Shown: positions 1 to 64,000 of the stretch, one piece after another
How positions within the stretch are numbered: position 1 is the stretch's first letter
Layout of the letters: each line of letters starts with the position of its first letter
NCBI GenBank assembly: GCA_041583775.1
Contig: JBFHFF010000004.1
Span: 66,428 to 130,427, forward strand
Direction of reading: 5' to 3'
Length of the DNA: 64,000 nt
From: Candidatus Moraniibacteriota bacterium
Lineage (GTDB): Bacteria > Patescibacteriota > Minisyncoccia > Moranbacterales > DUUL01
Made by a program: the position numbers and the translations under genes
The notes under the pieces: generated by a model
The model's input: only the letters and a program-made list of their open reading frames with translations
Told to the model about the DNA's origin: nothing
The model's database searches: none

Positions 1-150
1 GAATTTATCAAAAAAGCATTCTTCTTGATTATATTTTCCATTTTTTAAAAGAACCATTAGAATACTCTACAACAATTAGAATAAAAAAGAAATGTTTTAA
101 AGAATGACTTTATTTCTAATTAAATTTCTCTGCAAATTTCCCTTTTAAAA

Positions 151-196
151 AATCCAAAAACAAAACGCCCCTGACTAAATTATATAAAGTCAGGGG
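151..196 (-). terminator. intrinsic terminator downstream of the 221..604 gene
   Basis: Perfect 9-bp stem cccctgact/agtcagggg (168-176/188-196), followed on the minus strand by a T-rich run. Confidence 0.5.
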
Positions 197-220
197 GTGC
201 AATTAATTGAGGTATGTGTC

Positions 221-604
221 TTAAGGAGATTTTGTCTCATATGGGTCTCTTTGAAACAAAGCCCGATTATGGAAGCTCAATTCACTTTTGGCACTTTCTT
301 TTATTATTTCCAAAAGAGCTTCCTCTCCAATTAATTCTTCGATTATATCTTTTTCGATAAATAAACCGGAAATTCTAACCCTTTGACGCCCCAAGTGAAA
401 GTCAATGTCTTCAGCAGTAATGTTTTGTCGAGGTAATTTTTCCGCAATATACACATGTGGGGGTATTTCAAAAGCAGTATGTGCCCCTATTTCTCTTTGA
501 ATATAATTAACTATATTAGCAAGTTCGGATCTTGCCAAAAAACCAGAAGAGAAAATATTTTCGTATTCATACATTCCAGATTTTTTGTTCATATAAATCT
601 CCAC
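221..604 (-). CDS. hypothetical protein (127 aa; start may be the internal Met at 592)
   Basis: ORF with no motif I recognise. Confidence 0.5.
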   Translation of the reverse strand: MEIYMNKKSGMYEYENIFSSGFLARSELANIVNYIQREIGAHTAFEIPPHVYIAEKLPRQNITAEDIDFHLGRQRVRISGLFIEKDIIEELIGEEALLEIIKESAKSELSFHNRALFQRDPYETKSP

Positions 605-717
605 GGGCTTGGGTTACTCTTGGATGACAAAAGTACTAAAACTACAAATAATAATGCACACTCCCAACCTAAATGTCAATAGTGTATTTGGAAAACATCA
701 ACAAATAAAAGAAAAGG

Positions 718-793
718 GGCAGCAACTCTGAATAGAATTGCTGCCAATTTTTTGATGTCCCGCCTCGGTCCTTTGATTGAAATTAGGCGGGAC
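718..793. terminator. tandem hairpins / bidirectional intrinsic terminator downstream of rmlD
   Basis: ggcagcaa...ttgctgcc 8-bp stem (718-745) flanked by an A-run and a T-run; adjacent 9-bp stem gtcccgcct/aggcgggac (757-793). Confidence 0.5.
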
Positions 794-937
794 GAAATTT
801 CAACACCTTAATAATAACACTTTGATTTTTTTGGTCAATTTATATAAAAAACGAAGAAAAATAAGAAATAAAAAAGGACACAAATGCCATTCCTTGGTCC
901 TTTTTGGTACTTTAAATTATCCAGCACATTTCAACTC

Positions 938-1804
938 TTATTTTCCTAACCACTCCTTCAATGCCTCTTGATAACTTCTTAGTTTTGGAAATTTAGTGTT
1001 CAAAAGCACCGTCGAGGGTGCCCTCTTTGCTGGTCTTGGAAACGCATCTGCGCCAACAGGATTAACCTTTACATTTTCAACTTCAGCAATTTTGAAAAGT
1101 TCCAAAACCCCTTCATACCAAGTAGCTGGTCCTTCGTTTACTAAATGATAAATTCCATATTCGTATTTTTCTTCATATAACCTCTTGACTGAATTCGCCA
1201 AATCAACAACAAAAGTAAAACAAGAGCGCTCATCATCCACAACATTTAGCTCATCACGCTCTTTTGCAAGCGCAAGCATTACCGAAAAAAAACTTTTCTT
1301 AGCATCCTCTGAAATTCCAGGATCTCCAAAAAGTTTTGAGACTCGCACTAGATAAAATTTTTCTCCCACGGCTTTCACATTCTCCTCCCCTATCACCTTT
1401 GAAATGCCATAGTTTGAAATTGGAGTTGTTAGATCATTTTCGGTATATTCCCTTTTTTTGCCATCAAAAATATAATCTGTAACAAATTGAACAAAAGTTG
1501 CATCAAGATTCTTGGCAAGCTCTGCCAGAAAACCTGGAATTTCCCCGTTAAGCTCTTTTGCGAGTGCAAAGGCATCTTCATTTGTTTCTGCTGCATCTAC
1601 ATCATTAAAAGCCACACAGTTAACAATTAAATCAGGCTTTGCAAGTGTGATATTGTCTTTTACTGATTTTTTATTTAGAAGATCTAGGTTCTCCTTGTCC
1701 CAAGCTTGTACATCATATTTTCCATCTTTATAGAAAACTTTCACAATTTCTTTGCCAAGCATCCCTTTTGCACCTAAAATTAGAACTTTTTGCTTTTTTT
1801 TCAT
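938..1804 (-). CDS. rmlD: dTDP-4-dehydrorhamnose reductase
   Basis: N-terminal Rossmann motif LILGAKGMLG, RmlD-like length and sequence, operon with rmlB and rmlC. Confidence 0.85.
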   Translation of the reverse strand: MKKKQKVLILGAKGMLGKEIVKVFYKDGKYDVQAWDKENLDLLNKKSVKDNITLAKPDLIVNCVAFNDVDAAETNEDAFALAKELNGEIPGFLAELAKNLDATFVQFVTDYIFDGKKREYTENDLTTPISNYGISKVIGEENVKAVGEKFYLVRVSKLFGDPGISEDAKKSFFSVMLALAKERDELNVVDDERSCFTFVVDLANSVKRLYEEKYEYGIYHLVNEGPATWYEGVLELFKIAEVENVKVNPVGADAFPRPAKRAPSTVLLNTKFPKLRSYQEALKEWLGK

Positions 1805-1809
1805 TCTTT

Positions 1810-2820
1810 CTATTTATTATACTGTATTTTATAATATTCTTGATACTCACCTGATTTTATCTTTTTCCACCAATCTTGATTTTCTACATACCACTCAACT
1901 GTTTTTTTAATTCCACTTTTAAAATCAATTTGTGGCTCCCAACCTAACTCTTTTCTTGCTTTTGAAAAATCAATTGCATATCTCAAGTCATGTCCTTTTC
2001 TGTCTTCAACATATTCAATTCGATCTTCTCCTTTTTTCATTAAGCTCAAAATTTCTCGAGTTATTTCCATATTTGTTCGTTCTGATGCACCACCAAGACA
2101 ATAAGTCTCTCCTATTTTTCCTTTTTTAATAATCATTTCAACTCCACGATTATGATCGTCAACATGAATCCAATCACGAATATTCTCACCTGTGCCATAT
2201 ACTGGTATTTTCTTTCCTTCGATTAAATTTGTGACAAAAAGTGGAATCAATTTCTCTGGAAACTGATATGGACCATAGTTATTTGAACAATTAGAGATTG
2301 TGATGGGCAATTTATGTGTATGAAAATATGCCCGCACAAGATGGTCAGATGCGGCTTTAGAGGCTGAGTATGGGCTTCTTGGATCATAAGGAGTTTTTTC
2401 ATTGAATGACTCATCTTTCATTCCTAGCGCGCCAAAAACTTCATCAGTTGAAATATGATGAAATCTCACATTTCCATTATTTTTTGCTGCATCAAGTAAA
2501 TTCATTGTTCCATTCACATTTGTTTCCACGAAATCCTTACTACTTAACACTGAACGATCAACATGCGATTCTGCTGCAAAATGAACAACTAGGTCAAACT
2601 TTTCATCCCCAAAAAGATTATTCAGAAATTCTCCATCGCAGATATCTCCTTTAATAAATCTATATCTCTTATTACTCTCTAAGTCTTTAAGATTTTCCAA
2701 ATTTCCAGCATAAGTCAAAGCATCAAGATTAACAATCTCATCTTTTGAATTATTTTTAATCCAATAATGGACAAAATTGGCACCTATAAATCCCGCACCT
2801 CCCGTAACTAAAATCTTCAT
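1810..2820 (-). CDS. rmlB: dTDP-glucose 4,6-dehydratase
   Basis: VTGGAGFIGANFV NAD-binding motif, SDR-extended fold, 336 aa. Confidence 0.9.
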   Translation of the reverse strand: MKILVTGGAGFIGANFVHYWIKNNSKDEIVNLDALTYAGNLENLKDLESNKRYRFIKGDICDGEFLNNLFGDEKFDLVVHFAAESHVDRSVLSSKDFVETNVNGTMNLLDAAKNNGNVRFHHISTDEVFGALGMKDESFNEKTPYDPRSPYSASKAASDHLVRAYFHTHKLPITISNCSNNYGPYQFPEKLIPLFVTNLIEGKKIPVYGTGENIRDWIHVDDHNRGVEMIIKKGKIGETYCLGGASERTNMEITREILSLMKKGEDRIEYVEDRKGHDLRYAIDFSKARKELGWEPQIDFKSGIKKTVEWYVENQDWWKKIKSGEYQEYYKIQYNK

Positions 2821-2835
2821 TTATTTTTAATTTAA

Positions 2836-3390
2836 CTATTTTTTAAAAGGAGTTTTAAAATCCTTAAAGTTCTGTAAATTATTGTCCTTTTCTGAAGTTA
2901 TCGGATTTCTATCAAGTGGCCACTCAATAGCTAGTATTGGATCATTCCAAACAATTCCACTATCCGATTCTGGAGCATATAAATTATCAACTTTGTAAAC
3001 AAATTCTGTGTTTTCCTCTAATGTGCAAAAAGCGTGAGCAAATCCCCTTGGAATATATAACATTTTCTTATTTTTTGCAGAAAGTTCAAATCCCTCCCAT
3101 TGTCCAAATGTGGCAGAGTCTTCCCTTAAATCTACAATAACATCATAGACACTGCCCGCAACAACTCTAACGAGTTTTGATTGAGCATTAGGTGGAAGTT
3201 GAAAGTGCAACCCTCTCAAAACCCCCTTCTCAACTGAGAGCGAATGGTTGTCTTGAACAAAATCATCTTTGATTCCATTTTTTGCAAATAGCTCTTTTGA
3301 ATATGATTCTAAAAAGAAGCCTCTGTGATCTTCAAATACCTTTGGCTCAATTAAAAAAGCACCTTCAAATTTTGTTTTGATAAAATTCAT
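2836..3390 (-). CDS. rmlC: dTDP-4-dehydrorhamnose 3,5-epimerase
   Basis: Cupin-type RmlC sequence (FEDHRGFF...), 184 aa. Confidence 0.85.
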   Translation of the reverse strand: MNFIKTKFEGAFLIEPKVFEDHRGFFLESYSKELFAKNGIKDDFVQDNHSLSVEKGVLRGLHFQLPPNAQSKLVRVVAGSVYDVIVDLREDSATFGQWEGFELSAKNKKMLYIPRGFAHAFCTLEENTEFVYKVDNLYAPESDSGIVWNDPILAIEWPLDRNPITSEKDNNLQNFKDFKTPFKK

Positions 3391-3477
3391 TATCTATTTA
3401 TTTTTAAAGTTAATTAAAAGCAAAATAATTTTAGCACGCGAAATTATTTTTTAAAAGCTTTGATAAAATATAATAAA

Positions 3478-3508
3478 AATGCCTCAGTTTAAAACTGAGG
3501 CATTTTTA
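3478..3508. terminator. bidirectional intrinsic terminator
   Basis: 12-bp perfect stem aatgcctcagtt/aactgaggcatt with a 3-nt loop (taa), A-run before and T-run after. Confidence 0.65.
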
Positions 3509-3520
3509 TTATATTAAATT

Positions 3521-4909
3521 CTATTCTTCTTTGCTAATCTCCCAGTCTTCCCTCAATTCAACTTCATATCCTGAGCCCTTACCTTCCTTATCTATAATTT
3601 TAATCTTACCTGCGACTGAAGCAATCCCTGATTGCTTTTGAATAAGAATTTTGTAGTCTTCAAAAGTTACATTCTCAGGTAAATCATATGCAAATGAAAT
3701 CGTTTTAATCGTTCCAACGGGAACATTTACAATTCCACCAAAGAATTTCTTACCTCCCTCGGTTCCATACTTAATCTGAGAAATATTCTCGGAACTCGCC
3801 AACCAACTGTTATTTGGCACAAAAATTCTCAAATAAGAGCTGTAGTCCTTAATATACCAATTTCTTTGCCTTCCTGTATGACTATAGACAATATCCAATG
3901 TTGCTCGTGGCTTTTCTTGAGAAAAATCAATTGTATAATCAAAAGTTCGCTTCATTACTTGATCAGTCTTATATGAAGCCAAATTTGCATCAACCATCAT
4001 TAAAAAATCTTGTTGTGCATCTTTTAGTTTTCCGTCCCAACCAAGTGTTTTAATTTTTTCCTGAAGTTCGACATCCTTGAAATAAACCATCACATCCTTT
4101 TCATTTAAATGCTTCTCCGCCTTTTCCAATAGCATTCTCTTGTCAGAAAGACTCATTTTTTCAGCTTTTTTTAAAATTGCTTTTGCCAAATCTTTCATTA
4201 TATATTTTCTTTCACCCTCGGATATACCTTGCTCTACATAACCTTTTTCGACTTGATATTGAAGTTTTTCAATAGCATTTTCAGCATTATATTCCCCTGA
4301 AAAACCAGGAATCGTTACGGGTCCTGTAATTTCCAAAAATGAAGGTAGCAACTTTGTAGAGATAGCAACTACACCATCAAGGCTCTCCGCCCCACCCTCA
4401 AGACGATACAATTCTTCTGCTTTTTCTGCGTTTACCATAAAATCTGGTGACCAATTTGAATCTCTTAATTCCCAATCAGAAACTCCTAAAAGAGCTTCCA
4501 TTGGAAATGGTGGTGTAACTTTTGTATCAACCCCAGAATCAAATACATTTGTATCATGAGTATCTATTGCAATAACACTCTCCCCCTTAATCTTTAAAAT
4601 ACCAAAAGAACCTATGTATCCGCCCCCGGGACGCAATTCGTTGTTGTTTTGAAATAAAATCAAAAAAGTTTTTTCTTTATTTGTTGCTATTTCCGGAACT
4701 ATACTAAAAATCGTAGTTAGTTCTTCTTTTCTTTCATCGTCAATTGGCAAAACCTTAACAACTGAATTTGCAACCTTACTAATTGATACAAATTTGTTGT
4801 TATTTGTTATTTGCAAAAAAAAGTACCAACCAGTTAAAAATAGAATCGCAACAATCCAAAATTTCAATAGAAATTTATTTTGACGACTTTTTTTATCCAT
4901 ATCCAACAT
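3521..4909 (-). CDS. membrane-anchored protein, DUF4012-like
   Basis: N-terminal TM helix and a PGGGYIGSFG motif region; family assignment from memory only. Confidence 0.45.
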   Translation of the reverse strand: MLDMDKKSRQNKFLLKFWIVAILFLTGWYFFLQITNNNKFVSISKVANSVVKVLPIDDERKEELTTIFSIVPEIATNKEKTFLILFQNNNELRPGGGYIGSFGILKIKGESVIAIDTHDTNVFDSGVDTKVTPPFPMEALLGVSDWELRDSNWSPDFMVNAEKAEELYRLEGGAESLDGVVAISTKLLPSFLEITGPVTIPGFSGEYNAENAIEKLQYQVEKGYVEQGISEGERKYIMKDLAKAILKKAEKMSLSDKRMLLEKAEKHLNEKDVMVYFKDVELQEKIKTLGWDGKLKDAQQDFLMMVDANLASYKTDQVMKRTFDYTIDFSQEKPRATLDIVYSHTGRQRNWYIKDYSSYLRIFVPNNSWLASSENISQIKYGTEGGKKFFGGIVNVPVGTIKTISFAYDLPENVTFEDYKILIQKQSGIASVAGKIKIIDKEGKGSGYEVELREDWEISKEE

Positions 4910-4957
4910 ATTTTTTAAATTAAATCTTTTAATAAAATTATTCTTTCTTCCTATTCC

Positions 4958-6496
4958 CTAATCTATTAACTTTGTTTCAGTTAAGCCAAAAACAATCTGT
5001 CTTTGTTTTAGGTTAAGTATTGCACCGTATAGAACCCAGAAAACTAATGCCGCAGGTCCAAAAAGCAAAGTGTTGCTTGTTAAACCCATAAGCAAAAATT
5101 CAAAATAAATCGCAATAATCATTATCAGCCAAATTCTCTTTGAGCCATCCGATCTAATATAAACACCTCTTAGATCTTTAAAATATTGATACAAAGCACC
5201 CAAAAAAACAGTAATCCCTATCAAACCAAAGTTATTCCAAATAACTAAATATGAATTATGTATTCTCTCTTCACTTCCAGATTGATTTGCCTTATCCACC
5301 TTCCAGCCGCTTCCCCAAATAAAGTTTTGTTTAATTTGCTCAAAACCAGAAAACCAATTTTGCAAACCTTCTCTTTGTTCAATGCTTACTGGATGAAAAG
5401 ATGGAAGAATCAATGTTAAGGTGATCAAAAAAACTGCCATCGACGAAATCAACCGGGCTTTTCTTAAAAGAATTCCCACTATAAACAAGCCAATCCCCAA
5501 AGCTATCAATGCAATATATGAAAAAGTCAGCATAAGAGCAACGCCTTGGATTAACAGTAAAAAAAATAACATTGTCTTACTTCTTAGAAATTTTGAAATA
5601 TTCTCACGAACAAAACTTTCTTTTATTCGTTGGAATAACCTTTCTCTTAAAAAGTTAGCCCTCTCGATTGAATATGCAGAATCAAAAAGTTTAACTTTTT
5701 CCTCAATTATACTTAATGGCCTGATCTTTTTTGATCGTTTTTTAGCGTTTAAAATCATTCCGATTGTAATAGTAATCGATATTAAAAGTAGTGGCGCAAG
5801 CGCATTAGCACCAACCCTTAAAATAAATCCATCACCCAAAAAACCATTCACTTGATATGTAACGGAAGAAAAAATTGGACTCTGAACCTTTCCGGCTGAA
5901 ATACCAAGTCCACTAGAAGATTGCCAAGATATTAAAAAAGCAATAATTCCAAAAATCGAATGTGCAACACCTGCTGTCACTAATAGACTAAAAAATCTTT
6001 TTAAACGCTTTTGTGTTTGAAAGAAATAGTGAAAAGTTGTTAAAATTAACCAATAAAAAAGAATCGCAAAACTAAGAGACCAAACGCTACTATCTATTTC
6101 AACACTAAAATATTTCCCAAAAGAAACAATGCTCAATCCTGAGATTAGGAGCAATAAAAAATAAAAAGTTAGTTTATTCAAAGAAACTTTTACATTTTCA
6201 AAAACAATTGAGATTAGCCCAATAAAGGCAAGGAGCGTTAACAATAAATCCGAAATAGTTGTGGTGTTTGGAGTTATTTTTGTTGAAGGAAACATTATTA
6301 CAATCAAAAAAAGAAAGAGCCACCCCCTGGAAAAACTTTTCTGAAAAACCGCAACCGAGATAAATAACAGTAGTGTTGCTGCGGCTAATGTAAAATTCAA
6401 AGTAGTGACTAAAATCAACGCAAAAGCAACAATTCCTGTTGCCAAAGTAATTGCAGTCTCTTTTAAGCTATTTCTAACAAAATTTACTAATTCCAC
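4958..6496 (-). CDS. polytopic membrane protein, O-antigen ligase/polymerase-like (Wzy_C)
   Basis: Many TM helices; HNSYLVIWNNFGLIGITVF matches the Wzy_C H..NxxL..ExG signature. Confidence 0.6.
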   Translation of the reverse strand: MELVNFVRNSLKETAITLATGIVAFALILVTTLNFTLAAATLLLFISVAVFQKSFSRGWLFLFLIVIMFPSTKITPNTTTISDLLLTLLAFIGLISIVFENVKVSLNKLTFYFLLLLISGLSIVSFGKYFSVEIDSSVWSLSFAILFYWLILTTFHYFFQTQKRLKRFFSLLVTAGVAHSIFGIIAFLISWQSSSGLGISAGKVQSPIFSSVTYQVNGFLGDGFILRVGANALAPLLLISITITIGMILNAKKRSKKIRPLSIIEEKVKLFDSAYSIERANFLRERLFQRIKESFVRENISKFLRSKTMLFFLLLIQGVALMLTFSYIALIALGIGLFIVGILLRKARLISSMAVFLITLTLILPSFHPVSIEQREGLQNWFSGFEQIKQNFIWGSGWKVDKANQSGSEERIHNSYLVIWNNFGLIGITVFLGALYQYFKDLRGVYIRSDGSKRIWLIMIIAIYFEFLLMGLTSNTLLFGPAALVFWVLYGAILNLKQRQIVFGLTETKLID

Positions 6497-6728
6497 TTTG
6501 CTATAAATTCAAAAATTAAATTACCTTAAGCTTTTATCTCTAAATTGTTTTAATATAGCATAAAATTAAATATTTGGCAAGTGTTTTAAAAACTTGAATT
6601 TATCTCTTTCTTCCCCTATACTTTAAGTGTATAAATTAGACAACTTCTATTTAAAGATAAATTCAAAAAGACTTGAAATAAGAACTTTCTTTGTCTAAAA
6701 ATTCCTTAAAATAAAAAATTCAATATAA

Positions 6729-8147
6729 ATGAATATGAAAAAATTTTTAAACTACGCACCTTTGGTATCTGCGTTGCTTTTTTTAATAACATTACCGCTA
6801 AATATGCGGATTGTTTTTAATTTCGAAGAAATAAGGCAAATAGAAGGATTTCGTGAGAATGTTTCCATTTCTCTTTTTTCTTTTGATATCATCCTGCTGT
6901 TATTGCTAATTTTTTCCCTACCCCCCTTGTTAAAATTTAGAAAGTTTAATTATACACTTAGCAATGCTAAGAATTTTTTTAAAAACCCCCTAAACCCCCT
7001 AAACCTCCTAATTTTATGGTTTCTCATATCTCTTTTATTCGCCGTTAATTTTCAAATTGCTTTCTATGTTACTATGCGACTCTTGATTGCAATTATAGCA
7101 TTTTCACTGCTATACAAAGTTTTAAATAGTAAGAGAGAGTTTTTTGTCTTTGCATCATTCGCACTCTTTGTTTCTGGTTTCGTCCAGAGTGTTATTGGAA
7201 TTTTTCAATTCATTTTTCAAAAATCAATTGGTTTAAAATTTTTCGGCGAAAGTGATATCGCAAACACCATCGCTGGAGTTGCTAAATTTGAAATGGCTGG
7301 CAGTAAAATAATCAGGGCATATGGCACATTTCCTCACCCCAATGTTTTTGCCGCTTTTCTACTACTATCTTTCACTGCTGGAATCTGGCTAGTTTTATAC
7401 GCAAATTTTTCAAAAAAATCTAGTTTTTTGAATATTTTTATGCCCAGCGCTTTATCAGTCATTATTGCCGGAATCGCACTTTCCTATTCTCGTTCCGTTA
7501 TTCTCATCTTCATTGTCTTTGTGTTAATATTACTTTTCACTCACAAGGAAAAAGGATTACAAATCTTCAGACAAATTTGTGGACATCTTCATATACCCAG
7601 AATGCTTCAGAGCTCTTTTGGTATCTTGCTAATTTTTTCGTTATTATTTGTTTCATACAACACACTTTCCCCTCGTATCTGTATTAGCCATTGCTCAAAT
7701 GACAATTCCATTAATTTACGGCTCAAATATTTAAAAACCGCCTGTTCCACTATTGTTACACATCCACTGCAAGGGGTTGGAATGGGAAATTTTGTCACTT
7801 TCCAAAAAGAAAGAGGGGTAAAAAACATAGAACCTTGGGAACAACAACCAGTTCACAATCTCTATCTTCTAATTACTAGCGAAATTGGATTAATTGGACT
7901 AACCCTGTTCCTGTATACAGTTATTTGCTTAGGATTAATTTTTAGAAGAGGTTTTTTCAGAAGACTACACAACCCATTTACTTTATGTTTTTTTGGTTTT
8001 TTAGCTCTTGGCTTCATTGATCATTATTTCTGGACACTACCTCAAGGAATGCTTATTTTCTGGGCTTGTCTTGCATTTTTTCACTCATCCGTTAAGATTA
8101 CTAAAGTTCAAAAAACGGCAACTATTCCGAAAAATATTCAGTCTTAA
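6729..8147 (+). CDS. second O-antigen ligase/polymerase-like (Wzy_C) membrane protein
   Basis: Polytopic; HNLYLLITSEIGLIGLTLF Wzy_C-like motif; divergent from the previous gene. Confidence 0.6.
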   Translation: MNMKKFLNYAPLVSALLFLITLPLNMRIVFNFEEIRQIEGFRENVSISLFSFDIILLLLLIFSLPPLLKFRKFNYTLSNAKNFFKNPLNPLNLLILWFLISLLFAVNFQIAFYVTMRLLIAIIAFSLLYKVLNSKREFFVFASFALFVSGFVQSVIGIFQFIFQKSIGLKFFGESDIANTIAGVAKFEMAGSKIIRAYGTFPHPNVFAAFLLLSFTAGIWLVLYANFSKKSSFLNIFMPSALSVIIAGIALSYSRSVILIFIVFVLILLFTHKEKGLQIFRQICGHLHIPRMLQSSFGILLIFSLLFVSYNTLSPRICISHCSNDNSINLRLKYLKTACSTIVTHPLQGVGMGNFVTFQKERGVKNIEPWEQQPVHNLYLLITSEIGLIGLTLFLYTVICLGLIFRRGFFRRLHNPFTLCFFGFLALGFIDHYFWTLPQGMLIFWACLAFFHSSVKITKVQKTATIPKNIQS

Positions 8148-8159
8148 TTCTATATAAAA

Positions 8160-10847
8160 ATGTCAAAAAAAGAAACAAGGGAAATTGCAAAAACTTACTC
8201 ACCCAAAGATTATGAAGAAGAGATCTACAAAAAGTGGGAATCTTCAGGAGCTTTCAATCCTAAAAATCTTAAACTTCCAGAAAATGCAAAGGGTTATTCG
8301 ATTGTAATGCCACCACCAAATGTGACTGGGACTTTGCATATGGGCCATGCTGGAATGTTGGCATATCAAGATATTTTGACACGATTCCATAGAATGCGGG
8401 GATTTAGAGCGCTTTGGCTTCCTGGCACTGATCATGCTGCCATTGCAACACAAACGAAGGTTGAAAAGCTTATTAAAGAAGAAGGGCTTTCTAGACATTC
8501 TCTTGGCAGAAAAGCATTTCTTGCTAGAGTTGATGAATTCGCACAAAAATCCCATGATACTATCGAAAATCAAATCAAGAAAATGGGATCCTCTTGTGAC
8601 TGGTCAAGAGAGGCTTTCACTTTAGATAAAACCAGGAATAAGGCCGTAAATCTAGTTTTCAAATTGATGTATGAAGACGGTTTAATCTACCGAGGAGAGC
8701 GTGTTGTTAATTGGTGTCCTCGTTGTCACAGCACACTAGCTGATGATGAGGTTGAATATAAAGAAGAAACTGGAAAACTTTATTGGTTAAAATATGGTCC
8801 TTTTGTACTTGCCACTGCCCGACCAGAGACAAAGCTTGGCGACACGGCCGTTGCAGTTCATCCTAGCGACAAACGCTACAAAGAAATGGTGGGTAAAGAT
8901 TATGAAATCCAAGGAGTTTTGGGGAAATTTACAGTTAAGGTAATTGCTGATCGCTCAGTTGACCCAGAATTTGGTTCAGGCGCTGTAAAGGTAACTCCTG
9001 CACATAGTTTTATTGATAATGAAATAGCTGCAAGGCACGGAATTCCTATGAAGAAAATCATAGATGAAGATGGGAAAATGATGGATAATTGTGGGAAATA
9101 TACAGGAATGACAACACTTGAAGCCCGAGAAGCCATTGTTAAAGATATGCAAGAAATGGGATTGATTGATCATATAGAAGAAAATTATGAACATAAACTC
9201 TCTCTTTGTTATCGCTGTGACACTGTGATTGAGCCACTTCCCTCCTTACAATGGTTTATTGATGTTAACAAAAAAACCAATAACTTAGGAGGAAAATCCA
9301 TTAAAGAAATTTGTGTTGAAGCTGTAAAAAGTGGTGTTTTTGAAAAAGAAAAAATCAATATCATTCCCGAGCGTTTTGAAAAAAACTATTTCAACTGGAT
9401 GAACGATCTCCGTGATTGGTGCATATCTCGTCAAATTTGGTACGGACACAGAGTTCCTGTTTGGTATAAAGACGAAGAAATTTTCGTAGGAGAAGAAGCT
9501 CCTGCTGAGGAAGGTTGGTTACAAGATGAAGACACTCTTGATACTTGGTTTTCTTCTGGAATGTGGACCTTTTCAACTCTTGCTAATAACCCTGAACAGA
9601 TCAAGATTAAAAATGGAAAGCTTGTTATAAATTCTGCCGATTTCAAAAATTTTCACCCTACAAATGTCCTAGAAACTGGCTATGATATTTTGTTTTTCTG
9701 GGTTGCAAGAATGATTATTATGACAACATATGCTATCGGGGATATTCCTTTTAAAGATGTCTACCTACACGGATTGATTTTGGATGAAAATGGAAAAAAA
9801 ATGTCTAAATCAAAAGGAAATGTAATTGATCCACTTGATATGATTGAAAAATTTGGAACAGATGCAACGCGACTCTCTTTGGTTATCGGGTCCACTCCAG
9901 GAAAGGATATTAAACTTTCGGAAGGGAAAATTGAGAGTATGCGAAATATGGTAAATAAACTTTGGAACATTTCACGATACATCATCCAAACTATCGAGGT
10001 TGATAACTCACCTATAGATAAAACAAAGTTAACCATTGCTGATAAAACTATTTTACAAGGAACCAGAAATCTAATTGAAAAAGTTTCTTCTGACTTGAAG
10101 GAATATAAATTTTCCAGATCTGCTGAACTTTTGAAAGATTTTTCTTGGAATGAACTCGCTGATTGGTATCTAGAGGCAACAAAATTTGATAGCGGAACAG
10201 AAAAGAAAAAAGTTCTAACGCTTGTTCTAAAAGATCTTTTAAAAATCTGGCACCCTTTTATTCCTTTTGTAACAGAAACCATTTGGGAACAATTTAATGA
10301 CTCTTTATTGTTAACAGAAAAGTGGCCCACCATAAAACAATATAATGACATTCTTAGTGATTTTGACGATACAGACCTTCATCTTTTTGACAAAACCAAG
10401 GAAATTATTTCCGCAATCAGGAACATTCGAGCTGAATACAAAGTTGCACCAGACAAGAAAATCGAAGTCATAATCTACGCAGGAGATAAAACAGACTTCA
10501 TTCGCTCACAAGAAACTCTTATCAAAAAGTTAAAAACGGGTATTGGAAGACTAATAATAGAAAGGAGTGGTAATAAAATTGCTAACGCTGTTTATATTTC
10601 TCAAAGCGAAGTGGAAATTTATATTCCATTTGGAGGTTTGGTTGATGCAGAAAAAGAAAGGAACCGACTAAATGAAGAACTTTCACAAGTTAGAAAATAT
10701 CTCAATTCGATTAAGAAAAAACTTCAAAACAAAGCATTTATTGAAAATGCTCCAAAAGAAATTGTTGCAAAAGAAGAGGAAAAAATCGCTTTAGCTGAAG
10801 AAAAAATCAAGAAAATAGAAATCTTCATTAAACAACTGTCCAACTAA
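8160..10847 (+). CDS. valS: valyl-tRNA synthetase
   Basis: PPPNVTGTLHMGHA (HIGH) and KMSKSKGN motifs, 895 aa, C-terminal coiled coil. Confidence 0.95.
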   Translation: MSKKETREIAKTYSPKDYEEEIYKKWESSGAFNPKNLKLPENAKGYSIVMPPPNVTGTLHMGHAGMLAYQDILTRFHRMRGFRALWLPGTDHAAIATQTKVEKLIKEEGLSRHSLGRKAFLARVDEFAQKSHDTIENQIKKMGSSCDWSREAFTLDKTRNKAVNLVFKLMYEDGLIYRGERVVNWCPRCHSTLADDEVEYKEETGKLYWLKYGPFVLATARPETKLGDTAVAVHPSDKRYKEMVGKDYEIQGVLGKFTVKVIADRSVDPEFGSGAVKVTPAHSFIDNEIAARHGIPMKKIIDEDGKMMDNCGKYTGMTTLEAREAIVKDMQEMGLIDHIEENYEHKLSLCYRCDTVIEPLPSLQWFIDVNKKTNNLGGKSIKEICVEAVKSGVFEKEKINIIPERFEKNYFNWMNDLRDWCISRQIWYGHRVPVWYKDEEIFVGEEAPAEEGWLQDEDTLDTWFSSGMWTFSTLANNPEQIKIKNGKLVINSADFKNFHPTNVLETGYDILFFWVARMIIMTTYAIGDIPFKDVYLHGLILDENGKKMSKSKGNVIDPLDMIEKFGTDATRLSLVIGSTPGKDIKLSEGKIESMRNMVNKLWNISRYIIQTIEVDNSPIDKTKLTIADKTILQGTRNLIEKVSSDLKEYKFSRSAELLKDFSWNELADWYLEATKFDSGTEKKKVLTLVLKDLLKIWHPFIPFVTETIWEQFNDSLLLTEKWPTIKQYNDILSDFDDTDLHLFDKTKEIISAIRNIRAEYKVAPDKKIEVIIYAGDKTDFIRSQETLIKKLKTGIGRLIIERSGNKIANAVYISQSEVEIYIPFGGLVDAEKERNRLNEELSQVRKYLNSIKKKLQNKAFIENAPKEIVAKEEEKIALAEEKIKKIEIFIKQLSN

Positions 10848-10879
10848 TTCAAGGTGTCGGGTGTAAAACAAAAATCAAA

Positions 10880-11356
10880 GTGAAAAAACAAATACCACAA
10901 ACTATGCTAATCTTTTTTGTATTTGGTATAATATCGGGATTCTTATCCCTTATTATAATGGCGCTAATTCCTTCGAAATTTGCTAACAATGAAACTATTT
11001 TTAGCATTTCCTTGCTTGCCTCTATTGAAGAAATTGTTAAATTTTCACTTCTTTATTTCATTTTCTCAACACATTCTATGAATTTATTTCCAAAAATTCT
11101 AAGATTACTCATCCTTCCTGTTTTTCTTGGTTTGGGTTTTGGATTTTTTGAACTTTCAATGATATTTTTTGGACAAGCGAATCTTCCAACTGAGGCATTT
11201 TTTCCTACCGGTATACATATAATTTCAGCTATTTTACTTGCCAATGCTGTTGATGTTCTATATTTAAGTGGCTTAAAAATTCGCTCCCTAACCTTTCTAC
11301 TGTTGGCAGTTTTTATCCATATATGTTATAATGTCACTATAGTTAAGATTATCTAA
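10880..11356 (+). CDS. small polytopic membrane protein, possibly a PrsW/CPBP-like intramembrane protease
   Basis: Hydrophobic 158 aa with an EEIVK (EExxK) motif and later His and Asn/Asp residues; weak. Confidence 0.35.
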   Translation: MKKQIPQTMLIFFVFGIISGFLSLIIMALIPSKFANNETIFSISLLASIEEIVKFSLLYFIFSTHSMNLFPKILRLLILPVFLGLGFGFFELSMIFFGQANLPTEAFFPTGIHIISAILLANAVDVLYLSGLKIRSLTFLLLAVFIHICYNVTIVKII

Positions 11357-11397
11357 TCTTAGAGTTTTTAAGGATTATAAAAAAATAAAAGTAGAAA

Positions 11398-11979
11398 ATG
11401 ACAAAACAAAAAAAATCCTTTTTTGAAAAGCTAACTGGCATCAAAAAGATTACTGACGAGGACCAGTTTGAAGAATTGGAATTACAAGAATCGCCAGAAG
11501 GGGGCTTCGTAACACAGTTTGAATCACAGGAAGAAGATATATATGAATTTCCTGAAGAACAAGAACCTGAAGAACAAATTCAACAACAATATATTCAAAA
11601 ACAACCTATGCAACAACAACAAGAAGAGTTTGAACAACCAATTGAATCAGAAGGTCAACTAACAATTGATGTATATCAAACAAATGATGATATCGTCATC
11701 AAATCAACAATCGCAGGAGTAAAACCAGAGAACCTTGATGTGAATATCAACAATGATATGGTAACCATACGAGGAGAAAGACAACAAGATGAGGAAATTT
11801 CTAGCGATAACTATTATTATCAAGAGTGTTATTGGGGTCCATTCTCAAGAAGTGTAATTCTTCCTGTTGAAATTGTCGCCGACAAAGCTGAAGCCACAAT
11901 GAAAAATGGCATTCTAACATTGAAACTACCAAAGGCTGACACAACAAAGACTAGAAAAATTCAAGTTCGAGGATTCTAA
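11398..11979 (+). CDS. Hsp20/alpha-crystallin small heat-shock protein with a Q/E-rich N-terminal extension
   Basis: Alpha-crystallin domain (LTIDVYQT...ILTLKLPKA) preceded by a low-complexity acidic/Gln-rich region. Confidence 0.8.
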   Translation: MTKQKKSFFEKLTGIKKITDEDQFEELELQESPEGGFVTQFESQEEDIYEFPEEQEPEEQIQQQYIQKQPMQQQQEEFEQPIESEGQLTIDVYQTNDDIVIKSTIAGVKPENLDVNINNDMVTIRGERQQDEEISSDNYYYQECYWGPFSRSVILPVEIVADKAEATMKNGILTLKLPKADTTKTRKIQVRGF

Positions 11980-12008
11980 AGAATTGATTTTAAACTTTTT
12001 ATACTGAA

Positions 12009-12031
12009 AGCCAGCCACAAGCTGGTTTTTA
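12009..12031 (+). terminator. intrinsic terminator after the Hsp20 gene
   Basis: gccagcc...gctggtt hairpin followed by a T-run. Confidence 0.45.
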
Positions 12032-12107
12032 GCTCCCCATCGTTCACATTGCAAATTTTTATTTATTTCAAACTTGAGAAAAATAAAATTCAGTTTATTC
12101 TAAGTAT

Positions 12108-13526
12108 ATGAATTCCATTTTAAATAAATTATTTTCAATAGTTCTATTTTCCACCTTATTCACGGTAGGTTTTTTTGCTGATTCAAGTTATGCCACAGGC
12201 AACGAACAACTCTTCTTTAATGATAACACAAACCTCCAAGAATACTTGGAAACAAATTTTGATTTACAACTTCAAGAGAAAAAGTTTTCATTTAAACCTA
12301 GCGATTTCGCCACTTGGAAGATAGATTTTACCTTAGAGGAAGAATATTATTCTGAAATAGAAAAGAGTACTCTCTGTCAAGATGGCATTTTCACAGACTC
12401 CAATATAGATAACTCTCTTATTGACAAATATTTTTCAATTTGCGACTTAACTAAAACCATAAATTCGATTGAGAACTTTAAAAAGGGTGCAATTCTAAAA
12501 ATAGACGAGCAAAAGGTTGAGCAATTTGTATCAACTTTAAGTGAAAAGGTTTTTTCTTTACCCAAAAATGCCAAGGTTCAAATGAAATTCGAAGACAACA
12601 TCGAAATCACTGGGGGAAATACAGAAAAAAATACTGCTAAAGAAGACCAAGAAAAACTAAAGGGGGAATTAGAAATTATAACACCTGCTGAGTCGGGCTT
12701 TTCTCTTGATGAAGAAACGACTACTGAAATTATCTTAACTGCCCTACAAAAATCTCAAGAAGAAAGAGTTTTTCAACTACCAATGAAAGAAGAAAAACCG
12801 AAAATTTCAAAAGAAACTTTAAGCGAATTAAAAATAAATGATCAAATAGGACACGGGGAGTCAAATTTTGCTGGTTCACCAAAAAATAGAATCTACAATA
12901 TAAATCTTGCAACTAACAAATTTAACGGAATATTGTTAAGTCCAGGCGAAGAATTTTCTTTTGTTACTATTCTGGGACCAGTAGAAAAAGAAACTGGCTA
13001 CAAAGAAGAGTTGGTCATTAAAGACAATAAAACAATCCCTGAATATGGCGGAGGTGTATGCCAAGTATCAACAACTGTTTTTCGGGCAGCCCTCAACACG
13101 GGACTTAAAATCACCGAGCGACAAAACCATTCATATCCAGTCCAGTATTATAACCCACAAGGAACAGACGCCACTATATATTTGCCAAATCCTGATTTGA
13201 AATTTATTAACAACACTCCTGGATACATTCTCTTTCAACCATCCATTGAGGGAAATAAGTTAACTTTTGATTTTTTTGGTGAATCAGACAACAGAAAAGT
13301 TGAAATTGAGGGACCGAAGGTCACCGAACGAACATCTGAGGGCGTTTTAAAAATCAAACTAAAACAAATCGTAACAGACGCAAATGGTAAATTAATTTTT
13401 GAAGACACTTTCAATAGTGTATATGATAATCCTGCTAAATACCACGAAACTGAAATTCTGAAAATAAAACCTGACAATTGGTCCGTTCGTCAGTGGAATG
13501 ACTATAAGAAAAGTCATAATATGTAA
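12108..13526 (+). CDS. secreted VanW-domain protein
   Basis: Signal peptide; C-terminal GGGVCQVSTTVFRAALNTG VanW signature. Confidence 0.75.
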   Translation: MNSILNKLFSIVLFSTLFTVGFFADSSYATGNEQLFFNDNTNLQEYLETNFDLQLQEKKFSFKPSDFATWKIDFTLEEEYYSEIEKSTLCQDGIFTDSNIDNSLIDKYFSICDLTKTINSIENFKKGAILKIDEQKVEQFVSTLSEKVFSLPKNAKVQMKFEDNIEITGGNTEKNTAKEDQEKLKGELEIITPAESGFSLDEETTTEIILTALQKSQEERVFQLPMKEEKPKISKETLSELKINDQIGHGESNFAGSPKNRIYNINLATNKFNGILLSPGEEFSFVTILGPVEKETGYKEELVIKDNKTIPEYGGGVCQVSTTVFRAALNTGLKITERQNHSYPVQYYNPQGTDATIYLPNPDLKFINNTPGYILFQPSIEGNKLTFDFFGESDNRKVEIEGPKVTERTSEGVLKIKLKQIVTDANGKLIFEDTFNSVYDNPAKYHETEILKIKPDNWSVRQWNDYKKSHNM

Positions 13527-13557
13527 ACTCATTAACAACACTTAACATCAAAAATCT

Positions 13558-14412
13558 ATGTATTTTTTATTTGATATCGGTGGAACAAAAACCAGAGTCG
13601 CTATTTCAGTCGATAAAAAAACAATATCTGATTATAGAATATTGGATACTCCTGATAATTTCAAAGAAGGGGTCAGGTTAATCGTATCCACTGCTATTGA
13701 ACTTTCAAAAGGGGTGAGGATAACGGCAATCTGTGGCGGAGTTGGAGCTCCTTTAAACAAAGAAAAAAGAAGTGTAACTCTTTCTTATCGAAACATAGAC
13801 AAGTCTCTTTCTAGTTGGGCTGGCGAACCTTTGTATGATGAGCTTGAAAATAAACTTGGAGCGCCTGTCTTCTTGGAAAATGATGCATCTATCATCGGAA
13901 TAGCAGAGGCCGCTCAAATCGAAAATTACAAAAGCAAGATCATTGCTTATTACACAGTTAGCACAGGCGTCGGTGGTTCACTTATTAACTATGGTAAAAT
14001 TGCTCCGAACAAATTTGGCTTTGAACCAGGTAATCAAATTATCGACCCCTCACAAACGCTTTGCCCTAACTGTGAGAAGCCAGGGAGATTAGAAGATCTA
14101 ATTGGAGGAAATTATATCAAAAAAAGAACTGGCAAACTGCCAGAAGAAATTAATGACAAAGATTTTTGGAATAATATAGAAAAATTTTTAGCAATTGGGT
14201 TGATAAATTCAACAGTACATTGGTCTCCCGATATCATTATTTTAGGTGGTTCTTTAATGCGGAAAATTTCAATTGAAAATATTAAAAGACATTTCAAAGA
14301 AAAACTTCTTATCTATCCAGAACTACCAGAAATAAGGTTAGCAAAACTGGAAAACCTAGGGGGATTGGAAGGAGCAATAACTTTTTTAAATTCAAAACTA
14401 GAAAATAACTAA
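13558..14412 (+). CDS. ROK-family sugar kinase (glucokinase-like)
   Basis: N-terminal DIGGTKTRVA ATPase motif; CPNCEKPG cysteine motif. Confidence 0.7.
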   Translation: MYFLFDIGGTKTRVAISVDKKTISDYRILDTPDNFKEGVRLIVSTAIELSKGVRITAICGGVGAPLNKEKRSVTLSYRNIDKSLSSWAGEPLYDELENKLGAPVFLENDASIIGIAEAAQIENYKSKIIAYYTVSTGVGGSLINYGKIAPNKFGFEPGNQIIDPSQTLCPNCEKPGRLEDLIGGNYIKKRTGKLPEEINDKDFWNNIEKFLAIGLINSTVHWSPDIIILGGSLMRKISIENIKRHFKEKLLIYPELPEIRLAKLENLGGLEGAITFLNSKLENN

Positions 14413-14424
14413 TTTTACAAATAA

Positions 14425-14452
14425 AAAAACAAGCTTATTTACTTGTTTTTTT
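14425..14452. terminator. bidirectional terminator between convergent genes
   Basis: acaag/cttgt hairpin flanked by an A-run and a T-run. Confidence 0.4.
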
Positions 14453-14461
14453 ATTTATTTT

Positions 14462-14956
14462 TTATTTTAAAATTCTAATAACTTCCACCTTCCCTTCACT
14501 GCCCTCTTCACTTGACTCTTTTACTGAGATTACTTGTCCTATTTCTAAACTTGCAAAATTTGCAGCAATATCGGGATTTTCTTTTGTTTTTTTGTCAGAA
14601 AAAACAACTCTCGTCAAGGGGTCTGTTTGAAACATTAAAACCTTGCCAGCATTTTTTGCTTCTGATTCTCCAATCTCAACAATAATCTCTTCTTGTGAGG
14701 CTGCTAACAACATACCAGCGACTTCAGTGTCTATATCTTTTTGTATTTTATTTTTTTCAAAAACGAAAACTTTTGGATGTGATACTTTTCTAACTCTTTC
14801 TTTTTTAACTACTTTTTTGAATACAGAACCATCTTTTTTAAATTGTGCAATCTTAAAAGTTGCAATACTAAAAAAAGCAAAAATAAAAACTATGCCAATC
14901 AAAACAGCAAGATCTGAAGGAAAAACCCCTTTTCTTTTTTTTGAAAATGTTTTCAT
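14462..14956 (-). CDS. hypothetical TM-anchored protein
   Basis: ORF trimmed to Met MKTFSKK..., because the longer ORF would overlap tRNA-His. Confidence 0.5.
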   Translation of the reverse strand: MKTFSKKRKGVFPSDLAVLIGIVFIFAFFSIATFKIAQFKKDGSVFKKVVKKERVRKVSHPKVFVFEKNKIQKDIDTEVAGMLLAASQEEIIVEIGESEAKNAGKVLMFQTDPLTRVVFSDKKTKENPDIAANFASLEIGQVISVKESSEEGSEGKVEVIRILK

Positions 14957-14982
14957 TTTTTTGTATTTTGTTTTTAAATTCT

Positions 14983-15055
14983 GGGCGACTAGAGGGAATC
15001 GAACCCTCGTTAGCGGTACCACAAACCGTCGTTCTACCGTTGAACTATAGTCGCC
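14983..15055 (-). tRNA. tRNA-His (GTG)
   Basis: Cloverleaf read by eye: extra G at -1, acceptor GCGACTA/TAGTCGC, anticodon loop TTGTGGT, C73. Confidence 0.8.
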
Positions 15056-15180
15056 ATCATACTAAATAAGCAATTAAATGCTTATACAAGAAACATTATA
15101 TCATAGCAAATAAAATTAACAAGAGTTGAGAAAATTCAAACATTCGACTTATCATTCAACCCATCTAAAAATCCTCTAGA

Positions 15181-16182
15181 CTAAACAATATTTCTTTCTT
15201 CGTTCTTTTGAAATTCTTCAATATTTTCAATGGTTGTGTTGTAGATTCTTTCGATTGCCTCTCTACTATTAAAAGCGTTATGTGGCGTGAAAACAACATT
15301 TTCCATTTCAAAAATTGCTTTATCTCGAAATACTCCTCGTAATTTTTCAGTATTTTTCTCTGATGAGAGAAGTTCCCTCTCTTCTTGAATAGACTCTTCT
15401 CCCTCAATCACATCCAGACCAGCTCCTGCTATCCTACCATTGCTCAATGCTTCATATAAAGCCTCAGTATCAACTAAAGCACCTCTGCTAGTGTTGATTA
15501 AAATCGCAGAATTCTTCATTTTTTCAAAAGAATCGTGATTTATCAAATGAAAAGTGTCTTCATTAAGAGGAACACTCAAAGAAACAATGTCCGAATTTAC
15601 TAAAACTTCATCTATTTCGCTTGTATATTTGAAGTTTAAAACTTCGGCCAAAATCTCGTCCCGATATTTATCATAAGCGATTACATTCATACCGAAACCT
15701 TTGGCAATTTTAATAATATGTTTTCCGATGTGCCCAACCCCAATTACTCCCAGTGTCTTCCCACGAAGATCAAACCCTTGCAAACCAACGATTGAAAAAT
15801 CATTCCTCTTACTTCTTAGATATGATTTATGCACATGTCTTGATAGCGACAAAATCAATGCAAAAGTGTGCTCTGCAACAGTGTTTTCACCATAAAAAGG
15901 CACATTTGCAACTTTTATTCCACGCCTTTTGCATTCCTCCATATCAATATGATCGAAACCAGTTGAACGAGTAGCAATAAATTTAAGATTGTGGAATTTA
16001 TCTAAAACTTCCTTGGAAATTTTAGAATAAATAAAAATAGAAATAGCTTCCGCCTCAGAATCACCTTCTTTAAGTTCTGCCTCATGAGCAAGATCTTCAT
16101 AAAAATCAACATCATGGTTTGCTAATTTATTTTGAATAAAAGACTGAAATTCGGGCTGTGCTTCAAAAAACAAAACTTTCAT
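15181..16182 (-). CDS. D-isomer-specific 2-hydroxyacid dehydrogenase
   Basis: GVIGVGHIGKHI NAD-binding motif, 333 aa. Confidence 0.8.
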   Translation of the reverse strand: MKVLFFEAQPEFQSFIQNKLANHDVDFYEDLAHEAELKEGDSEAEAISIFIYSKISKEVLDKFHNLKFIATRSTGFDHIDMEECKRRGIKVANVPFYGENTVAEHTFALILSLSRHVHKSYLRSKRNDFSIVGLQGFDLRGKTLGVIGVGHIGKHIIKIAKGFGMNVIAYDKYRDEILAEVLNFKYTSEIDEVLVNSDIVSLSVPLNEDTFHLINHDSFEKMKNSAILINTSRGALVDTEALYEALSNGRIAGAGLDVIEGEESIQEERELLSSEKNTEKLRGVFRDKAIFEMENVVFTPHNAFNSREAIERIYNTTIENIEEFQKNEERNIV

Positions 16183-16342
16183 ATTTATAAAATTATTTTA
16201 TTACTTTTAATTAATTGTAACACCTTTAAGTCTTAAAAACTAGTAAGATGCTAAAAAAGAGCCTTTCCACACATTCTCTTTGCCCCTGACCGAAATATTT
16301 AGCAAAGCTACACAAAATTATTTCATCTCAAAGTAATAAAAC

Positions 16343-16370
16343 AAAAAAAAACGGTCTAGGACCGTTTTTA
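16343..16370. terminator. bidirectional intrinsic terminator downstream of the tRNA-Lys/Arg pair
   Basis: A9-acggtc-tag-gaccgt-T5. Confidence 0.55.
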
Positions 16371-16412
16371 TGCACTGTGTTAAATATAACACCACCTTAA
16401 AATACCATCTTG

Positions 16413-16486
16413 TACGCCTGGCAGGACTCGAACCTGCAACCCCTTGATCCGAAGTCAAGTACTCTATCCAATTGAGCTACAGGCGC
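16413..16486 (-). tRNA. tRNA-Arg (TCG)
   Basis: Cloverleaf by eye; anticodon loop CTTCGGA; G1-U72; 3' end ...A-CA. Confidence 0.75.
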
Positions 16487-16505
16487 ATATAATCTGCAAT
16501 AATTG

Positions 16506-16578
16506 TACACCATGCAGGATTTGAACCTGCGACCGTTCGCTTAAGAGGCGACTGCTCTACCGACTGAGCTAATGGTGC
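16506..16578 (-). tRNA. tRNA-Lys (CTT)
   Basis: Cloverleaf by eye; anticodon loop CTCTTAA; G1-U72. Confidence 0.75.
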
Positions 16579-16659
16579 AAAAATAAAATGTAAACTACAA
16601 AACTTAGCATAAACCAAAAAAACATTTTCGTCAATATGAAAAAGATTGATTGATCTTCG

Positions 16660-17685
16660 TTAAATTACTTTTTTAACAACATCTCTATAGTCATTTAAGT
16701 TAATAATATAATCAATTGTTCTCGCTAATTTTCTATGGCTATGCCTAATTAAGGCTCTCTCGTCAGCAATTTTATCTGCCCTACTATATTCTTGTTCTTT
16801 GCCAAGTAAATGAGCTGTTATAATTTTACACCTTCTTTTTTTATCTTTTGGTGGTTTTTTAAATTCCAAGACACTCTCTCCTCTTTCTTCGTATTTCCTT
16901 TTTAATGTTTGTGTTGGTTTTTGAGTGTTGAAAATAGCATAATCAATTCTTTCTTTGCCAATATATTTATTAATTGAATCAATATAATCCCCCAATAAAA
17001 AACTTTCTGTGTGGCCCTTTTTGTTTACCAAATTTGCAACATAAACAACTTTAGCTTTTGTCTGGATTAGTGCTTTAGAAATTCCACTAACCAATAAGTT
17101 TGGAATTATGCTACAATAATGATTTCCTGGACCAATAACAACTATATCCGCATTTAAAATTGCATTAACGGCCTTTAGGTTTGCTCTCGCAAAAGGCTTT
17201 AAATATATTTCCTCCAAACCAATTGATTCAATGTCATCACTTTTATTTATCTCGGCTTCTCCGGAGACAATACTTCCATCTCTAAGCTTAAGTTGAAGAT
17301 TTACATTGCTTTTTGTAACTGGAATAACTTGGCCACGAACATTTAAAGCCTTCATTGCTACATCAAGTCCCTCAGAGAAATCGCCTTTCATTTTTTCCAG
17401 ACCAGATAGAAAGAGGTTGCCAACAGCATGCCCCTTTAATTCCCCAGCTTCAAAACGATAATTGAATAAATCCCTCCAAATAAGTGGTTGTTCGCTCAAT
17501 GCCACGAGACATTGCCTTACATCACCTGGGGGCAAAACCCCTAATTCATCACGAAGTCTACCAGTAGACCCTCCATCATCAGCCATAGAAACTACTGCAC
17601 TAATATCAAAATCAAAATTTCTTAATCCTGACAATAAAACAAAACTCCCCGTCCCGCCTCCTATGGTTACAACTTTCTTCCTCAT
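16660..17685 (-). CDS. YvcK/CofD-like (UPF0052) gluconeogenesis-factor family protein
   Basis: VTIGGGTGSF...MADDGGSTGRLR signature. Confidence 0.8.
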   Translation of the reverse strand: MRKKVVTIGGGTGSFVLLSGLRNFDFDISAVVSMADDGGSTGRLRDELGVLPPGDVRQCLVALSEQPLIWRDLFNYRFEAGELKGHAVGNLFLSGLEKMKGDFSEGLDVAMKALNVRGQVIPVTKSNVNLQLKLRDGSIVSGEAEINKSDDIESIGLEEIYLKPFARANLKAVNAILNADIVVIGPGNHYCSIIPNLLVSGISKALIQTKAKVVYVANLVNKKGHTESFLLGDYIDSINKYIGKERIDYAIFNTQKPTQTLKRKYEERGESVLEFKKPPKDKKRRCKIITAHLLGKEQEYSRADKIADERALIRHSHRKLARTIDYIINLNDYRDVVKKVI

Positions 17686-17689
17686 TTGT

Positions 17690-19102
17690 TTAAGCCTTAA
17701 TTTCTTGCTTTAATTCCTCCAAAGCCTTTTCTAATTGTGGATCTTTTTTGTTTTTATAATCTTCTTCAGTCATTTTCACTTCAACATCTGGCTCAAGACC
17801 AACTTCATGTATTGAAGTTCCTTTCGGAGTTAACCATTTAGCAATTGTGATTTTTATGTTTGATTCATCACTCAATTCTAAGAGTTGCTGAACAGACCCC
17901 TTTCCAAAACTTTTTTCACCTATTAGTTTCACACCCTTTATATCTCTTAATGCGCCAGCAAGAATCTCTGAGGCACTTGCACTTCCACCATTCATTATCA
18001 CAACAATAGGTATGTTTAATAACTTATCTACCTTCTTACCTGCTGTGAACGGAACCTTATTATCACTCCTTCCCTTCTCCCAAACTACAACTTCTCCGTT
18101 TGAAACAAAAGTCGAAGCCATATCAACAGCAACATCCAAATAACCTCCTGGGTTATTTCTCACATCGATAATTAATCCATCAACATTGTCAATAATTGCT
18201 GTACTGATGGCTTTATCAAAATTTTCCCCAGTGTTTTCAAGAAACTTAGAAACTTTTATATATCCTATATTTCCTTCCTTTTTCTCATATTTAACGCTTT
18301 GTAATTCAATTACACCTCGAGTAATTTCAATTTCAACAGTCTCTCCCGTCTCACCTCTGGCGACAGTCAATTTTACAATCGTGCCCTTCTCTCCCCGAAT
18401 TCTTTTCACCGCATCATCAACAGTCATTTCAAGCGTAATTTCATCAAAAATTTTCACAATTATATCTCCAGCTCGTAAATCAGCTTTTTCAGCTGGAGTT
18501 CCCTCTAGTGGTGCAATTACTGTGAGCATTCCGTCTTTCATTCCCAGTTCTGCTCCAATTCCTTCAAAACTACCTTCCATATCTGTGTTAAAATCTTTTG
18601 CTTCTTCAGGGTTCATATATGCTGAATATGGATCACCGGATGCCGACACCATACCCTTAATTGCACCATAAATTCTTTTTTCCGGATCTAACTTATCAAT
18701 ATCTACGAATTTATCATCCATTTGTCTCCATGCCTCCCAAAAAACACTCATATCAACATCCTCAAGTTCTTTCTTATTAGCACCAAAGAAAATATCATTA
18801 GACCTTGAAGAAGGGTTTATAATATTTGAAATCTTATTTGATATAGTCTCTCCTCTCGAAGATTTGTTGCCCAAAAGAAATCCCACGAAAAATATAACCA
18901 CCACCAAAGTAACAATGCCAAAATAATTCTTCTTCTTTGAAATTTTATTAATTGAATTAAGACTATTGCCATCCGAATTGTCAGGATAAACATCTTCTCC
19001 GGTTTTTATTTCCTCTAAGGATTGAGCGTTTTGCTCTTTTTTGAACAAATTTGTGTCCGTTTTTTTTTCTACCTCTTCTATAATATTATTTTTTTTTGGC
19101 AT
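17690..19102 (-). CDS. ctpA: carboxy-terminal processing protease (S41) with PDZ domain
   Basis: GGSASASEILAGAL S41 motif; N-terminal TM and low-complexity region. Confidence 0.8.
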   Translation of the reverse strand: MPKKNNIIEEVEKKTDTNLFKKEQNAQSLEEIKTGEDVYPDNSDGNSLNSINKISKKKNYFGIVTLVVVIFFVGFLLGNKSSRGETISNKISNIINPSSRSNDIFFGANKKELEDVDMSVFWEAWRQMDDKFVDIDKLDPEKRIYGAIKGMVSASGDPYSAYMNPEEAKDFNTDMEGSFEGIGAELGMKDGMLTVIAPLEGTPAEKADLRAGDIIVKIFDEITLEMTVDDAVKRIRGEKGTIVKLTVARGETGETVEIEITRGVIELQSVKYEKKEGNIGYIKVSKFLENTGENFDKAISTAIIDNVDGLIIDVRNNPGGYLDVAVDMASTFVSNGEVVVWEKGRSDNKVPFTAGKKVDKLLNIPIVVIMNGGSASASEILAGALRDIKGVKLIGEKSFGKGSVQQLLELSDESNIKITIAKWLTPKGTSIHEVGLEPDVEVKMTEEDYKNKKDPQLEKALEELKQEIKA

Positions 19103-19110
19103 ATTTTTAA

Positions 19111-19953
19111 CTATTTTTCTTGATTAAACTCATCGTGAGGGTTTTTCTTTCCCATAAACTTAGAGAAATATTTGACAGAGCTTACAATATGAGCCCTCGT
19201 ATATTTATTAAACAGAACCGAATTCAAGACATTCTTGCTAGCACTCGCCCTTCCGTGATAATGGAAGACTTTTATATTTGGGTTGTAAATCACTTTGTAT
19301 TTTTTTTCCCAAAAGCGCCTACACCAATCAACATCTTCAAAATACATAAAATATCTACTATCATATTTACCCACCACATCAACAGCACTTCTTTTTGTCA
19401 TCATAGCACTTCCCATAACCCAATCAGCACTAAAAGACTTATTTGTTGCTTGTTCTTTTTTCATCAAGAATTTTTCCAAATGTTTTTTTGCGAAACCCAT
19501 TCTTCCCAAAAAAGTTCTTCTATAAAAAACTGTTATCGGGGAATAAAATTTAAAACAAGACTGTTGAACAGAATTATCAAAATTGATTAACTTTGGTGCA
19601 ACAATGCCAACAGTGTCATCCTTCTCGATAAATTTCAGCAATTTGCTTACAGCATTGTCTTTGATTATTATATCAGCATTTATAATAAACAAAAATTCAC
19701 CCTTGGCTCTCCCAAGTCCTTGATTAACTAATGCCCCAAATCCCCTATTCCTTTTATTTGATATAAAAACAACACCACTAAAACACTCTCTAAACAAATC
19801 ATATGTCTTTTCCTCGGTGCTACTATCCGCAACAATTACTTCATATTCTAAATCTTTGATACTTTTTTGAATTGACTCTAGACAGAGTCGGAGCAACTCA
19901 GTGTTTTTGTATGATGTAATTATAATTGATAACTTGGGTTTGCTTACCCTCAT
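19111..19953 (-). CDS. family 2 glycosyltransferase
   Basis: LSIIITSYKN...VADSST GT2 N-terminal signature. Confidence 0.75.
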   Translation of the reverse strand: MRVSKPKLSIIITSYKNTELLRLCLESIQKSIKDLEYEVIVADSSTEEKTYDLFRECFSGVVFISNKRNRGFGALVNQGLGRAKGEFLFIINADIIIKDNAVSKLLKFIEKDDTVGIVAPKLINFDNSVQQSCFKFYSPITVFYRRTFLGRMGFAKKHLEKFLMKKEQATNKSFSADWVMGSAMMTKRSAVDVVGKYDSRYFMYFEDVDWCRRFWEKKYKVIYNPNIKVFHYHGRASASKNVLNSVLFNKYTRAHIVSSVKYFSKFMGKKNPHDEFNQEK

Positions 19954-19969
19954 AAGTTAGGGTTATTTT

Positions 19970-21349
19970 TTACTTTGATGTTTCTATTTTCAAGACAGTC
20001 TTAGTTTCGGTATGCGAAATTACTTTGGTTCCCTCTGGAATGTTTAGGTCTTCTATTTTAAAATTAGTAGTCCCAGTTTCTTTTATTTTATGCAATTTAC
20101 TAAGATCGATTGTAATTTGATTTTCACTATAACTTCCCTCTATTTCAATCTCAAAAATCTTTTGGGTCACTTCTGTTTTATAACCGCTAGAAGCATCCAC
20201 TGAACCAGTAACTTTAATTGGGATCGTTCTAATCCTTCTTTGTGGTTTAGCTGATTGCTTTATAGGATCAACATCGCTTTGTCTTGCAATTGTAAAAATA
20301 TTTTTACAAACCTCCTGAATTTCAGAATAATTATATGCTCCAGCTCTTGGAACAAGGACATATCCAGCCCCTTGTATATCTTCAGGCACCGTTAATAGAC
20401 CCTCTTCTGTATTTTCTAGAACCCTTTGGTATGTTTCAGCATTTTGCATACCTACATACTCATCAAAAAACCCTCTCATTTCGCTCGGCGGAATATCTGT
20501 TTTTACATTATCTCCAATTGCATCTAATATTTTACTTACTTTTCCAAAATCTGCCAGAGTTCCACGAGAAATCATTTTATCTCTCAATGCCTTCAGAACA
20601 ACTTGTTGTCTTTTCGCGCGATCAAAATCTGAAGTATTCTCCCTTGCGCGAACATAGCAAAGTGCCGTATCCCCAGTCAGATGATTGTCGCCTGCAGGCA
20701 AAATAAATTCTCCCCCGCATTCATTTCCTTTGACGAACTGCGAAACTTCATAAAAAGGTGTTTCAAGGTTAACATCAACACCATCTACAGCATCTATTAG
20801 TTGCTTAAAGCCAGTGAAATTGATTGAAGCTGCATAATGAATGTTTAGCCCAGTAATTTCACCAACAATTTTTTTCATTTGTGAAAGACCCTCGTTTTTT
20901 CCACCCTGCTCTCCATATGCATGAACTGCATTTATTTTTGAATAATTTTCTGCTCCAGGATTTTTAACATACAAATCTCTTGGAATTGAAACTAGTGCAA
21001 TTTTATCCTCATCTTTCTTTAATGAAACTACCATATTAACATCTGATAAAAGATCGCCTCCTAAAATATTTGTACCTCTTACTCCTAATAGCAAGATATT
21101 CGTCCTTCCATCACTTTCTTGCTGAACATCATCTCCTGATGCAACACTAAAAAGACTTTTTATTGCAGACTGATTTCCTCCTGAAATTTTGCTCAAAACG
21201 CTACCTGATTTATATAAAAAACCTCCACCTATAGCCAAAAAAGCAAAAATAACAACAGCAAAAAACCAAAAAACCTTTTTTTTATAAAAAGCTTTATTTT
21301 TCTGTCTTTGTAGGCCAGCTCTACTTTTTTGCCCTAGAAATGTTCTCAT
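19970..21349 (-). CDS. LytR-CpsA-Psr (LCP) family protein with C-terminal extension
   Basis: TM anchor, TNILLLGVRG...DVNMVVSL...IPRDLYV LCP core. Confidence 0.8.
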   Translation of the reverse strand: MRTFLGQKSRAGLQRQKNKAFYKKKVFWFFAVVIFAFLAIGGGFLYKSGSVLSKISGGNQSAIKSLFSVASGDDVQQESDGRTNILLLGVRGTNILGGDLLSDVNMVVSLKKDEDKIALVSIPRDLYVKNPGAENYSKINAVHAYGEQGGKNEGLSQMKKIVGEITGLNIHYAASINFTGFKQLIDAVDGVDVNLETPFYEVSQFVKGNECGGEFILPAGDNHLTGDTALCYVRARENTSDFDRAKRQQVVLKALRDKMISRGTLADFGKVSKILDAIGDNVKTDIPPSEMRGFFDEYVGMQNAETYQRVLENTEEGLLTVPEDIQGAGYVLVPRAGAYNYSEIQEVCKNIFTIARQSDVDPIKQSAKPQRRIRTIPIKVTGSVDASSGYKTEVTQKIFEIEIEGSYSENQITIDLSKLHKIKETGTTNFKIEDLNIPEGTKVISHTETKTVLKIETSK

Positions 21350-21479
21350 ATAGAAATTTATTTAATTACTTATTTTTTATTTTTTACTAACAAACTCAAC
21401 AAATCAAATATACACCTTTTGTCATTAAACTTCAATAGTATTAATGGCAATTTTAGACTATATTAAAATTGCTTATTTT

Positions 21480-22655
21480 TTATTTTAATTTTTTATATAA
21501 ATTCAATGTTTGCTCTGCGTTTTTTCTCCAATTAAAATGTTTTGCCCTAGAATTACCTTTCTTAATTAACTCCAATACAAAACTTTCCTTAGTAATTATT
21601 AGCAACAACTTCTCTAAGAAATCATCTTGATTATCGTGCTTGTAGATTACCGCAGCACCTGAACAAATCTCTGGCATACAAGAGGCATCAGTTGAAATAA
21701 CAGGGGTTTTACTTGCCATTGCCTCAATCGCTGGCAATCCGAATCCTTCATAGTTAGAACAAATAGATAATGTTTTTGCTGCCTTGTAATACATAGGCAA
21801 ATCCTCATTAGAAATAAACCCTGAAAAAATAATTTGCCTTGCAATCTCTGGCGACTCTTTTTTAATTTCGTCAAAAACTTGATCAATTTTCTTATCATAA
21901 TTATGCCCAGCCCTATTGCCCCCGATAACTAAATGCAATCTATTAACAGACTCATTTTGAGCAAATTTTTGTTTAAAAGCAGTAAAACTTTTAAGTAGAA
22001 AAGGGATATTTTTCCTTGGTTGTAAAGTGCCTACATATAAAATAAAATCTTTTGGCAATTTATGCTCTTTTTTGAATAGTGCCAATTCCTGCTCCGAGAC
22101 TTCACTAAAAAAATCTTTTGAAGCACCACCATTATAAATCACTTCAATTTTTTCTTCTGGAATTTTATACACATCAATAATTTCTTTTTTTGTAAATTCC
22201 GAAACAGCAATAATTTTATCAGCCCTTTTCAAAGACAACGGAATAAATCTATTTAAAAGAAAAAGATCTTTTTTATCTATAAATTCTGGATATCTAGCGA
22301 AGGAAATGTCATGAATCGTTGTGATTAATTTAACTTTCCCAGGAAGCCATATTGGCGTGATATATTGAACATGCAAAATGTCCACAGGAAACTTTTTTAT
22401 AAAAACAGGCAAAGACCAAAATGTCCAAAATGCTTTTTTAGATGGCAATACTGAATAGATTTCAAATTTTCCATTTTCCTTGTGAACAAATTTACCCTCT
22501 ATTTCTTTCAGCTTGCACTCACTTTTTTCATCTGTAAATAAAGAAAAACTATCCCCTGAGTTCATTTCCAAAAGATTTCCCACCAATTGCAAAGTAACGG
22601 TTTCGTCTCCCGTTCTATTTTTTCCTATGGTTCTAATATCGAGTCCTATTTTCAT
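21480..22655 (-). CDS. family 4 glycosyltransferase
   Basis: GT4 C-terminal region (FILYVGTLQPRKN..., EGFGLPAIEAMA). Confidence 0.8.
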   Translation of the reverse strand: MKIGLDIRTIGKNRTGDETVTLQLVGNLLEMNSGDSFSLFTDEKSECKLKEIEGKFVHKENGKFEIYSVLPSKKAFWTFWSLPVFIKKFPVDILHVQYITPIWLPGKVKLITTIHDISFARYPEFIDKKDLFLLNRFIPLSLKRADKIIAVSEFTKKEIIDVYKIPEEKIEVIYNGGASKDFFSEVSEQELALFKKEHKLPKDFILYVGTLQPRKNIPFLLKSFTAFKQKFAQNESVNRLHLVIGGNRAGHNYDKKIDQVFDEIKKESPEIARQIIFSGFISNEDLPMYYKAAKTLSICSNYEGFGLPAIEAMASKTPVISTDASCMPEICSGAAVIYKHDNQDDFLEKLLLIITKESFVLELIKKGNSRAKHFNWRKNAEQTLNLYKKLK

Positions 22656-22740
22656 AATAAACTGAGACTGTTTATTTTTTGTTTTTGTGTTTTTATTTCA
22701 GCTATAAAGATAACTAGCACTTGTCTAGACTTTTTCTTTG

Positions 22741-22814
22741 TAGCGGCGAGAGGAGTTGAACCTCTGACCTCGGGCTTATGAGTCCCACGCTCTAACCAAC
22801 TGAGCTACGCCGCC
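22741..22814 (-). tRNA. tRNA-Met (CAT), elongator or Ile2/lysidine type
   Basis: Cloverleaf by eye; anticodon loop CTCATAA; G1-U72. Confidence 0.7.
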
Positions 22815-22915
22815 AATTTGTTATTTTACATAAAAAAATCAATCTTCTACAAACAATTTTCAACTTATATATGAGATTGAAAACTGAGCATCGAAAATTG
22901 AAAATCAAAATTTTG

Positions 22916-22989
22916 TTGCGGGGACCGGATTCGAACCGATGACCTACTGGTTATGAGCCAGTCGAGCTACCAGACTGCTCCACCCCGCG
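22916..22989 (-). tRNA. initiator tRNA-fMet (CAT)
   Basis: CGCGGGGTGGAGCAG...CCCCGCAA, very similar to E. coli tRNAfMet and with the diagnostic C1/A72 mismatch. Confidence 0.8.
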
Positions 22990-23055
22990 ATTGGATAGTT
23001 GTCTTGAACCAACTTGATACTATTCTTACACAAAAAACTTTCTCTGTCAATTAAG

Positions 23056-24573
23056 TTATTTTTTGTTTATAATATGTACTCCTCCTTTTCTTAGTGTATT
23101 TTTTATTTTTGCTTGAGCATGCGCAGTCTTAACGAACCTCAGCCAGTCACGACTTGGCAGTTTTTTCTCTTTTGATGTAACGATTTCAAGCAAATCTCCA
23201 TTGTGAATCGTATAGTCAAGAGAGACCATCTTACCATTTGCTCTCGCACCCATTGCTCTGTCACCAATTTCTGAATGAATTCTATAGGCAAAATCTATAG
23301 GAGTTGCACCTTCTGGCAATTCTATTACATCTCCACTTGGAGTAAAGGCAAATATATGATTCTTAAAAAAATCAAATTTAATTGAACGCCAAAAATCATC
23401 ACTCTCTCCACCGGTTTCGGTATGCCATTGTTTTAATTGTTGCACCCACTCCAATTCTTTCTCCGGAACTTCAGCAGCTTTAGGCTCTCTTCTTAAAACA
23501 ATATCGGTCCATGTTCTGCCTTGTGTATATATCCAATGAGCCGCAATTCCATATTCAGCCTCATCATGCATTCGCTCTGTTCTGATTTGAATTTCAAGTA
23601 TTTTTCCTTCTGGACCAAAAACTGTTGTATGGATTGATTTATATCCATTTGGTTTTGGAAGAGATATATAATCTTTAATACGACCTATAAGTGGCCTGTA
23701 CTTTCTATGTACAATCCCTAAGGTTTCATAACAAGCAGCAACCGTTGTAACAACAAGTCTAATTGCAACCAGATCATAAACCTTGTCAATGTCCATATCA
23801 CGCTTCTCGAGTTTTTTATATAAACGATAATACCTTTTTGCTCTTCCGTGAATATCGACTAATTTTATCCCTGCACCCTTTAATTCAACTTTCAGCTCTT
23901 CAATCGCTGATTCTATATATTGTGCACGAGACTTATATGCTTCAGTTTCTAATTTAACTGTCTCTTTGTACTTTTCTGGCTCTAAATACTTAAAAGCTAA
24001 GTCTTCAAGCTCTCCCTTAATTTCACCAATTCCAAAACGATTTGCAATCGGAACAAAAATTTCCATCGTCTCTTTTGCAATCCTAAATCTCTTTTCCTCA
24101 GGTAATGCGTCAAGCGTTCTCATATTATGCAACCTATCTGCAAGTTTGATAAGTATTACCCGAATATCAGCAGCCATCGCCATAAACATTTTCCGCAGAT
24201 TATCAAGATAATACTCTTCGATACTTCCCTTTAATCTGACATGTCCCAGTTTTGTTACGCCTGCCACAATAAATGCGACTTCATTTCCAAACGCTTTTTC
24301 TATTTCATCCAGTGTGATATTTGTATCCTCTGGGACATCGTGTAGAAGCGCTGCCGTGACTGTAACCGAACCAAGACCCATAGTCACTAGAGTTGCAGCA
24401 GTTTCAACACAATGAACAAAATAATCTTCTCCTGACCTTCTTTTTTGTCCCTCGTGCGCTTTTTTAGCTAAATCATAAGCCTTTGAGATCCGCTCAATCC
24501 GTTTACTATCATAAGGAGTCTTTCTTAAAGAAATAAGTTCCTTTAATGTTTTTGGCTGTATAACTTCTGGCAT
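23056..24573 (-). CDS. rel: short RelA/SpoT homologue (HD hydrolase + synthetase + TGS only)
   Basis: HDVPEDT HD motif, synthetase region, TGS-like end; 505 aa, so it lacks the usual C-terminal regulatory domains. Confidence 0.8.
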   Translation of the reverse strand: MPEVIQPKTLKELISLRKTPYDSKRIERISKAYDLAKKAHEGQKRRSGEDYFVHCVETAATLVTMGLGSVTVTAALLHDVPEDTNITLDEIEKAFGNEVAFIVAGVTKLGHVRLKGSIEEYYLDNLRKMFMAMAADIRVILIKLADRLHNMRTLDALPEEKRFRIAKETMEIFVPIANRFGIGEIKGELEDLAFKYLEPEKYKETVKLETEAYKSRAQYIESAIEELKVELKGAGIKLVDIHGRAKRYYRLYKKLEKRDMDIDKVYDLVAIRLVVTTVAACYETLGIVHRKYRPLIGRIKDYISLPKPNGYKSIHTTVFGPEGKILEIQIRTERMHDEAEYGIAAHWIYTQGRTWTDIVLRREPKAAEVPEKELEWVQQLKQWHTETGGESDDFWRSIKFDFFKNHIFAFTPSGDVIELPEGATPIDFAYRIHSEIGDRAMGARANGKMVSLDYTIHNGDLLEIVTSKEKKLPSRDWLRFVKTAHAQAKIKNTLRKGGVHIINKK

Positions 24574-24622
24574 TAAATATTTCTAACTAATTTTTATTTT
24601 CTACATTTAAATGTTCACAAAT

Positions 24623-24898
24623 CTAAATCCTCTTTTTCCTTTCATTATCTTGCTTTTCTGGTACATTGTCAACTCCTCCCTCATTCCAAGGATGACAGCG
24701 AATTACTCTGCGAAATCCTAAATAAGAGCCTTTAATTGAACCAAAGCGTTGGATTGCTTCTAGTGTATATTGCGAACAGGTTGGATGAAATCTACAAGTT
24801 CTTTCACTATAAAAATAGGAGAAAAATCCAGTATCTCTTGAAAGTGTTTTTTGATATAACTTTATTAAAAAAATAAGAATATTCTTCATCAATAACAT
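24623..24898 (-). CDS. yidD: membrane protein insertion efficiency factor YidD
   Basis: Conserved YidD core ...CRFHPTCSQY...GFRRVIRCHPW. Confidence 0.8.
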   Translation of the reverse strand: MLLMKNILIFLIKLYQKTLSRDTGFFSYFYSERTCRFHPTCSQYTLEAIQRFGSIKGSYLGFRRVIRCHPWNEGGVDNVPEKQDNERKKRI

Positions 24899-25037
24899 CT
24901 CAAAGATTACACCCCTCTTTTAATTAAATACTTTTTCCTAAATTTAGCAAGCAATCCAAATTCTCTTTTAAATATACTTTTTTTTTGCTAAAATAATAAA
25001 AAGCAAGTAACACAATAACAAATACATACAAAAATTT

Positions 25038-25955
25038 ATGATAAATGAGATCAAGGGAGAAAAAATGAGTTGGATTGATATCCAGAATCCAACCTCTAAA
25101 GACATTTTATATCTTAAGAATAACTTCAATTTAGATACTCTCGTTCTCGATGAATTCACTTCCCCATCACAACGACCGCGTGCACAAGAGTTTGATAATT
25201 GCCTCTACCTAGTAATGCACATTCCCATTTTTGACCGCTTAAAAAGGGTCACTTCCCCCGGAGAACTTGACATTGTAATCACAAAAGATCATCTCATAAC
25301 TTCTCACATTGGCGATAATCTTCCGTTAAAATCGATTGTAAAAGAATTTACTGAAAATGAGATTGCCAAAAAGAATTCGATGTCTGATACAACAGGGTTA
25401 CTTTTATACTTTATCTTAGAAAAACTCTTAGATTCTTGTTTCCCTAAAATCGATCACATTAATGAACAATTAAATGAAATTGAAAAACAAATTTTCAACG
25501 GAAATGAAAGGGGAATGGTCAAAGAAACATCTCTTGTCAAAAGAGATATTCTGGCCTTCAGAAGAACTCTAAAACCTCAAAGGAGCATTCTCGAATCACT
25601 CGTTCAAAAACATTATGTGCTTTTGGATGAGAATTTGAATAAATATTTTCAGGAACTTATCGGAATTAATATCAGGGTCTGGAATGCCCTTGAAAATACA
25701 AAAGAAGTGATTGAGTCCTTAGAAGAAACAAATAATGCGATGGTTTCCTATCAAATAAATGAAGCGATGCGATTTTTAACCTCCATATCCCTTATCACCT
25801 TCACCCTTTCAGTAACTGTCGGAGTTTTCGGGATGGCACCCTTTGAATCATTCTCTATAGCAAAAAATCCCATAACTTTTTGGGTGATTCTTCTCTTTAT
25901 GGCTCTTACGGCTACATTTTTGCTCATATTTTTCAAGAGAAAAAAGTGGTTGTAG
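25038..25955 (+). CDS. CorA-family divalent cation transporter with GMA in place of the GMN signature
   Basis: CorA-like soluble domain (LAFRRTLKPQRSILESL), YQINEAMRFLT, two C-terminal TM helices; FGMAPF where YGMNF is expected. Confidence 0.7.
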   Translation: MINEIKGEKMSWIDIQNPTSKDILYLKNNFNLDTLVLDEFTSPSQRPRAQEFDNCLYLVMHIPIFDRLKRVTSPGELDIVITKDHLITSHIGDNLPLKSIVKEFTENEIAKKNSMSDTTGLLLYFILEKLLDSCFPKIDHINEQLNEIEKQIFNGNERGMVKETSLVKRDILAFRRTLKPQRSILESLVQKHYVLLDENLNKYFQELIGINIRVWNALENTKEVIESLEETNNAMVSYQINEAMRFLTSISLITFTLSVTVGVFGMAPFESFSIAKNPITFWVILLFMALTATFLLIFFKRKKWL

Positions 25956-26095
25956 AATTGGTGAAAAACAAAAAATGCAAATTTTATCAATACACTGATT
26001 TTAGCTCAATATATTGAGAGAATTATTTGTAAAAATAGCTATTCTAACATAGAATCAAATAAATCAGAGTTTCAAATAGTTTCATCGTTCTCAAA

Positions 26096-27670
26096 ATGAA
26101 GATGCAAAACTCTTTTTGGAAAATTACCTGCACAACATTTAATCATTGTACCTCCATCATGTCCAACTTTTTATTGAAATCAACTTTTATTGTCCTTATC
26201 TCCGAAATTATTTATAACCTCTCTGGCTACATCATTCATGCAGCCGTGGGACGACTTTTGGGTCCTGCTGATTATGGACGCTTTGCTATCATCGTGACAC
26301 TCACTACTATGACCATAGTACTCATCGGACAAAGTATTCCAACTGCTATGTCGAAATATTTAAGCGAAGTTTTTGAAAACAAAAAAGAGCTCATTAAGAT
26401 TATTAAATGGCAAACAATTAAAATTCAAACAATTATAGTTGGTGGCGCAACTATTTTATTTTTTCTTATTTCACCGCTCATTGCGCTAGCTCTAGGCGAC
26501 TCAAGCCTTACCAACCTCTTCCGCTTGTCATCGCTTGTCATTCCAGCTTTTGCTGCCGCTTCTTTCTATTTCTATTATTATACCGGCTTGCATCGTTTCA
26601 AAATTCAAGCATTTCTCAAAACAAGCCGTGGTGTCTTAAGAATAACTTTTATTATTGGATTAGCACTTATATTAAAACCATATGGTTTGGCCATCCAGGG
26701 CGCAATTCTAGGCTATGCTGCTGCACCTTTTGTTTTGTTTTTAATTGGCTTAGGAATTGATAAGTTTAAAATCAAAAAAGAATTACAAGCCGTTTCACCA
26801 CAAAAAGACAAGGGAATGTCTTTTGATTGGAAAAAATTAACTTCTTTCGCTTGGCCAGTAACAATATTTTTAATTGCCTATCAGCTCTTAAACACTATTG
26901 ACCTCTATCTCGTGAAAGGGATTTTGCATTCCGACACACAAACAGGTGTCTATAATGCTGCTTATACCGTTGGCTCTATCCCCTACAATTTATTTTACGC
27001 ACTCACTATTATTCTCCTACCAGCAGTTTCGAAGTCAACATCCTCCAATAATAATCAAGAAACTAAGAAAATCATTAGTCAATCACTACGCTTTTTAACT
27101 ATGTTTCTTGTGCCAGTTTGCCTGCTTATGTCTTATTTTTCTTTACCGCTTGTTAATATTTTTTATTCGCATGAATTCTCCGCAGCTGCACCAGTTATGT
27201 CTATATATGTCATCGCTGAGGGCTTTCTAACTATTTTCTACATCCTAACTTTCATCTTAAATGGAGCTGGGAAAGTAAAAATTCCAATGTATGCAGCGAT
27301 TGTTGGTTTGTTACTTAATATTTTCATCACTTATTTCTTAGTTAAAATTTATGGTCTCTTGGGAGCAGCTAGTGGCACCGCTATTATGTCTTTAGTTATA
27401 ATGATTTTTGGATTAATCTACACTTACCGAGAATTCGGCTATCTTTTCCCGCTTAAAAGTTTTTTCAAAATCTCACTAGCATCTTTCTCGATGATTTCAA
27501 TGGCCTTCTTTTTTCCACGCACTGGATATCTGTTTATTGTCTATTCCGCTCTCCTTTTTGCTTTCTATATTCTTTTGCTTTGGATCTTTCAAGAACTTAA
27601 AAAAGATGATTTAGTAATTTTTAAAAACATTCTAAATAGGAAAAAACAAAAAAAGCCCTTGCATAGTTGA
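26096..27670 (+). CDS. MOP-superfamily polysaccharide flippase (Wzx-like)
   Basis: About 14 predicted TM helices, 524 aa, Wzx/MurJ-like. Confidence 0.65.
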   Translation: MKMQNSFWKITCTTFNHCTSIMSNFLLKSTFIVLISEIIYNLSGYIIHAAVGRLLGPADYGRFAIIVTLTTMTIVLIGQSIPTAMSKYLSEVFENKKELIKIIKWQTIKIQTIIVGGATILFFLISPLIALALGDSSLTNLFRLSSLVIPAFAAASFYFYYYTGLHRFKIQAFLKTSRGVLRITFIIGLALILKPYGLAIQGAILGYAAAPFVLFLIGLGIDKFKIKKELQAVSPQKDKGMSFDWKKLTSFAWPVTIFLIAYQLLNTIDLYLVKGILHSDTQTGVYNAAYTVGSIPYNLFYALTIILLPAVSKSTSSNNNQETKKIISQSLRFLTMFLVPVCLLMSYFSLPLVNIFYSHEFSAAAPVMSIYVIAEGFLTIFYILTFILNGAGKVKIPMYAAIVGLLLNIFITYFLVKIYGLLGAASGTAIMSLVIMIFGLIYTYREFGYLFPLKSFFKISLASFSMISMAFFFPRTGYLFIVYSALLFAFYILLLWIFQELKKDDLVIFKNILNRKKQKKPLHS

Positions 27671-27909
27671 TAACTGCAGGGACTTTTATGTAAATCGTTG
27701 CCAGGTTATTTTATTAACCTGATTGTCAACGGGTAGTGGCACTCTTTCCCGTTGACTGCGTTTAATATAGCAATTGTTATATAAATCACCCAATGTTTTC
27801 TCTCCCATTTTTTCCTCCTAATTGATAGGTTTTGGACTTAGTGTCCGTTTATTTCAACATTGATAATAAATTAAAGCACAATGCTGAGTTTATGTCAAGA
27901 TGTTGGGTT

Positions 27910-27938
27910 TTGACACAACCAAAAAAGTATCCTACACT
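27910..27938 (+). promoter_or_regulatory. candidate sigma70-type promoter for the T-box leader
   Basis: TTGACA-17 nt-TACACT about 280 nt upstream of cysK. Confidence 0.35.
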
Positions 27939-27944
27939 TAAATT

Positions 27945-28193
27945 GTTCTTTAATTTCACTAAAAAATCTTGACCAAGGAAGCGTGCGCCTTGTTCGTCTA
28001 TGCAAATAGACAGATTATGAGAGTAAAACCTTGAAGAATTTCAAGACAATTCTCATCGGTAGAACCCGTAACAGTTCAATGAAGGTTTTCTCTAGTATTA
28101 TTTACAAGAGAAAATGAATAAAGGTGGAACCGCGAAATTTCTCGCCCTTTTATGAAAAGTATTTTTCATAAAGGACGAGAGATTTTTTGTTTT
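27945..28193 (+). promoter_or_regulatory. T-box riboswitch-like leader upstream of cysK-cysS
   Basis: AATAAAGGTGGAACCGCG (28116-28133) matches the T-box consensus AGGGUGGNACCGCG with a UGGA bulge; strong terminator hairpin tctcgccctttt...aaaggacgagag plus a U-run (28138-28193); no ORF in this 520-nt region. Confidence 0.65.
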
Positions 28194-28220
28194 ATACCCC
28201 TCTAGTAATAACCTCTCAAA

Positions 28221-29123
28221 ATGAAAAAAACCACTGACATCACAAAACTGATTGGCAACACTCCCCTGATAAAATTGAGTTCTTTTTGTGGCGAAAACTT
28301 TGACATCTATGCTAAACTAGAAGGAGAAAACATAGGTGGTTCTATTAAAGATCGTGTCGCTCTAGCACTAATTCAAGATTTAGAAAAAAAAGGGTTGTTA
28401 GGTAATAACAAAACAATCTTCGAACCATCCTCAGGAAACACTGGAATTGGCCTCGCAATGATTGGAACAAAAAAGGGATATCCTGTAAAAATCATGCTTC
28501 CAGAAAATGCCACTCCTGAACGAATAGCTATTTTAAAGATGTTTGGAGCTGAAGTTATTTTCTGCAAAAAAGAGGAATGGAAGGGAGACACAGCCATAGA
28601 AATGGTAAAAAAAATGACTTCTGAGGATAATTCGCTAGTCATGCCAAATCAATATGAAAATGAGGCTTGCGTACAAGTACATTTCGATACGACCGGAAAA
28701 GAAATCGTTGAACAACTTCCAGACATCACTCATCTAGTGGCCACGGTTGGTACAGGTGGTACAGTTACTGGAGTTGGAAAAAGAATGAAGTATTTTAATA
28801 ACGAGATTCAGGTTGTTGGTATTGAAATAGGACAAAATTCAACAATTCCTGGTCCTAGAAATCTAGATACATTTATTCCAAAAATTCTCAATTCAAATTT
28901 TATTGATCAAAGCCTTAGAATAAAAAAAGAACCAGAAGTATATGAAATACACAAGAAACTTTGTATTTATGAGGGATTATTCTATGGAATTTCCTCAGCA
29001 GCCACTCTCTACGGAGCTTTGAAAATAGCTGAAAAAATCAAACCTTCCAGCGGAAAAAAGGCTCAAATCGTTTGCATATTCCCCGATCGTGGAGAAAAAT
29101 ATCTAAGTCAGTTCATCAAATAA
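28221..29123 (+). CDS. cysK: cysteine synthase (O-acetylserine sulfhydrylase), PLP-dependent
   Basis: GGSIKDRVA PLP-lysine motif, SSGNTGIGLA. Confidence 0.85.
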   Translation: MKKTTDITKLIGNTPLIKLSSFCGENFDIYAKLEGENIGGSIKDRVALALIQDLEKKGLLGNNKTIFEPSSGNTGIGLAMIGTKKGYPVKIMLPENATPERIAILKMFGAEVIFCKKEEWKGDTAIEMVKKMTSEDNSLVMPNQYENEACVQVHFDTTGKEIVEQLPDITHLVATVGTGGTVTGVGKRMKYFNNEIQVVGIEIGQNSTIPGPRNLDTFIPKILNSNFIDQSLRIKKEPEVYEIHKKLCIYEGLFYGISSAATLYGALKIAEKIKPSSGKKAQIVCIFPDRGEKYLSQFIK

Positions 29124-29143
29124 TCACTTTAAATAAAAAATAA

Positions 29144-30589
29144 ATGTTCAAGCTATTCAACACCCTTTCAGGAGAAAAAGAAGAATTCAAATCAATTGAA
29201 GTGGGAAAAGTCAAGATTTATACCTGCGGACCAACAGTTTATGATTATGCTCATATTGGAAATCTTTGTGCCTATATTCACGCAGATACACTAAAGCGTT
29301 CCCTGGAGTCCTTTGGCTATGAAGTGCGCCACATTGTGAATATAACTGATGTAGGACATCTAACTGCAGATGAAATAAATCAGGCGGATTCTGGTGAAGA
29401 CAAAATGTTAAAAGCGGCGTTAAGAGAAAATAAAAGCTCAGAAGAAATTGCAAACTTTTACACAGAACAATTTTTCAAAGACATTGAGATTCTGAACATT
29501 GAAAAAGCCAATTATTATCCTCGCGCCACAGCTCATATATCACAAATGATTACTATCATCAAAACTCTGATTGAAAAGGAGCTTGCATATGAAAATAATG
29601 GTAATGTTTTTTATGATGTTGAAAAATTCAAAGAATATGGAAAACTTTCCAAGAAAAAAATAGCTAATCTAAAACACGGCGCAAGACTCGAAAATCATCC
29701 AGACAAAAAACATTCTTATGATTTTGCACTTTGGTTGAAGGCACCAAAAGACCATATTTTGAAATGGGAAAGCCCTTGGTCGATTGGATATCCAGGTTGG
29801 CACATTGAATGTAGCGCAATGTCAATGGAATATCTTGGAGAGACACTAGATATTCATACTGGTGGCGAAGACCACATTTTTCCACATCATGAAAATGAAA
29901 TTGCTCAATCAGAAGGTTGTACTGGAAAACTTTTTGCAAATTTTTGGTTTCACAATAGATTTTTGCTTGTCAACTCTCAAAAAATGTCAAAGTCTAAAGG
30001 AAATTTTTATAGATTAGGGGATATTATTGAAAAAGGTTTTTCACCAATGGAGTTTAGGATGTTGGTCATAAGCTCTCATTACCGCTCCAGTTTGAATTTT
30101 ACTTGGGATGGAATGGAGCAAGCCAGAAAGAATCTTGAAAAAATTTCTCGTTTTGTTGAAAATATTAAAGAAGTAAGAGAAAATGCTAAGTCTGTAAATG
30201 ATAATGATCTGGTGGAATTAAAAAAATATGAATCGGACTTTTTTGAGGCAATAGAAGATGATTTAAATATTCCCAAGGCTTTAGGTTTTTTATTTGAATT
30301 AATGACATTAGTCAATAAAAATATTGCTGAGGATTCTTTTTCCTCAGAAAATTCAACTTCTATACTTGTTTCTTGGAACAAAATGAATAGAATTTTAGGA
30401 TTAGAGTTGGAAGAAAAAGAGCACACTAAGATTCCAGATGAAATTATCAATTTAGCTAAAAAAAGGGATGATGCTAGAAAAGGAAAAGATTTTGAAAAAG
30501 CAGATGAATTCAGAAAGCTTGTAGAGGAAAAGGGTTATCTAATTCTAGACACCCCAAATAATTTTGAAATTGTCAAAAACAAGAAATAA
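29144..30589 (+). CDS. cysS: cysteinyl-tRNA synthetase
   Basis: HIGN, PGWHIECSAM, KMSKSKGN motifs. Confidence 0.95.
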   Translation: MFKLFNTLSGEKEEFKSIEVGKVKIYTCGPTVYDYAHIGNLCAYIHADTLKRSLESFGYEVRHIVNITDVGHLTADEINQADSGEDKMLKAALRENKSSEEIANFYTEQFFKDIEILNIEKANYYPRATAHISQMITIIKTLIEKELAYENNGNVFYDVEKFKEYGKLSKKKIANLKHGARLENHPDKKHSYDFALWLKAPKDHILKWESPWSIGYPGWHIECSAMSMEYLGETLDIHTGGEDHIFPHHENEIAQSEGCTGKLFANFWFHNRFLLVNSQKMSKSKGNFYRLGDIIEKGFSPMEFRMLVISSHYRSSLNFTWDGMEQARKNLEKISRFVENIKEVRENAKSVNDNDLVELKKYESDFFEAIEDDLNIPKALGFLFELMTLVNKNIAEDSFSSENSTSILVSWNKMNRILGLELEEKEHTKIPDEIINLAKKRDDARKGKDFEKADEFRKLVEEKGYLILDTPNNFEIVKNKK

Positions 30590-30662
30590 AAAGGTGACCA
30601 GAAAGAAGATTCTTCCTTGGCCACCTCTATGGCGGACAAGCTATGTTGTTTTTCATAGCTCC

Positions 30663-30944
30663 TCACATCATAAGTGTTGCGGTTTTCTTTCCTTGAAGAG
30701 GAAAGAAAACCCAGGTTTCAAATTCGTGCTTAATCCTCTCCGCCAAAAGATTGGCTTCGACAGAATTGAATTCTTTTTTCAATCTCTCCAGATATCTGGA
30801 GAAGATGCCTGAAATCAACTGCTCCTCCTCTTGGGAGTCTAAGACCTCGCCAACAAACTGCTCGGCGACAGAAATTAGGCGCTGATCATTGAGATCAACT
30901 GTTAACTCACCCACTGCTGTAAGAATGTAAAATAATTCGGCCAT
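30663..30944 (-). CDS. small acidic helical hypothetical protein (93 aa)
   Basis: Start MAELFYIL preceded by a perfect SD AGAAGGAGGT; the upstream part of the longer six-frame ORF overlaps dusB on the other strand and is discarded. Confidence 0.55.
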   Translation of the reverse strand: MAELFYILTAVGELTVDLNDQRLISVAEQFVGEVLDSQEEEQLISGIFSRYLERLKKEFNSVEANLLAERIKHEFETWVFFPLQGKKTATLMM

Positions 30945-30960
30945 AATAATACCTCCTTCT

Positions 30961-31926
30961 ATGAAAAAAATTCCAAAATTAATTCTAGCCCCTATGGCTG
31001 GTATCAGCGATCTCCCATTTCGGATTATTTGTAAAGAACTTGGAGCTGATACTCTATATTCCGAAATGCTTTCCTCAACTGGTGTCCATTTCACACTACA
31101 GAAGAATCTTGTTTTTGTCAACTCTTGCAAACAAGATTCTCCGCTTATTGTCCAGCTTTTTGGGAACAATCCCAAATATTTTACCTCTGCAACAAAAATC
31201 ATTGACAAATTACCTAAAATTGAAGAGCTCGGAGGAAAAACTGCTCCTCGTCGACCAGAAGGAATTGATATTAACTTTGGTTGCCCCGTGAAAAAAGTAA
31301 TGAAACAAGATAGCGGTTGTGCACTTATGCGTGACCCGAAATATGCTAGGGAAATAATAAAATCAGTATTAGACAACACATCCCTTCCAGTTTCAATCAA
31401 AATTAGGGCTGGAATTGACAATGTTAACGCCTTTAATTTTCTCGAAGAAGTCGCTGACTTGAACTGGAAAACATTAATGGTTCACGGAAGAACCTATAAG
31501 GAAGGTTTTTCTGGTGAAATTGATTCTCAGATGATAAAGAAAATCAAAGAAAAATATCCTAAAAAAGAAATTATTGCTAATGGCGGTATTTTCACACCAG
31601 AAATCGCCAAGAGGGTTTTTGAAAAAACAAAAGCTGATGGACTTGGAATTGCTCGTGGTTGTCTTGGTAACCCTTGGTTATTTAAACAAATAAAAGAATA
31701 TTTCCAAACAGGAAAATATTCAAAGCCATCCTTAGAAGAAATAAAAAGAGTCGCGTTAAGACACTGCGAATTAATTGAAAAATATAAAGGGAAAGAAAAT
31801 GTTTTTGAAATGAGAAAACATTTAGGTTGGTACTTCAAAGGATTCCCAGACGCAAAAAATCTAAGAGCAAACCTTTTTGCTGTGAAAGATTTCGATGAAA
31901 TCAAGGATATTTTGGCTAAACTGTAA
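30961..31926 (+). CDS. dusB: tRNA-dihydrouridine synthase
   Basis: LAPMAGISDLPFR...GCP Dus family motifs. Confidence 0.85.
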   Translation: MKKIPKLILAPMAGISDLPFRIICKELGADTLYSEMLSSTGVHFTLQKNLVFVNSCKQDSPLIVQLFGNNPKYFTSATKIIDKLPKIEELGGKTAPRRPEGIDINFGCPVKKVMKQDSGCALMRDPKYAREIIKSVLDNTSLPVSIKIRAGIDNVNAFNFLEEVADLNWKTLMVHGRTYKEGFSGEIDSQMIKKIKEKYPKKEIIANGGIFTPEIAKRVFEKTKADGLGIARGCLGNPWLFKQIKEYFQTGKYSKPSLEEIKRVALRHCELIEKYKGKENVFEMRKHLGWYFKGFPDAKNLRANLFAVKDFDEIKDILAKL

Positions 31927-31954
31927 CAAAAGTATTCGTTAAAAATAATAATCT

Positions 31955-31992
31955 AAAAAACCCCGTTTATCGAAAAAGATATCGGGGTTTTT
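31955..31992. terminator. bidirectional intrinsic terminator between dusB and the lipoprotein gene
   Basis: aaccccg...cggggtt stem flanked by A6 and T5. Confidence 0.55.
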
Positions 31993-32011
31993 AGATTTTA
32001 TCTTTACAAAA

Positions 32012-32674
32012 CTACAAACCTTTTTGCATCTGCTCCATTTGTTTTTGAAGCTCTTCCATATTTTGAGTTTGATTCTCTAATCCTTCCATCATCTTGCAAG
32101 TATCGATAAATTGAATATCAGTTGGAATTTCAAAATCAATTTCATCAACCTCCTGACAATTCATCTTCAATTCATTTTCTTGCATCACGATATCATCGAC
32201 ACTTTCAAATTGATTTTCTCCTTGAGCAACCTCATCCTCTTGAGCATTTGTCTTTATATTTTCCAAACAACTTCTTGTCATTTTTGTTCCCTGGCTTCCA
32301 ACGCCTTTAGTCCAGGAATAATATACTTCCCCATCAAAAACTGAAATTGCTTCCATATCAGTGGCATTTGTCTCTGCTCTGAATTTAGCACCATCAATAT
32401 ATGTTGTCACATTTACTTCGCCGTTCCCTTCTTTCATTTGATATTCACATCTCACTTTTGCTCCTCTTCCTATCAAATCAGCAAGCCCACTTCTCTCCAT
32501 TGTTTGCATCATGGGTTCATCACCACTATTTTCCACTACATTTTTTATCTCACTTGTCTTTGAATCACCAGACAAATCCTGGTTGATATTTTCATCAGTT
32601 GCTTTTTTATCACAACCAGCCAAAGAAACGCAGAACAAGCCAGCGATTAAGAGCATTTGAATTTTTTTGCTCAT
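32012..32674 (-). CDS. lipoprotein, hypothetical
   Basis: Signal peptide with lipobox LAGC. Confidence 0.6.
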   Translation of the reverse strand: MSKKIQMLLIAGLFCVSLAGCDKKATDENINQDLSGDSKTSEIKNVVENSGDEPMMQTMERSGLADLIGRGAKVRCEYQMKEGNGEVNVTTYIDGAKFRAETNATDMEAISVFDGEVYYSWTKGVGSQGTKMTRSCLENIKTNAQEDEVAQGENQFESVDDIVMQENELKMNCQEVDEIDFEIPTDIQFIDTCKMMEGLENQTQNMEELQKQMEQMQKGL

Positions 32675-32708
32675 TTTTTTGATATTTAAAACTTAATATA
32701 ACAGACTA

Positions 32709-33338
32709 TTAAATTTCCTTTCTACCATCTAAGGCTCCCAATAAAGTCATTTCATCAGCATATTCAATGTCACCACCGGTTGGTAGTCCTCTCGCGATTC
32801 TGGTCACTTTTAAGTTCAATGGTCGCAAAATTCTTCCAAGATATAAAGAAGTTGTTTCGCCATCAGTTGTCGGGTTTGTTGCTATAATTATCTCTTTTAT
32901 CTTTTCTCTTTTAGCCCTTTCCACCAATTCATTGATTTTGAGTTTTTTGATTTCATCCGGACTCATAACACTCAGATTTCCTCCGAGCACATGATACAAA
33001 CCAAGGAAGCGACGGGTCTTTTCAAAAGCAATCACATCTAATGGCTCCTCCACAACACAAATAATACTTTCGTCTCTTTTTTTACTTTTGCAAATATAGC
33101 ATTCCCCTTCTTCTTCAGATATATTATAACATCTTGAGCAATAATGAACATTCGTTGCGAACTCGTGCAGTTCTCTCGCAAATTGTTTGATGCTTTCTGG
33201 GTTCTGTTTGAATAAATACAAAACTAATCTTTCGGCCATTTTTGGTCCAACAGAAGGAAGCGAAGAAAATTGATCGATTAATTTTTGGAAGGTTTTTGGA
33301 AACACTTTTTTAATTTTATTTTTAGTAACTAGACACAA
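32709..33338 (-). CDS. recR: recombination protein RecR
   Basis: C4 zinc finger CSRCYNISEEEGECYIC plus Toprim domain. Confidence 0.9.
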   Translation of the reverse strand: MCLVTKNKIKKVFPKTFQKLIDQFSSLPSVGPKMAERLVLYLFKQNPESIKQFARELHEFATNVHYCSRCYNISEEEGECYICKSKKRDESIICVVEEPLDVIAFEKTRRFLGLYHVLGGNLSVMSPDEIKKLKINELVERAKREKIKEIIIATNPTTDGETTSLYLGRILRPLNLKVTRIARGLPTGGDIEYADEMTLLGALDGRKEI

Positions 33339-33341
33339 ATT

Positions 33342-34733
33342 CTACTGTGTATGATGCTTGTCTAGTGTGTGAAACGAGGTTGACTCTTCATTAAAATACA
33401 AACTAACTTGCCCTGTGGGGCCATTTCTATGTTTTGCAATGTGGACTTCAATAATATTCTTATTTTCTGTATCAGGATTTTCTCGATCTTCACGATATAA
33501 AAACATCACAATATCAGCATCCTGCTCAATTGATCCTGATTCTCGCAAATCTGAAAGTTTAGGAATCTGAGGACTTCGAGACTCAACAGCACGAGAAAGC
33601 TGTGACAAAGCAACTATCGGAACATTAAGTTCTTTCGCAAGATTCTTTAATCCTCTTGAAATTTCTGAAATTTCATTTACTCGTGATTCCGACTTTCCGC
33701 GGCCCTCCATCAACTGCAAATAATCTATAATTAATAAATCTAAACCATGCTCTGCCTGCAAACGCCTAGCCATTGTTCTCATTTCCATTATATTAGCAGT
33801 AGCACTATCATCAATATGAATAGGAGCTTCAGACAAAATACCCATAGCCTCTCCTATTTTTTGAAAATCATCATCTTCTTCATCAAGATTTCCCGTCCTC
33901 AAGGCCCATAAATTAACTTTGGCTTCCGCACTCAACATCCTGTCCACCAACTGATCGGATGACATCTCCAAAGAAAAAACTCCAACAGAAGCTTTTGTTG
34001 CAACCGCAGCATGACGAGCAATCTGTAAAGCAAAAGAAGTTTTTCCAATAGCTGGTCGTGCAGCTAAAATAATTAGATCTGATTTTTGTAAACCTGAAAG
34101 AAGATTGTCAATATCACGCATCCCCGTTTCAACACCTCTAAATTTATCCTTATTTTTATGCATATCATCAATTCGCAAGAAAGCATTTTCAAGTAAAGAG
34201 TTTATTGAAGAAAATTCTTGCTTTGCAGAAGAACTTGAGATTGCAAAAAGTTTTTGTTGAGCGTTGTCCATAATCTCATCAATGGGACGAGACTCCTCAT
34301 ATCCCATCTCCACAACATCAGAAGCGGCTGAAATTAGATATCTTAACGAGGATTTATTTTTCACAAGCTTTGCATATGAAACAACATTTGAAGCACTTGG
34401 AACAGCATTAATAAGTTCTGTTAAATAAGTTCTTCCTCCTACAGTTTTCAATAAACTCTTTTCTTTTAGCCTCGATGAGATATTCAAAATATCCAAAGGC
34501 GATTGTTCATTATACAATTCCTGGATTACCTCAAAAACAATTTGATTTTTATCATTATAAAAATCACTTGGCTTGATAATGTCAGCTACTTTAACGATTG
34601 CATCTTTATCCAACATAATAGAGCCCAAAACAGACTCCTCCGCCTCATTGTTATGAGGTGGCATACGCAAACGATCTCGGTGAAGTGTTGTTACTTGCTT
34701 TTGTTTGTTTATAGTTTTTTCTGTTCTTTCCAT
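33342..34733 (-). CDS. dnaB: replicative DNA helicase
   Basis: DnaB N-domain, Walker A ARPAIGKTSFAL, 463 aa. Confidence 0.9.
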   Translation of the reverse strand: MERTEKTINKQKQVTTLHRDRLRMPPHNNEAEESVLGSIMLDKDAIVKVADIIKPSDFYNDKNQIVFEVIQELYNEQSPLDILNISSRLKEKSLLKTVGGRTYLTELINAVPSASNVVSYAKLVKNKSSLRYLISAASDVVEMGYEESRPIDEIMDNAQQKLFAISSSSAKQEFSSINSLLENAFLRIDDMHKNKDKFRGVETGMRDIDNLLSGLQKSDLIILAARPAIGKTSFALQIARHAAVATKASVGVFSLEMSSDQLVDRMLSAEAKVNLWALRTGNLDEEDDDFQKIGEAMGILSEAPIHIDDSATANIMEMRTMARRLQAEHGLDLLIIDYLQLMEGRGKSESRVNEISEISRGLKNLAKELNVPIVALSQLSRAVESRSPQIPKLSDLRESGSIEQDADIVMFLYREDRENPDTENKNIIEVHIAKHRNGPTGQVSLYFNEESTSFHTLDKHHTQ

Positions 34734-34821
34734 TTGTTTTAAGCTATCTTTCGTACTCGCAGTTTTACAGTATATCCAATCCCTCGACTTTTTACAAGCT
34801 AAGCTTTTAATGACTAATTAT

Positions 34822-35340
34822 TTAGCCTATTTTATTCAATCCTTTTATTTTTCGAGAATTTTGATGACAAATTGCAACTGCCAAAGCATCGGCTGCATCA
34901 TCTGGTTTTGGAATTTTTCTAAGCCTCAAAAACTGTTTGACCATCTGCTGAACCTGAGTCTTGTCTGCTTTCCCATACCCAGTAAGCGCCCGCTTTACTT
35001 GTAATGGCGTGTACTCGCCAATTGGTAGTTTTGCTCTTGCACATATCAAAAGCATCACTCCACGAGCCTGAGCTACCTTAATTGCCGTTGTGACATTATT
35101 ACAAAAAAATAAATCCTCTATTCCGACTTCATCTGGTTTATACTTCGCTATTATTGTTTCTAAATCATTAGCAATTTCTTTTAATCTTGCGACATTTTCC
35201 TTGTTTTTTGAAGTTTCAATTGCACCATAAGCAACCATTTCACAAATTCCATTTTTTTCAACAATCACACCCCATCCAGTCGTAGCTGTTCCCGGGTCGA
35301 TTCCTAGAATTGTTATTTCTTTTTTTTGTTTTAAATTCAT
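34822..35340 (-). CDS. ruvC: Holliday junction resolvase RuvC
   Basis: ILGIDPGTATTGWGV catalytic N-terminus. Confidence 0.85.
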   Translation of the reverse strand: MNLKQKKEITILGIDPGTATTGWGVIVEKNGICEMVAYGAIETSKNKENVARLKEIANDLETIIAKYKPDEVGIEDLFFCNNVTTAIKVAQARGVMLLICARAKLPIGEYTPLQVKRALTGYGKADKTQVQQMVKQFLRLRKIPKPDDAADALAVAICHQNSRKIKGLNKIG

Positions 35341-35351
35341 ACAAACTTTAT

Positions 35352-36068
35352 CTAATTTAAGTTGTCAAAAATATCAACCACATCGTCTTGTTCATCGAGA
35401 GCCATTAAAAGTTTTTCGTATTTTTCTTGAGTGCTCTCATCTATTTCAATTGTATCCTTTGGAACATAGCCAATTGAAACAGCGGCTATTTTCAACCCGG
35501 CCTTTTCGAAAGATTCTTGAACCTTTTGAAGCCTTGTAACCTCTGTATAAACAATCCACACATCTTCCTCTTCTTTATAGTCTTTCGCATCAGCTTCTAT
35601 AAAAAGCATTTCTAACTCCTCGTTATCCATCTGAGGTTTTTCAATTTCCAAAATTCCCACCTGCTCAAATTGCCAACTCACACTTCCCCCCTCAACCATT
35701 TTACCACCATTCTTATTTAAAGCATTACGGACTTCGGAAAGAGTTCTGTTTTTGTTATCAGTTGCTGTTTTTATAAGCATAGCAACTTGTCCTGGTCCAT
35801 AACCCTCATAAACCAACTCTTCAATAACAACACCGTCTTTATTTTCTCCCGTTCCAGCCTTAATTGCCCTTTCCATATTATCCTTTGGCATATTAGCATT
35901 TCGCGCACGATCCATTGCCATACGAAGTTTAAAATTCATATCCGGGTCACCACCCTCACGAGCTGCTATTGTAATATCTTTAGCAAGTTTCGTAAAAGCA
36001 TTGGACCGTTTTGCGTCCAAAGCTGCTTTTTTGTGTTTGATTGTCGACCATTTTGAATGTCCTGACAT
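35352..36068 (-). CDS. yebC: YebC/PmpR-family transcriptional regulator
   Basis: MSGHSKWSTIKHKKA conserved N-terminus. Confidence 0.9.
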   Translation of the reverse strand: MSGHSKWSTIKHKKAALDAKRSNAFTKLAKDITIAAREGGDPDMNFKLRMAMDRARNANMPKDNMERAIKAGTGENKDGVVIEELVYEGYGPGQVAMLIKTATDNKNRTLSEVRNALNKNGGKMVEGGSVSWQFEQVGILEIEKPQMDNEELEMLFIEADAKDYKEEEDVWIVYTEVTRLQKVQESFEKAGLKIAAVSIGYVPKDTIEIDESTQEKYEKLLMALDEQDDVVDIFDNLN

Positions 36069-36298
36069 ATATATTTAGCTTAAAATTGTTATTTAAAATT
36101 GTTTGTCATTATAACACCAAGAAAGGAGGTTGTCACTTCTCTCTTAGCCTCTTTTCACTTTTTATTTCAAACTTCATAAGAATGATATAGGAAATAGAAT
36201 AATCAGGTAATGAACAAAGAAATATTTCGTTAGCACTAAAACATTATCCCGACACCGATTGAGGCTACATTTATTATCTGCAATTGAATAAAACATTT

Positions 36299-38275
36299 CT
36301 AATCTCCTTCAACAATAGAACTCTCTAGAACTGCTTTTTCTAAAGTTTCTCCTTCTTTTTCAATCTCTCCCCTCTTTCTATCAAAATACCATTCATAGAT
36401 TTCTTTGGTGATTGGCACCGCCCAAGAATGACCCTCTCCTCCACCTTCTACTAAAACAATCATTGCCAACTCTGGATTTTCAAAAGGTGCAAATGAAGCA
36501 TACCATGAATGCAATTTTTTATCCGCTCCAAATTGTGCTGTTCCAGTTTTACCTGCAGTTTCAACATCCAAACTTCGCAAACTTGAACCAGAGCCACCAT
36601 CTGAAAAAACAGTATCTCTCATCCCTTGTCGAACTATTTCTATTGTTTCTTTTGAGACAACTTGTTCTTCAGTTATTTCTGGAGCTAAAATTTCCACTTC
36701 CCCAGTTTCCGCATGTATGATCTTATCAACTACTTTTGGCCTAATTGATTTGCCTCCATTTGCAATGATAGAAATCGAATGTACTACTTGCAAGGGCGTT
36801 GCTGTAACATATCCCTGTCCAATTGAAGCATGATAAGTATCCCCAATATACCATTTTTCTCCAAACCGTTTGAATTTCCAATCTCCACTTGGTACATTTC
36901 CCTTTTGCTCTCCTGGCAAATCAATTCCAGTAACTTCACCATATCCAAACATTTTAGCATAAATCTCCATTCTTTTTATACCAAGACCTCCAATATCTCC
37001 CCATCCGCCCGTTACTGTATAGAAGAAAACATCACAACTTTGAGCAATTGCTTTTCTCACATCTGTAATTCCGTGCGTTTTCCAATCCGGAAATGCCCAG
37101 GAACCTACATGAATTGATCCCGTACAATTGACTTGGGTTTTTTCTGTAATAACACCTTCTTCCAGTGCAGCGGCTGCCATCATAATCTTATAGGGAGATC
37201 CTGGCGGATATTCTCCTTTAATCGTTCTGTCTAAAAGAGGCTTGTTTTCGTTATTAATTAATTCTGAATATTCACTATTCGAAATTCCTCGCGCGAACAT
37301 ATTATTATCAAAACTCGGCAGACTCACCAAAGCCCTCACGCCTCCGGTTTGTGGATTAAGTGCTACTATAGCAATTCCAGTTGCATCTTTATTTTCCTCA
37401 AGTACTTTCTGGGCGATTGTGGTGATTTCTTTCTGCAATTTTGCATCAACATGTAAAATTAATTCATCTCCAGAAACTGGACTCACTTCTCCTAAATCTT
37501 CTTTAATATTTCCGACAGCATCAACCTCAAAACGCTGCATTCCATGAATCCCATGTAATTGTTCTTCATAGGTATACTCGACACCGCTTTTACCTACATA
37601 ATCAGTCATTACATAAGAAGAATTTTCTCTAAGCTCTTCCTCGGTAATTTTTCCATCATAACCAATTATTTTTGAAAAAATCTCCCCATCTACATATTCT
37701 CGTCTAGCTGTCTTCCCAATATAAATACCAGGAAACTCGGCTGATCTTTCAATAATCTCAAAGGCTTTCTCTTGTTCAATACTTTTCTGAATCAAATAAC
37801 TTCTCCTGTCTGTTTTTGGAACTTGTGTCATTTGCAAGAGAATCTCTTCTTGATCCAAATCACCCCCTAGAAGTTCCGCCAACCTTGCCACTAAATCTTT
37901 CCACGCATTCTCATCCTCTGGCAAATTCAAGGGCACAAAGACAACTTCAAAACTAGGAATATTTAACGCCAAAACTTCTCCATATTCATCACGAATAATT
38001 CCCCTTGGAGCCTTGACAACAACTTCCCTAACTCGATTATTTTCAGCAACCTCCTTATAATAAGGCCCTTTAGTAACTTGAAGAAAGAATGTCCTGGAGA
38101 ATAAAATTATAAGTAAAATAAAAATCGCTACCCAAAGTAACTTCTTATCGTTCTTAGTCGAGTCAACTTGCCTGTCATCATCTTCAAATCTAAAATCAGC
38201 ATCCTCAGAAACATATTCCAAAGGATTTTCTATATCAAAATCTCTATTTGTAAACCTTTTCTTATCGTTAAACAT
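36299..38275 (-). CDS. mrdA: penicillin-binding protein 2 (transpeptidase)
   Basis: PBP dimerisation and transpeptidase domains (SxxK, KTGTA); adjacent to mreBCD. Confidence 0.8.
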   Translation of the reverse strand: MFNDKKRFTNRDFDIENPLEYVSEDADFRFEDDDRQVDSTKNDKKLLWVAIFILLIILFSRTFFLQVTKGPYYKEVAENNRVREVVVKAPRGIIRDEYGEVLALNIPSFEVVFVPLNLPEDENAWKDLVARLAELLGGDLDQEEILLQMTQVPKTDRRSYLIQKSIEQEKAFEIIERSAEFPGIYIGKTARREYVDGEIFSKIIGYDGKITEEELRENSSYVMTDYVGKSGVEYTYEEQLHGIHGMQRFEVDAVGNIKEDLGEVSPVSGDELILHVDAKLQKEITTIAQKVLEENKDATGIAIVALNPQTGGVRALVSLPSFDNNMFARGISNSEYSELINNENKPLLDRTIKGEYPPGSPYKIMMAAAALEEGVITEKTQVNCTGSIHVGSWAFPDWKTHGITDVRKAIAQSCDVFFYTVTGGWGDIGGLGIKRMEIYAKMFGYGEVTGIDLPGEQKGNVPSGDWKFKRFGEKWYIGDTYHASIGQGYVTATPLQVVHSISIIANGGKSIRPKVVDKIIHAETGEVEILAPEITEEQVVSKETIEIVRQGMRDTVFSDGGSGSSLRSLDVETAGKTGTAQFGADKKLHSWYASFAPFENPELAMIVLVEGGGEGHSWAVPITKEIYEWYFDRKRGEIEKEGETLEKAVLESSIVEGD

Positions 38276-38808
38276 TACATTTTGTCTATTTTAATTTCCC
38301 TATTACCTATACCAAACACTCTTTCGATAAACATAATCAACTGATAAAATAATAATCCGACTATTGATGAAAATCCAGCTACTAAAAAATATTTAATTGA
38401 AAGATCAATAGTTAATATTTGGTCCGTTATCTTAATCCAAACAAGAAAAGTAGAAAAAAATAAGGAAAGAATGTCGGAAAAAATTACCCCCGCAAACACA
38501 ATTAGCGCAATAGTTAGAAAGTGCATCTCTTTTAAAGCAATTTTCTTTCTCAAAAGATCAATCAAAAAAACTAAAACTGAGAAGTTAATCACATAAAATC
38601 CAAGTGGTGCTTGAGAGAAATAATCCATCAAAAGTCCACCAAAAATCGCCCAACCTATACTCTCAATATAATTTCTGCGTAGAAACACAGTCAACAAAAA
38701 GCTCAACAATATTCCTGAATTTATCGTCTCAAACTTATCAATCATAGATAAAAAGGAATATTGCAGGAAAAATATCAATAAAATAAATAAAAAAATTGTT
38801 TTCTTCAT
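38275..38808 (-). CDS. mreD: rod shape-determining protein MreD
   Basis: Small polytopic membrane protein downstream of mreC. Confidence 0.6.
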   Translation of the reverse strand: MKKTIFLFILLIFFLQYSFLSMIDKFETINSGILLSFLLTVFLRRNYIESIGWAIFGGLLMDYFSQAPLGFYVINFSVLVFLIDLLRKKIALKEMHFLTIALIVFAGVIFSDILSLFFSTFLVWIKITDQILTIDLSIKYFLVAGFSSIVGLLFYQLIMFIERVFGIGNREIKIDKM

Positions 38809-38813
38809 TTGCT

Positions 38814-39623
38814 TTAGTTTTCTCCTCTTACAACCCAGACAGCTCTCAATTCGTCTGGTTGGAAAGGTAGAACTAGAGAAGTTTTTTGAAAAAGCTGGTC
38901 AGCCGTTGGTGTTGCCTCTTGTGTATAACCAATCAAAAATCCTCTTGGCAACAAACCCCCAACACCTGAAGTTATTACGGTATCTCCTTGCTCTATTTTT
39001 ACAGCCTGCGGAATCATATCCAGAACAATTGAAGTTCCAAATTGTCCCCTTGCAATTCCTTTTGTTTCAGCTTTAATAAGCTCAGCATTTATTTTTGAAT
39101 TCCTATTTATCAATAATTCTACATTACAAGATTTCTCGAAAACTTCTGAAACCTTCCCAACGAAAATTCCCTCCCCCACTATGACTGCCATTTGTTCTTT
39201 TATTCCATCCTTTCCTCCCTTATTTAAGTGAATCATTTCTCCTTGCTCCTTTAAATCTTTTCCAACAACAAGTGCACTAATTAGGGAATATTTTTCTCTT
39301 GGTGCTAAATCAATTTGATTTCGCAATTCTTCATTTTCATTTTCCATATCCTCCAATCTTGCGATATTGGCTTTCAAATTAATATTCTCTTCAAATAAGC
39401 TTTTATTTTCTTTTTTTAAATTACCAATCTCTACCACAAAAGAGAATTTATCATCAACCCACAAACCAACTCCTGAAAAAAACCCTGCAATAGGATTTGT
39501 AGCACTACGAACTGAACTTTCTAGTGGTTTTTTGTCTGATTTTCTACCAAAAAACATTATAATCATTGTAAGAAAAATGACTATAAATAAAATTGTTATA
39601 TTGCTTCTTTTCGACAATTTCAT
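38814..39623 (-). CDS. mreC: rod shape-determining protein MreC
   Basis: TM anchor, coiled coil, MreC beta-domain. Confidence 0.8.
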   Translation of the reverse strand: MKLSKRSNITILFIVIFLTMIIMFFGRKSDKKPLESSVRSATNPIAGFFSGVGLWVDDKFSFVVEIGNLKKENKSLFEENINLKANIARLEDMENENEELRNQIDLAPREKYSLISALVVGKDLKEQGEMIHLNKGGKDGIKEQMAVIVGEGIFVGKVSEVFEKSCNVELLINRNSKINAELIKAETKGIARGQFGTSIVLDMIPQAVKIEQGDTVITSGVGGLLPRGFLIGYTQEATPTADQLFQKTSLVLPFQPDELRAVWVVRGEN

Positions 39624-39655
39624 GTTGTTTTTTGCTTTTATCTATGACTCCTTAG

Positions 39656-40714
39656 TTACCAGAGTCGCTTATCATCACTAGACTCCATCAAAACGCCTCT
39701 TAGTTCATCTAAATTTTCCAACACCACTCCAGTGCCCCTAACAACAGCCGTCAAAGGATCCTCCATTCTCTTAACTGGCATTTCTGTTTGCTCTGCAATC
39801 AATCGGTCCAATCCTCGAATCAAACCTCCTCCTCCTGCCAAAATAATTCCTCTTTGCATAATATCTCCAACCAATTCTGGAGGAGTTTCTTCAATCGCAG
39901 ATTTAATGCTATTCACAATAATTTTAATAGATCTCGAAAGTGCCTCTCTTACCTGTGTATCGTTTATTATAACTTCTTTTGGTAAACCGCTAATCAAATC
40001 TCTACCACGAATTGCCATCTCAAGCTCATCTTCAATTTTATAAGCACTTCCAATTGCAATTTTAATATCTTCAGCGCTTCTTTCGCCCAAAAGTAAATTA
40101 TGTTTATCACGAGCAAAACGAATCACATCTTCATTCATCTCATCCCCAGCAACTCTCAAACTTCGACTAATTACAACACCTCCCAATGAAATAACTGCTA
40201 CCTCAGTTGTTCCACCTCCAATGTCTACAATCATATTTCCAGCTGCATCCTGCACTGGTAATCGTGCCCCAATTGAAGCAGCCATAGGCTCATCAATTAA
40301 AAAAGCCTCTCTAGCACCAGCACTAATTGTTGCATCAAAAACAGCTCTTTTTTCAACCTCCGTAACACCAGAAGGAATTCCAACAATAACTCTTGGCCTA
40401 GGCAAGAGAGTAAAGGTATCAGCGTGAATTTTTTGAATAAAATATTTCAACATCTGCTCTGTTGTTTCATAATCAGAAATAACTCCGTCGACTAAAGGTC
40501 GTGAAACAACAATGTGTCCTGGTGTTTTTCCGACCATTTTTCGAGCCTCTTTTCCAATTGCTAAAAGTTGACCAGTTCTTTTGTTTACAGCAACAACAGA
40601 GGGCTCGTTAATTACAATTCCCTTCCCCTTAACATAAACAAGGGTGTTTGCTGTTCCTAAATCTATTCCAATATCATGAGATATTCTCCCAAAAAGGTTA
40701 TTCCATAAATTCAT
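39656..40714 (-). CDS. mreB: actin-like rod shape-determining protein MreB
   Basis: IGIDLGTANTLVYV..., 352 aa. Confidence 0.95.
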   Translation of the reverse strand: MNLWNNLFGRISHDIGIDLGTANTLVYVKGKGIVINEPSVVAVNKRTGQLLAIGKEARKMVGKTPGHIVVSRPLVDGVISDYETTEQMLKYFIQKIHADTFTLLPRPRVIVGIPSGVTEVEKRAVFDATISAGAREAFLIDEPMAASIGARLPVQDAAGNMIVDIGGGTTEVAVISLGGVVISRSLRVAGDEMNEDVIRFARDKHNLLLGERSAEDIKIAIGSAYKIEDELEMAIRGRDLISGLPKEVIINDTQVREALSRSIKIIVNSIKSAIEETPPELVGDIMQRGIILAGGGGLIRGLDRLIAEQTEMPVKRMEDPLTAVVRGTGVVLENLDELRGVLMESSDDKRLW

Positions 40715-40762
40715 ATTCTTTTTTCGACTTTATATTATACTCACCGACCAAGTGACAAAAAC

Positions 40763-41254
40763 CTATAGCTTCTTTACAATCTTAAACCCCTGTCTTTGCC
40801 AATCCAAAAAACCAAGTTCTAAATTATAAATATTTGTATATCCTTTATCGGAAAGCTTTTGTGCTACAAAAGAACTCCTGCTTCCGCTCCTACAATATAA
40901 TGCAATTTTTTCACTTTTCTTAATTTTCAGCTCATCGAAAAACTCATCAAATCTTGTAGACGGAACTAATTTAGCGCCCTCGATATAACCAGCGTTAAAT
41001 TCATAACCCTCCCTAACATCAAGATTCCAAACACCTTTTTTTTCAATAAGTTCTTTATATTCTTCTGTTGATAATTGCTTTACCATATTTTTATTTTTTA
41101 AAGCACTTTTATTATCCCTCTCCTTATACTTCTCTTGCCCTAAGAAAGAAATTATAATTACAATCAAAACCAAACAAAATCCAGCCAATACTATTCTAAA
41201 ATTCATTTTTATTGATATATTTCGATAAAACTTCAAACAAACTTTCTTTGTCAA
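40763..41254 (-). CDS. rhodanese-domain sulfurtransferase (membrane-anchored)
   Basis: YCRSGSRS active-site Cys loop. Confidence 0.75.
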   Translation of the reverse strand: MTKKVCLKFYRNISIKMNFRIVLAGFCLVLIVIIISFLGQEKYKERDNKSALKNKNMVKQLSTEEYKELIEKKGVWNLDVREGYEFNAGYIEGAKLVPSTRFDEFFDELKIKKSEKIALYCRSGSRSSFVAQKLSDKGYTNIYNLELGFLDWQRQGFKIVKKL

Positions 41255-42917
41255 TCATCTTAGATTCATTTAAAGATCGTTCTTTAAATTCAACCTTGCC
41301 TTGCTCAATTGTTTTTGGACTAATCACAACTCTAAAAGGACAACCGATAAGATCGGCATCAGCAAATTTTCCACCTGGGTTTATATCACGATCATCATAC
41401 AGAACTTCGATTCCTTTCTTTTGAAGTTCTTGATAAAATTCATCAATTTCTTTTTGCGCAGATCCATCTTTTCCGGGAATTCCAATGAGATGTACTTGAT
41501 ACGGGGCCAATTGTGGAGGCCAGATAATTCCTTTTTCATCATGATGTTTTTCAACAACCGTTGCAACATTTCTATCTAATCCAATTCCGTAACAACCCAT
41601 ATAATATTCTTGATTTTCCCCATTAGCATTAACAAATGTCGCTTTCATCTTTGATGAATAGTGCTTCCCTAATTGGAAAATATTTCCAACCTCAATACCC
41701 TTCTTTTCTTGCAATTTTTGTTTTCCATCTTCAGTCGAAAAACCATTTTTGGCCATAGCAATATCTGCAGTAATTTTATGCTCAAAGTCTCTTCCATAAT
41801 TAACATTAATTGAATCTGTTTTTTCTTCTTTTTGCCCTCCGATAAAGTTTTTCACCGTTCTTAATGACAAATCCCCAACATAAAGACAATTTTTATGTCC
41901 CCAAGAATGAACATAGCCAGTTTTTGTTCCAATGGATGCAAGATCTTTCTCTTTCGCATCTTCGAGCGCTCCCACCATATCAAGCACTTGCTCTAGCTTT
42001 GTTTTGTTAATTTCCAAATCGCCTCTAATTGTTGCAATTATAATATCTTCTGTAATGCGATTTTTATATACAACATTTTTCAAAAATCTAGCAGCTGGCA
42101 GATTATAATGTTTTTGAGCATCTTCCATTGTCTTAACCCACTCTGGTTGTTCTATTATTTCAAAATCTAAAATTTTATCTTCTGGATTTATTTCCCCCCT
42201 TTTGAATTTAGCCACATCTTCGTGTGCAACATATTTTTCGTCTTCTGAAACAAAAAAAACACTTTCTCCAGCATCACTTTCTACTACAAATTCATGACAA
42301 TAATCTCCTCCAATATAACCATTGTCAGCTTCCACCGCATATGACTTCATCCCCAATCTTTCAAATATTCGAGTATAAGTATCCCACATAGTTTGATATT
42401 CTTTTTTGAAACATTCCTCACTCGCATGGAAAGAATATCCGTCTTTCATCACAAATTCACGAACCCGAAGAAGTCCACCTCTCGCACGAAGTTCATCACG
42501 AAACTTTGAAGAAAATTGATAAATATGAAAAGGTAAATCCTTATAACTAATATTATAACCTCTGACCAAATCAACAATCATCTCTTCAGCTGTTCCACCA
42601 AGCGCAAAAGATGAACCACGACGGTCTTCTAATGTCATAAGCTCAAATCCAGCAGTATCTGTTCTGTTAGTTTCTTTCCAAAGTTCCAAAGGATGTAATG
42701 TTGGGGTTATCATCTTTTGAGCACCAGCCTTGTTCATTTCCTCTTCGATTATTTTCGCAATATTATCCCTCACTTTTATCCCAAGTGGTAAAAAATAATA
42801 TCTTCCAGCTGTTGATTCACGAATAAAGCCACCTTGATATAGATATTTATGACTAATTGCTTTTAGTTCTTTTGAGATTGTTTTTGAGGTCTTTCCAAAT
42901 AGCTTTGATTGGCGCAT
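41196..42917 (-). CDS. proS: prolyl-tRNA synthetase
   Basis: Class II aaRS motifs; start set at MRQSKLF rather than the upstream in-frame extension. Confidence 0.9.
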   Translation of the reverse strand: MRQSKLFGKTSKTISKELKAISHKYLYQGGFIRESTAGRYYFLPLGIKVRDNIAKIIEEEMNKAGAQKMITPTLHPLELWKETNRTDTAGFELMTLEDRRGSSFALGGTAEEMIVDLVRGYNISYKDLPFHIYQFSSKFRDELRARGGLLRVREFVMKDGYSFHASEECFKKEYQTMWDTYTRIFERLGMKSYAVEADNGYIGGDYCHEFVVESDAGESVFFVSEDEKYVAHEDVAKFKRGEINPEDKILDFEIIEQPEWVKTMEDAQKHYNLPAARFLKNVVYKNRITEDIIIATIRGDLEINKTKLEQVLDMVGALEDAKEKDLASIGTKTGYVHSWGHKNCLYVGDLSLRTVKNFIGGQKEEKTDSINVNYGRDFEHKITADIAMAKNGFSTEDGKQKLQEKKGIEVGNIFQLGKHYSSKMKATFVNANGENQEYYMGCYGIGLDRNVATVVEKHHDEKGIIWPPQLAPYQVHLIGIPGKDGSAQKEIDEFYQELQKKGIEVLYDDRDINPGGKFADADLIGCPFRVVISPKTIEQGKVEFKERSLNESKMIDKESLFEVLSKYINKNEF

Positions 42918-43066
42918 AGATTTTCTTAAATTATATTGGTTTATCTTATCCAAAATCAGCCTAGTTTCGGTGTTTTTCTTTTCTAAACTTAGAAGACAAA
43001 AAAACACCCCAATTTATCCTATCTTAGCGAATAAATCAGGGTGTGTCAAAGCAAGAAATGTGCAAC

Positions 43067-44245
43067 CTAAAACAATTCTTTAATTTTCTGCAAAATCTCG
43101 AAAGTTTTGAAGTCTTTTATTGTTATTAAAGCCATCAAAGACATTAAAAAAACAAAACCTGCTGTATGTACTATTCCCTCAACTTTTTCACTAACTGGTC
43201 TCCCTTTTAATTTTTCAATCAAAAGGAAAAGAATTCTTCCACCATCTAGCGCTGGAAAAGGCAAAAGATTGATAACAGCTAAATTAACAGAAAGCATCGC
43301 GGCAAATTGCAAAGTAAATGCAAGTCCCATTTTAGCAACTTGTCCAGTCATCACTGCAATACCAATTGGCCCTGCAACATCAGAGTTCATTGGTTTTGGC
43401 GTAACAAGTCGCACAATCAAGTCTCCTAGAAACTTAAAGATTGCAACAACAATTCGTCCTGTTGTTTCAACACCCATCCACATTGACTGAAAGAATCCAT
43501 ATTTCGCAAATTGGGTTCTCATCAATTCAACACCAATCGATCCTTGACCATCAGGCACATCTTCTTTGTTTCTCACAAAAAGTGAAACTACCTCAGCTTC
43601 CCTATCTCCTGGATGAAGTATTTTTATATCAACATTTTGGCCTTCTTTATTTTCTGTTGCTTGTTTTAAATCAGAAACTTTCAAAACTTTAGTTTCTTTG
43701 CCATTATCCACAACAGCAACAATTACATCACCTGCTTCTAGTTTTGCTTCTGAAGCTGGCGTGTTTTTAGCCACAGCAGTGATTTGAACTTTTGGATCTG
43801 ATGCATTCTCTTCGTCACTAATTGCTTCTGGCAGTCCCAACCAAAAAGCAAAACCAAAAAACAGTGCTCCTATAACAAAATTCATTGCTACTCCGGCAAA
43901 AAGAACTTTAAATCTAACAAGAATTTTTTGACTTGCAAATGAATCTGGGGCCTCCCTTTCTTCTCCGTCCTCACCCTTTATCTTTACAAAACCTCCAATG
44001 GGGATCAAATTTAAGGAATAAAGTGTTTTATCTTTACCCCTAGATTCTTTTCCAACCTCTTTTCCACCCCAAACCCAACGCAATTTCCCTTTTTTATCTC
44101 TATAAAAACCAGCCACTCTTGGGGGGAAACCAAGTCCAAACTCTTCACAAGCAATTCCATTTCTTCTTGCAACAAAAAAATGCCCTGCCTCATGAACAAA
44201 AACAAGAGTTCCAAGAATTACTATAAAAACTATAACTGCTGTCAT
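43067..44245 (-). CDS. rseP: site-2 (M50) zinc metalloprotease RseP with PDZ domain
   Basis: HEAGHFFVAR HExxH in TM1, PDZ insertion. Confidence 0.85.
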   Translation of the reverse strand: MTAVIVFIVILGTLVFVHEAGHFFVARRNGIACEEFGLGFPPRVAGFYRDKKGKLRWVWGGKEVGKESRGKDKTLYSLNLIPIGGFVKIKGEDGEEREAPDSFASQKILVRFKVLFAGVAMNFVIGALFFGFAFWLGLPEAISDEENASDPKVQITAVAKNTPASEAKLEAGDVIVAVVDNGKETKVLKVSDLKQATENKEGQNVDIKILHPGDREAEVVSLFVRNKEDVPDGQGSIGVELMRTQFAKYGFFQSMWMGVETTGRIVVAIFKFLGDLIVRLVTPKPMNSDVAGPIGIAVMTGQVAKMGLAFTLQFAAMLSVNLAVINLLPFPALDGGRILFLLIEKLKGRPVSEKVEGIVHTAGFVFLMSLMALITIKDFKTFEILQKIKELF

Positions 44246-44319
44246 TTATTTCCTTTCTTTAATTTTTTTATTTAATGTTTTATATTGTAAAAACCACAAA
44301 CTCAAACTATTCAACAATA

Positions 44320-44877
44320 TTAAACTTGCATAACTTCAACTTCTTTCTCTTTTGAAAGTTCTTCAATTTTTTTATTCTGCTCATCAACAATTGCTTGTAA
44401 ACGATCTTTTTGAGTGAACTTTTCATCCTCTGCGATTTCACCATCTTTTTCCATTTTCTGAATCATATCCCAAGCTTCTTCACGAACTTTTCGCACCTTT
44501 ATTCTTGCATCTTCAGTTTTCTTTCCAACAACCTTAACTAATTCAATTCTCCTCTCTTCTGTTAATGCAGGAAAGGATAATCGGATGACATTTCCGTCGT
44601 TTGTTGGATTGATATTCAAATCAGATTCTTTAATTGCTTTTTCGATATCAACAAGACTGTCCTTACTCCAAGGTGAAATTATAACAGTTCTTGCATCAGA
44701 GGTAGAAACTGAAGCAACCTGTTGTAATGGTGTTTTCGCTCCAAAATAATCTATTTCTAGATTATCCACCAATCTCACATTTGCCCTTCCTGTTCTAATT
44801 GTTTTTAAATCTTCTTTAAAAAAATCAATAACCTCTTCAAAACTTTCTTTTGCTCTCTCTAAAGCTATACTATTCAT
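44320..44877 (-). CDS. frr: ribosome recycling factor
   Basis: 185 aa, conserved Frr sequence. Confidence 0.9.
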   Translation of the reverse strand: MNSIALERAKESFEEVIDFFKEDLKTIRTGRANVRLVDNLEIDYFGAKTPLQQVASVSTSDARTVIISPWSKDSLVDIEKAIKESDLNINPTNDGNVIRLSFPALTEERRIELVKVVGKKTEDARIKVRKVREEAWDMIQKMEKDGEIAEDEKFTQKDRLQAIVDEQNKKIEELSKEKEVEVMQV

Positions 44878-44904
44878 TAGTTTTTTTTAATTGATTATAT
44901 TTTC

Positions 44905-45966
44905 TTAAAATGGGAATATCCCCATACCCGAACTTTGTACTACTTTCCTTGTGCCAAAATAAATCTTATTTGTATCCTCTGGATCTACAACAACCATCTC
45001 AATCTTCCTTGATGGCACAGAAAACTGAATGGGCTTCCAACTTTCTCCTCCATTCTCAGTTTTATAAATTGCGTTTCCTGATATGAAGTATATTATTTTA
45101 TCATTCCTAGGATCAATTGCAATCCCCTTTGAAGAAATAGCTTCTGGTCGCACTAAAGTATTAATTGTTTCTAGTGTTGCACCTCCATCTATACTTTTAT
45201 GCAAACCTTTATTATCACTCACAAAAACAATTCCCTCTTGATATGGATGTGGAATTAGATTATAAATCACACCCTTACTCGCGATAGCAGAAAATGTCGC
45301 TCCTCCGTCGTCAGATCTTTTTGCACCAGTTTTCGTTGTTACAAAATACAACTTGTCAGTATTTACACTATCAAATTTAATCAAATTAATCCCACTTTTC
45401 TCCCAAAGAACTGTTGTCCAAGTTGCCCCCGCATCGGAAGTTTTATACAAAGCACCTCCCGAATCACCAGCATATAATTCCTGCGGCCTTCTTGGGTTTA
45501 GGGCGATATTAAAAACAGATCCCTCCTTTGTTCTTTGTGTGAAAACTTCTCGCCACTCCTTTCCACCATCAACAGTCTTCATTATCTTTCCGACACCATT
45601 AACTATCGCAGGAACATATATCTCATTAGTGTCGCTTGGGTTAATCTCAACATCTCTAACATTCTTAAAATCATTGTTATCTTTCACCCAATTCTCCCCT
45701 TGATCCTCACTCCGATAAATTCCGCTTGGTGTCCCAACATACAAAATTTTAGAATTCATTGGGTCCATTGTAAAAGCTAAGATATCTGCTGTCCCCAAAG
45801 TGCCACCTCCGCCCAAAGTGTTTTTTTGTTCAAAATTTAAAGCGGCATCATCACTTCTATAAACCCCACCTTTGGTGTCTGGTGCCTTTTGTTGAATTCC
45901 ACAACCAGAGAAAATAACTGGGAGACAGAGCGTGAAAATTGTTGCTACGATTTTTTTTGTTTTCAT
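44905..45966 (-). CDS. lipoprotein with BNR/Asp-box repeats (Ycf48-like beta-propeller)
   Basis: Lipobox FSGC; repeated SxDxGxTW motifs (SDAGATW, SDDGGATF, SIDGGATL, TENGGESW). Confidence 0.7.
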   Translation of the reverse strand: MKTKKIVATIFTLCLPVIFSGCGIQQKAPDTKGGVYRSDDAALNFEQKNTLGGGGTLGTADILAFTMDPMNSKILYVGTPSGIYRSEDQGENWVKDNNDFKNVRDVEINPSDTNEIYVPAIVNGVGKIMKTVDGGKEWREVFTQRTKEGSVFNIALNPRRPQELYAGDSGGALYKTSDAGATWTTVLWEKSGINLIKFDSVNTDKLYFVTTKTGAKRSDDGGATFSAIASKGVIYNLIPHPYQEGIVFVSDNKGLHKSIDGGATLETINTLVRPEAISSKGIAIDPRNDKIIYFISGNAIYKTENGGESWKPIQFSVPSRKIEMVVVDPEDTNKIYFGTRKVVQSSGMGIFPF

Positions 45967-46187
45967 TTTTTGTTTTTATAGAAGTTTACAAAGTCTTTAT
46001 TTACAACCACTTGTTTTTATTTTACGATATTTCGCGTCTTGTGGCAAATAAAAAACTGTTTTCAGTCTAATTTCGAACTCCTTTCCAGTTCATCTAAAAC
46101 ATACGGACTTTTCTATATCCATATATAATTATTTAAAAAACCAGAACAAACAATCCCCACAAACCTCTAATTGATAATTATAGGGTT

Positions 46188-46219
46188 CAAAAAACTCGCA
46201 ACAAAAATTACGAGTTTTT
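46188..46219. terminator. bidirectional terminator immediately downstream of groES
   Basis: aaaactcg...cgagtttt 8-bp stem flanked by A and T runs. Confidence 0.55.
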
Positions 46220-46236
46220 GATTTATTCAAAGAAAA

Positions 46237-46518
46237 TCATTCAACAATTGCTAAAATCATATTCTTAGATGCATCTAAAATTACAAACTTTTCATCCTCT
46301 ATCTCAACTTCAGTTCCACTATATTTCTCATAAAGAACAGAGACACCTTTCTTAATTTGAGGATTCACTTTTTCACTTTCACCAACTGCGACAACTGTTC
46401 CAATTTGTGATTTTTCCTTTGAGGCTGTCTCTGGAAGAACAATGCCCCCTCTCGTCATTTCCTCTATTTTCGGCACTTTAACAACCACATTACTCCCAAT
46501 CGGTGTTATTTTTTTCAT
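46237..46518 (-). CDS. groS: co-chaperonin GroES
   Basis: GGIVLPETA...GTVVAVG; 93 aa. Confidence 0.9.
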   Translation of the reverse strand: MKKITPIGSNVVVKVPKIEEMTRGGIVLPETASKEKSQIGTVVAVGESEKVNPQIKKGVSVLYEKYSGTEVEIEDEKFVILDASKNMILAIVE

Positions 46519-46606
46519 ACTTTTAATTTTATTTAATTATTTAGCAAACAACTCCTTTGACTGCTAAAATTTTACCAATTTCACCATTATTGTCAACTTT
46601 CGCTCC

Positions 46607-47056
46607 TTATTTCTCCAGCTTAAGGAGTTGATTAAGCTTTTTTTCTACTCGAATTAGTGTTTTCTGGACTTCTTTTATTTTCCTTTCTGAACTTCTATCT
46701 GTTGCTAAGTCTATAATAGCCCTTTTTCTATCACGATCTGCTTCTCTGTTTTGACTCATCAAAATAATTGGTGCTGTATAAGCAGCCATAATACTCAAAG
46801 CAAGGTTCAGAAAAATGAAAGGGTATCCATCCCAACCAGAGAACCAAGAAACAATGTTGAGTAAAACCCAAATAATTATAAAAAATGTTTGAAAAAGAAT
46901 ATAATTCCAACTACCCAACATATTCGATGCTATATCAGCAAGCCTTTGGCTTTTAGTTCTTTTTGCATACCCTCTTCCGTATACATTTTTCTGTTTGAGC
47001 AATTCTAGTTCTTTTTGAGTTAGTTCAACTTTCGCTTTTCTTGTTCCTTTGAGCAT
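46607..47056 (-). CDS. DUF1003-family membrane protein
   Basis: Two TM helices plus an IILMSQNREADRDR motif typical of DUF1003, recalled from memory. Confidence 0.55.
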   Translation of the reverse strand: MLKGTRKAKVELTQKELELLKQKNVYGRGYAKRTKSQRLADIASNMLGSWNYILFQTFFIIIWVLLNIVSWFSGWDGYPFIFLNLALSIMAAYTAPIILMSQNREADRDRKRAIIDLATDRSSERKIKEVQKTLIRVEKKLNQLLKLEK

Positions 47057-47332
47057 CGCTTTTTTGTTTTTATTTTTAATAATTTTTTAATATTTCCTAA
47101 AATTTCTCAATCACATTAACATAGAAAGTATACCACACATAGAAACAAGTTCCCAGAACTACGGGCAAACAAAATTAATTTCCAAAACTCAAGTGGCAGC
47201 AGATTTCTCCACCAAAGATCCCTAATTATCACTGATAATCTTTTTATTTCAAAACTAAAATATTTGTAGCTAAACACAAACTATACTACAATAGAAGAAC
47301 TTACCAAACTAATAATAGAAAGTGATGAAATA

Positions 47333-47953
47333 ATGAAACAAAAAATGAAGTTATCCCCAACTGAAATTTTTGAATCCTACAAAAAATTACTCTTTTCAAC
47401 AAAAATATTTTCAAAAGAGTTTATTTTTGTTTTTTTGTTGTTTTTTCTATTCACCGGAATGGGTGTTTTTATTGCAAAATCAAATCCCGAGTGGACAGAA
47501 GAATTTGTCACTACTGTCGCTGAAAGCTTTATCGAATTAGCTCAAAAAAATAATATGGCTATCTGGTTTTATATTTTTTCTCACAACCTATTTATTTCTA
47601 TCACTCTTATTGCATTTTTCTTCTTTTTAGGAGTGGTTCCAATTTTGGCATTATCGTTAAATGGTTTAACAATCGGCATCATAATTGCTCACTCGGCAAG
47701 CAGATTAAATATCAGTGATGTTTTCTTAGCCATTATCCCTCATGGGCTTTTTGAAATACCGGCCTTTCTAATCGCAGCGGCATTATCACTCTACCTTTCG
47801 AGAAAATTTCTCTTTCTCTTTGGAAAAAAGAAGCATAAATTCAAAAAAGATTTTTTCTTTGCTATTAAAATAGCTCTGTTTGTAATCACACCTCTATTGT
47901 TATTAGCATCCATTATAGAAACTTTTATCACACCACTTCTTTTAGCAATTTAA
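47333..47953 (+). CDS. SpoIIM/DUF95-like membrane protein
   Basis: Polytopic; IIPHGLFEIPAF motif. Confidence 0.55.
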   Translation: MKQKMKLSPTEIFESYKKLLFSTKIFSKEFIFVFLLFFLFTGMGVFIAKSNPEWTEEFVTTVAESFIELAQKNNMAIWFYIFSHNLFISITLIAFFFFLGVVPILALSLNGLTIGIIIAHSASRLNISDVFLAIIPHGLFEIPAFLIAAALSLYLSRKFLFLFGKKKHKFKKDFFFAIKIALFVITPLLLLASIIETFITPLLLAI

Positions 47954-47955
47954 TA

Positions 47956-49233
47956 TCATTGTTTTATCATCTTATTTAGCTCACCTATCCTAAAGCTTTT
48001 TAGATTTCCCAAAGAATCTTCACTTACTATTATATCAAAATGAAACTCAGTTTTTCCCAGAACCTGGCCCTCTTTAGCTCCCCCGATTATCACTGAAAGC
48101 TCTTGTCCTTTAAATTTATTTTCATATTCATTCTCCAATTCCTTTGAAATTTGTCTGAGTTTTTTTGCTCTTGTTTTTTTAGTCTCTTTTTTGATTTGAT
48201 CTTTCATTCTAGCTGCTGGCGTTTTTTCGTGAGCTGAAAATTGAAAAACATGGGCATTGCTAAAGCCAATTTCTAGACACAGTTGAACTGTTTGCTCAAA
48301 ATCTTCTTCCGTTTCTCCTGGAAATCCAACAATCACATCGGTTGTTATTGCTATATTCGGCATCAATTCACGAGCTTTTTTAACTCTTTTTCTAAAATAA
48401 TTCCTTGTATATGGCCGATTCATCGCACTTAGAATCTTATCACTCCCTGATTGCAATGGAAAATGCAAATGTCGACAAATTTTACTACTTTTCGCCATAA
48501 GCTCCAAAAGTTTGTCGTCAACATCAACGACCTCAATTGAACTGAGCCTCACTCTTCCCAATTCTTTTATTTTTATAATTTCTTCCAGCAAATCGCCAAG
48601 ATTACAAGTTGCAGAGTTCTTTTCTTTTCCATAAAGTCCAAGGTGAATTCCACACAAGACAACCTCTCGATAACCTGCCTCTATGGCTGCTCTAATTTCC
48701 TCCAAGACCTCTTCTCTTGGCCTGGAGGATAATTTGCCCCTGGAATAAGGAATGATGCAGTAGGAACAAAACTGTTCGCATCCATCTTGAATTTTCAAAA
48801 AATAACGAGACCTCTCCCCCTCTCCCGGTGGAACGATTTTCAAGCTACCTAGTTTTTCACATTCATTGTTCAGTTGAGTATTTTTCAGATTAACAAAAAA
48901 TTTTTTAATTTCAGCTACCAATTTTTTATGATCACCAACTTCCCAAATCAAATCTGCTTTTATTTTTTTCATTTCCTCAGGATATATTTTTGCCCAACAT
49001 CCCAAAAGCACTGTTTTGGCATTTGGGTTTTCCCTTCCTATCGCAGCAAACATCCTTCGCCCTTTTGCGATTGAAGTCTTTGTAACGGCGCAAGAATTAA
49101 CAATCGCAAGCCCAACCTCTTCTGAGTCTTCAAAGGAATGTTCAAAACCAGCGTCTATAAGTAATTTTCTTAGTGCAAGGGAATCGTATTGATTGACTTT
49201 ACAACCCAAAGTTTTTATAATAAATTTTTTCAC
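47956..49233 (-). CDS. MiaB-family radical-SAM methylthiotransferase (MtaB/RimO-like)
   Basis: N-terminal MTTase domain, CEQFCSYC radical-SAM cluster motif, C-terminal TRAM-like region. Confidence 0.8.
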   Translation of the reverse strand: MKKFIIKTLGCKVNQYDSLALRKLLIDAGFEHSFEDSEEVGLAIVNSCAVTKTSIAKGRRMFAAIGRENPNAKTVLLGCWAKIYPEEMKKIKADLIWEVGDHKKLVAEIKKFFVNLKNTQLNNECEKLGSLKIVPPGEGERSRYFLKIQDGCEQFCSYCIIPYSRGKLSSRPREEVLEEIRAAIEAGYREVVLCGIHLGLYGKEKNSATCNLGDLLEEIIKIKELGRVRLSSIEVVDVDDKLLELMAKSSKICRHLHFPLQSGSDKILSAMNRPYTRNYFRKRVKKARELMPNIAITTDVIVGFPGETEEDFEQTVQLCLEIGFSNAHVFQFSAHEKTPAARMKDQIKKETKKTRAKKLRQISKELENEYENKFKGQELSVIIGGAKEGQVLGKTEFHFDIIVSEDSLGNLKSFRIGELNKMIKQ

Positions 49234-49559
49234 AAAACTAAAGTTTAAATTTAATAACTTAGAGTCTAACCCGAAAATGATTTCTTTTCAACAAAATCCT
49301 TGTGTATCTTAAAAGGTACCTTTTAAGGGAAGGGGGTGGGAAATCTGTCTTTATTTGTCATCCTCAGCTTGACTGGGGATCTATTAGGCTCTACACAGCA
49401 ATTTTTAACACAAACTATCTCAGTTTGGCTTCAAAGTAATCTTTTTGTTTATTGTTCTGTATTTTCTGTCTCTCAATCTAATGGATTCCCGACTCCTCGG
49501 GAATGACAATCTTCCTCATCTAATTGTTGTGTTGAGTTTTTTTATTGAAAATTCACACT

Positions 49560-50158
49560 TTATTTCTCAATCACAATAAAATCCCCTTCTTCTAGCGCAT
49601 GAATGGGAAGTGATTTGTCTCCATATTCCTCCAACTCTTTTTTTGCATTTTCCCAATCAATTGGTCCTCTTGGGTCATTATTGCCATAGGTTCCATTGAA
49701 ATGAGGAATAAACTTAATTGGCAGAATTCTCAAACCCTCCAAACAGTCTCTCCAATCACAAGTCCATGAAAAAGTGGTTAGAATACTCGAACCAGCAGAG
49801 CTCGTCGCCACGACTTTTCCTTCAAAAATCTTTTCTAAATCAAATTGATCAAACCAAAATCGCAACACAAATAGTCATCCCCTCCTTGGATAATAATAAT
49901 ATCGTTTTTTTCTGCTTGTTTTTCGAATGTTACTGGAAATGCTAAATCAAAGACTAAGCTATCTGCTTTTCCTGTCAGAGAAGCAAATCTTTCACTATAA
50001 GCTTCAAACCTCGTCTCCCAGCTTTCTCGAGGCTGTGCAAAAAAACAATAGAGAATTCTAATTTCCCCTTCAAAACCAACAAGGATTTCATTCAAAAAAG
50101 CCAACTCCTTCTCGGGATATTTTTTAGCGCCACCCGAATTTAAGATATATTTTGTCAT
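49560..50158 (-). pseudogene. S51 (peptidase E / cyanophycinase-like) peptidase gene split by a single frameshift
   Basis: Upstream ORF ends ...IIIQGGDDYLCCDFGLINLI*; the +1 frame continues LRFWFDQFDLEKIFEGKVVATSSAGS (the S51 SAG nucleophile region) from a GTG. Confidence 0.55.
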
Positions 50159-50210
50159 TTGTATTATAACTATAAATTATAGATGAATTTATTTTAACAA
50201 GGTTATATAG

Positions 50211-50250
50211 AAAAACAAAAAATCCATCGCATATGCGAGGGATTTTTTTA
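50211..50250. terminator. bidirectional intrinsic terminator at the edge of repeat copy 1
   Basis: A-run, atccatcgcatatgcgagggat imperfect palindrome, T7. Confidence 0.55.
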
Positions 50251-50463
50251 TGTGGACCCTAGTAACTTTTCTTGGAACACCTTCTTAAATACCATTGTTG
50301 AGTGGCAACCTACCATCCAAAGGATTAAACAAGGCTTTGTTTAATCGCTTATATAAAGAATTCTGTGCTATATAACATATACACAATAGGATAATGGAAC
50401 ATCTATACGTACAAGGCATTAAAATATGAAGAGATTTCAATAAATAGAAGGTGGTATTTTGAA
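50222..50463. repeat. copy 1 of a ~245-bp diverged direct repeat (att-like element)
   Basis: About 88% identical to 51831..52075 by manual alignment; starts with tatgtggaccctag, which matches the tRNA-Ala 3' end. Confidence 0.8.
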
Positions 50464-50531
50464 AAAAGCGAATGTTCAGGGGGCATCCAAAAAACAATCT
50501 TTATTTAGATCATTTTAAAGGACGCGCACTT

Positions 50532-51101
50532 CTATAAGCCATTTCTTACAAAAGAAAACAGCTCATCTACTGTCTTCTTTTCTATGAACTTACCATACGC
50601 TCCGTACTTATTATTGAATTCTACGAAAAGTTCTTTATAGTTTTTAGAAAAATCTGGAGAAGTTAAATCAGGCCCTTGATCTAAATTTTGAAACATAAAT
50701 TTTCTCATTCTCACAAGACCAGTATATTGCTTCTTTTCATTCTCATTAAAAAGAGTATCAATTAAATAGATTTCATAAGCAACATAAAAAGTAGCTAGAT
50801 TGCAAACGACTTGGTCTGAATTTAAAATATTCAAACCTTTTTTAAAAATCTCGTCCTCTTCTTCGATTAATCTTCTTTTTATGTCATCATCTTCAATTCC
50901 TTCTAAATCTTTTTCAAAATCATATGTTAAGTTAGGGATTGCCCAATTTAAAGCTCGTGCTAGCAGTTGCAACCCAAATTCATCATTCTCTAATTTCTCT
51001 TCTTCTATAAATTTATCAGCGACTCCCATAACTATAGCATCGTGAATGAGATTATTCGCTTTTAAGGCATTTTTAAGCCTATTTTTCTTTAGCCAAAACA
51101 T
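50532..51101 (-). CDS. hypothetical protein (189 aa)
   Basis: ORF between the two repeat copies; no motif I recognise. Confidence 0.5.
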   Translation of the reverse strand: MFWLKKNRLKNALKANNLIHDAIVMGVADKFIEEEKLENDEFGLQLLARALNWAIPNLTYDFEKDLEGIEDDDIKRRLIEEEDEIFKKGLNILNSDQVVCNLATFYVAYEIYLIDTLFNENEKKQYTGLVRMRKFMFQNLDQGPDLTSPDFSKNYKELFVEFNNKYGAYGKFIEKKTVDELFSFVRNGL

Positions 51102-51274
51102 ACTTTTAGTTATTACTGCTTAATATTTTCACCTTCATTTTTTCTCTTTTTCCAAAATTATTGTGAATTCTACATTTTTCCCGTATCTTTTATCTCAAAT
51201 TTACGAGAGGGTTCAAAGCAGGGGCCATTGAACCCACTATAAAACAAAACACCAGACGTTCATTTTTCGATTCC

Positions 51275-51583
51275 CTATCTTAGATGATTTATAGAATCCT
51301 CTATTTCATTAAGCATACTCCTAGTTTCGAAGTCATTATAATCTTTTTTATCTTGTATGGACTTCAACTTATCAGTCAATTCAAAATTTTCATTCAAACT
51401 TTTGATAAGATTGTTCTTTTGAAAGACTTTACTATGATAATACGCCACCAATCCCAACATCCCATAATATGGCAAAGCAACCGCCCAAACAGAGTCAAAT
51501 TCAACAACTGCAAAATAAATCAAAACGGGAACAACAAAAAGAACAACTAAAAAGAATGAATTCCATAAATTCCCTTTTGACAT
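51275..51583 (-). CDS. small two-TM membrane protein with a charged C-terminal tail (holin-like topology)
   Basis: Two hydrophobic helices followed by a K/D/E-rich tail. Confidence 0.5.
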   Translation of the reverse strand: MSKGNLWNSFFLVVLFVVPVLIYFAVVEFDSVWAVALPYYGMLGLVAYYHSKVFQKNNLIKSLNENFELTDKLKSIQDKKDYNDFETRSMLNEIEDSINHLR

Positions 51584-51830
51584 AATAAATCAATTTAACA
51601 ATTAAATAATTAATTCACAAGTTCAACTGCTTCTGCCTTAAACCCTTAAACACTCCATCTCCTTAACATCACCCTCATCTGCCACGTAGCAACGTTTATT
51701 CTATATCAACCCAAAACTCGCTACATTTAAAGTTTACCACCTAAGACTAAATAAGAAAACCTCAGTAAAGCAATATTTTTTCCAATACCCCCTTGCATTC
51801 AAATCCACAACAAACTATTCGTAAACAAAA

Positions 51831-52075
51831 GAATCCCTCGCTGATGCGAAAGATTCCTTTTTGTGTGGACCATAAAGACTTTTATTGTAACACCTTTTTA
51901 AATACCATTATTGAGTGGCAACCTACTGTCAAAAGGGTTAAACAAAGCTTTATTTAATAGCTTATATAAAGAATTCTGTGCTATATAACATACACGCAAT
52001 AAGATAATGGAACATTTATACGTATAATGCGTTAAAATATGAAGAGATTTCAATAAATAGAAGGTGGTATATTGA
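51831..52075. repeat. copy 2 of the ~245-bp direct repeat, with an adjacent terminator hairpin at 51831..51863
   Basis: Manual alignment to copy 1; gaatc...gattc hairpin plus T-run; tgtggaccataaag is a degenerate copy of the tRNA-Ala 3' end. Confidence 0.8.
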
Positions 52076-52235
52076 ACGATGTCCGAACTTTTTTTATTGA
52101 AAAGGAGAAATGTACCGACTCTTTTGCTGTGGCAAATTTAGCTTATTAAAGATATTTAGTTATTTTTGAATATGCCTCATACTCTCATTGCTAGTAAAAA
52201 GCTTGATGAAAGAAGGGCATATCAAAAAATGAAGG

Positions 52236-53204
52236 TTAGTAAGAAAAACTTTCAAAACTTTTTATATCATTTCTTAAATTAGTTTTTCTTGTGATAGCTC
52301 CGTCACTTGCTCTTTCAATAATATTTCCTACAGAAAACTTTCCTAGTTTATTTTTTGTGTAAAGGTTTTTTGCAAAATACAACTCTGCTTCTGGACTCCT
52401 ACCAAAATTATTCGCATTTATAATATGTGTCTCGCAATAAATGATAGCGCTTACTTCTTTAAGCTGATTATTGCAAAAATAATTTGTTGGTATTCGAACT
52501 TTTCTAGCATCTTTTTCAATTTCTATATGTTCCCTAAGCTCATAACCCATCCCATCTGAGGAGCCTCCTCTCATCGGGAATACATCGTTTCCCCTCCCAT
52601 AAACTGTTGCTTCTATTGCACGGCCTCTAAATAGAGTTTCGGTATTATTTCCATTAATAGCGATTAAAAATGGTTCACATTCACTACATACATTACCCAA
52701 ATATTTTTCCCTATACTTTTTGTATTTCTTTGTCAGGGCATTGCTTATCCTTGCTATTCGCGGATCAAGAGCTTTGTAAATATCGCCACTTTTTGGGCTG
52801 TCATCAACTTCCTTATTTTTTCCAGGTGTAGTTATAATAGCTTCAATCCAAATATTTCTTCCATTCACTCTTACCTGTATATCAGGTCCCTTTCCATTGT
52901 TTGGAACCAATTCATAGCCATTATCCATAAGAACTGTTGCTAAATACATTTGCCAAGAAAATGCGTTAAATCCTCTGTTCTTTCTCGAGCGTAGATTCTT
53001 GAGAAAGTTTGGCTCGGCATATTTTTCATATCTCCCCCATAAAGACTCAAGCCATTTTTTCGTCTCTTCCCTACCCTTTCCACAACAAGTAATTATATAA
53101 GTAGAATCAAGACTTGGATTGTCCTTAATGCATTTTTTCAGCTCATCATCAGATGTAATCTGAGCAAAATCGTGAATAAATATTTTTTCGTGTCTACTTT
53201 TCAT
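52236..53204 (-). CDS. hypothetical protein (322 aa), possibly with a PD-(D/E)xK-like nuclease core
   Basis: GPDIQVRVNGRNIWIEAI resembles a PD...E motif, but the Lys is not evident; last gene of a three-gene operon; its start overlaps the upstream stop (ATGA). Confidence 0.5.
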   Translation of the reverse strand: MKSRHEKIFIHDFAQITSDDELKKCIKDNPSLDSTYIITCCGKGREETKKWLESLWGRYEKYAEPNFLKNLRSRKNRGFNAFSWQMYLATVLMDNGYELVPNNGKGPDIQVRVNGRNIWIEAIITTPGKNKEVDDSPKSGDIYKALDPRIARISNALTKKYKKYREKYLGNVCSECEPFLIAINGNNTETLFRGRAIEATVYGRGNDVFPMRGGSSDGMGYELREHIEIEKDARKVRIPTNYFCNNQLKEVSAIIYCETHIINANNFGRSPEAELYFAKNLYTKNKLGKFSVGNIIERASDGAITRKTNLRNDIKSFESFSY

Positions 53205-53581
53205 TGTTTTTTATTAATATTAGCAATAAATTCCTCCAAGACATCTAGCACGGATAAAAATTCTCTTACTCTGCTTAGCTTGTTTATATTCTTCTTGTAT
53301 TCTAATTCATATCTAGCGAGTATAACTCTGTACTCGAAGATATCACTTTCCGAAGGAAATGCAGAAGGAAACATTCTGTAAACGAATTTTAGTAATCTTT
53401 CATTTTCTTCTATTCCCATTTTATGCTTATTCTCATATTCTTTTTCAACAGAATTTTCTTCCCAACCAACAGTCATTCTCCCCATTCCTCTAAAAAAATT
53501 TTTAAAATTTATAAGCTCATTAATTTTATTTTCAGAACTTTCGAAATAAGGGAAAAAAGGAATGTAATCATACCTGACCAA
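53201..53581 (-). CDS. hypothetical protein (126 aa; alternative start at 53485)
   Basis: The long form overlaps the upstream gene by 73 nt; the ATGA overlap with the downstream gene implies translational coupling. Confidence 0.5.
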   Translation of the reverse strand: MVRYDYIPFFPYFESSENKINELINFKNFFRGMGRMTVGWEENSVEKEYENKHKMGIEENERLLKFVYRMFPSAFPSESDIFEYRVILARYELEYKKNINKLSRVREFLSVLDVLEEFIANINKKQ

Positions 53582-54756
53582 GAAATCGGTTCCGTATCTG
53601 AGAACAAGCCATAGAATATTTTACTTAATTTTGGATCATATCCTACATTTCCTGAAATATTGTCCGATATTTTCTGCTCGGACCAAAAAATTACTTCTCT
53701 TAAGGAAACAAATGGTATTCTTCTCTTAGACTCCAAATTTTTAGCTTTTATTTTCCATTCCTTTGGATATGCTTTCCAAAACATCCACTCACTACTTATC
53801 TTATCTGAATTTGAAAACAAAATAGAGAGAAAAGAAATGAAAAAATTTTCAATATATTCAATATCATCAGAGTGTTTATCAAGATGAATTTTTACCAACC
53901 GCAAATATCGTCCATAACTTTTATCAAGAGATTGGATTTCTATATATTCCAGTACGGGATAAATTTCATAATCAAATGGAAACCATTTTTCGCTTTCCCC
54001 ATACCTTTCGGCTTTATAATACCATTCAAGTATTTCTTCTAAAGGAGACTTTTTTCCTGAATATATCAAGAAATCCTTATCTCTGTTCTCAATATTTCTA
54101 GAAAAATTGCCAAGTAAACTATTCAGAAGAGGTGTACCCTCTCTTTTATCAATCAAAATATTTATATTTTTTGAAAATATCTCAAAAAATTCCAACTCGC
54201 TATTTCTGTCATTTTCTTTAACTTTCCATACCGAAGTCCAAGCAGAAACATATTCTCTATCCTCTCTTATTTTTTTCAGAAATCCGTACCTATGATAATA
54301 TGGATCTTTTATCCAAATAATAAAATCGAGAATTATTTTAATTAATATACCTATTCCAACTAGCCAAATTACAAGTAATACATTTCTCATAACAAAACCA
54401 CTACCAAACCAAAAAAATGATGGCAAATATGACAACAAAAGAGTTATCAATATCAACCTGACATCAAATACTCTGTTTATAATTACTATCAAATCTAATT
54501 CTGAATAGTTTATATTTTCATTGTTTCTCTTAGTTCTAAAATAATCAGACAGCACCGCTATGGCCAAAGGAATCAATATTGTAAAGAGGGCTATGTTCAC
54601 ATTATGAAAATAATTTCCTAATTCCATAACTTGATTAGCAGTGTTGATACTTAAATATAAAAAAATAAACAAGAATATCACTTCTAAAATAAAAAATATC
54701 ACTTCTTTTTGGGAAAGTTTTTTTTGAAATGCTTTTCTCAACATTTTGTTTAACAT
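53509..54756 (-). CDS. hypothetical membrane protein (415 aa; 4 N-terminal TM helices plus a ~270-aa cytoplasmic domain)
   Basis: Hydrophobic N-terminus; no motif I recognise. Confidence 0.55.
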   Translation of the reverse strand: MLNKMLRKAFQKKLSQKEVIFFILEVIFLFIFLYLSINTANQVMELGNYFHNVNIALFTILIPLAIAVLSDYFRTKRNNENINYSELDLIVIINRVFDVRLILITLLLSYLPSFFWFGSGFVMRNVLLVIWLVGIGILIKIILDFIIWIKDPYYHRYGFLKKIREDREYVSAWTSVWKVKENDRNSELEFFEIFSKNINILIDKREGTPLLNSLLGNFSRNIENRDKDFLIYSGKKSPLEEILEWYYKAERYGESEKWFPFDYEIYPVLEYIEIQSLDKSYGRYLRLVKIHLDKHSDDIEYIENFFISFLSILFSNSDKISSEWMFWKAYPKEWKIKAKNLESKRRIPFVSLREVIFWSEQKISDNISGNVGYDPKLSKIFYGLFSDTEPISWSGMITFLFSLISKVLKIKLMSL

Positions 54757-55199
54757 AACAAATATTTCTTAATTTAGTTAGGATATTTATTTTAAACAGT
54801 TTTCCATAATAACTGAATCTAGGGGGAAAATCAATAATTTATATACAAAAAATACTTGCTAATAAACTTTTAAAAATACGAAAGATATGGTGTGTGGTGT
54901 TAGAATATTTTATTTTATAATTCCAGATTCAATTTACTTGCAGTTATTTTAAGAATCCTTCTTTCTCTGTTTCGAATTATTTCTTTGTCTCTTATTTTCT
55001 CTTTGATATTTTCATATCGTGTGGGATGAAAATACATCGATTAGTCCTCAATTTTTCAGCGCCTACTCGTCTTAAGGAATATTGCAACACAACATCAGGG
55101 TTTCCTGAGTGCCAACCTAAGGCACGCTTAATTACGTTAAAGCCATCTAAATCTTTTCTTATATTAAAACTTTTAATTAGGGACCCACCTCCTTGATGA

Positions 55200-55682
55200 T
55201 GCATAAATATTAACTTTCCAGATACCATAGAAAAATGGAATGCTACTGCAAGGGAGTTAGCACTAAAAGAAAAAGAAGTTGAAAATTACATCGACCTGCT
55301 GGCAAAAACCGCCAGTGATGTTGTTAGAAAGAAATATGAGCTTAGAGTCGAAGCCCTTGAGGAAGAGATTTCGGCATTAAAAAAACAGCCCTCGGTTGCT
55401 AAGCACCTGAACTGTGAAGACGCTATTTCAGAAGTATTGCATTTTCTTGGAACACCTGCTGATTATTGGCAAAAAACCAATCTGGAAGGCAAATTTATGG
55501 TACACAACCTTATATTCACAGAGAATCCAATCTTTGACTTGCAAAATGGATTTGGAACACCTAAAACTTCCCTTCCCTTCGCAATAAAAGACGCCATTCA
55601 CAATGACGTCTCTTCTATGGTGGACCCTAGGGGATTCGAACTCCTGACCTCCTCAGTGCAAATGAGGCGCTCTACCAACTGA
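55200..55682 (+). pseudogene. start-less remnant of a larger gene, tentatively a recombinase C-terminal coiled-coil tail, reading into tRNA-Ala
   Basis: Open frame begins right after a TGA at 55197-55199 with no ATG; heptad-like ALKEKEVENYIDLL...ELRVEALEEEISALKK; runs antisense across the tRNA-Ala 3' end. Confidence 0.3.
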
Positions 55683-55693
55683 GCTAAGGGCCC
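55618..55693 (-). tRNA. tRNA-Ala (TGC) with encoded CCA
   Basis: Cloverleaf by eye; anticodon loop TTTGCAC; G3-U70 alanine identity pair; 3' ...AGGGTCC-A-CCA. Confidence 0.85.
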
Positions 55694-55858
55694 ATATTAA
55701 ACTAATTTTAAATTTCTAATTTTTAAGTTTGAATGAATTTTTTAATTAATCAATTTCAAATTTAAAAACTAAAACTTACCTGGTTTTGCTATTCTTCATT
55801 AATAAATTAGAATTTGATTCGAAATTCACAATTCTTAATTCAAAATTATTTGAAAACG

Positions 55859-55935
55859 CTGTGGGCAATCCAGGAATTGAACCTGGGACCTCGTCATTAT
55901 CAGTGACGCGCTCTAACCATCTGAGCTAATCGCCC
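55859..55935 (-). tRNA. tRNA-Ile (GAT)
   Basis: Cloverleaf by eye; anticodon loop CTGATAA. Confidence 0.8.
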
Positions 55936-56248
55936 TTTATTTTTTTCAAAAATTTTCGTCACGATTAAATCACAACAGAAGTAATTATAACAAAAAAAAT
56001 AATATTGTCCAGTGTTTGAATAGAAAAACTCCAGAATATTGTTTTTAAGCTTTTATATAGCGTTTTTTGAATCTCAATAAACAAACTTTTTTCAACACAA
56101 AGGACAACAACAAATTCAAATCTCTCCCCTATTGCCAATTTAAGAATATTGTGTTAATCTAGGTTTTGTCTAAGAAAAAGGCACCCTAAAGCCAAGAAAT
56201 GGCCTTATTATTATTGTGCAGAATTTAAAATAATTATATTATTGAAAT

Positions 56249-56572
56249 ATGAAAAAAGGCATCCACCCAAAATACATCGAGGAAGCAACAATTAAATGTT
56301 CTTGCGGAAATGTTATCACAACTGGTTCGACATTAGAAAAAAAAGACATTGAAATTTGTAGCGCTTGTCATCCTTTTTATACCGGAAAGAAGAAACTCGT
56401 AGACTCAACCGGACGAGTTGATAGATTCAAACAAAGAATGGAAAAATTCTCTGCAATTGAAAAGGAAAAAGAAGAAGCAAAAAAGGCTGCTGCAAAGAAA
56501 GCGAAATCAACAACAAAGAAAGATGTTAAAAAAGTAGAAGCAAAAACTACTAAAGAAGCAGCAAAAAAATAA
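56249..56572 (+). CDS. rpmE: 50S ribosomal protein L31 with Lys/Ala-rich C-terminal extension
   Basis: MKKGIHPKY...CSCG...[10 protein letters not shown] zinc-ribbon L31 core. Confidence 0.9.
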
Positions 56573-56588
56573 TATTCGGTTGAAAAGT

Positions 56589-56623
56589 AAAAAACAGACC
56601 AAAGTTGACTTGGTCTGTTTTTT
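56589..56623. terminator. bidirectional terminator after rpmE
   Basis: acagacca...tggtctgt stem flanked by A6 and T6. Confidence 0.6.
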
Positions 56624-56653
56624 ACTTTGCTATTTTTTATTTTTCAATTAAAT

Positions 56654-57112
56654 TCATTTTTCACTCACTTTCATTGCTTGAAGGATTTTAATACAAAATA
56701 AATTAAAAGCTATTGCAAAAGGAATCCCCGCTAGACTCCAAGTGGTTAATTCGTTTAACTTTACAACCTCATTAACAGAGAAAAGGAAGCCCAAGAAAAA
56801 ACCAGAGAACATATATAAATTTAATAAACCAAGCTTGATTTCATCCTTTCTATATCGAAAAAAGAAAAACATAGGAATAAAGATTAATCCATAAAAAAAT
56901 CCTAGTATTATTCTTGAAAAGTCATTTGCATAAAATGCTCCCACAAAAGAAAATGTTACAACAAAAGAAAATGTAAAAACAAAAAGATAGTGTTTATTGA
57001 AGAATTGAGATTTAGACATATAGCTTGAAAATATTATTATTTTTATTAATTTTAACATACACAAATATAAATCCAAATTGATCCCCTTTGCATCAAAAAA
57101 CATAACTAACAA
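56654..57112 (-). CDS. hypothetical polytopic membrane protein
   Basis: Hydrophobic 152 aa. Confidence 0.5.
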   Translation of the reverse strand: MLVMFFDAKGINLDLYLCMLKLIKIIIFSSYMSKSQFFNKHYLFVFTFSFVVTFSFVGAFYANDFSRIILGFFYGLIFIPMFFFFRYRKDEIKLGLLNLYMFSGFFLGFLFSVNEVVKLNELTTWSLAGIPFAIAFNLFCIKILQAMKVSEK

Positions 57113-57135
57113 TTAGAATTTTTTATACATAAACA

Positions 57136-57573
57136 TTAGAGTGTTTTCTTGTAATAAAGTTTTATACACGAATTCAATTCTCCAATTAAATTCATATCAA
57201 GCGCTTTTATGGGATTAACCCATCTAAATTCTTTATGCTCTTTTTTGCTAATCGAAATTTCCGCTTTCCTTTTTAATTCAATATGAAAAATGTGATATAC
57301 AAAATCATATCCTGGATATTTCACAAAAATCTTTTTAAAATACACCAACTCTTTTTCTGATAATTCCTCCCCCGTCTCCTCCCTTGCCTCCCTTATCATT
57401 GCCTCTACTAAACTTTCACCCTCATTGACTTTTCCAGCGGGAACTCCCCAAGTATCACCCTCTGGTTTATAATCCTGTCGATGAAGTAAAAGTATTTCTC
57501 CAGCATATTCAAAAAAACAACTAACTATTTCAAATCGAGAATCGAAATTTTCTGGCCTTCTATGATAAATCAT
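57136..57573 (-). CDS. NUDIX hydrolase
   Basis: Nudix box GKVNEGESLVEAMIREAREETGEE. Confidence 0.8.
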   Translation of the reverse strand: MIYHRRPENFDSRFEIVSCFFEYAGEILLLHRQDYKPEGDTWGVPAGKVNEGESLVEAMIREAREETGEELSEKELVYFKKIFVKYPGYDFVYHIFHIELKRKAEISISKKEHKEFRWVNPIKALDMNLIGELNSCIKLYYKKTL

Positions 57574-57609
57574 GTTTCAATAAATTAAAACTCAAAAATC
57601 AATACTAAA

Positions 57610-58803
57610 TTAACTGGCTAGCTCTTTTTTATTAATAAAAAAGAACGATACTGTTAAGATAACAAATAAGAAAATGCCTAAAACTATATACCCCAATTCA
57701 TAAGAATAATTCATAATAAAACCAATTGTAAAGGGCACTATAAATTGAAAAAGTAATTCAATTTGATTTTTAATTGATATTGTAGTCGCCTTATAATTTT
57801 TATCAGAAATATGATTATTCAAGATATGACTCTCGATTAACTGAGCTCTTCCCCACATATAACCAATGACGATTATTATTATACTCGCAATTAAATATGG
57901 ATTATCAAAATAAGCTACAATAAAAAAATAAAAGGGGAAGAAAAATAATTCAAAGATCAACAACTGTCTCATTGTAAAATATTCTTCGATTAAGTATGCA
58001 TATCTTCCAACAAAAAACCAAACGAGTCTTGATAGCCCAAAAACAAAACCGACCCAAGCAATTGGATATCCCAATGTCTCCAAATAAACATACCTAAAAA
58101 CAGATTCCGCTATAACAAAGCCTGAAATAGCACTCACAAAAACAGCAAAAGGCAAAAAGTTTAATTTTCTTGTATCTTTAAATATTCTTGTTATAGATTT
58201 AATTTTATCCTTTGAAATTTTGATTTTATTCTTTGGATCAACAAAACTAAAAACAACTATTAGACCCAAAATATCAAGGAATAAACTTACATAAAAAGGC
58301 CAAATAATATCAATTTTCGTTAGAAATGGTAACAATATAATCAAAATAACACTAGCTAGAGAAACATTTCCTCTAATTCTGCCCATTAATTTTGAGTATT
58401 CTTTCCCTCTATTCAGCTTCTCTAAGGTTTCTTGCATAAACGCAGAATTAGTTCCTGAGGTGAAAGCAAATGAAACACTCATGCAAATAGAACCTAGGGC
58501 AAACCCATAAAAGTTTTGAACAAAAATAAAAGAAGATGTCGAGAATAGCATTAAAACTTTAGACAAAACTAATGTCTTTTTGTGCCCAAATCTATCAGCA
58601 AAGTAACCTGAAGGAATTTCGAAAAGAAAAGCAACAAGATTTCCAATACCTGAAAACAAACCGAGCATATTTGCAGTAGTATTGGGCAAAGTCAAAAAAT
58701 AAATCGACAGAATTGAGATATAAGCCCTTCTGCCCGTAAATATATAAACAAACATTTTCCAGATGTTGTTTTCTAAATTCCGCACCAAGATTTTATTTTC
58801 CAT
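57610..58803 (-). CDS. MFS transporter
   Basis: 12-TM topology, GYFADRFGHKKTL MFS motif. Confidence 0.75.
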   Translation of the reverse strand: MENKILVRNLENNIWKMFVYIFTGRRAYISILSIYFLTLPNTTANMLGLFSGIGNLVAFLFEIPSGYFADRFGHKKTLVLSKVLMLFSTSSFIFVQNFYGFALGSICMSVSFAFTSGTNSAFMQETLEKLNRGKEYSKLMGRIRGNVSLASVILIILLPFLTKIDIIWPFYVSLFLDILGLIVVFSFVDPKNKIKISKDKIKSITRIFKDTRKLNFLPFAVFVSAISGFVIAESVFRYVYLETLGYPIAWVGFVFGLSRLVWFFVGRYAYLIEEYFTMRQLLIFELFFFPFYFFIVAYFDNPYLIASIIIIVIGYMWGRAQLIESHILNNHISDKNYKATTISIKNQIELLFQFIVPFTIGFIMNYSYELGYIVLGIFLFVILTVSFFFINKKELAS

Positions 58804-58824
58804 AAATTCTTTTCATGTCCTTAT

Positions 58825-59535
58825 TTACAATCTCTTTTTTATATACTCCAATTCCTTCCTCTCTTCTCCAAATTTATCAAAAGTACTTTCTATAATAATC
58901 GGAATGTCTTTTTTTAGCAATGCGCTGATAATTTGATCTTTTTTTGTTTTAAACAAAGGATAATGCAAAAAATTTTCATCAAACCCGCTTATGTGATACT
59001 CAACGACTCTGTCTTCAAATTCTTTTTGAAAATCTATTGCCAATTGTAAAGATTTGTCATTCACAAAACAATGTTGCAAATCAAGTGTCAATCCAAAATC
59101 ATATCTCTCCAAAATAGACCTCATATCTTCTACTGTTCTGCCTGATTTTTTCCGATTATCCATATTCTCAATTGAAATTGGCAAATCTAAATATTCGCTA
59201 AATACATCCCAATCAATAATTGTATCTGTATGAAAAACCAAATTATTGATTTTATATTTTTCAACCAATGTCTTGATTTTATCCAATATTCTCTTAGAGT
59301 CTTGATTTTTTGCATAAACAAAACTTGGTGCATGCAAAGAGATGAAATCGAAAAAATGCAAATCGACATCCCTACTACAGATAAGGCTGTCGATTGCTTT
59401 TTCGTCTATACAATGTAATTCAATTGCATTTGCTTCCCCCTCGGCATAAAAACGAGTCATCGAATCAAAAGATATTCGTTCACTATGACTATCCTCTGTT
59501 CTATAAAACACACCATTACTAAAACCTATTGTCAT
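58825..59535 (-). CDS. xylose-isomerase-like TIM-barrel protein (sugar phosphate isomerase/epimerase or AP-endonuclease-2 family)
   Basis: LHAP...ISIENMD...LDLQHCF pattern typical of this fold; weak. Confidence 0.4.
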   Translation of the reverse strand: MTIGFSNGVFYRTEDSHSERISFDSMTRFYAEGEANAIELHCIDEKAIDSLICSRDVDLHFFDFISLHAPSFVYAKNQDSKRILDKIKTLVEKYKINNLVFHTDTIIDWDVFSEYLDLPISIENMDNRKKSGRTVEDMRSILERYDFGLTLDLQHCFVNDKSLQLAIDFQKEFEDRVVEYHISGFDENFLHYPLFKTKKDQIISALLKKDIPIIIESTFDKFGEERKELEYIKKRL

Positions 59536-59565
59536 TTTTCATAAATCAATCCTTTAGCATCATAA

Positions 59566-60834
59566 CTAAACACTTTCTTTCCCACAATTTGGGCAATGTG
59601 CTAGATATCTAATCTTCTTTCCTCCACAATTCTTACAAACCTCTTTTAACCTAAGTCCACAATCTGGACAAAAATTATGTTTGTAATTTATAGGAAAAGA
59701 GCATCCTGGACATTTTTTGTCTTTCAATCTTCTGACCGCGACTTTTTTTGTACTAAAAACTCTTTTTTGAATATAAAAAACAATTCCACCAAAAATTCCG
59801 ATTATCAAGAAAGTGGCACCATAATAAATTACATACCTCAAAAATGGCACTGCCAAGAAAAATCTAAACACTCTTGCAAGCCACTCTTTTGGCAAAATGT
59901 CATATAAAAAGACGACCATTACCTGCAAAAATAAAAACGCAAAAGCAGTGGTGATTGCTGTTAAAATGATTGTATAGGGACTGTTTCTTTTTTTGAATTT
60001 CAAATAATAGAAAACTGAAATTGCAAATAATGGCAAAATAAAAACCAGTGTCAAGAGAAATGCTTTGAATTTATACCACGCTTTTTTGTTTTGATAATAT
60101 TCCTGGGCTTCTTTGTAGCTTTGTTTCAAATCTTCCGTTGGTAATGCTAACCCCGCAATGATTTTGGATTTTTCGGCTTCAAGATTTTTTATCTGCTTTC
60201 TTAAAACTTCCCCGTTAGTTCTCTCAATTGAAATCTTATCTCTTATTTGTTGTATATTCATAATAGCCTCCTCTTCTGCCATTTTCTCTTGCAAACTGAG
60301 GTCATATTCCCCGTTCAATTTTTGAAACTCTAATTCTGCAGCATTAAGTTGTTTTTTGCTAAGTGCTATCTCTTTATTCAATGAAACAACCTCTTGAAGT
60401 TGAGGTTCCATTTCATTATATTTGACATCTATATCGAATCTCCTATCAACAGAATTGAAACCAACATATTCAGAACAATTTAAATGATTTGCATTAACAA
60501 TGTTTTCAGCAGATGACAGCGCACATTGAGATGGAGCAACTGGTTTCTCTAGAATATTTCTAAGATCTGCAAAAATAGTTTCCCCAACACCTATAACAAA
60601 AATGACCATAAAAAACAAAAGAACATATCCAAGTTTTGATGTCTTTTTTTCACTTATTTCCTCATATTCTTCATTAGAATCTCTATTTGCTAGTTCTAAT
60701 AGATCCATTCCTTGCTGTTCTTTTTCCTCATATGCAATTTCTTCGACCACCGGTTGAATTTTTTCTTTTTGTATAACTTCTTTTTGCGTAGCCTCAGCCA
60801 TCTGTTCTTTTTGCTTTTTTTCCTCGAGATCCAT
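59566..60834 (-). CDS. membrane protein with acidic coiled-coil N-terminus, three TM segments and a C-terminal double zinc-ribbon
   Basis: CPGCSFP...CPDCG...CKNCG...CPNCG; start set at MDLEEKK. Confidence 0.55.
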   Translation of the reverse strand: MDLEEKKQKEQMAEATQKEVIQKEKIQPVVEEIAYEEKEQQGMDLLELANRDSNEEYEEISEKKTSKLGYVLLFFMVIFVIGVGETIFADLRNILEKPVAPSQCALSSAENIVNANHLNCSEYVGFNSVDRRFDIDVKYNEMEPQLQEVVSLNKEIALSKKQLNAAELEFQKLNGEYDLSLQEKMAEEEAIMNIQQIRDKISIERTNGEVLRKQIKNLEAEKSKIIAGLALPTEDLKQSYKEAQEYYQNKKAWYKFKAFLLTLVFILPLFAISVFYYLKFKKRNSPYTIILTAITTAFAFLFLQVMVVFLYDILPKEWLARVFRFFLAVPFLRYVIYYGATFLIIGIFGGIVFYIQKRVFSTKKVAVRRLKDKKCPGCSFPINYKHNFCPDCGLRLKEVCKNCGGKKIRYLAHCPNCGKESV

Positions 60835-60968
60835 TTTTTTTGTTTTTAAAATTTTTAAGTAAAAAACTCTAGTTATGTTTATTATAATCCAAAAAAAGGT
60901 ATTTTTCAAAACCAACTTAAACCCATTTATAAAACTAATTTTGTTTATATTTTTAGACTATAAAAACT

Positions 60969-61355
60969 CTACTTTTTCTTTAATTCATCTCTAATCTCCC
61001 TCAAAAGCAAAACATCCTCAGGTATCTCAACTGGTTTTACTTCTTCCTTTTTTTGCAATTTACCTAATTGCTTGATTACAATGAAAATAGCAAAAGCTAT
61101 AATCACAAAATCAACCACTGAATTAATAAACAAACCATAATTCATTGTAACCGCCTCCGTCGTTGCCGTTGCTTTCTTGAGAGTAATTGCTAGATTTGAA
61201 AAATCAACACCACCCAAAAGAATCCCGATTGGAGGCATAATAATATCCGAAACAAAAGAACTAACAATCTTTCCAAAAGCAGCACCAATAATAATACCGA
61301 CTGCTAGATCGATAACATTGCCTTTTATGGCAAATTTCTTAAATTCTTGTAACAT
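60969..61355 (-). CDS. mscL: large-conductance mechanosensitive channel
   Basis: [37 protein letters not shown]. Confidence 0.9.
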
Positions 61356-61470
61356 AATTTTATGCTTACTAATTATTACTTATTATACACTATCGACCAT
61401 AAATAACAAATATTCTCGCCTCTATTCTAGGTACATTTGAATGGTTAATCGCCAAATTATTAAAAGCTTA

Positions 61471-62556
61471 CTAGTTAAATAAGTTTATATATACCCCATA
61501 CCCTTCTTCTTTCAATTCTTCCTTTGGTATAAACTTGAGTGCTGCTGAATTTATACAATAGCGCTCTCCTTTTGGCGCTGGCCCATCATTGAAAACATGT
61601 CCCAAATGAGAACCAGATTTAGCACCAAGAATTTCCGTACGCTTCACAAAGAATTTTCTATCTTCTTTTTCAACAACAGCATCCCCTGAAATTGGCTTTG
61701 TAAAACTTGGCCAACCTGTGCCAGATTCATATTTATCCTTTGAAGAAAATAACGGCTCCCCAGAAACAATATCGACATAGATTCCATCTCGCTTTTCGTC
61801 CCAATATTCATTTTCAAAAGCTCTTTCCGTTGCACCCTCCTGCGTAACCTTGTATTGTAATGGGGTTAGTTTGTCTAAATCAAATCCTGTTGTCTTCTTT
61901 AGATACTCCTTAACTTCCAGAGCATCGTTTTGCCAACTAGCTTCTAGAAACTTATCCCTTCCAGAACCTCTTCTGTAATATTTATATCTAAGGCCATTTC
62001 TGTCATAATAGTCCTGATGATATTCTTCGGCATTATAGAATTCACCCAGTGGCAGAATATTTGTAGCTATCTCTTTTTTAAAAATCTTAGCATCTGCAAG
62101 TTTTTGTTTTTCTTCTTCGGCGACTTGCTTCTCTTTATCAGTCACATAAAATATAGCTGAGGTATACTGATGTCCTCTATCGCCGAAAGAACCACTTGGA
62201 TCCGTAGGATCAACATGACGAAAAAAATATTGCACCAAGGTGCGATACTCTACTTTTTTTTCATCATAATACACCTGGACTGCCTCACGATGACCAGTTT
62301 TCCCAGCACTTACTTGGTCATATTTTGGATTCTCTATTTCACCTCCTGTATAGCCAGATATAACCTCTTCGACACCTGGGACTTTTTCAAAATCAGCCTC
62401 TACGCACCAAAAACATCCACCAGCAAAAGTAGCTATTTTCAAACCTTCTAAGTTTTTCGTTGGTTTTGATTTCCCTATTAACATAATTGTGATAGTTGCA
62501 ACTGCAACTGTTATTAATAATACTAACGATATCTTTAATTTTTTTTTAATTTCCAT
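61471..62556 (-). CDS. msrAB: membrane-anchored bifunctional methionine sulfoxide reductase MsrA-MsrB
   Basis: GCFWC MsrA active site; C-terminal [10 protein letters not shown]...RYCINS MsrB; N-terminal TM helix. Confidence 0.85.
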
Positions 62557-63089
62557 ATATTTAAAGCTAAAATATTAAAACTTCTTTCCAAATCTTTTCA
62601 CTAGCAAATATTATTGAACAAATAAATTATATTTTATCCAAAAAACCAACCTCATAAGCACTGAGATTTTCAATCCCCTTAATATACCCTTTCTCAAAAG
62701 AAGAATTCGAAAGAATGTCCACCAAAAGAGCACTTTCTGAAATATTTTTTATTATTTCTTCCATCGTCTTTGTGCTATTGAATTAGAATTTCAAAAGTTT
62801 ATACAGATGATTGATTGAATTTATCCTCTCTTTAAATTTGAATAAATTATCTACAAATTTTTATAAACCTAACTCAACAGTACAGACACACAAAGTTCGA
62901 AGTTTCACAATGTGTATAAATTATAACAAGTTTTTGCCATTTTGACAAGCAGAAAGCAAGAAAAATAGCCGTTTTATAACCAATAAACATTGACATTTAA
63001 GCATAAGTGTTGTATATGTAGAGATAGTTACTTGAAATTAGAAAAAACTGATTATTCAGTCTTCAATAAAAAATCTTGGGAGAGAAATT

Positions 63090-64000
63090 ATGGGAGATAT
63101 ACTAGCTTTAGGCAAAATGGAGCCCAATAAATTCGATAAAATAAAAAAACTTCAATTAGAGGGACTTAATCGAGAAAAGTTTCTCGAGGATGTCAGAGAC
63201 TTTATCTCAAAAATACCTAGTGGTGCTGATAACGCAAGAATTTTCTCTCCAACCGTAAGGAGGAAAATTATAACAGAAGGTGTTGTATCAGAAGAACTCA
63301 TCCAATTCATTTCACAAAGGAAAAGTGGTAGAGAACTTCTGACTAATTATGTGCCAGAAAATCCACCAAATAAGAATTACATCGCAAATCTAGAAACTAA
63401 GGTTGTGGTGAAAAAGGAATTGGCTGTCAAAATACTTGCTTCCGTGCGCAAAGTTACGGGGAAAAATAATTCAGAATTAGGGAAGCTTCTTGGATTATCA
63501 AGTAGAGACTTGAGGGACCTTTCTTCTGGCATCAATAAAATTTACCTCATTCAGTTAGAGTTTTTAGCTAGATTGTTTGGTTTTGATCAAGTTGTTTTTT
63601 TCAAAGAAATTCAACTCTCAATAGAAGACTGTTGTGAAGTTCAAACTAAGAATAGTTTTGAGTCAGAAAATCGACACTCTACGGCTGTTTCAACTGAAGC
63701 AGAAACTGTTCCAAGTGACGGTTTCAATGAACCACCTCCTAATGTAAGGAACGGAAGGGAATTAGGTCTGAAAATCGAAGAACTATATGTTCCGAAAGAT
63801 CAAGCTTATGAAGTTCTTTTGAAAATACAATCATTAACTAAAAAAACCCAAAGAGAATTAACTGCCATACTCAGATTATCCAAGGGTACACTCGAGGGAC
63901 TCCGCAAAAAAAGAAACAGGCTGCGCATTTCTCAGCTTGAATATCTCGCAAGGTTTTTCGAATACGACCGAGAAGATTTCTTTAAAAGAATCGGCTTTAC
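63090..64000 (+). CDS. hypothetical protein with two tandem HTH-like modules (partial; runs off the window)
   Basis: ATG after GGGAGAG; internal repeat ELGKLLGLSSRDLRDLSSG...QLEFLARLFGFD versus ELTAILRLSKGTLEGLRKKRNRLRISQLEYLARFFEYD. Confidence 0.5.
   Translation, partial: MGDILALGKMEPNKFDKIKKLQLEGLNREKFLEDVRDFISKIPSGADNARIFSPTVRRKIITEGVVSEELIQFISQRKSGRELLTNYVPENPPNKNYIANLETKVVVKKELAVKILASVRKVTGKNNSELGKLLGLSSRDLRDLSSGINKIYLIQLEFLARLFGFDQVVFFKEIQLSIEDCCEVQTKNSFESENRHSTAVSTEAETVPSDGFNEPPPNVRNGRELGLKIEELYVPKDQAYEVLLKIQSLTKKTQRELTAILRLSKGTLEGLRKKRNRLRISQLEYLARFFEYDREDFFKRIGF

What the first reader, a model, noticed from the sequence alone, without database searches (positions are those of the whole stretch)
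50249..50263. Partial copies of the tRNA-Ala 3' end (att-like cores) at the start of each repeat
The plus strand at 50250-50262 (atgtggaccctag) matches the tRNA-Ala 3' end and its immediate flank at 55615-55628 (atggtggaccctag). The only difference is a 1-nt deletion in the CCA, and the match extends beyond the mature tRNA end. Copy 2 carries a more degenerate version, tgtggaccataaag, at 51864-51877. On the minus strand each core is followed directly by a terminator hairpin, as a tRNA 3' end would be. Duplicated tRNA 3' segments are the classic signature of attL/attR sites made by integrases that target tRNA genes.
Basis: seen in the sequence. Interest (0 to 1): 0.65.

Follow-up and report, generated by a model that had tools for sequence, protein, structure and literature searches.

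The report
Decayed serine-recombinase islands at tRNA-Ala
The two short tRNA-like "cores" are real attachment-site scars: each starts the left end of a small, now crippled mobile island that a large serine recombinase inserted into the 3' end of the tRNA-Ala gene of a candidate-phyla-radiation bacterium, and that left end still carries the last 30 codons of the recombinase gene, which integration split off.

Summary
The sequences are as described; the tRNA-side coordinates are 2 nt off (true 55617-55630). The shared exact word is 11 nt (GTGGACCCTAG), which is weak evidence alone (expected 0.18 per window; blastn-short E about 4). Context supports the att reading.

- The + strand frame 55200-55679 is the C-terminal ~145 aa of a large serine recombinase (LSR; best hit 1e-40) and reads into the tRNA-Ala 3' end. 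The catalytic N-terminus is gone.
- In 23 of 24 Patescibacteria genome loci, homologous LSR genes read into TGGTGGA(C/G)C of tRNA-Ala or tmRNA.
- The repeat is homologous to the far (left) end of intact elements in L017, L018 and L036. A model built from those three alone finds both window copies (E 2e-6 and 5e-6; next best E 5).
- In frame with the core codons GTG-GAC, the repeat encodes a conserved 30-aa LSR tail (VDPSNFSWNTFLNTIVEWQ...). The same tail is fused to LSRs that have no adjacent tRNA (L045, L046). So the LSR ORF spans attP and integration splits it.

The window therefore holds two tandem, decayed islands, 50252-51864 and 51865-55617. One carries a PD-T7-5-like defence gene.

The recombination core is about 7 nt. 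The extra CCTAG is element sequence that mimics the tRNA. The shared hairpin left of each core remains unexplained.

The parts
55618..55693 (-). tRNA-Ala(TGC): the integration target, intact (right junction, attR side)
   Evidence: ARAGORN; Rfam tRNA 68.3 bits.
55620..55630 (+). Core at the right junction, GTGGACCCTAG. This is the antisense of the acceptor 3' strand, the discriminator base and the first C of CCA.
   Evidence: Exact 11-mer shared with 50252-50262. GTGGAC is shared by both junctions in L017, L018 and L036.
55227..55616 (+). Remnant of a large serine recombinase gene (C-terminal ~130-145 aa). The open frame 55200-55679 continues into the tRNA.
   Evidence: Exhaustive HMMER: 268 hits, best 1.2e-40. 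Full-length relatives carry Resolvase + Recombinase + Zn_ribbon_recom. tblastn finds only 55227-55676 in the whole window. A C-terminal profile scores 1e-47 here and nothing else in the window is significant.
55590..55610 (-). Hairpin inside the recombinase coding end, followed by a T-run on the minus strand. It is the likely terminator of the rebuilt tRNA-Ala.
   Evidence: Read from the sequence. The stem is kept with changes on both sides in L015, L017 and L018 (A5). Its function is inferred.
51858..52076 (+). Repeat copy 2: left-end module of the tRNA-proximal island (island A, 51865-55617)
   Evidence: 89% identical to copy 1. A model from the external left ends hits 51865-52014 at E 2.2e-6.
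51865..51957 (+). Core GTGGACC (51865-51871), then 30 codons and a stop: the split-off recombinase tail VDHKDFYCNTFLNTIIEWQPTVKRVKQSFI*
   Evidence: Translation; gap-free alignment with the other tails.
51828..51862 (-). Hairpin plus T-run directly after core 2 on the minus strand (left flank F2)
   Evidence: Fold. About 77% identical to F1. Origin unresolved.
50245..50463 (+). Repeat copy 1: left-end module of the distal island (island B, 50252-51864)
   Evidence: A model from the external left ends hits 50265-50401 at E 4.6e-6.
50252..50344 (+). Core GTGGACCCTAG (50252-50262), then 30 codons and a stop: the split-off recombinase tail VDPSNFSWNTFLNTIVEWQPTIQRIKQGFV*
   Evidence: Translation. 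A profile built only from database tails finds this ORF as the top hit in the six-frame window, E 3.6e-4, next best 0.6.
50217..50248 (-). Hairpin plus T-run directly after core 1 on the minus strand (left flank F1)
   Evidence: Fold; alignments.
52236..53204 (-). Cargo of island A: 322-aa protein resembling the candidate anti-phage proteins PD-T7-5 and PD-T7-1
   Evidence: PADLOC 2.5e-18 and 5.2e-14. No Pfam family.
53201..55228 (-). Further cargo ORFs of island A (126 aa; 415 aa, probably membrane; 78 aa), all without family assignment
50532..51583 (-). Cargo ORFs of island B (189 aa and 102 aa), without family assignment

Best explanation
The segment 50252-55617 is a tandem pair of decayed integrative islands inserted at the 3' end of the tRNA-Ala(TGC) gene by large serine recombinases (LSRs). 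This LSR family is specific for the tRNA-Ala-like acceptor end GGTCCACCA, which tmRNA shares.

In the free, circular form (inferred), the LSR gene runs across attP. The codons Val-Asp (GTG GAC) are the core, and about 30 further codons encode a conserved tail. Recombination between this core and the identical bases of the tRNA gene inserts the element.

After insertion, the tRNA keeps its body and receives only its last few bases, its trailer and a terminator hairpin from the element. That hairpin lies inside the recombinase coding end. The LSR ORF now runs into tRNA antisense. The last 30 codons are left at the far end of the island, behind a copy of the core.

Each 'repeat' in the window is such a far end: core, split-off tail codons, and about 120 nt of conserved element sequence. 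Two of them in tandem mean two islands, B (50252-51864) and A (51865-55617).

Island A keeps only the C-terminal ~145 residues of its recombinase, and island B keeps none. Both are therefore immobile unless another LSR acts in trans.

Shown: the homologies, the reading frames, the junction anatomy and the target preference. Inferred: the strand-exchange chemistry, the exact crossover dinucleotide, the order of insertions, and the terminator function.
For: - LSR remnant at 55227-55676 reading into the tRNA.
- Tails of homologues: at least 48 of 79 read as tRNA antisense and 8 carry the conserved WN tail.
- Genome loci: all 24 are Patescibacteria. In 23 the LSR reads into TGGTGGA(C/G)C of tRNA-Ala or tmRNA.
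- L017 and L018 have intact 521-aa LSRs with all three LSR domains. They share both flanks but carry different cargo. Their left junction is the native spacer, then GGTGGAC, then a conserved module (A4).
- The window repeats align with the left ends of L017, L018 and L036 (A6). nhmmer gives significant hits in both directions: 2e-6 and 5e-6 into the window, 5e-8 and 8e-6 out of it.
- In-frame tails are conserved without gaps. A profile from database tails alone finds copy 1 at 3.6e-4.
- attP-type continuous ORFs exist: L046 (intact LSR, core inside the ORF, no tRNA on the contig) and L045.
- L045 is a second example of a tandem, decayed array.
- No known RNA family matches the repeat.
Against: - No excised circle, empty site or strain variant could be found. 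All public contigs of this population break at the repeats.
- The repeat has no exact relatives in JGI metagenomes or IMG/VR.
- The two copies remain about 77% alike for about 45 nt to the left of the core. Two independent insertions next to a native flank would not predict this. No recombinase remnant is detectable left of copy 2.
- Copy 2 has Cys in place of the conserved Trp of the tail and scores poorly against the tail profile.
- Left ends could be located in only 3 of the 24 genome loci.
Confidence: 0.85

Rival explanations
1. There is only one island. The second copy arose by local duplication of a whole attL junction (hairpin + core + left-end module), or by recombination between sister copies. 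It was not a second insertion.
For: Similarity between the copies covers the ~45-nt left flank as well as the module. Both copies share GGTCCACA rather than GGTCCACCA. No recombinase remnant is detectable left of copy 2.
Against: The sequences between and after the copies (50464-51827 versus 52077-53440) are unrelated, so no simple tandem duplication is visible. L045 shows that serial arrays with an LSR remnant reading through an internal core do occur in this family. The Dehalococcoides serine-recombinase islands at ssrA also form tandem arrays by accretion (PMC3146451).
Confidence: 0.25
2. The tRNA-like cores are chance matches. The repeat would then be an unrelated small RNA or 3'-UTR element on the minus strand, ending in its own terminator.
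For: The 11-nt match alone is near chance. Each copy lies downstream of a minus-strand ORF and ends in a hairpin. Folding z-scores are -3.1 and -3.4.
Against: There is no Rfam match. The two predicted folds differ from each other. The conserved part is an open + strand frame homologous to LSR tails. The repeat is homologous to the left ends of LSR elements, exactly at their core.
Confidence: 0.03
3. This is a classic tyrosine-integrase tRNA island, with the cores being displaced tRNA fragments.
For: This is the commonest mechanism for islands at tRNA genes (Islander, PMC4383910, listed).
Against: No integrase-family Pfam hit in any ORF from 49560 to 55228. The only recombinase relic is a serine recombinase. 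There is no long tRNA duplication here or in 19 related loci.
Confidence: 0.02

Closest known systems
Dehalococcoides ssrA genomic islands with the serine recombinase DsiB (McMurdie et al. 2011, PMC3146451)
   Same: A large (~540 aa) serine recombinase gene sits next to the target gene. The target is a tRNA-like 3' end (tmRNA), and six relatives of the window's LSR also sit at tmRNA. Islands accumulate in tandem downstream of the target. Many islands have lost their integration module. Cargo is variable.
   Different: There the direct repeat is 20 bp and the inferred insertion point is in the T-loop. Here the shared core is 7-11 nt at the acceptor/CCA end. That module has a second small recombinase (DsiA) and other genes, which are not seen here. 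Whether DsiB is orthologous to this family was not tested. In the parts of that paper I read, no recombinase ORF spanning attP is mentioned.
Tyrosine-integrase islands in tRNA/tmRNA genes (Islander/TIGER definition, PMC4383910, PMC7192596)
   Same: The integration site is at the 3' end of a t(m)RNA gene. The gene is restored by element sequence. The integrase gene lies at one end next to att. A copy of the core marks the other end.
   Different: The recombinase class differs (serine, not tyrosine). The displaced fragment is only a few bases, too short for Islander-type detection (no repeat of 11 nt or more in 19 loci).
Phage large serine integrases (A118, TP901-1 and similar)
   Same: The domain architecture is the same: Resolvase + Recombinase + zinc ribbon + coiled coil. 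Intact relatives match the TP901-1 catalytic domain (8.6e-10) and the A118 integrase C-terminal domains (2.5e-4) among solved structures.
   Different: From general knowledge, those enzymes usually target protein-coding or intergenic sites. This family has an extra conserved C-terminal region (FLGTP...GFGTP..LPF) and a tail encoded across attP. No relatives were found in IMG/VR viral contigs.
phiRSM resolvase-like serine recombinase integrating at a tRNA gene (Askora et al. 2011; cited as ref. 22 in PMC7192596; details from memory)
   Same: A serine recombinase uses the 3' end of a tRNA gene as attB.
   Different: That enzyme is a small resolvase-type protein of a filamentous phage, and it targets tRNA-Ser. 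It was not compared here.
Integration-dependent gene truncation in mycobacteriophage BPs (attP inside a gene; from memory, not checked here)
   Same: attP lies inside an ORF, so integration changes the C-terminus of a phage protein.
   Different: There the interrupted gene is the repressor and the integrase is a tyrosine recombinase. Here the interrupted gene is the serine recombinase itself.

Membership tests
Large serine recombinase (LSR) integrative element | Recombinase with an N-terminal Resolvase catalytic domain plus Recombinase and zinc-ribbon domains | tested here: not met
   The window copy retains only the C-terminal ~145 aa, with no catalytic, Recombinase or zinc-ribbon part. Its full-length homologues have all three domains (P0007, P0019, P0027; the L017 and L018 LSRs). 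The window therefore holds a relic of such an element, not a functional member.
Large serine recombinase (LSR) integrative element | Recombinase gene adjacent to an att site at one end of the element | tested here: met
   The remnant ends at and reads into the core at 55620. The same holds in 23 of 24 genome loci.
Large serine recombinase (LSR) integrative element | Only a short identical core shared by attL and attR, with no long target duplication | tested here: met
   Shared cores: 7 nt (L017, L018, window copy 2), 9 nt (L036), 11 nt (window copy 1). No repeat of 11 nt or more in 19 loci.
Large serine recombinase (LSR) integrative element | Existence of an attP form (P-core-P') that rejoins the two element ends | tested here: met
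   Continuous ORFs run from the LSR through the core into the WN tail in L046 (intact LSR, no tRNA on the contig) and in L045. Further database proteins show the same (P0027, P0032, P0052, P0084, P0095, P0106). Circularity itself was not shown.
Large serine recombinase (LSR) integrative element | Catalysed integration and excision at a central dinucleotide | not testable with these tools
   This needs a recombination assay or read-level junction evidence.
t(m)RNA-gene genomic island (Islander sense) | Intact tRNA/tmRNA gene at one end | tested here: met
   tRNA-Ala 55618-55693, 68.3 bits.
t(m)RNA-gene genomic island (Islander sense) | Displaced fragment of the same gene at the other end | tested here: inconclusive
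   Only 7-11 nt are shared. Part of that (CCTAG) is element sequence that also occurs in L036, where the tRNA differs.
t(m)RNA-gene genomic island (Islander sense) | Tyrosine integrase encoded in the island | tested here: not met
   No such Pfam hit in ORFs from 49560 to 55228. The relic is a serine recombinase.
Dehalococcoides-type ssrA-GI | 20-bp ssrA direct repeats, T-loop insertion point, and a DsiB/DsiA integration module | tested here: not met
   The core is 7-11 nt at the acceptor/CCA end. No second small recombinase ORF was seen next to the LSR in the window, L017 or L018. The defining features are taken from PMC3146451.
Dehalococcoides-type ssrA-GI | Tandem accretion of islands downstream of the target, some without an integrase | tested here: met
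   Two left-end modules lie in tandem in the window. A similar array occurs in L045.
Known non-coding RNA family (Rfam) | Match to a curated covariance model | tested here: not met
   No match over the repeats reaches its family's gathering score. The permissive search lists only sub-threshold matches over the terminator hairpins, for example Leu_leader 27.4 bits against a cut-off of 50.

The most novel reading that the evidence does not exclude
In this LSR family the recombinase ORF deliberately spans attP. Integration would then swap a conserved ~30-residue C-terminal tail (VDxxxxxWNxLxxxIxxW...) for tRNA-antisense residues, and excision would restore it. The recombinase would exist in two isoforms that report the integrated or free state, and these could control directionality or stability without a separate directionality factor. 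At the same time, the coding end doubles as the terminator of the rebuilt tRNA. The family's attB (the tRNA-Ala/tmRNA acceptor end) is nearly universal, so it could serve as an integration tool for Patescibacteria and possibly beyond.
Probability: 0.3. Interest if true: 0.7.

Novelty: new variant of a known kind. Interest (0 to 1): 0.5.

Why it matters
It turns an anonymous repeat pair into a mapped integration hot spot in an uncultured Patescibacteria genome. The boundaries are exact, there is a defence-type cargo gene (PD-T7-5-like), and decay has a clear direction.

More broadly, it exposes a family of large serine recombinases that target the tRNA-Ala/tmRNA acceptor end across Patescibacteria, and probably other bacteria, judging from the tRNA-antisense tails of many homologues. 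The gene in this family is split by its own integration.

Serine integrases are prized genome-engineering tools. A clade with a conserved, essential and near-universal attB, in a group of bacteria with few genetic tools, would be worth testing. For annotation, it explains odd 'C-terminal extensions' of recombinases that are really tRNA antisense. It also shows that island finders based on displaced tRNA fragments would miss these elements.

Tried and rejected
- **Known RNA family.** Rfam at gathering and permissive thresholds gave nothing real over the repeats. The two copies fold differently.
- **Small protein on the minus strand** (70-aa and 51-aa ORFs). Most differences between the copies change the amino acid, so this was rejected.
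- **Word-indexed protein search with the 159-aa frame.** No hits. The exhaustive HMMER search was needed.
- **PDB search with the fragment.** Nothing found.
- **Pfam and NCBIfam on the fragment.** Nothing relevant.
- **Repeat in public DNA.** The 16-mer in IMG/VR gave only chance hits. Two metagenome scans with conserved 21-22-mers gave 0 hits.
- **LSR relatives in IMG/VR.** None.
- **Empty site or strain variants via exact-protein look-ups of flanking genes.** Only the same population was found, and its contigs break at the repeats.
- **Long displaced tRNA fragments in 19 related loci.** None of 11 nt or more.
- **A second recombinase remnant left of copy 2 or copy 1.** The profile search gave only a non-significant hint at 51744-51839 (E 0.05-0.1 in a restricted search). 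DNA alignment z-scores were about 0 for copy 2's left flank and 2.5 (8 of 300 shuffles as good) for copy 1's 91-nt flank.
- **F1/F2-like hairpin sequence in other loci.** None.
- **Shared cargo between the window islands and L017/L018.** None.
- **First attempt at search for related loci with a 13-sequence alignment.** It failed because the alignment was too divergent. A 4-sequence alignment worked.
- **Dyad symmetry of a reconstructed attP, to fix the crossover dinucleotide.** Checked by eye only and not convincing, so it is not used.

Full report
**1. The observation**

The strings are in the sequence as described. Copy 1 reads atgtggaccctag at 50250-50262 and copy 2 reads tgtggaccataaag at 51864-51877. 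The tRNA-side string lies at 55617-55630, two bases to the right of the coordinates given. tRNA-Ala(tgc) is a minus-strand gene at 55618-55693, and tRNA-Ile lies just upstream of it at 55861-55935.

The longest exact word shared with the tRNA end is 11 nt, GTGGACCCTAG. With a 1-nt gap the match is 13 of 14. By itself this is weak. With up to one mismatch the word occurs only at these two places, against 0.18 expected, and blastn-short gives E about 4.

The repeat is real: 50245-50463 versus 51858-52076 at 89% identity. Its similarity continues about 45 nt leftwards through two hairpins, 50217-50248 and 51828-51862.

**2. A recombinase relic at the tRNA**

No ORF between 49560 and 55228 matches an integrase family, and no known RNA family matches the repeat.

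The + strand frame 55200-55679 is open, is coiled-coil-like, and runs into the tRNA gene. A word-indexed search found nothing. An exhaustive HMMER search found 268 relatives, the best at 1.2e-40. Full-length relatives are 520-540 aa and carry the Resolvase, Recombinase and Zn_ribbon_recom domains, so they are large serine recombinases (LSRs). The window fragment matches their last ~125 residues.

tblastn shows that only 55227-55676 of the window is LSR-like. A C-terminal profile finds nothing else in the window. The gene has therefore lost its first ~380 codons.

**3. The family targets tRNA-Ala and tmRNA**

Many homologues end in peptides such as ...MVELAGVEPAS or ...VDRTGLEPATSSVQMRRST. These are translations of reverse-complemented tRNA 3' halves. 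At least 48 of 79 tails are of this kind.

A scan of one genome per species returned 24 loci, all from Patescibacteria: Moraniibacteriota, Berkelbacteria, Saccharibacteria and others. In 18 of them ARAGORN calls a tRNA-Ala (tgc, ggc or cgc) or a tmRNA gene tail-to-tail within about 75 nt of the LSR match. Reading the DNA shows TGGTGGA(C/G)C after the LSR in 23 of 24; the remaining contig ends too early to tell.

The closest relatives are L015, L017 and L018, at about 61-63% amino-acid identity. All three sit on tRNA-Ala(tgc).

**4. What the repeat is**

L017 and L018 have intact 521-aa LSRs. The two loci share the right chromosomal flank and, about 4.6-4.9 kb to the left, a tRNA-Ile gene with its spacer. 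The cargo between these is different.

Their left junction reads: native spacer, then GGTGGAC, then a conserved block (A4). A pattern search found the same arrangement in L036, 7.7 kb from its LSR, and in window copy 1.

The five left ends align from the core for about 170 nt (A6). A DNA profile built only from the three external left ends finds the two window copies as its top hits (E 2.2e-6 and 4.6e-6; the next hit has E 5). The reverse profile finds L018 (5e-8) and L017 (8e-6) at exactly those positions. The repeat is therefore the left-end module of this element family, and the 'core' is the junction.

**5. Why the left end is conserved: it is the end of the recombinase gene**

A minority of homologues end not in tRNA antisense but in a conserved tail, (L/V)VDxxxx(S/N)WNx(L/F)xxx(I/V)xx(E/D)W.

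Translating each left end in frame with the core codons GTG GAC gives the same kind of tail, each followed by a stop:
- window copy 1: VDPSNFSWNTFLNTIVEWQPTIQRIKQGFV*
- window copy 2: VDHKDFYCNTFLNTIIEWQPTVKRVKQSFI*
- L017: VDKEQFPWNHLLITIMQWRPIVKRIRENFIS*
- L018: VDKEQFPWNHFLITINEWWPIVKRIKQNFV*
- L036: VDPTNNFWNTFVDEVIKAYPIITRLGVTI*

A profile made only from database tails picks the copy 1 ORF as the best hit in the six-frame window (E 3.6e-4; next 0.6).

L046 carries an intact 522-aa LSR whose ORF contains CTGGTGGAC and continues into such a tail, with no tRNA on the contig. L045 shows a truncated LSR reading through a core into a tail, and a second core plus tail 1.26 kb upstream.

So in the un-integrated (attP) configuration the LSR ORF spans the attachment site. 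Integration leaves its last 30 codons at the other end of the island.

**6. The core**

The bases identical at both junctions are:
- GGTGGAC in L017 and L018
- TGGTGGACC in L036
- GTGGACC in window copy 2
- GTGGACCCTAG in window copy 1

L036's left end reads GTGGACCCTACTAAT although its tRNA reads GTGGACCGTGCC. So CCCTA(G) belongs to the element, where it supplies the Pro codon and the next one. In the window it merely happens to equal the local acceptor stem.

The part attributable to recombination is thus about 7 nt. This fits a serine recombinase. It also explains why no long displaced tRNA fragments are seen in 19 loci.

**7. Anatomy in the window**

- Island A runs from 51865 to 55617. 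It holds the left-end module, a PD-T7-5/PD-T7-1-like gene (PADLOC 2.5e-18), three unassigned ORFs and the LSR relic.
- Island B runs from 50252 to 51864. It holds the left-end module and two unassigned ORFs, with no recombinase.
- The hairpin 55590-55610 lies inside the LSR coding end. It is followed by a T-run on the tRNA strand and keeps its stem through changes on both sides in L015, L017 and L018 (A5). It probably terminates the rebuilt tRNA (inference).
- GC content gives no island signal.

**8. What remains unexplained**

The two copies are still about 77% alike for about 45 nt to the left of the core. Under serial integration, this flank would be the 3' end (P arm and terminator) of an older element. 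However, no LSR similarity is detectable there and no similar flank occurs elsewhere. A duplication of an entire junction is the alternative.

The 16-nt identity between the FLGTP codons of the relic (55442-55457) and the FSWNT codons of copy 1 (50267-50282) lies in different reading frames. It may be chance (E 0.004).

No circle, empty site or strain variant could be recovered.

**9. Comparison and verdict**

The closest described system is the family of Dehalococcoides ssrA islands. These have a serine recombinase next to the target, tandem accretion, and islands that lack integrases. They differ in having 20-bp repeats and a T-loop insertion point (PMC3146451).

Classic tDNA islands use tyrosine integrases (PMC4383910; PMC7192596). 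Full-text searches found no description of tRNA-Ala/tmRNA-targeting LSRs in Patescibacteria, or of an LSR ORF spanning attP. The library is incomplete, so this is not proof of novelty.

As a genome feature it is a decayed island pair and moderately interesting. The family-level design, in which the recombinase gene is split by its own integration and the target is the tRNA-Ala-like acceptor end, is the part worth following up.

Noticed in passing
window 49560-50158 (minus strand): The Peptidase_S51-like gene just left of copy 1 is split into two overlapping ORFs (49835-50158 and 49560-49868). Only the second gives a weak Pfam hit. The same split is present in independent Logan contigs L041-L043. 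This could be a frameshifted pseudogene or a recoding site.
   Followed up: partly
window 52236-53204 (minus strand): The 322-aa cargo protein of the tRNA-proximal island matches the candidate anti-phage proteins PD-T7-5 (2.5e-18) and PD-T7-1 (5.2e-14) in PADLOC. It has no Pfam family.
   Followed up: partly
window 55442-55457 and 50267-50282: An identical 16-mer, TTTTCTTGGAACACCT, encodes F-L-G-T-P in the recombinase relic and F-S-W-N-T, in another reading frame, in the split-off tail of copy 1. Window-wide E is 0.004. A weaker version of the resemblance recurs between the tail region and the FLGTP region in several loci.
   Followed up: partly
window 50375-50400 and 51988-52013; L017 ~5590-5610; L018 ~965-985; L036 ~2860-2885: A conserved block, ACACAATA(G/A)GATAATGGAAC, lies about 130 nt right of the core in all left-end modules, beyond the tail stop codon. 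In L018 its ATG starts a Terminase_2-like ORF (Pfam 8e-9). In the window it starts only 6-11 codons. It may be a promoter or start region of the first cargo gene.
   Followed up: partly
L045 1-1790 (Logan SRR25887066): This is a 1.26-kb mini-element. A core plus tail sits at 364-480, followed by an N-terminally truncated LSR (816-1718) that reads through a second core (about 1620) into a second tail. It is a second, independent example of a tandem, decayed array. Its first tail shares the 21-mer ACCATTATTGAGTGGCAACCT with window copy 2.
   Followed up: yes
L035 10345-10440 and 13325-13400: The LSR reads into only a 3' half of tRNA-Ala(cgc). An intact tRNA-Ala(cgc) lies 3 kb further on. This suggests that another element, inserted deeper in the tRNA, later separated them.
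   Followed up: no
L015 2116-2125; L017 10332-10341; L018 5455-5464: The tRNA-Ala rebuilt by these elements ends ...GGTCCACCC, so CCA is not encoded. The displaced native end at the left junction of L017 and L018 reads GTCCACCA. The element therefore changes whether CCA is genome-encoded.
   Followed up: partly
L017 5295-5369 and 10332-10408; L018 648-726 and 5455-5531: In these genomes the native gene order is tRNA-Ala then tRNA-Ile, and the element separates the pair by about 4.7-5.0 kb. In the window the order is tRNA-Ile then tRNA-Ala, and the island lies after the pair. Neither pair is flanked by rRNA genes.
   Followed up: partly
window 55200-55679 and database proteins P0001, P0005-P0007, P0010 and others: Gene callers extend these recombinase ORFs through the antisense of tRNA genes. 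This produces spurious C-terminal extensions (...GVEPAS..., ...TSSVQMRRST) in public protein sets. The tails are a handy marker of the integrated state.
   Followed up: yes

Follow-up and report, generated by a model that had tools for sequence, protein, structure and literature searches.

We identified, within the 64,000-nucleotide stretch of DNA that was analyzed here (the window), a locus that is probably a phage defense cassette, partly decayed. The reading that we favor, and to which we give about an even chance, is that of a two-gene phage-defense-type cassette in which a membrane partner, here referred to as AB, is combined with a PD-T7-5-like nuclease effector, here referred to as C, with AB being disrupted in this sequence. 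An earlier, sequence-only reading had described the locus as a three-gene operon encoding a membrane protein, a small partner, and a nuclease-like protein. Three ORFs of 415, 126, and 322 aa are indeed present, all on the minus strand; however, the 415-aa and 126-aa ORFs are the halves of one gene, and only AB and C recur together. The features are listed in Table 1.

Table 1. Features of the AB-C locus and its flanks (positions within the window)
Feature	Position	Strand	Remarks
Membrane-protein gene AB	53201..54756	(-)	518 aa with the frame restored; reads as two ORFs here
5' half of AB	53509-54756	(-)	415-aa ORF; coordinates confirmed
3' half of AB	53201-53581	(-)	126-aa ORF with TTG start; coordinates confirmed
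T6 homopolymer at the AB frame change	53553..53558	(-)	One T short of in-frame TTC CTT TTT TTC CCT (F L F F P)
Gene C	52236..53204	(-)	Intact, 322 aa; putative PD-(D/E)xK-type nuclease homolog; putative active site D108, E121, K160
ATGA stop/start overlap AB/C	53201..53204	(-)	Overlap kept in relatives
tRNA-Ala(TGC)	55618-55693	(-)	~0.9 kb upstream of AB
tRNA-Ile(GAT)	55861-55935	(-)	Upstream of AB, beside tRNA-Ala
Truncated ORF	55206..55679	(+)	~158 codons, without N terminus; 3' end runs antisense into tRNA-Ala
254-nt direct repeat, copy 1	51823..52076	.	160 nt downstream of C
254-nt direct repeat, copy 2	50213-50463		87% identity between copies

That the 415-aa and 126-aa ORFs are one gene is indicated by comparison with the relatives of AB. 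Adding one T to the T6 run gives a 518-aa ORF whose product is 61% identical to a 516-aa relative and colinear with it across the join, where both read FLFFPY; an indel of 3 residues follows closely. While a -1 shift is required here at T6 to pass from the upstream to the downstream frame, the relatives read the same FLFFPY codons in frame. All 17 of the 17 AB relatives are single proteins, with lengths of 477 to 540 aa, and both halves match the AB family HMM. The 73-nt overlap between the two ORFs, which we measured as previously reported, had been taken as a sign that their starts and stops are coupled; as the relatives are single proteins, it is instead the footprint of the frameshift and not translational coupling. 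The alternative ATG at 53485 that had been put forward in this context is present inside the 126-aa ORF, but the gap that it leaves is 23 nt and not 24. The ATGA overlap that joins the 126-aa and 322-aa ORFs stands as described. As a lesson for annotation, the "small gene" at 53201-53581, and with it the proposed small partner protein, is a frameshift artifact.

It is very improbable that the locus contains three real genes, with a small partner of 126 or 91 aa, or that programmed -1 frameshifting or transcriptional slippage at T6 yields both a 415-aa and a 518-aa product. The downstream frame is open for 126 codons, a GAGGA motif is located ~9 nt before a second internal ATG at 53476, and the frameshifted form is found in both NCBI and Logan assemblies. 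In addition, some AB family members end or diverge past approximately profile position 420 to 430, so that the last ~90 aa of AB behave as a separable module, and if tRNA-Phe slipped in the P site on CTT TTT T, the FLFFPY of the relatives would be regained exactly. However, all 17 close and mid-distance relatives are made as a single protein from the same codons in frame, and natural split forms of the AB family break at approximately position 205, the boundary between the transmembrane (TM) and soluble parts, and not at 403. Read in the zero frame, the site is no canonical X XXY YYZ heptamer, a search for stimulatory RNA structure downstream of T6 gave none (z = 0.04), and six Ts are few for transcriptional slippage to be efficient; with neither downstream structure nor conservation, programmed frameshifting was rejected. 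It is unlikely, too, that the frameshift arose during sequencing or assembly of the homopolymer and that the genome itself has an intact 518-aa gene and a fully functional cassette. Only one base of a homopolymer is affected, the 126 codons that follow have no more defects, and the neighboring Peptidase_S51 gene is also split, which could mean that the assembly is prone to indels. On the other hand, the break in the Peptidase_S51 gene lies outside any homopolymer, T6 is also found in a Logan contig (L001, SRR29257459) with 100% identity over 3,905 nt, and three contigs carry a record of the 415-aa product, although they may share one sample.

C belongs to the PD-T7-5/PD-T7-1 superfamily and is probably a homolog of PD-(D/E)xK-type nucleases. 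PD-T7-1 and PD-T7-5 are anti-phage genes from an experimental functional selection in E. coli (Vassallo et al. 2022, PMC9519451); both have been classed as PD-(D/E)xK proteins (PMC9519451, PMC10952713), and both are single-gene systems (PMC9519451). C matches the PADLOC models for PD-T7-5 (PDLC04110) and PD-T7-1 (PDLC04073) with E values of 2.5e-18 and 5.2e-14, respectively, and relatives of C that are embedded in restriction-modification (R-M) operons or are more distant have similar PADLOC scores. The genuine E. coli PD-T7-5 ORF spans profile positions 1-340 of 346 (E 1e-101), while C residues 47-260 align with positions 31-236 only, indicating that C is a distant relative that shares the core rather than an ortholog; in a direct comparison, the two proteins are 26% identical over C residues 45-256 (pairwise E 8e-11). 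The earlier suggestion that C is nuclease-like is supported, but since C belongs to a known defense family, the accompanying statements that no motif could be assigned in any of the proteins and that the locus is a candidate novel system do not hold.

Residues W84, D108, E121, K160, and A182-I183 (C numbering) are conserved without exception between E. coli and the window; for D108, E121, and K160, this holds in 18 sequences, including E. coli PD-T7-5, and in 36 close C homologs. The segment GPDIQV...IWIEAI, which had been singled out as reminiscent of a nuclease core, corresponds to residues 106-123 and includes P107-D108 and E121; as had been pointed out, it lacks an obvious Lys, the position two residues past the Glu being occupied by Ile/Val. 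The invariant K160, located on the next helix, could replace the canonical Lys of the (D/E)xK motif. The helix Glu that most of the distant C members have (WEMYL) is Gln or His in the clade of the window. A confident AF2 model of C (pLDDT 82, pTM 0.84) gave weak Foldseek matches, none of which reached an E value of ≤0.001 and which were mostly to restriction-endonuclease-fold proteins; the matches include N.BspD6I, FokI, DdmD, Hjc, XisH, Bax1, McrC, Can1, LmuA, and VRR-NUC. Searches of the C ORF, and of the small ORFs nearby, against Pfam and NCBIfam returned nothing significant, no consistent Pfam family was found for 18 members of the C superfamily, and sequence searches of the PDB with profiles of the C family and the wider superfamily returned nothing.

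The C family sits in defense-type neighborhoods: for the most part, its members are embedded in type I R-M operons or have a methylase or NACHT NTPase gene as a neighbor. Relatives with ~50 to 58% identity to C are inserted between hsdS and hsdR, overlapping them at the start and stop codons, in four distinct type I R-M operons. Other relatives lie next to a gene for a LexA-S24-methyltransferase fusion, immediately behind one for a NACHT NTPase, or adjacent to a Zeta toxin gene. There are no hsd homologs in the window, and hence, C is not an R-M subunit here.

The AB family is a large membrane-protein family that is so far unnamed and lacks a Pfam or PADLOC model. An exhaustive search with 50% clustering gave 569 cluster representatives, mostly 470 to 540 aa in length. 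The four hydrophobic segments that had been noticed at the N terminus were seen again in our analysis, and AB is predicted to consist of four N-terminal TM helices followed by an all-alpha cytoplasmic domain of ~365 aa. The AF2 model of an AB relative is all-alpha (pLDDT 80.5), and Foldseek matched it only to generic alpha-solenoids or designed repeats; since no recognizable domain emerges from these matches, a sensor role for AB is conjecture on our part. None of the PADLOC models, those for Kiwa and Zorya components included, matched any of 17 family members (AB and 16 aligned relatives), no consistent Pfam family was found in these 17 or in a set of 51 members, and the separate 415-aa and 126-aa ORFs gave nothing significant in Pfam or NCBIfam. 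A weak BrxC-helical Pfam match in 3 of the 17 members did not recur in the larger set and was discarded.

The AB family also sits in defense-type neighborhoods. The genes immediately upstream of AB relatives match PifA in 7 of 38 cases, PDC-S65 in 5, and SIR2/pAgo-associated proteins in 5, in addition to Mokosh, dGTPase, and type IIG R-M proteins, and approximately half of the upstream neighbors match known or candidate defense proteins. AB-family genes often lie ~100 nt downstream of genes for PifA-like KAP NTPases, and across the family the recurrent partner is the upstream gene and not the downstream one; a HEPN_AbiU2 gene was found downstream of an AB relative in one case. The possibility that AB is PifB of the F plasmid was ruled out, as AB had no match in 72,556 plasmid records at a tblastn E value of ≤1e-3; a literature search for PifA/PifB returned only unrelated Wolbachia proteins. 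A phage origin was rejected, as relatives of AB and C were absent from the scanned viral contigs, and relatives of C from phage records. The absence of both families from these phage and viral-contig sets, and of AB from plasmids, is neutral with regard to a defense role.

The AB and C families are largely independent of each other; their pairing is confined to a narrow clade comprising four lineages, which are probably Moranbacteria-like Patescibacteria. AB-C pairs with overlapping stop and start codons are present in the window and at three further loci (L002, L108, and L109), where C is 73 to 77% and AB 57 to 61% identical to the window proteins and the flanking genes differ; at L108, an intact gene for a large serine recombinase lies ~3.5 kb away from the pair. 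The co-occurrence across genomes that had been proposed as a check is therefore seen for AB and C in at least three other lineages, but as two genes and never as three separate ones. Among 69 metagenomic AB loci at which a gene was called, only one carries C, and this locus shares a contig with L002 and had already been counted. C is found at none of the other AB loci, L009 to L017, and the gene behind the closest AB without C (61% identity, Moranbacteria) codes for an unrelated 283-aa protein. In reference genomes, none of the 16 C loci has an AB gene within 7 kb. The suggestion of an anti-phage-type module is consistent with the neighborhoods of both families and with the recurrence of the pair, but the pairing is not general and the membrane gene is disrupted here.

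The locus had also been placed within a mobile-element scar. Several features agree with this view, namely, the tRNA-Ile/tRNA-Ala pair, a truncated ORF, a 254-nt direct repeat, and the frameshifted Peptidase_S51 gene, but no integrase or recombinase was identified in the stretch from approximately 46 to 60 kb of the window. The tRNA site is a possible insertion site for an island; no att-like repeats of the tRNA 3' end were found. The truncated ORF has no Pfam match and no homolog and is unlike the L108 recombinase, and an assignment as a serine recombinase C terminus was rejected. The 254-nt repeat has only two copies in the window, which bracket two small genes (102 and 189 aa) and each of which starts, on the plus strand, with a palindromic terminator-like hairpin. 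Rfam searches of the repeats and of the whole island returned only the two tRNAs. Housekeeping genes, coding for L31, the tRNAs, and a MiaB-like protein, adjoin the island.

It is possible, if somewhat doubtful, that AB and C are two independent single-gene defense modules that happen to be adjacent in a small island, with no functional link between them, C acting by itself in the manner of PD-T7-5 and AB being a membrane-associated component of another defense or abortive infection process. The two families are almost always found apart, the recurrent partners of AB are upstream genes such as those for PifA-like NTPases, C is intact here despite the broken AB, and PD-T7-5 and PD-T7-1 act as single-gene systems (PMC9519451). 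Moreover, relatives of C overlap the start and stop codons of the unrelated hsdS and hsdR genes as well, so that the overlap alone does not prove a partnership between AB and C. What argues against independence is that adjacency, order, and the stop/start overlap have been kept in four lineages while AB diverged to 57 to 61% identity and the flanks changed. In addition, no promoter-like signal stands out within the 3' end of AB, although the promoter and terminator scan was uninformative, the locus having no more sites than shuffled sequence. We regard it as quite improbable that the locus is not concerned with defense at all, with C being a nuclease for housekeeping or repair, or else an accessory restriction enzyme subunit, and AB being an unrelated membrane protein. 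The hsd-embedded C relatives could be accessory R-M subunits rather than defense genes in their own right, and housekeeping genes lie beside the island. However, C is homologous to genes that were selected for phage resistance (PMC9519451), the distribution is patchy and the neighborhoods are variable, about half of the genes upstream of AB relatives match defense proteins, and the window has no hsd genes.

If the locus is a two-gene defense cassette, AB, with its four-TM anchor and its cytoplasmic, alpha-helical, solenoid-like domain, would sense or regulate from the cell envelope or would tether the nuclease there. C would serve as the effector by cleaving nucleic acid, with invading DNA as the likeliest target, by means of D108, E121, and K160, a Lys contributed by the next helix. 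The 1-nt poly-T deletion would lead to a truncated AB of 415 aa, possibly together with a C-terminal fragment of 91 to 94 aa. With AB truncated, the cassette in this genome is probably impaired or reduced to the nuclease alone, in a manner similar to PD-T7-5 acting by itself in E. coli; as that system consists of a single gene, C may need no partner. We infer the nuclease activity of C and its substrate, functional coupling of AB and C, a sensor role for AB, an anti-phage function in the host, and these consequences of the frameshift.

To our knowledge, few defense systems have been characterized in Patescibacteria (CPR), and we know of the PD-T7-5-type nuclease only as a stand-alone E. coli defense gene with an unknown mechanism. 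We tentatively suggest, as a possibility that we hold with low confidence, that the AB family provides a swappable membrane-anchored sensor or adaptor, combined with PifA-like KAP NTPases, SIR2, PDC-S65, or, as here, a PD-T7-5-like nuclease, and that Patescibacteria possess, in AB-C, a new anti-phage system with two components. If the AB-C pairing is functional, the PD-T7-5-type nuclease would be wired to varied partners, including type I R-M systems, NACHT NTPases, methylases, and a membrane protein, and the pair would offer a handle on how such a nuclease is controlled. This would also flag a large unannotated membrane-protein family, often found beside PifA-like NTPases and missing from current defense-finder models, as a component of defense islands.

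Among known systems, PD-T7-5 and PD-T7-1 appear closest to C, with which they share a homologous core and a common W…PD…(W/C)IEA…K…AI(N/A) pattern; they also resemble C in having no canonical Lys after the Glu and in their patchy occurrence in defense and mobile contexts. In contrast, C has no more than 26% identity to PD-T7-5, the last ~110 positions of the profile find no counterpart in C, and in the clade of the window, Gln or His replaces the helix Glu of most members. While PD-T7-5 stands alone, C overlaps the AB stop codon in the window and in three other lineages, and other relatives are hsd embedded. Furthermore, PD-T7-5 comes from E. coli, whereas C is a putative nuclease of an uncultured Patescibacteria-like bacterium.

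Accessory genes such as PrrC and the Campylobacter "rlo" genes can be embedded in type I R-M operons, with hsdS on one side and hsdR on the other. C relatives with ~50 to 58% identity occupy this very position, but hsd genes are lacking in the window, where the partner is the AB membrane protein instead; C also shows no sequence relationship to anticodon nucleases of the PrrC type and has no such PADLOC or Pfam match. With PifA-type loci, the resemblance lies in the AB-family genes that often sit ~100 nt downstream of the KAP NTPase gene, although the cassette in the window has no KAP NTPase. Kiwa (KwaA/KwaB) and Zorya (ZorAB plus a nuclease) combine a membrane sensor with a soluble DNA-targeting effector. 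AB has no sequence relationship to these systems, and its cytoplasmic domain is a generic alpha-solenoid; by analogy, however, the order of the locus, with a gene for a multi-TM protein followed by one for a soluble effector that may act on DNA, is similar to theirs.

The ORFs on which the sequence-only reading had based a three-gene operon were all present at their coordinates, as were the 73-nt overlap between 'A' and 'B', the internal ATG at 53485, the ATGA junction, the GPDIQV…IWIEAI segment of the 322-aa protein and, as four N-terminal hydrophobic segments in a hydropathy scan, the four transmembrane (TM) helices. The gene count, however, was wrong, as indicated by the frame-restored ORF and its relatives. 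Upstream of a relative of C (the 322-aa gene) with 77% identity lies a single 516-aa ORF, which reads …ISWANIWMFLFFPYTENK…GGIGRMSVGW…; in the window, the 415-aa frame terminates as …ISWSGMITFLF/SLIS… and the 126-aa frame carries on as …IPFFPYFESSENK…RGMGRMTVGW…. The frames join at a T6 run (53553-53558), and insertion of one T into this run gives a 518-aa ORF that is colinear with the 516-aa relative and 61% identical to it (314/519), with FLFFPY unchanged where the frames meet and an indel of 3 residues just beyond. All 17 relatives found in a collection of 5.8 billion proteins were single proteins (477 to 540 aa), and the same codons at the join are in frame in three close relatives. 'A' and 'B' are thus one gene, here referred to as AB, and the 73-nt overlap is the trace that a frame change of 1 nt has left.

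Features of the AB-C region and its surroundings in the window
Feature	Coordinates	Strand	Description
'A' ORF	53509-54756	-	415 aa
'B' ORF	53201-53581	-	126 aa, TTG start
C	52236-53204	-	322 aa
tRNA-Ile(GAT), tRNA-Ala(TGC)	within 55618-55935	-	side by side, 0.9-1.2 kb upstream of AB
Truncated ORF	55206-55679	+	~158 codons, coiled-coil-like, without N-terminus; between AB and the tRNAs
254-nt direct repeat	51823-52076 and 50213-50463		downstream of C; copies 87% identical, with no others in the window
Small gene between repeat copies	51275-51583	-	102 aa
Small gene between repeat copies	50532-51101		189 aa

The frameshift in AB is most likely a genuine mutation. An assembly error is possible but less likely: window positions 52041-55945, T6 run included, recur with 100% identity in a Logan contig (SRR29257459), although this confirmation is limited because the three contigs in which the 415-aa truncated product is on record possibly all derive from one sample. 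An indel-prone assembly could also be reflected in a second broken gene less than 4 kb from AB-C, a Peptidase_S51 homolog (49560-50158, minus strand) in which a frame change near 49860, outside any homopolymer, leaves ORFs of 107 aa and 102 aa (the intact protein of relatives has 218 aa; L009:4445-5101); this break fits local gene decay equally well. Programmed recoding at the T6 run is unlikely, since the site does not form a canonical heptamer, folding of the 93 nt that follow is no better than that of shuffled sequences (z = 0.04), and AB relatives do not need a shift.

No Pfam or NCBIfam profile matched C. PADLOC matched the protein, to which the sequence-only reading had assigned no motif, to PD-T7-5 (E = 2.5e-18; positions 31-236 of the 346-position profile aligned with residues 47-260) and, as a second match, to PD-T7-1 (E = 5.2e-14). 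Both are single-gene systems, recovered in E. coli by functional selection for resistance to phages (PMC9519451), and are listed as PD-(D/E)xK proteins (PMC10952713); a weak prediction of RmuC-like character is on record for the two as well (PMC10270631). A genuine PD-T7-5, located in E. coli KE47 by an end-to-end profile match (E = 1e-101), is 26% identical to C over residues 45-256 (pairwise E = 8e-11). Among 18 superfamily sequences, W84, D108 (GPD), E121 (WIEA), K160 and A182-I183 are invariant, and these positions are likewise unvarying in 36 close homologs. The canonical Lys two residues past the Glu is missing from all members, and it is plausible that K160, in the next helix, stands in for it. 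The AF2 model of C is confident (pLDDT 82, pTM 0.84); Foldseek returned nothing at an E value of ≤0.001, and the top matches above this value were almost exclusively restriction-endonuclease-fold nucleases (N.BspD6I, FokI, DdmD, Hjc, XisH, Bax1, McrC, Can1, LmuA, VRR-NUC and HamA). The initial guess of a PD-(D/E)xK-like protein is therefore supported by homology to PD-T7-5 and PD-T7-1 and, more weakly, by fold. We also noticed that a helix motif, W-x-M-Y-L, reads WQMYL in the window's clade, whereas x (C residue 85; window 52950-52952) is Glu in E. coli PD-T7-5 and most of the distant members (WEMYL/WELYL); Gln or His at this position, as found in the window's clade and the clade embedded in restriction-modification (R-M) operons, could have a bearing on metal binding or activity.

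For AB, no fitting Pfam, NCBIfam or PADLOC model was found. An exhaustive profile search gave 569 cluster representatives at E ≤ 1e-3, 310 of them at E ≤ 1e-30 and most of them 470 to 540 aa long; a search of plasmid and viral collections found no relatives. For one relative, AF2 gave an all-alpha model (pLDDT 80.5), with only generic solenoids as Foldseek matches. In some members, the TM part (~190 aa) and the soluble part (~320 aa) are encoded by separate adjacent genes, the split falling near profile position 205 (L064, L071, L083, L084, L089, L093, L096, L099 and L100). Since this arrangement recurs at several metagenomic loci, the TM and soluble domains are separable modules.

The best-supported interpretation is that AB-C is a two-gene defence-type cassette, in which AB, a member of an unnamed family of membrane-anchored defence-island proteins, would sense or regulate and C, a nuclease of the PD-T7-5 superfamily, would act as the effector that cuts. 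The pair, with overlapping stop and start codons, is found at four loci of a narrow clade: the window, L002 (C 77% and AB 61% identical to the window), L109 (76% and 58%) and L108 (73% and 57%). Flanks vary between these loci, a 270-aa downstream gene being common to L002 and L109 only, and L108 has an intact large serine recombinase ~3.5 kb from the pair. In the co-occurrence check suggested earlier, the pair recurred only in this clade, and the families were apart elsewhere: AB was found within 7 kb of C at none of 16 C loci from reference genomes, C was present at 1 of the 69 AB loci from metagenomes in which a gene had been called (on the contig of L002), and downstream of the nearest AB that lacks C (Moranbacteria, 61% identical) lies an unrelated gene of 283 aa. 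The main alternative, that AB and C are two adjacent stand-alone defence genes, is possible, though less likely.

Across its loci, the C family acts as if it were a modular effector that can be combined with various partners. Outside the narrow clade, homologs with 50 to 58% identity lie between hsdS and hsdR in four distinct type I R-M operons, one of them beside a Shedu-like gene (no hsd genes were found in the window), and others adjoin a Zeta toxin. Distant C nucleases at L027:4862-7810 and L019:5340-7957 occur directly after a NACHT NTPase (same strand, gap of 28 nt) and next to a divergent LexA-Peptidase_S24-N6/N4 methyltransferase fusion, pairings that look like more uncharacterised defence modules on the PD-T7-5 core. 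The AB family is likewise placed beside varied defence proteins. Its downstream genes are all unlike; its upstream genes fall into recurrent clusters, the immediate ones matching PifA/KAP NTPases (7/38), PDC-S65 (5/38), SIR2/pAgo-associated proteins (5/38), Mokosh, dGTPase and type IIG R-M. Roughly counted, about half of the genes directly upstream match known or candidate defence proteins. Genes for PifA-like KAP NTPases (E as low as 2e-63 with the PADLOC PifA model) recurrently precede AB homologs at a fixed spacing of ~99 nt (L043-L044, L052, L054, L059, L075 and others), which suggests that environmental bacteria have a two-gene system of PifA type that has gone unrecognised.

In the window, AB and C are each present once. 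Among named relatives, the nearest come from MAGs of Moranbacteria or Parcubacteria, so that a Patescibacteria (CPR) bacterium is the probable host. Pairs of tRNA-Ile(GAT) and tRNA-Ala(TGC) are typical of rRNA operon spacers; an Rfam scan of 49000-56400 found no rRNA. The truncated ORF ends antisense inside tRNA-Ala; neither Pfam nor a large protein collection gave a match to it, and it shows no similarity to the L108 serine recombinase. Each repeat copy opens, on the plus strand, with a palindromic terminator-like hairpin; Rfam gave no match, and the repeat could mark the edge of a cassette, have arisen by duplication, or represent a conserved sRNA or 3' UTR. The 102-aa protein, which is hydrophobic in its N-terminal region, weakly matches the PADLOC model '2TM effector' (E = 0.044) and may be another small defence/toxin-like gene of the same island.

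Because AB is interrupted in this genome, the cassette is probably impaired here or reduced to C alone. The proposal of a novel defence system holds for a defence-type nuclease module, but this module neither has three genes nor is devoid of assignable motifs. Its significance lies mainly in the unannotated AB family and in the modular way in which the PD-T7-5 core is used: nucleases of this kind were already known, and what is new is the proposed coupling of a PD-T7-5-like nuclease to a new membrane partner.

What the first reader, a model, noticed from the sequence alone, without database searches (positions are those of the whole stretch)
54757..55700. Possible start-less gene remnant (weakly recombinase-like) abutting tRNA-Ala
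The frame opening at 55200, right after a TGA, has no ATG. Tentatively, it encodes about 140 aa containing a long heptad coiled coil (LALKEKEVENYIDLL...ELRVEALEEEISALKKQ), which is consistent with, but does not demonstrate, the C-terminal tail of a large serine recombinase. It runs antisense through the 3' end of tRNA-Ala. The 78-aa minus-strand ORF at 54992-55228 also overlaps it. Read this way it would be an integrase gene degraded after integration at the tRNA; it could equally be a spurious open frame.
Basis: partly seen in the sequence, partly recalled or inferred. Interest (0 to 1): 0.55.

Follow-up and report, generated by a model that had tools for sequence, protein, structure and literature searches.

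The report
Serine integrase remnant beside tRNA-Ala
The start-less open frame is the dead last quarter of a large serine integrase gene that marks the end of a decayed mobile element inserted at tRNA-Ala. Its intact relatives in candidate-phyla bacteria show an unusual design in which the integrase gene itself runs across the recombination site.

Summary
Confirmed. Window 55200-55682 (+) is open, has no usable start, and reads antisense into tRNA-Ala(UGC) at 55618-55693 (-). Positions 55233-55664 match residues ~375-520 of ~520-aa large serine recombinases (LSRs): family HMM E 7e-39, and 63% identity to the closest intact gene. No catalytic, recombinase or zinc-ribbon part survives anywhere in the window, so this is a pseudogene stub at the attR end of a degraded integrative element.

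Relatives are common in Patescibacteria/CPR genomes. Of 50 LSR 3' ends examined, 39 are intact. 35 abut the 3' end of an RNA gene: tRNA-Ala 26, tmRNA 8, tRNA-Leu 1. In 34 of those the ORF stops inside the RNA gene.

In the closest integrated relatives, the far end of the 4.6-7.4 kb element carries a short GTGGAC core. After it comes an in-frame ~29-codon piece that is contiguous with the LSR ORF in a contig lacking any tRNA. attP therefore lies inside the integrase ORF, and integration swaps its C-terminal tail.

The window holds two such far-end junctions (50252, 51865). They delimit degraded units whose cargo includes a PD-T7-1/5-like defence candidate. The stub is ordinary; the family design is a new variant.

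The parts
55200..55682 (+). Whole open frame: 160 codons plus a TGA stop. There is no start codon in the first 79 codons.
55233..55664 (+). The part homologous to the C-terminal ~145 residues (profile positions 378-523 of 528) of CPR large serine recombinases. It comprises the end of the rising coiled-coil helix, the tip, the descending helix and the C-terminal region (FLGTPA..W, IFTENP, GFGTPK.SLPF motifs).
   Evidence: hmmsearch iE 7e-39. tblastn E 3e-56, 63% identity to L048. BLASTP 5e-30 to P0034.
55618..55693 (-). tRNA-Ala(UGC), intact, with a G3:U70 pair. Its 3' end (TGGTGGAC on the + strand) is the attR junction.
   Evidence: ARAGORN. Rfam 68 bits. Sequence read.
55620..55625 (.). GTGGAC, the common core shared by attR here and by the attL-type junctions. 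It corresponds to tRNA positions 69-74, and the inferred crossover lies within it.
   Evidence: Comparison of attL, attR and attP sequences.
55626..55682 (+). Tail of the frame encoded by the antisense of the tRNA (PRGFELLTSSVQMRRSTN plus stop). It replaces the native tail.
   Evidence: The same kind of tail occurs in relatives.
55861..55935 (-). tRNA-Ile(GAU), upstream of tRNA-Ala on the same strand. A promoter-like site lies at 56011-55984.
54992..55228 (-). 78-aa ORF of unknown function. Its start codon lies where the recombinase homology ends, and it is the first gene of a minus-strand run (78, 415, 126, 322 aa).
   Evidence: No family match.
53509..54756 (-). 415-aa predicted membrane protein; cargo of unknown function.
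52236..53204 (-). 322-aa cargo protein similar to the candidate anti-phage proteins PD-T7-5 and PD-T7-1, and to phrog_8571.
51865..51957 (+). attL-type junction 2 (repeat D1b): GTGGAC core followed by an in-frame 29-codon piece (VDHKDFYCNTFLNTIIEWQPTVKRVKQSFI*) homologous to the native LSR tail. Inferred left end of the unit that ends at tRNA-Ala (about 3.75 kb).
   Evidence: (iE 3.5e-5).
51831..51864 (-). Hairpin plus U-run directly after the core on the minus strand, resembling the terminator of a displaced tRNA 3' stub.
   Evidence: -19.2 kcal/mol, z -5.0.
50252..50344 (+). attL-type junction 1 (repeat D1a): GTGGACCCTAG (11 nt identical to the tRNA-Ala 3' end) followed by VDPSNFSWNTFLNTIVEWQPTIQRIKQGFV*.
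   Evidence: iE 2.3e-8; E 5e-5 to the contiguous L050 protein.
50221..50251 (-). Hairpin plus U-run next to junction 1, terminator-like.
   Evidence: -14.8 kcal/mol, z -4.9.
50532..51583 (-). Two ORFs (189 and 102 aa) between the two junctions, with no family match. They are either cargo of an older unit or chromosomal DNA.

Best explanation
The frame is a pseudogene: the last ~145 codons of a ~520-codon large serine recombinase (serine integrase) gene, sitting at the right end (attR) of a degraded small integrative element.

How it arose, as inferred from intact relatives. A circular element of about 5 kb carried an LSR gene whose ORF runs across its own attP site. The LSR recombined attP with an attB centred on GTGGAC in the 3' acceptor strand of tRNA-Ala. 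Integration put the LSR gene against the tRNA, so its reading frame now continues into the antisense of the tRNA. It also put the ~29 codons of the native LSR tail at the other end of the element (attL). Later, a deletion or replacement removed LSR codons 1 to ~373, which hold the catalytic Ser domain, the recombinase domain, the zinc ribbon and most of the rising coiled-coil helix. That grounded the element. What remains, about 51871-55619, is a cargo run of four minus-strand ORFs, including a PD-T7-1/5-like defence candidate, plus the stub.

Shown: the homology, the absence of the N-terminal part, the tRNA overlap, the far-end tail-coding pieces in the window and in relatives, and one contiguous LSR+tail ORF on a contig without a tRNA. 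Inferred: the crossover position, the order of events, and that the stub has no function.
For: - **Homology.** Family HMM iE 7e-39 over 55233-55664. tblastn hits run from 3e-56 (63% identity) to 2e-41 against seven closest intact genes.
- **Relatives are true LSRs.** Full-length relatives of 500-560 aa carry PF00239 + PF07508 + PF13408, match CcrB/XisF-type models and match phrog_95.
- **No N-terminal remains in 64 kb**.
- **Recurrent target.** 50 LSR 3' ends in 48 related loci: 39 intact, and 35 abut tRNA-Ala (26), tmRNA (8) or tRNA-Leu (1). In 34 of the 35 the ORF stop lies 21-187 nt inside the RNA gene.
- **Same context with an intact gene.** L035 has an intact LSR next to tRNA-Ala(tgc) + tRNA-Ile(gat).
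- **Element ends in close relatives.** L009, L010, L051 and L053 have the GTGGAC core plus a tail-coding piece 4.6-7.4 kb upstream of the tRNA.
- **Contiguous form.** L050 has a 540-aa LSR+tail ORF and no tRNA on the contig; L057 is the tmRNA-type analogue.
- **Window junctions.** A tail HMM built without window sequences finds window 50252 (2.3e-8) and 51865 (3.5e-5).
- **Coding constraint on the tail.** Differences by codon position are 288/217/407.
- **Other stubs and decayed copies exist.** L040, L041, L042, L047 and L005/6/8/34.
Against: - Nothing shows when or how the 5' part was lost. The breakpoint (about 55229-55241) has no recognisable repeat or insertion-sequence end.
- Both attL-type junctions in the window carry a host-like terminator arm on their left. 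A simple tandem-integration history does not predict this.
- The 11-nt identity between 50252 and the tRNA end is by itself at chance level (expected about 0.8 in the window). The junction call rests on the protein-level match instead.
- No excised circle or empty attB of this particular element was found.
- The source organism is inferred, not identified.
Confidence: 0.9

Rival explanations
1. The frame is a chance open reading frame or an unrelated coiled-coil protein. The recombinase likeness would then come only from heptad composition.
For: The Pfam and NCBIfam scans of the fragment alone gave nothing but a weak KIF21A coiled-coil hit. The phrog_95 match of the fragment alone was weak, at E 0.0095.
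Against: The strongest conservation lies outside the coiled coil, in FLGTPADYW, IFTENP and GFGTPK.SLPF. The alignment to full-length LSRs is gap-free, with E down to 3e-56. The position next to tRNA-Ala is the same as for intact relatives.
Confidence: 0.01
2. The C-terminal fragment is kept on purpose as a small protein, started at TTG 55437 or at a non-canonical codon. It might, for example, bind incoming integrases of the family through the coiled coil or tail and block further integration at this tRNA.
For: Many database entries of the family are short C-terminal pieces of 76-245 aa next to tRNA or tmRNA. Stubs recur in several genomes: L040, L041, L042, L001.
Against: - There is no start codon before codon 80, and the TTG-started product would lack the whole coiled coil.
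- Stub lengths differ between loci (profile start 364 to 464), as expected for decay.
- Many short entries are cut by contig ends.
- Other copies carry frameshifts.
- No promoter-like site lies in front of the frame.
Confidence: 0.04
3. The gene is not dead but split. The N-terminal 373 codons would lie elsewhere in the genome, outside the window or across an inversion, and be rejoined by recombination as in developmentally regulated LSR systems.
For: LSRs of the XisF/SpoIVCA type take part in programmed rearrangements (established knowledge). XisF is among the best NCBIfam matches of the relatives.
Against: No N-terminal piece exists in 64 kb in any frame. The frame is preceded by two in-frame TGAs and by unrelated sequence that holds the start of an opposing ORF. 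Intact relatives have the gene in one piece at the same place.
Confidence: 0.03

Closest known systems
DsiB, the ssrA-specific serine integrase of Dehalococcoides genomic islands (McMurdie et al. 2011, PMC3146451)
   Same: It is a CcrB-like large serine recombinase of about 540 aa placed at the edge of small to medium islands. Those islands insert at the 3' end of tmRNA, restore the gene and pile up in tandem downstream of it. The CPR family also hits tmRNA in 8 of 35 cases and also matches CcrB models best.
   Different: DsiB islands leave a 20-bp direct repeat, with insertion in the T-loop. Here the shared core is only about 6-12 nt, in the acceptor 3' strand, and the main target is tRNA-Ala. 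The paper describes DsiB with a second small serine recombinase (DsiA); that was not looked for here. An integrase ORF crossing attP is not described in the passages of that paper I read. Direct sequence comparison with DsiB was not possible with these tools.
Phage large serine integrases (phiC31, Bxb1, A118/LI, SPbeta; PMC3783163, PMC5499577, PMC11722253)
   Same: Same domain order: Resolvase, Recombinase, zinc ribbon with an inserted coiled-coil hairpin. The att sites are short with a minimal common core, and the integrase gene sits next to attP.
   Different: From my own knowledge, the known examples mostly target protein-coding genes, keep attP outside the integrase ORF, and need a separate directionality factor for excision. 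The Islander paper (PMC4383910) states that serine integrases were not known to target tRNA genes. Here the targets are tRNA-Ala and tmRNA, and attP lies inside the ORF about 29 codons before its stop.
SSV1-type 'suicidal' tyrosine integrases of archaea (PMC8371274)
   Same: The recombination site lies inside the integrase's own gene and the target is a tRNA gene, so integration changes the gene product.
   Different: Those are tyrosine recombinases, reported as exclusive to Archaea, and their gene is cut into two inactive halves. Here the enzyme is a serine recombinase in bacteria. Only the last ~29 codons are exchanged, for about 20 codons read from the antisense of the tRNA, and all catalytic and DNA-binding domains stay in one piece.
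Tyrosine-integrase islands in tRNA/tmRNA genes (Islander-type; PMC4383910)
   Same: An island sits at the 3' end of a tDNA with the integrase gene next to the restored tDNA. A displaced 3' stub marks the far end, and decayed, grounded copies are common.
   Different: The enzyme family differs. The displaced stub is only about 6-12 nt rather than the longer tDNA fragment these tools rely on, so such islands would escape repeat-based island finders.

Membership tests
Large serine recombinase (serine integrase) | N-terminal Resolvase catalytic domain (PF00239) with the nucleophilic serine | tested here: not met
   Absent from the window in all six frames. Present in full-length relatives, E 1e-23 to 7e-31. 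The window copy is therefore a remnant, not a working member.
Large serine recombinase (serine integrase) | Recombinase domain (PF07508) and zinc ribbon (PF13408) after the catalytic domain | tested here: not met
   Absent in the window. Both domains are present in P0034 and P0159; the other relatives tested carry one of the two (PF07508 in P0042 and P0048, PF13408 in P0007).
Large serine recombinase (serine integrase) | Coiled-coil hairpin inserted after the zinc ribbon | tested here: met
   The AlphaFold model of P0007 shows a hairpin (H82-127, H134-159) with pLDDT of at least 90 over about residues 101-160. The window aligns from shortly before the tip through the descending helix. Foldseek against the PDB gave only generic helical hairpins.
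Large serine recombinase (serine integrase) | The fragment is collinear with the C-terminal end of proteins that meet all domain criteria | tested here: met
   Residues 374-516 of the L048 LSR at 63% identity, E 3e-56. Profile positions 378-523 of 528.
Large serine recombinase (serine integrase) | Short att sites with a minimal common core, and the element ends at the integrase gene | tested here: met
   The GTGGAC core is shared by attL and attR in L009, L010, L051, L053 and the window, and by attP in L050. No longer direct repeats were found.
Large serine recombinase (serine integrase) | Catalyses attP x attB recombination | not testable with these tools
   Needs an in vitro or in vivo assay with an intact relative.
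CcrB / DsiB-type cassette recombinases | Score above the NCBIfam CcrB equivalog cut-off (900 bits) | tested here: not met
   Intact relatives score 77-108 bits. They are related to CcrB but are not CcrB.
CcrB / DsiB-type cassette recombinases | Second small serine recombinase (CcrA/DsiA) encoded beside it | not tested
   Neighbouring genes of the intact relatives were listed only for L009, L010, L035 and L050 and were not scanned for this.
SSV1-type suicidal integrases | attP inside the integrase ORF | tested here: met
   Contiguous ORF across the core in L050 and L057. The tail piece lies at the far end of integrated copies.
SSV1-type suicidal integrases | Tyrosine recombinase; integration splits the gene into two inactive halves | tested here: not met
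   The domain set is that of a serine recombinase. Only about 29 terminal codons are exchanged, and 39 of 50 related LSR copies examined (most of them integrated next to an RNA gene) keep profile positions ~3-520 in one frame.

The most novel reading that the evidence does not exclude
In this CPR family the integrase ORF crosses attP. The free element therefore makes an LSR with a conserved ~29-aa native tail (F.WN.F...I..W.P..KRI.), while the integrated element makes the same enzyme with a ~20-aa tail read from the antisense of tRNA-Ala or tmRNA.

This tail swap could act as a built-in switch of direction or activity, with no separate directionality factor. It would be a bacterial, serine-recombinase counterpart of the archaeal 'suicidal' integrases. 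Targeting of the alanine-type acceptor end would explain why tRNA-Ala and tmRNA are both used.

The probability given is for the functional claim. The purely structural claim, attP inside the ORF with the tail exchanged on integration, I put at about 0.8.
Probability: 0.3. Interest if true: 0.75.

Novelty: new variant of a known kind. Interest (0 to 1): 0.5.

Why it matters
The stub itself matters only for annotation. It flags a grounded mini-island at tRNA-Ala whose cargo includes a candidate phage-defence gene, and it should be labelled a pseudogene.

The family behind it matters more, for three reasons.
- It adds a large clade of serine integrases that target tRNA-Ala and tmRNA. An earlier survey held that only tyrosine integrases target tDNA (PMC4383910); the Dehalococcoides tmRNA integrase DsiB (PMC3146451) is the one earlier exception found here.
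- Their islands leave only a 6-12 nt stub, so repeat-based island finders will miss them in CPR genomes.
- The attP-inside-ORF design gives a directly testable idea of how a serine integrase could change behaviour between the free and integrated states without a separate factor. It also offers compact (~520 aa) integrases with a defined, universally conserved target for engineering.

Tried and rejected
- **Family scans of the fragment alone.** Pfam, NCBIfam and PADLOC gave nothing useful.
- **PDB sequence search with a 3-sequence profile.** Only generic coiled coils.
- **Foldseek of the P0007 model.** Only generic helical hairpins. The model has mean pLDDT 66 and is good only in the coiled coil.
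- **Viral contig scan.** No relatives.
- **TGA recoding (code 4/25) as the cause of the missing start.** Rejected.
- **The 11 residues CININFPDTIE at the 5' end of the frame.** They resemble a catalytic-domain segment of P0034 (E 0.069), which hinted at an internal in-frame deletion. The family HMM and closer relatives give no support, and two TGAs precede the segment. Dropped.
- **A tail HMM built from heterogeneous non-tRNA tails of distant members.** It had no power and missed the window copies. The claim rests on the HMM from close relatives.
- **D1a versus D1b alone.** This comparison shows no coding constraint: by my own reading of the sequences, 2 of 13 differing codons are synonymous. 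That is expected for dead copies. Constraint appears only across elements.
- **Word-index search with reconstructed LSR+tail.** It gave one 59-aa hit only.
- **An early reading that the L035/L037/L042 clade stops just before the tRNA.** This was wrong. In frame, those ORFs also end inside the RNA gene.
- **Island cargo genes.** They have no homologues in the related loci.

Full report
**Observation.** Window 55200-55682 (+) is an open frame of 160 codons. It follows two in-frame TGAs (55194-55199) and ends at a TGA inside tRNA-Ala. ARAGORN and Rfam place tRNA-Ala(UGC) at 55618-55693 (-) and tRNA-Ile(GAU) at 55861-55935 (-). The frame has no start-type codon before TTG at 55437, and its in-frame ATGs are at 55497 and 55617. 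The 78-aa minus-strand ORF at 54992-55228 overlaps it by 29 nt. Table 11 fits the window, and reading through TGA does not extend the frame into anything recombinase-like.

**What the frame is.** Scans of the fragment alone were nearly silent, the best being phrog_95 integrase at E 0.0095. Homology searches changed that.
- A first search found two short proteins that also end in tRNA-antisense peptides. They lie next to tmRNA (L001, L002) and tRNA-Ala (L003).
- A profile search found 29 short relatives. One carries the recombinase zinc ribbon, and two are named site-specific recombinase by their source.
- An exhaustive profile search found 4163 proteins at E of 1e-3 or better, many of them 500-560 aa long with the match at their C-terminal end.
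- Those full-length proteins carry the Resolvase domain, together with the Recombinase and/or Zn_ribbon_recom domains. They match CcrB/CcrC/XisF models far below equivalog cut-offs and phrog_95 at 1e-56 to 1e-63.

A profile of six full-length members matches window 55233-55664 (profile positions 378-523 of 528) at iE 7e-39 and matches nothing else in 50000-55700. The closest intact genes give 56-63% identity, with E from 2e-41 to 3e-56, starting at 55242. tblastn with 32 full-length proteins finds no N-terminal part anywhere in the 64 kb. The window keeps the tip and the descending helix.

The frame is therefore the last ~145 codons of a large serine recombinase gene, without its catalytic, recombinase and zinc-ribbon domains. 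It is a pseudogene stub.

**Family context.** A scan of one genome per species returned 34 loci. All but one are labelled as Patescibacteria/CPR lineages or as unclassified bacteria: Moraniibacteriota, Berkelbacteria, Saccharibacteria and others. The exception, L039, is labelled archaeal. A metagenome scan added 14 loci.

Across these 48 loci I found 50 LSR 3' ends.
- 39 are intact in one frame.
- 35 abut the 3' end of an RNA gene on the opposite strand: tRNA-Ala(GGC) 13, tRNA-Ala(UGC) 11, tRNA-Ala(CGC) 2, tmRNA 8, tRNA-Leu 1.
- In 34 of those 35 the ORF's stop lies 21-187 nt inside the RNA gene.
- L035 is an intact copy in the same tRNA-Ala(UGC)/tRNA-Ile(GAU) setting as the window.
- Decayed copies also occur. 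There are frameshifted genes (L005/6/8/34 and L047) and stubs like the window's (L040, L041, two in L042).

By inference, the window's source is a CPR bacterium. The evidence is the family's distribution and the nearest relatives (61-63% identity) in a Moraniibacteriota MAG and unnamed MAGs. The organism itself was not identified.

**Element ends and how integration works.** In the closest intact relatives, L009 and L010, the sequence GGTGGAC occurs twice. One copy is at the tRNA-Ala 3' end, under the LSR's last codons. The other is 4.9 or 4.6 kb upstream, just beside tRNA-Ile. Right of the upstream copy, in frame with GTG GAC, run 29-30 codons:
- L009: VDKEQFPWNHLLITIMQWRPIVKRIRENFIS*
- L010: VDKEQFPWNHFLITINEWWPIVKRIKQNFV*

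L051 and L053 show the same arrangement, 6.0 and 7.4 kb from their tRNA-Ala. In contig L050, which has no tRNA, a 540-aa LSR ORF runs straight through TGGTGGACCC into such a tail (...LVDPDQKSWNSFFEIILGWEPVLRQISE...). L057 does the same with a tmRNA-type core.

Across eight tail pieces, differences fall 288/217/407 on codon positions 1/2/3, the pattern of a translated sequence. The conserved stretch of about 90 nt is also longer than the half-site I would expect (about 25 bp, from general knowledge of serine-integrase att sites).

The best reading is that attP lies inside the LSR ORF. The crossover falls within GTGGAC (tRNA positions 69-74). Integration moves the native tail to attL and leaves the enzyme with a tail read from the antisense of the tRNA. 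In the window that tail is VDPRGFELLTSSVQMRRSTN. The shared alanine-type acceptor end offers a reason why tRNA-Ala isoacceptors and tmRNA are both targets; this is inference.

The attL sites of the window, L051 and L053 read (T)GTGGAC, while attR sites read TGGTGGAC or GGGTGGAC (L009 and L010 attL read GGTGGAC). For the window, the native gene therefore probably ends ...ACA and the element supplies the full CCA.

**The island in the window.** The only long direct repeat near the finding is D1 (50245-50463 and 51858-52076, 89% identity). Each copy has the same layout.
- It starts with a stable minus-strand hairpin plus U-run (-14.8 and -19.2 kcal/mol, z about -4.9).
- GTGGAC follows. In D1a this is GTGGACCCTAG, 11 nt identical to the tRNA-Ala end.
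- A 29-codon open piece follows, ending at the same stop position as in L010: VDPSNFSWNTFLNTIVEWQPTIQRIKQGFV* (D1a) and VDHKDFYCNTFLNTIIEWQPTVKRVKQSFI* (D1b).

A tail HMM built only from L009, L010 and P0055 finds these two places at iE 2.3e-8 and 3.5e-5 in a six-frame search of about 0.5 Mb. The contiguous L050 protein hits 50252-50332 at E 5e-5. The 11-nt DNA identity alone would be chance; the protein-level match is not.

The window therefore holds two attL-type junctions (50252, 51865) and one attR (55620). The unit from 51871 to 55619 is 3.75 kb. Adding back the missing 1.1 kb of LSR gives 4.9 kb, the size of the L009 element.

Its cargo is a minus-strand run of four ORFs (78, 415, 126 and 322 aa) that starts exactly where the recombinase homology stops. 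The 322-aa protein matches the defence candidates PD-T7-5 (2.5e-18) and PD-T7-1 (5e-14), and phrog_8571. None of the cargo is shared with related loci.

The same sequence occurs at 100% identity in Logan contigs from three SRA runs. One of those contigs breaks 30 nt inside tRNA-Ala.

**Unresolved.** Both junctions carry a host-like terminator arm on their left. Plain tandem integration would instead put an LSR 3' end at the inner junction, as is seen in L042 and L040. Two hypotheses remain.
- Two paralogous tRNA-Ala loci were both hit, and the left one later lost its tRNA.
- There was an LSR-less mini-element whose P arm is a terminator. In L001, 157 nt with a terminator lie between two 23-nt tmRNA cores.

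I could not decide between them.

**Comparison with what is known.** The closest described system is the Dehalococcoides ssrA islands. They have the CcrB-like serine integrase DsiB, a 20-bp repeat and insertion in the T-loop (PMC3146451). The Islander paper states that serine integrases were not known to target tDNAs (PMC4383910). Literature searches for serine integrases in CPR, or with tRNA targets, found nothing on this family. Integrases that carry their site inside their own gene are described as exclusive to Archaea and are tyrosine recombinases (PMC8371274). Coiled-coil control of direction in serine integrases is established (PMC3783163, PMC5499577, listed). Whether the exchanged tail affects it here is unknown.

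**Verdict.** The stub is an ordinary decay product and has no likely function (confidence 0.9). The family it belongs to is a new variant of a known kind: CPR serine integrases that target the acceptor end of tRNA-Ala and tmRNA, with attP inside their own ORF. That design is well supported structurally (about 0.8) and untested functionally (about 0.3). Overall interest is 0.5.

Noticed in passing
window 52236-53204 (-): A 322-aa ORF matches the PADLOC candidates PD-T7-5 (E 2.5e-18) and PD-T7-1 (5e-14), and phrog_8571 (2.6e-23). It looks like anti-phage defence cargo of the degraded element.
   Followed up: partly
window 50213-50463 and 51826-52076: Both repeat copies have a host-like terminator hairpin left of the GTGGAC core and the tail-coding arm right of it. 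Simple tandem integration does not predict this inner junction. Two tRNA-Ala loci or an LSR-less mini-element are possible explanations.
   Followed up: partly
window 49560-50158 (-): Two overlapping ORFs of 107 and 102 aa. The second hits Peptidase_S51 just below its cut-off. This is probably a frameshifted dipeptidase-E-like gene at the border of the island.
   Followed up: partly
window 55984-56011 (-): The best sigma-70-like site of the region (TGGACA, 16-nt spacer, TG-TATAAT; 11 of 12 matches) lies just upstream of tRNA-Ile. It is likely the promoter of the tRNA-Ile/tRNA-Ala pair, which stands alone without rRNA genes in the window.
   Followed up: no
L043 (= window 55648-64000): A Logan contig identical to the window starts 30 nt inside tRNA-Ala. 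The assembly graph therefore branches at the tRNA's 3' arm in that sample. This fits strain variation at the att site, or simply a shared 3' arm among tRNAs.
   Followed up: no
L001 3319-3522 (also L002): A 23-nt tmRNA 3' end (TGGTGGACCCGAGGGGAGTTGAA) occurs twice, 181 nt apart. An LSR stub lies left of the first copy, and 157 nt with a terminator lie between the copies. It may be a mini-insertion or the collapsed remains of a second element.
   Followed up: partly
L005, L006, L008, L034: The same LSR gene with two frameshifts (three frames) lies next to tmRNA in a Saccharibacteria MAG and in contigs from three SRA runs. It is a stable pseudogene rather than an assembly error.
   Followed up: partly
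L042 1453-1593 and 6162-6372: Two LSR stubs lie 4.7 kb apart, each followed by ATTGTCTAAATGGTGGA, and the second is at tRNA-Ala(UGC)/tRNA-Ile(GAU). This is a tandem array of decayed elements in the same context as the window.
   Followed up: partly
L057 4571-6250 and 9106-10686: One 10.7-kb contig holds two LSR genes of the family. The first runs through a tmRNA-type core (TGGTGGAGGTGG) into a non-tRNA tail, and there is no RNA gene on the contig.
   Followed up: no
Proteins P0023, P0043, P0050, P0051, P0063, P0068 and others: In the other subfamily (KLQWFQFP motif) many members carry long non-tRNA tails ending in a conserved helix, FW..(I/V)..E(L/I)..L..IL. This may be the same attP-inside-ORF design with a longer tail.
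   Followed up: no
L039: A contig labelled Pacearchaeota archaeon carries a bacterial tmRNA and this LSR family. It is probably mis-binned.
   Followed up: no
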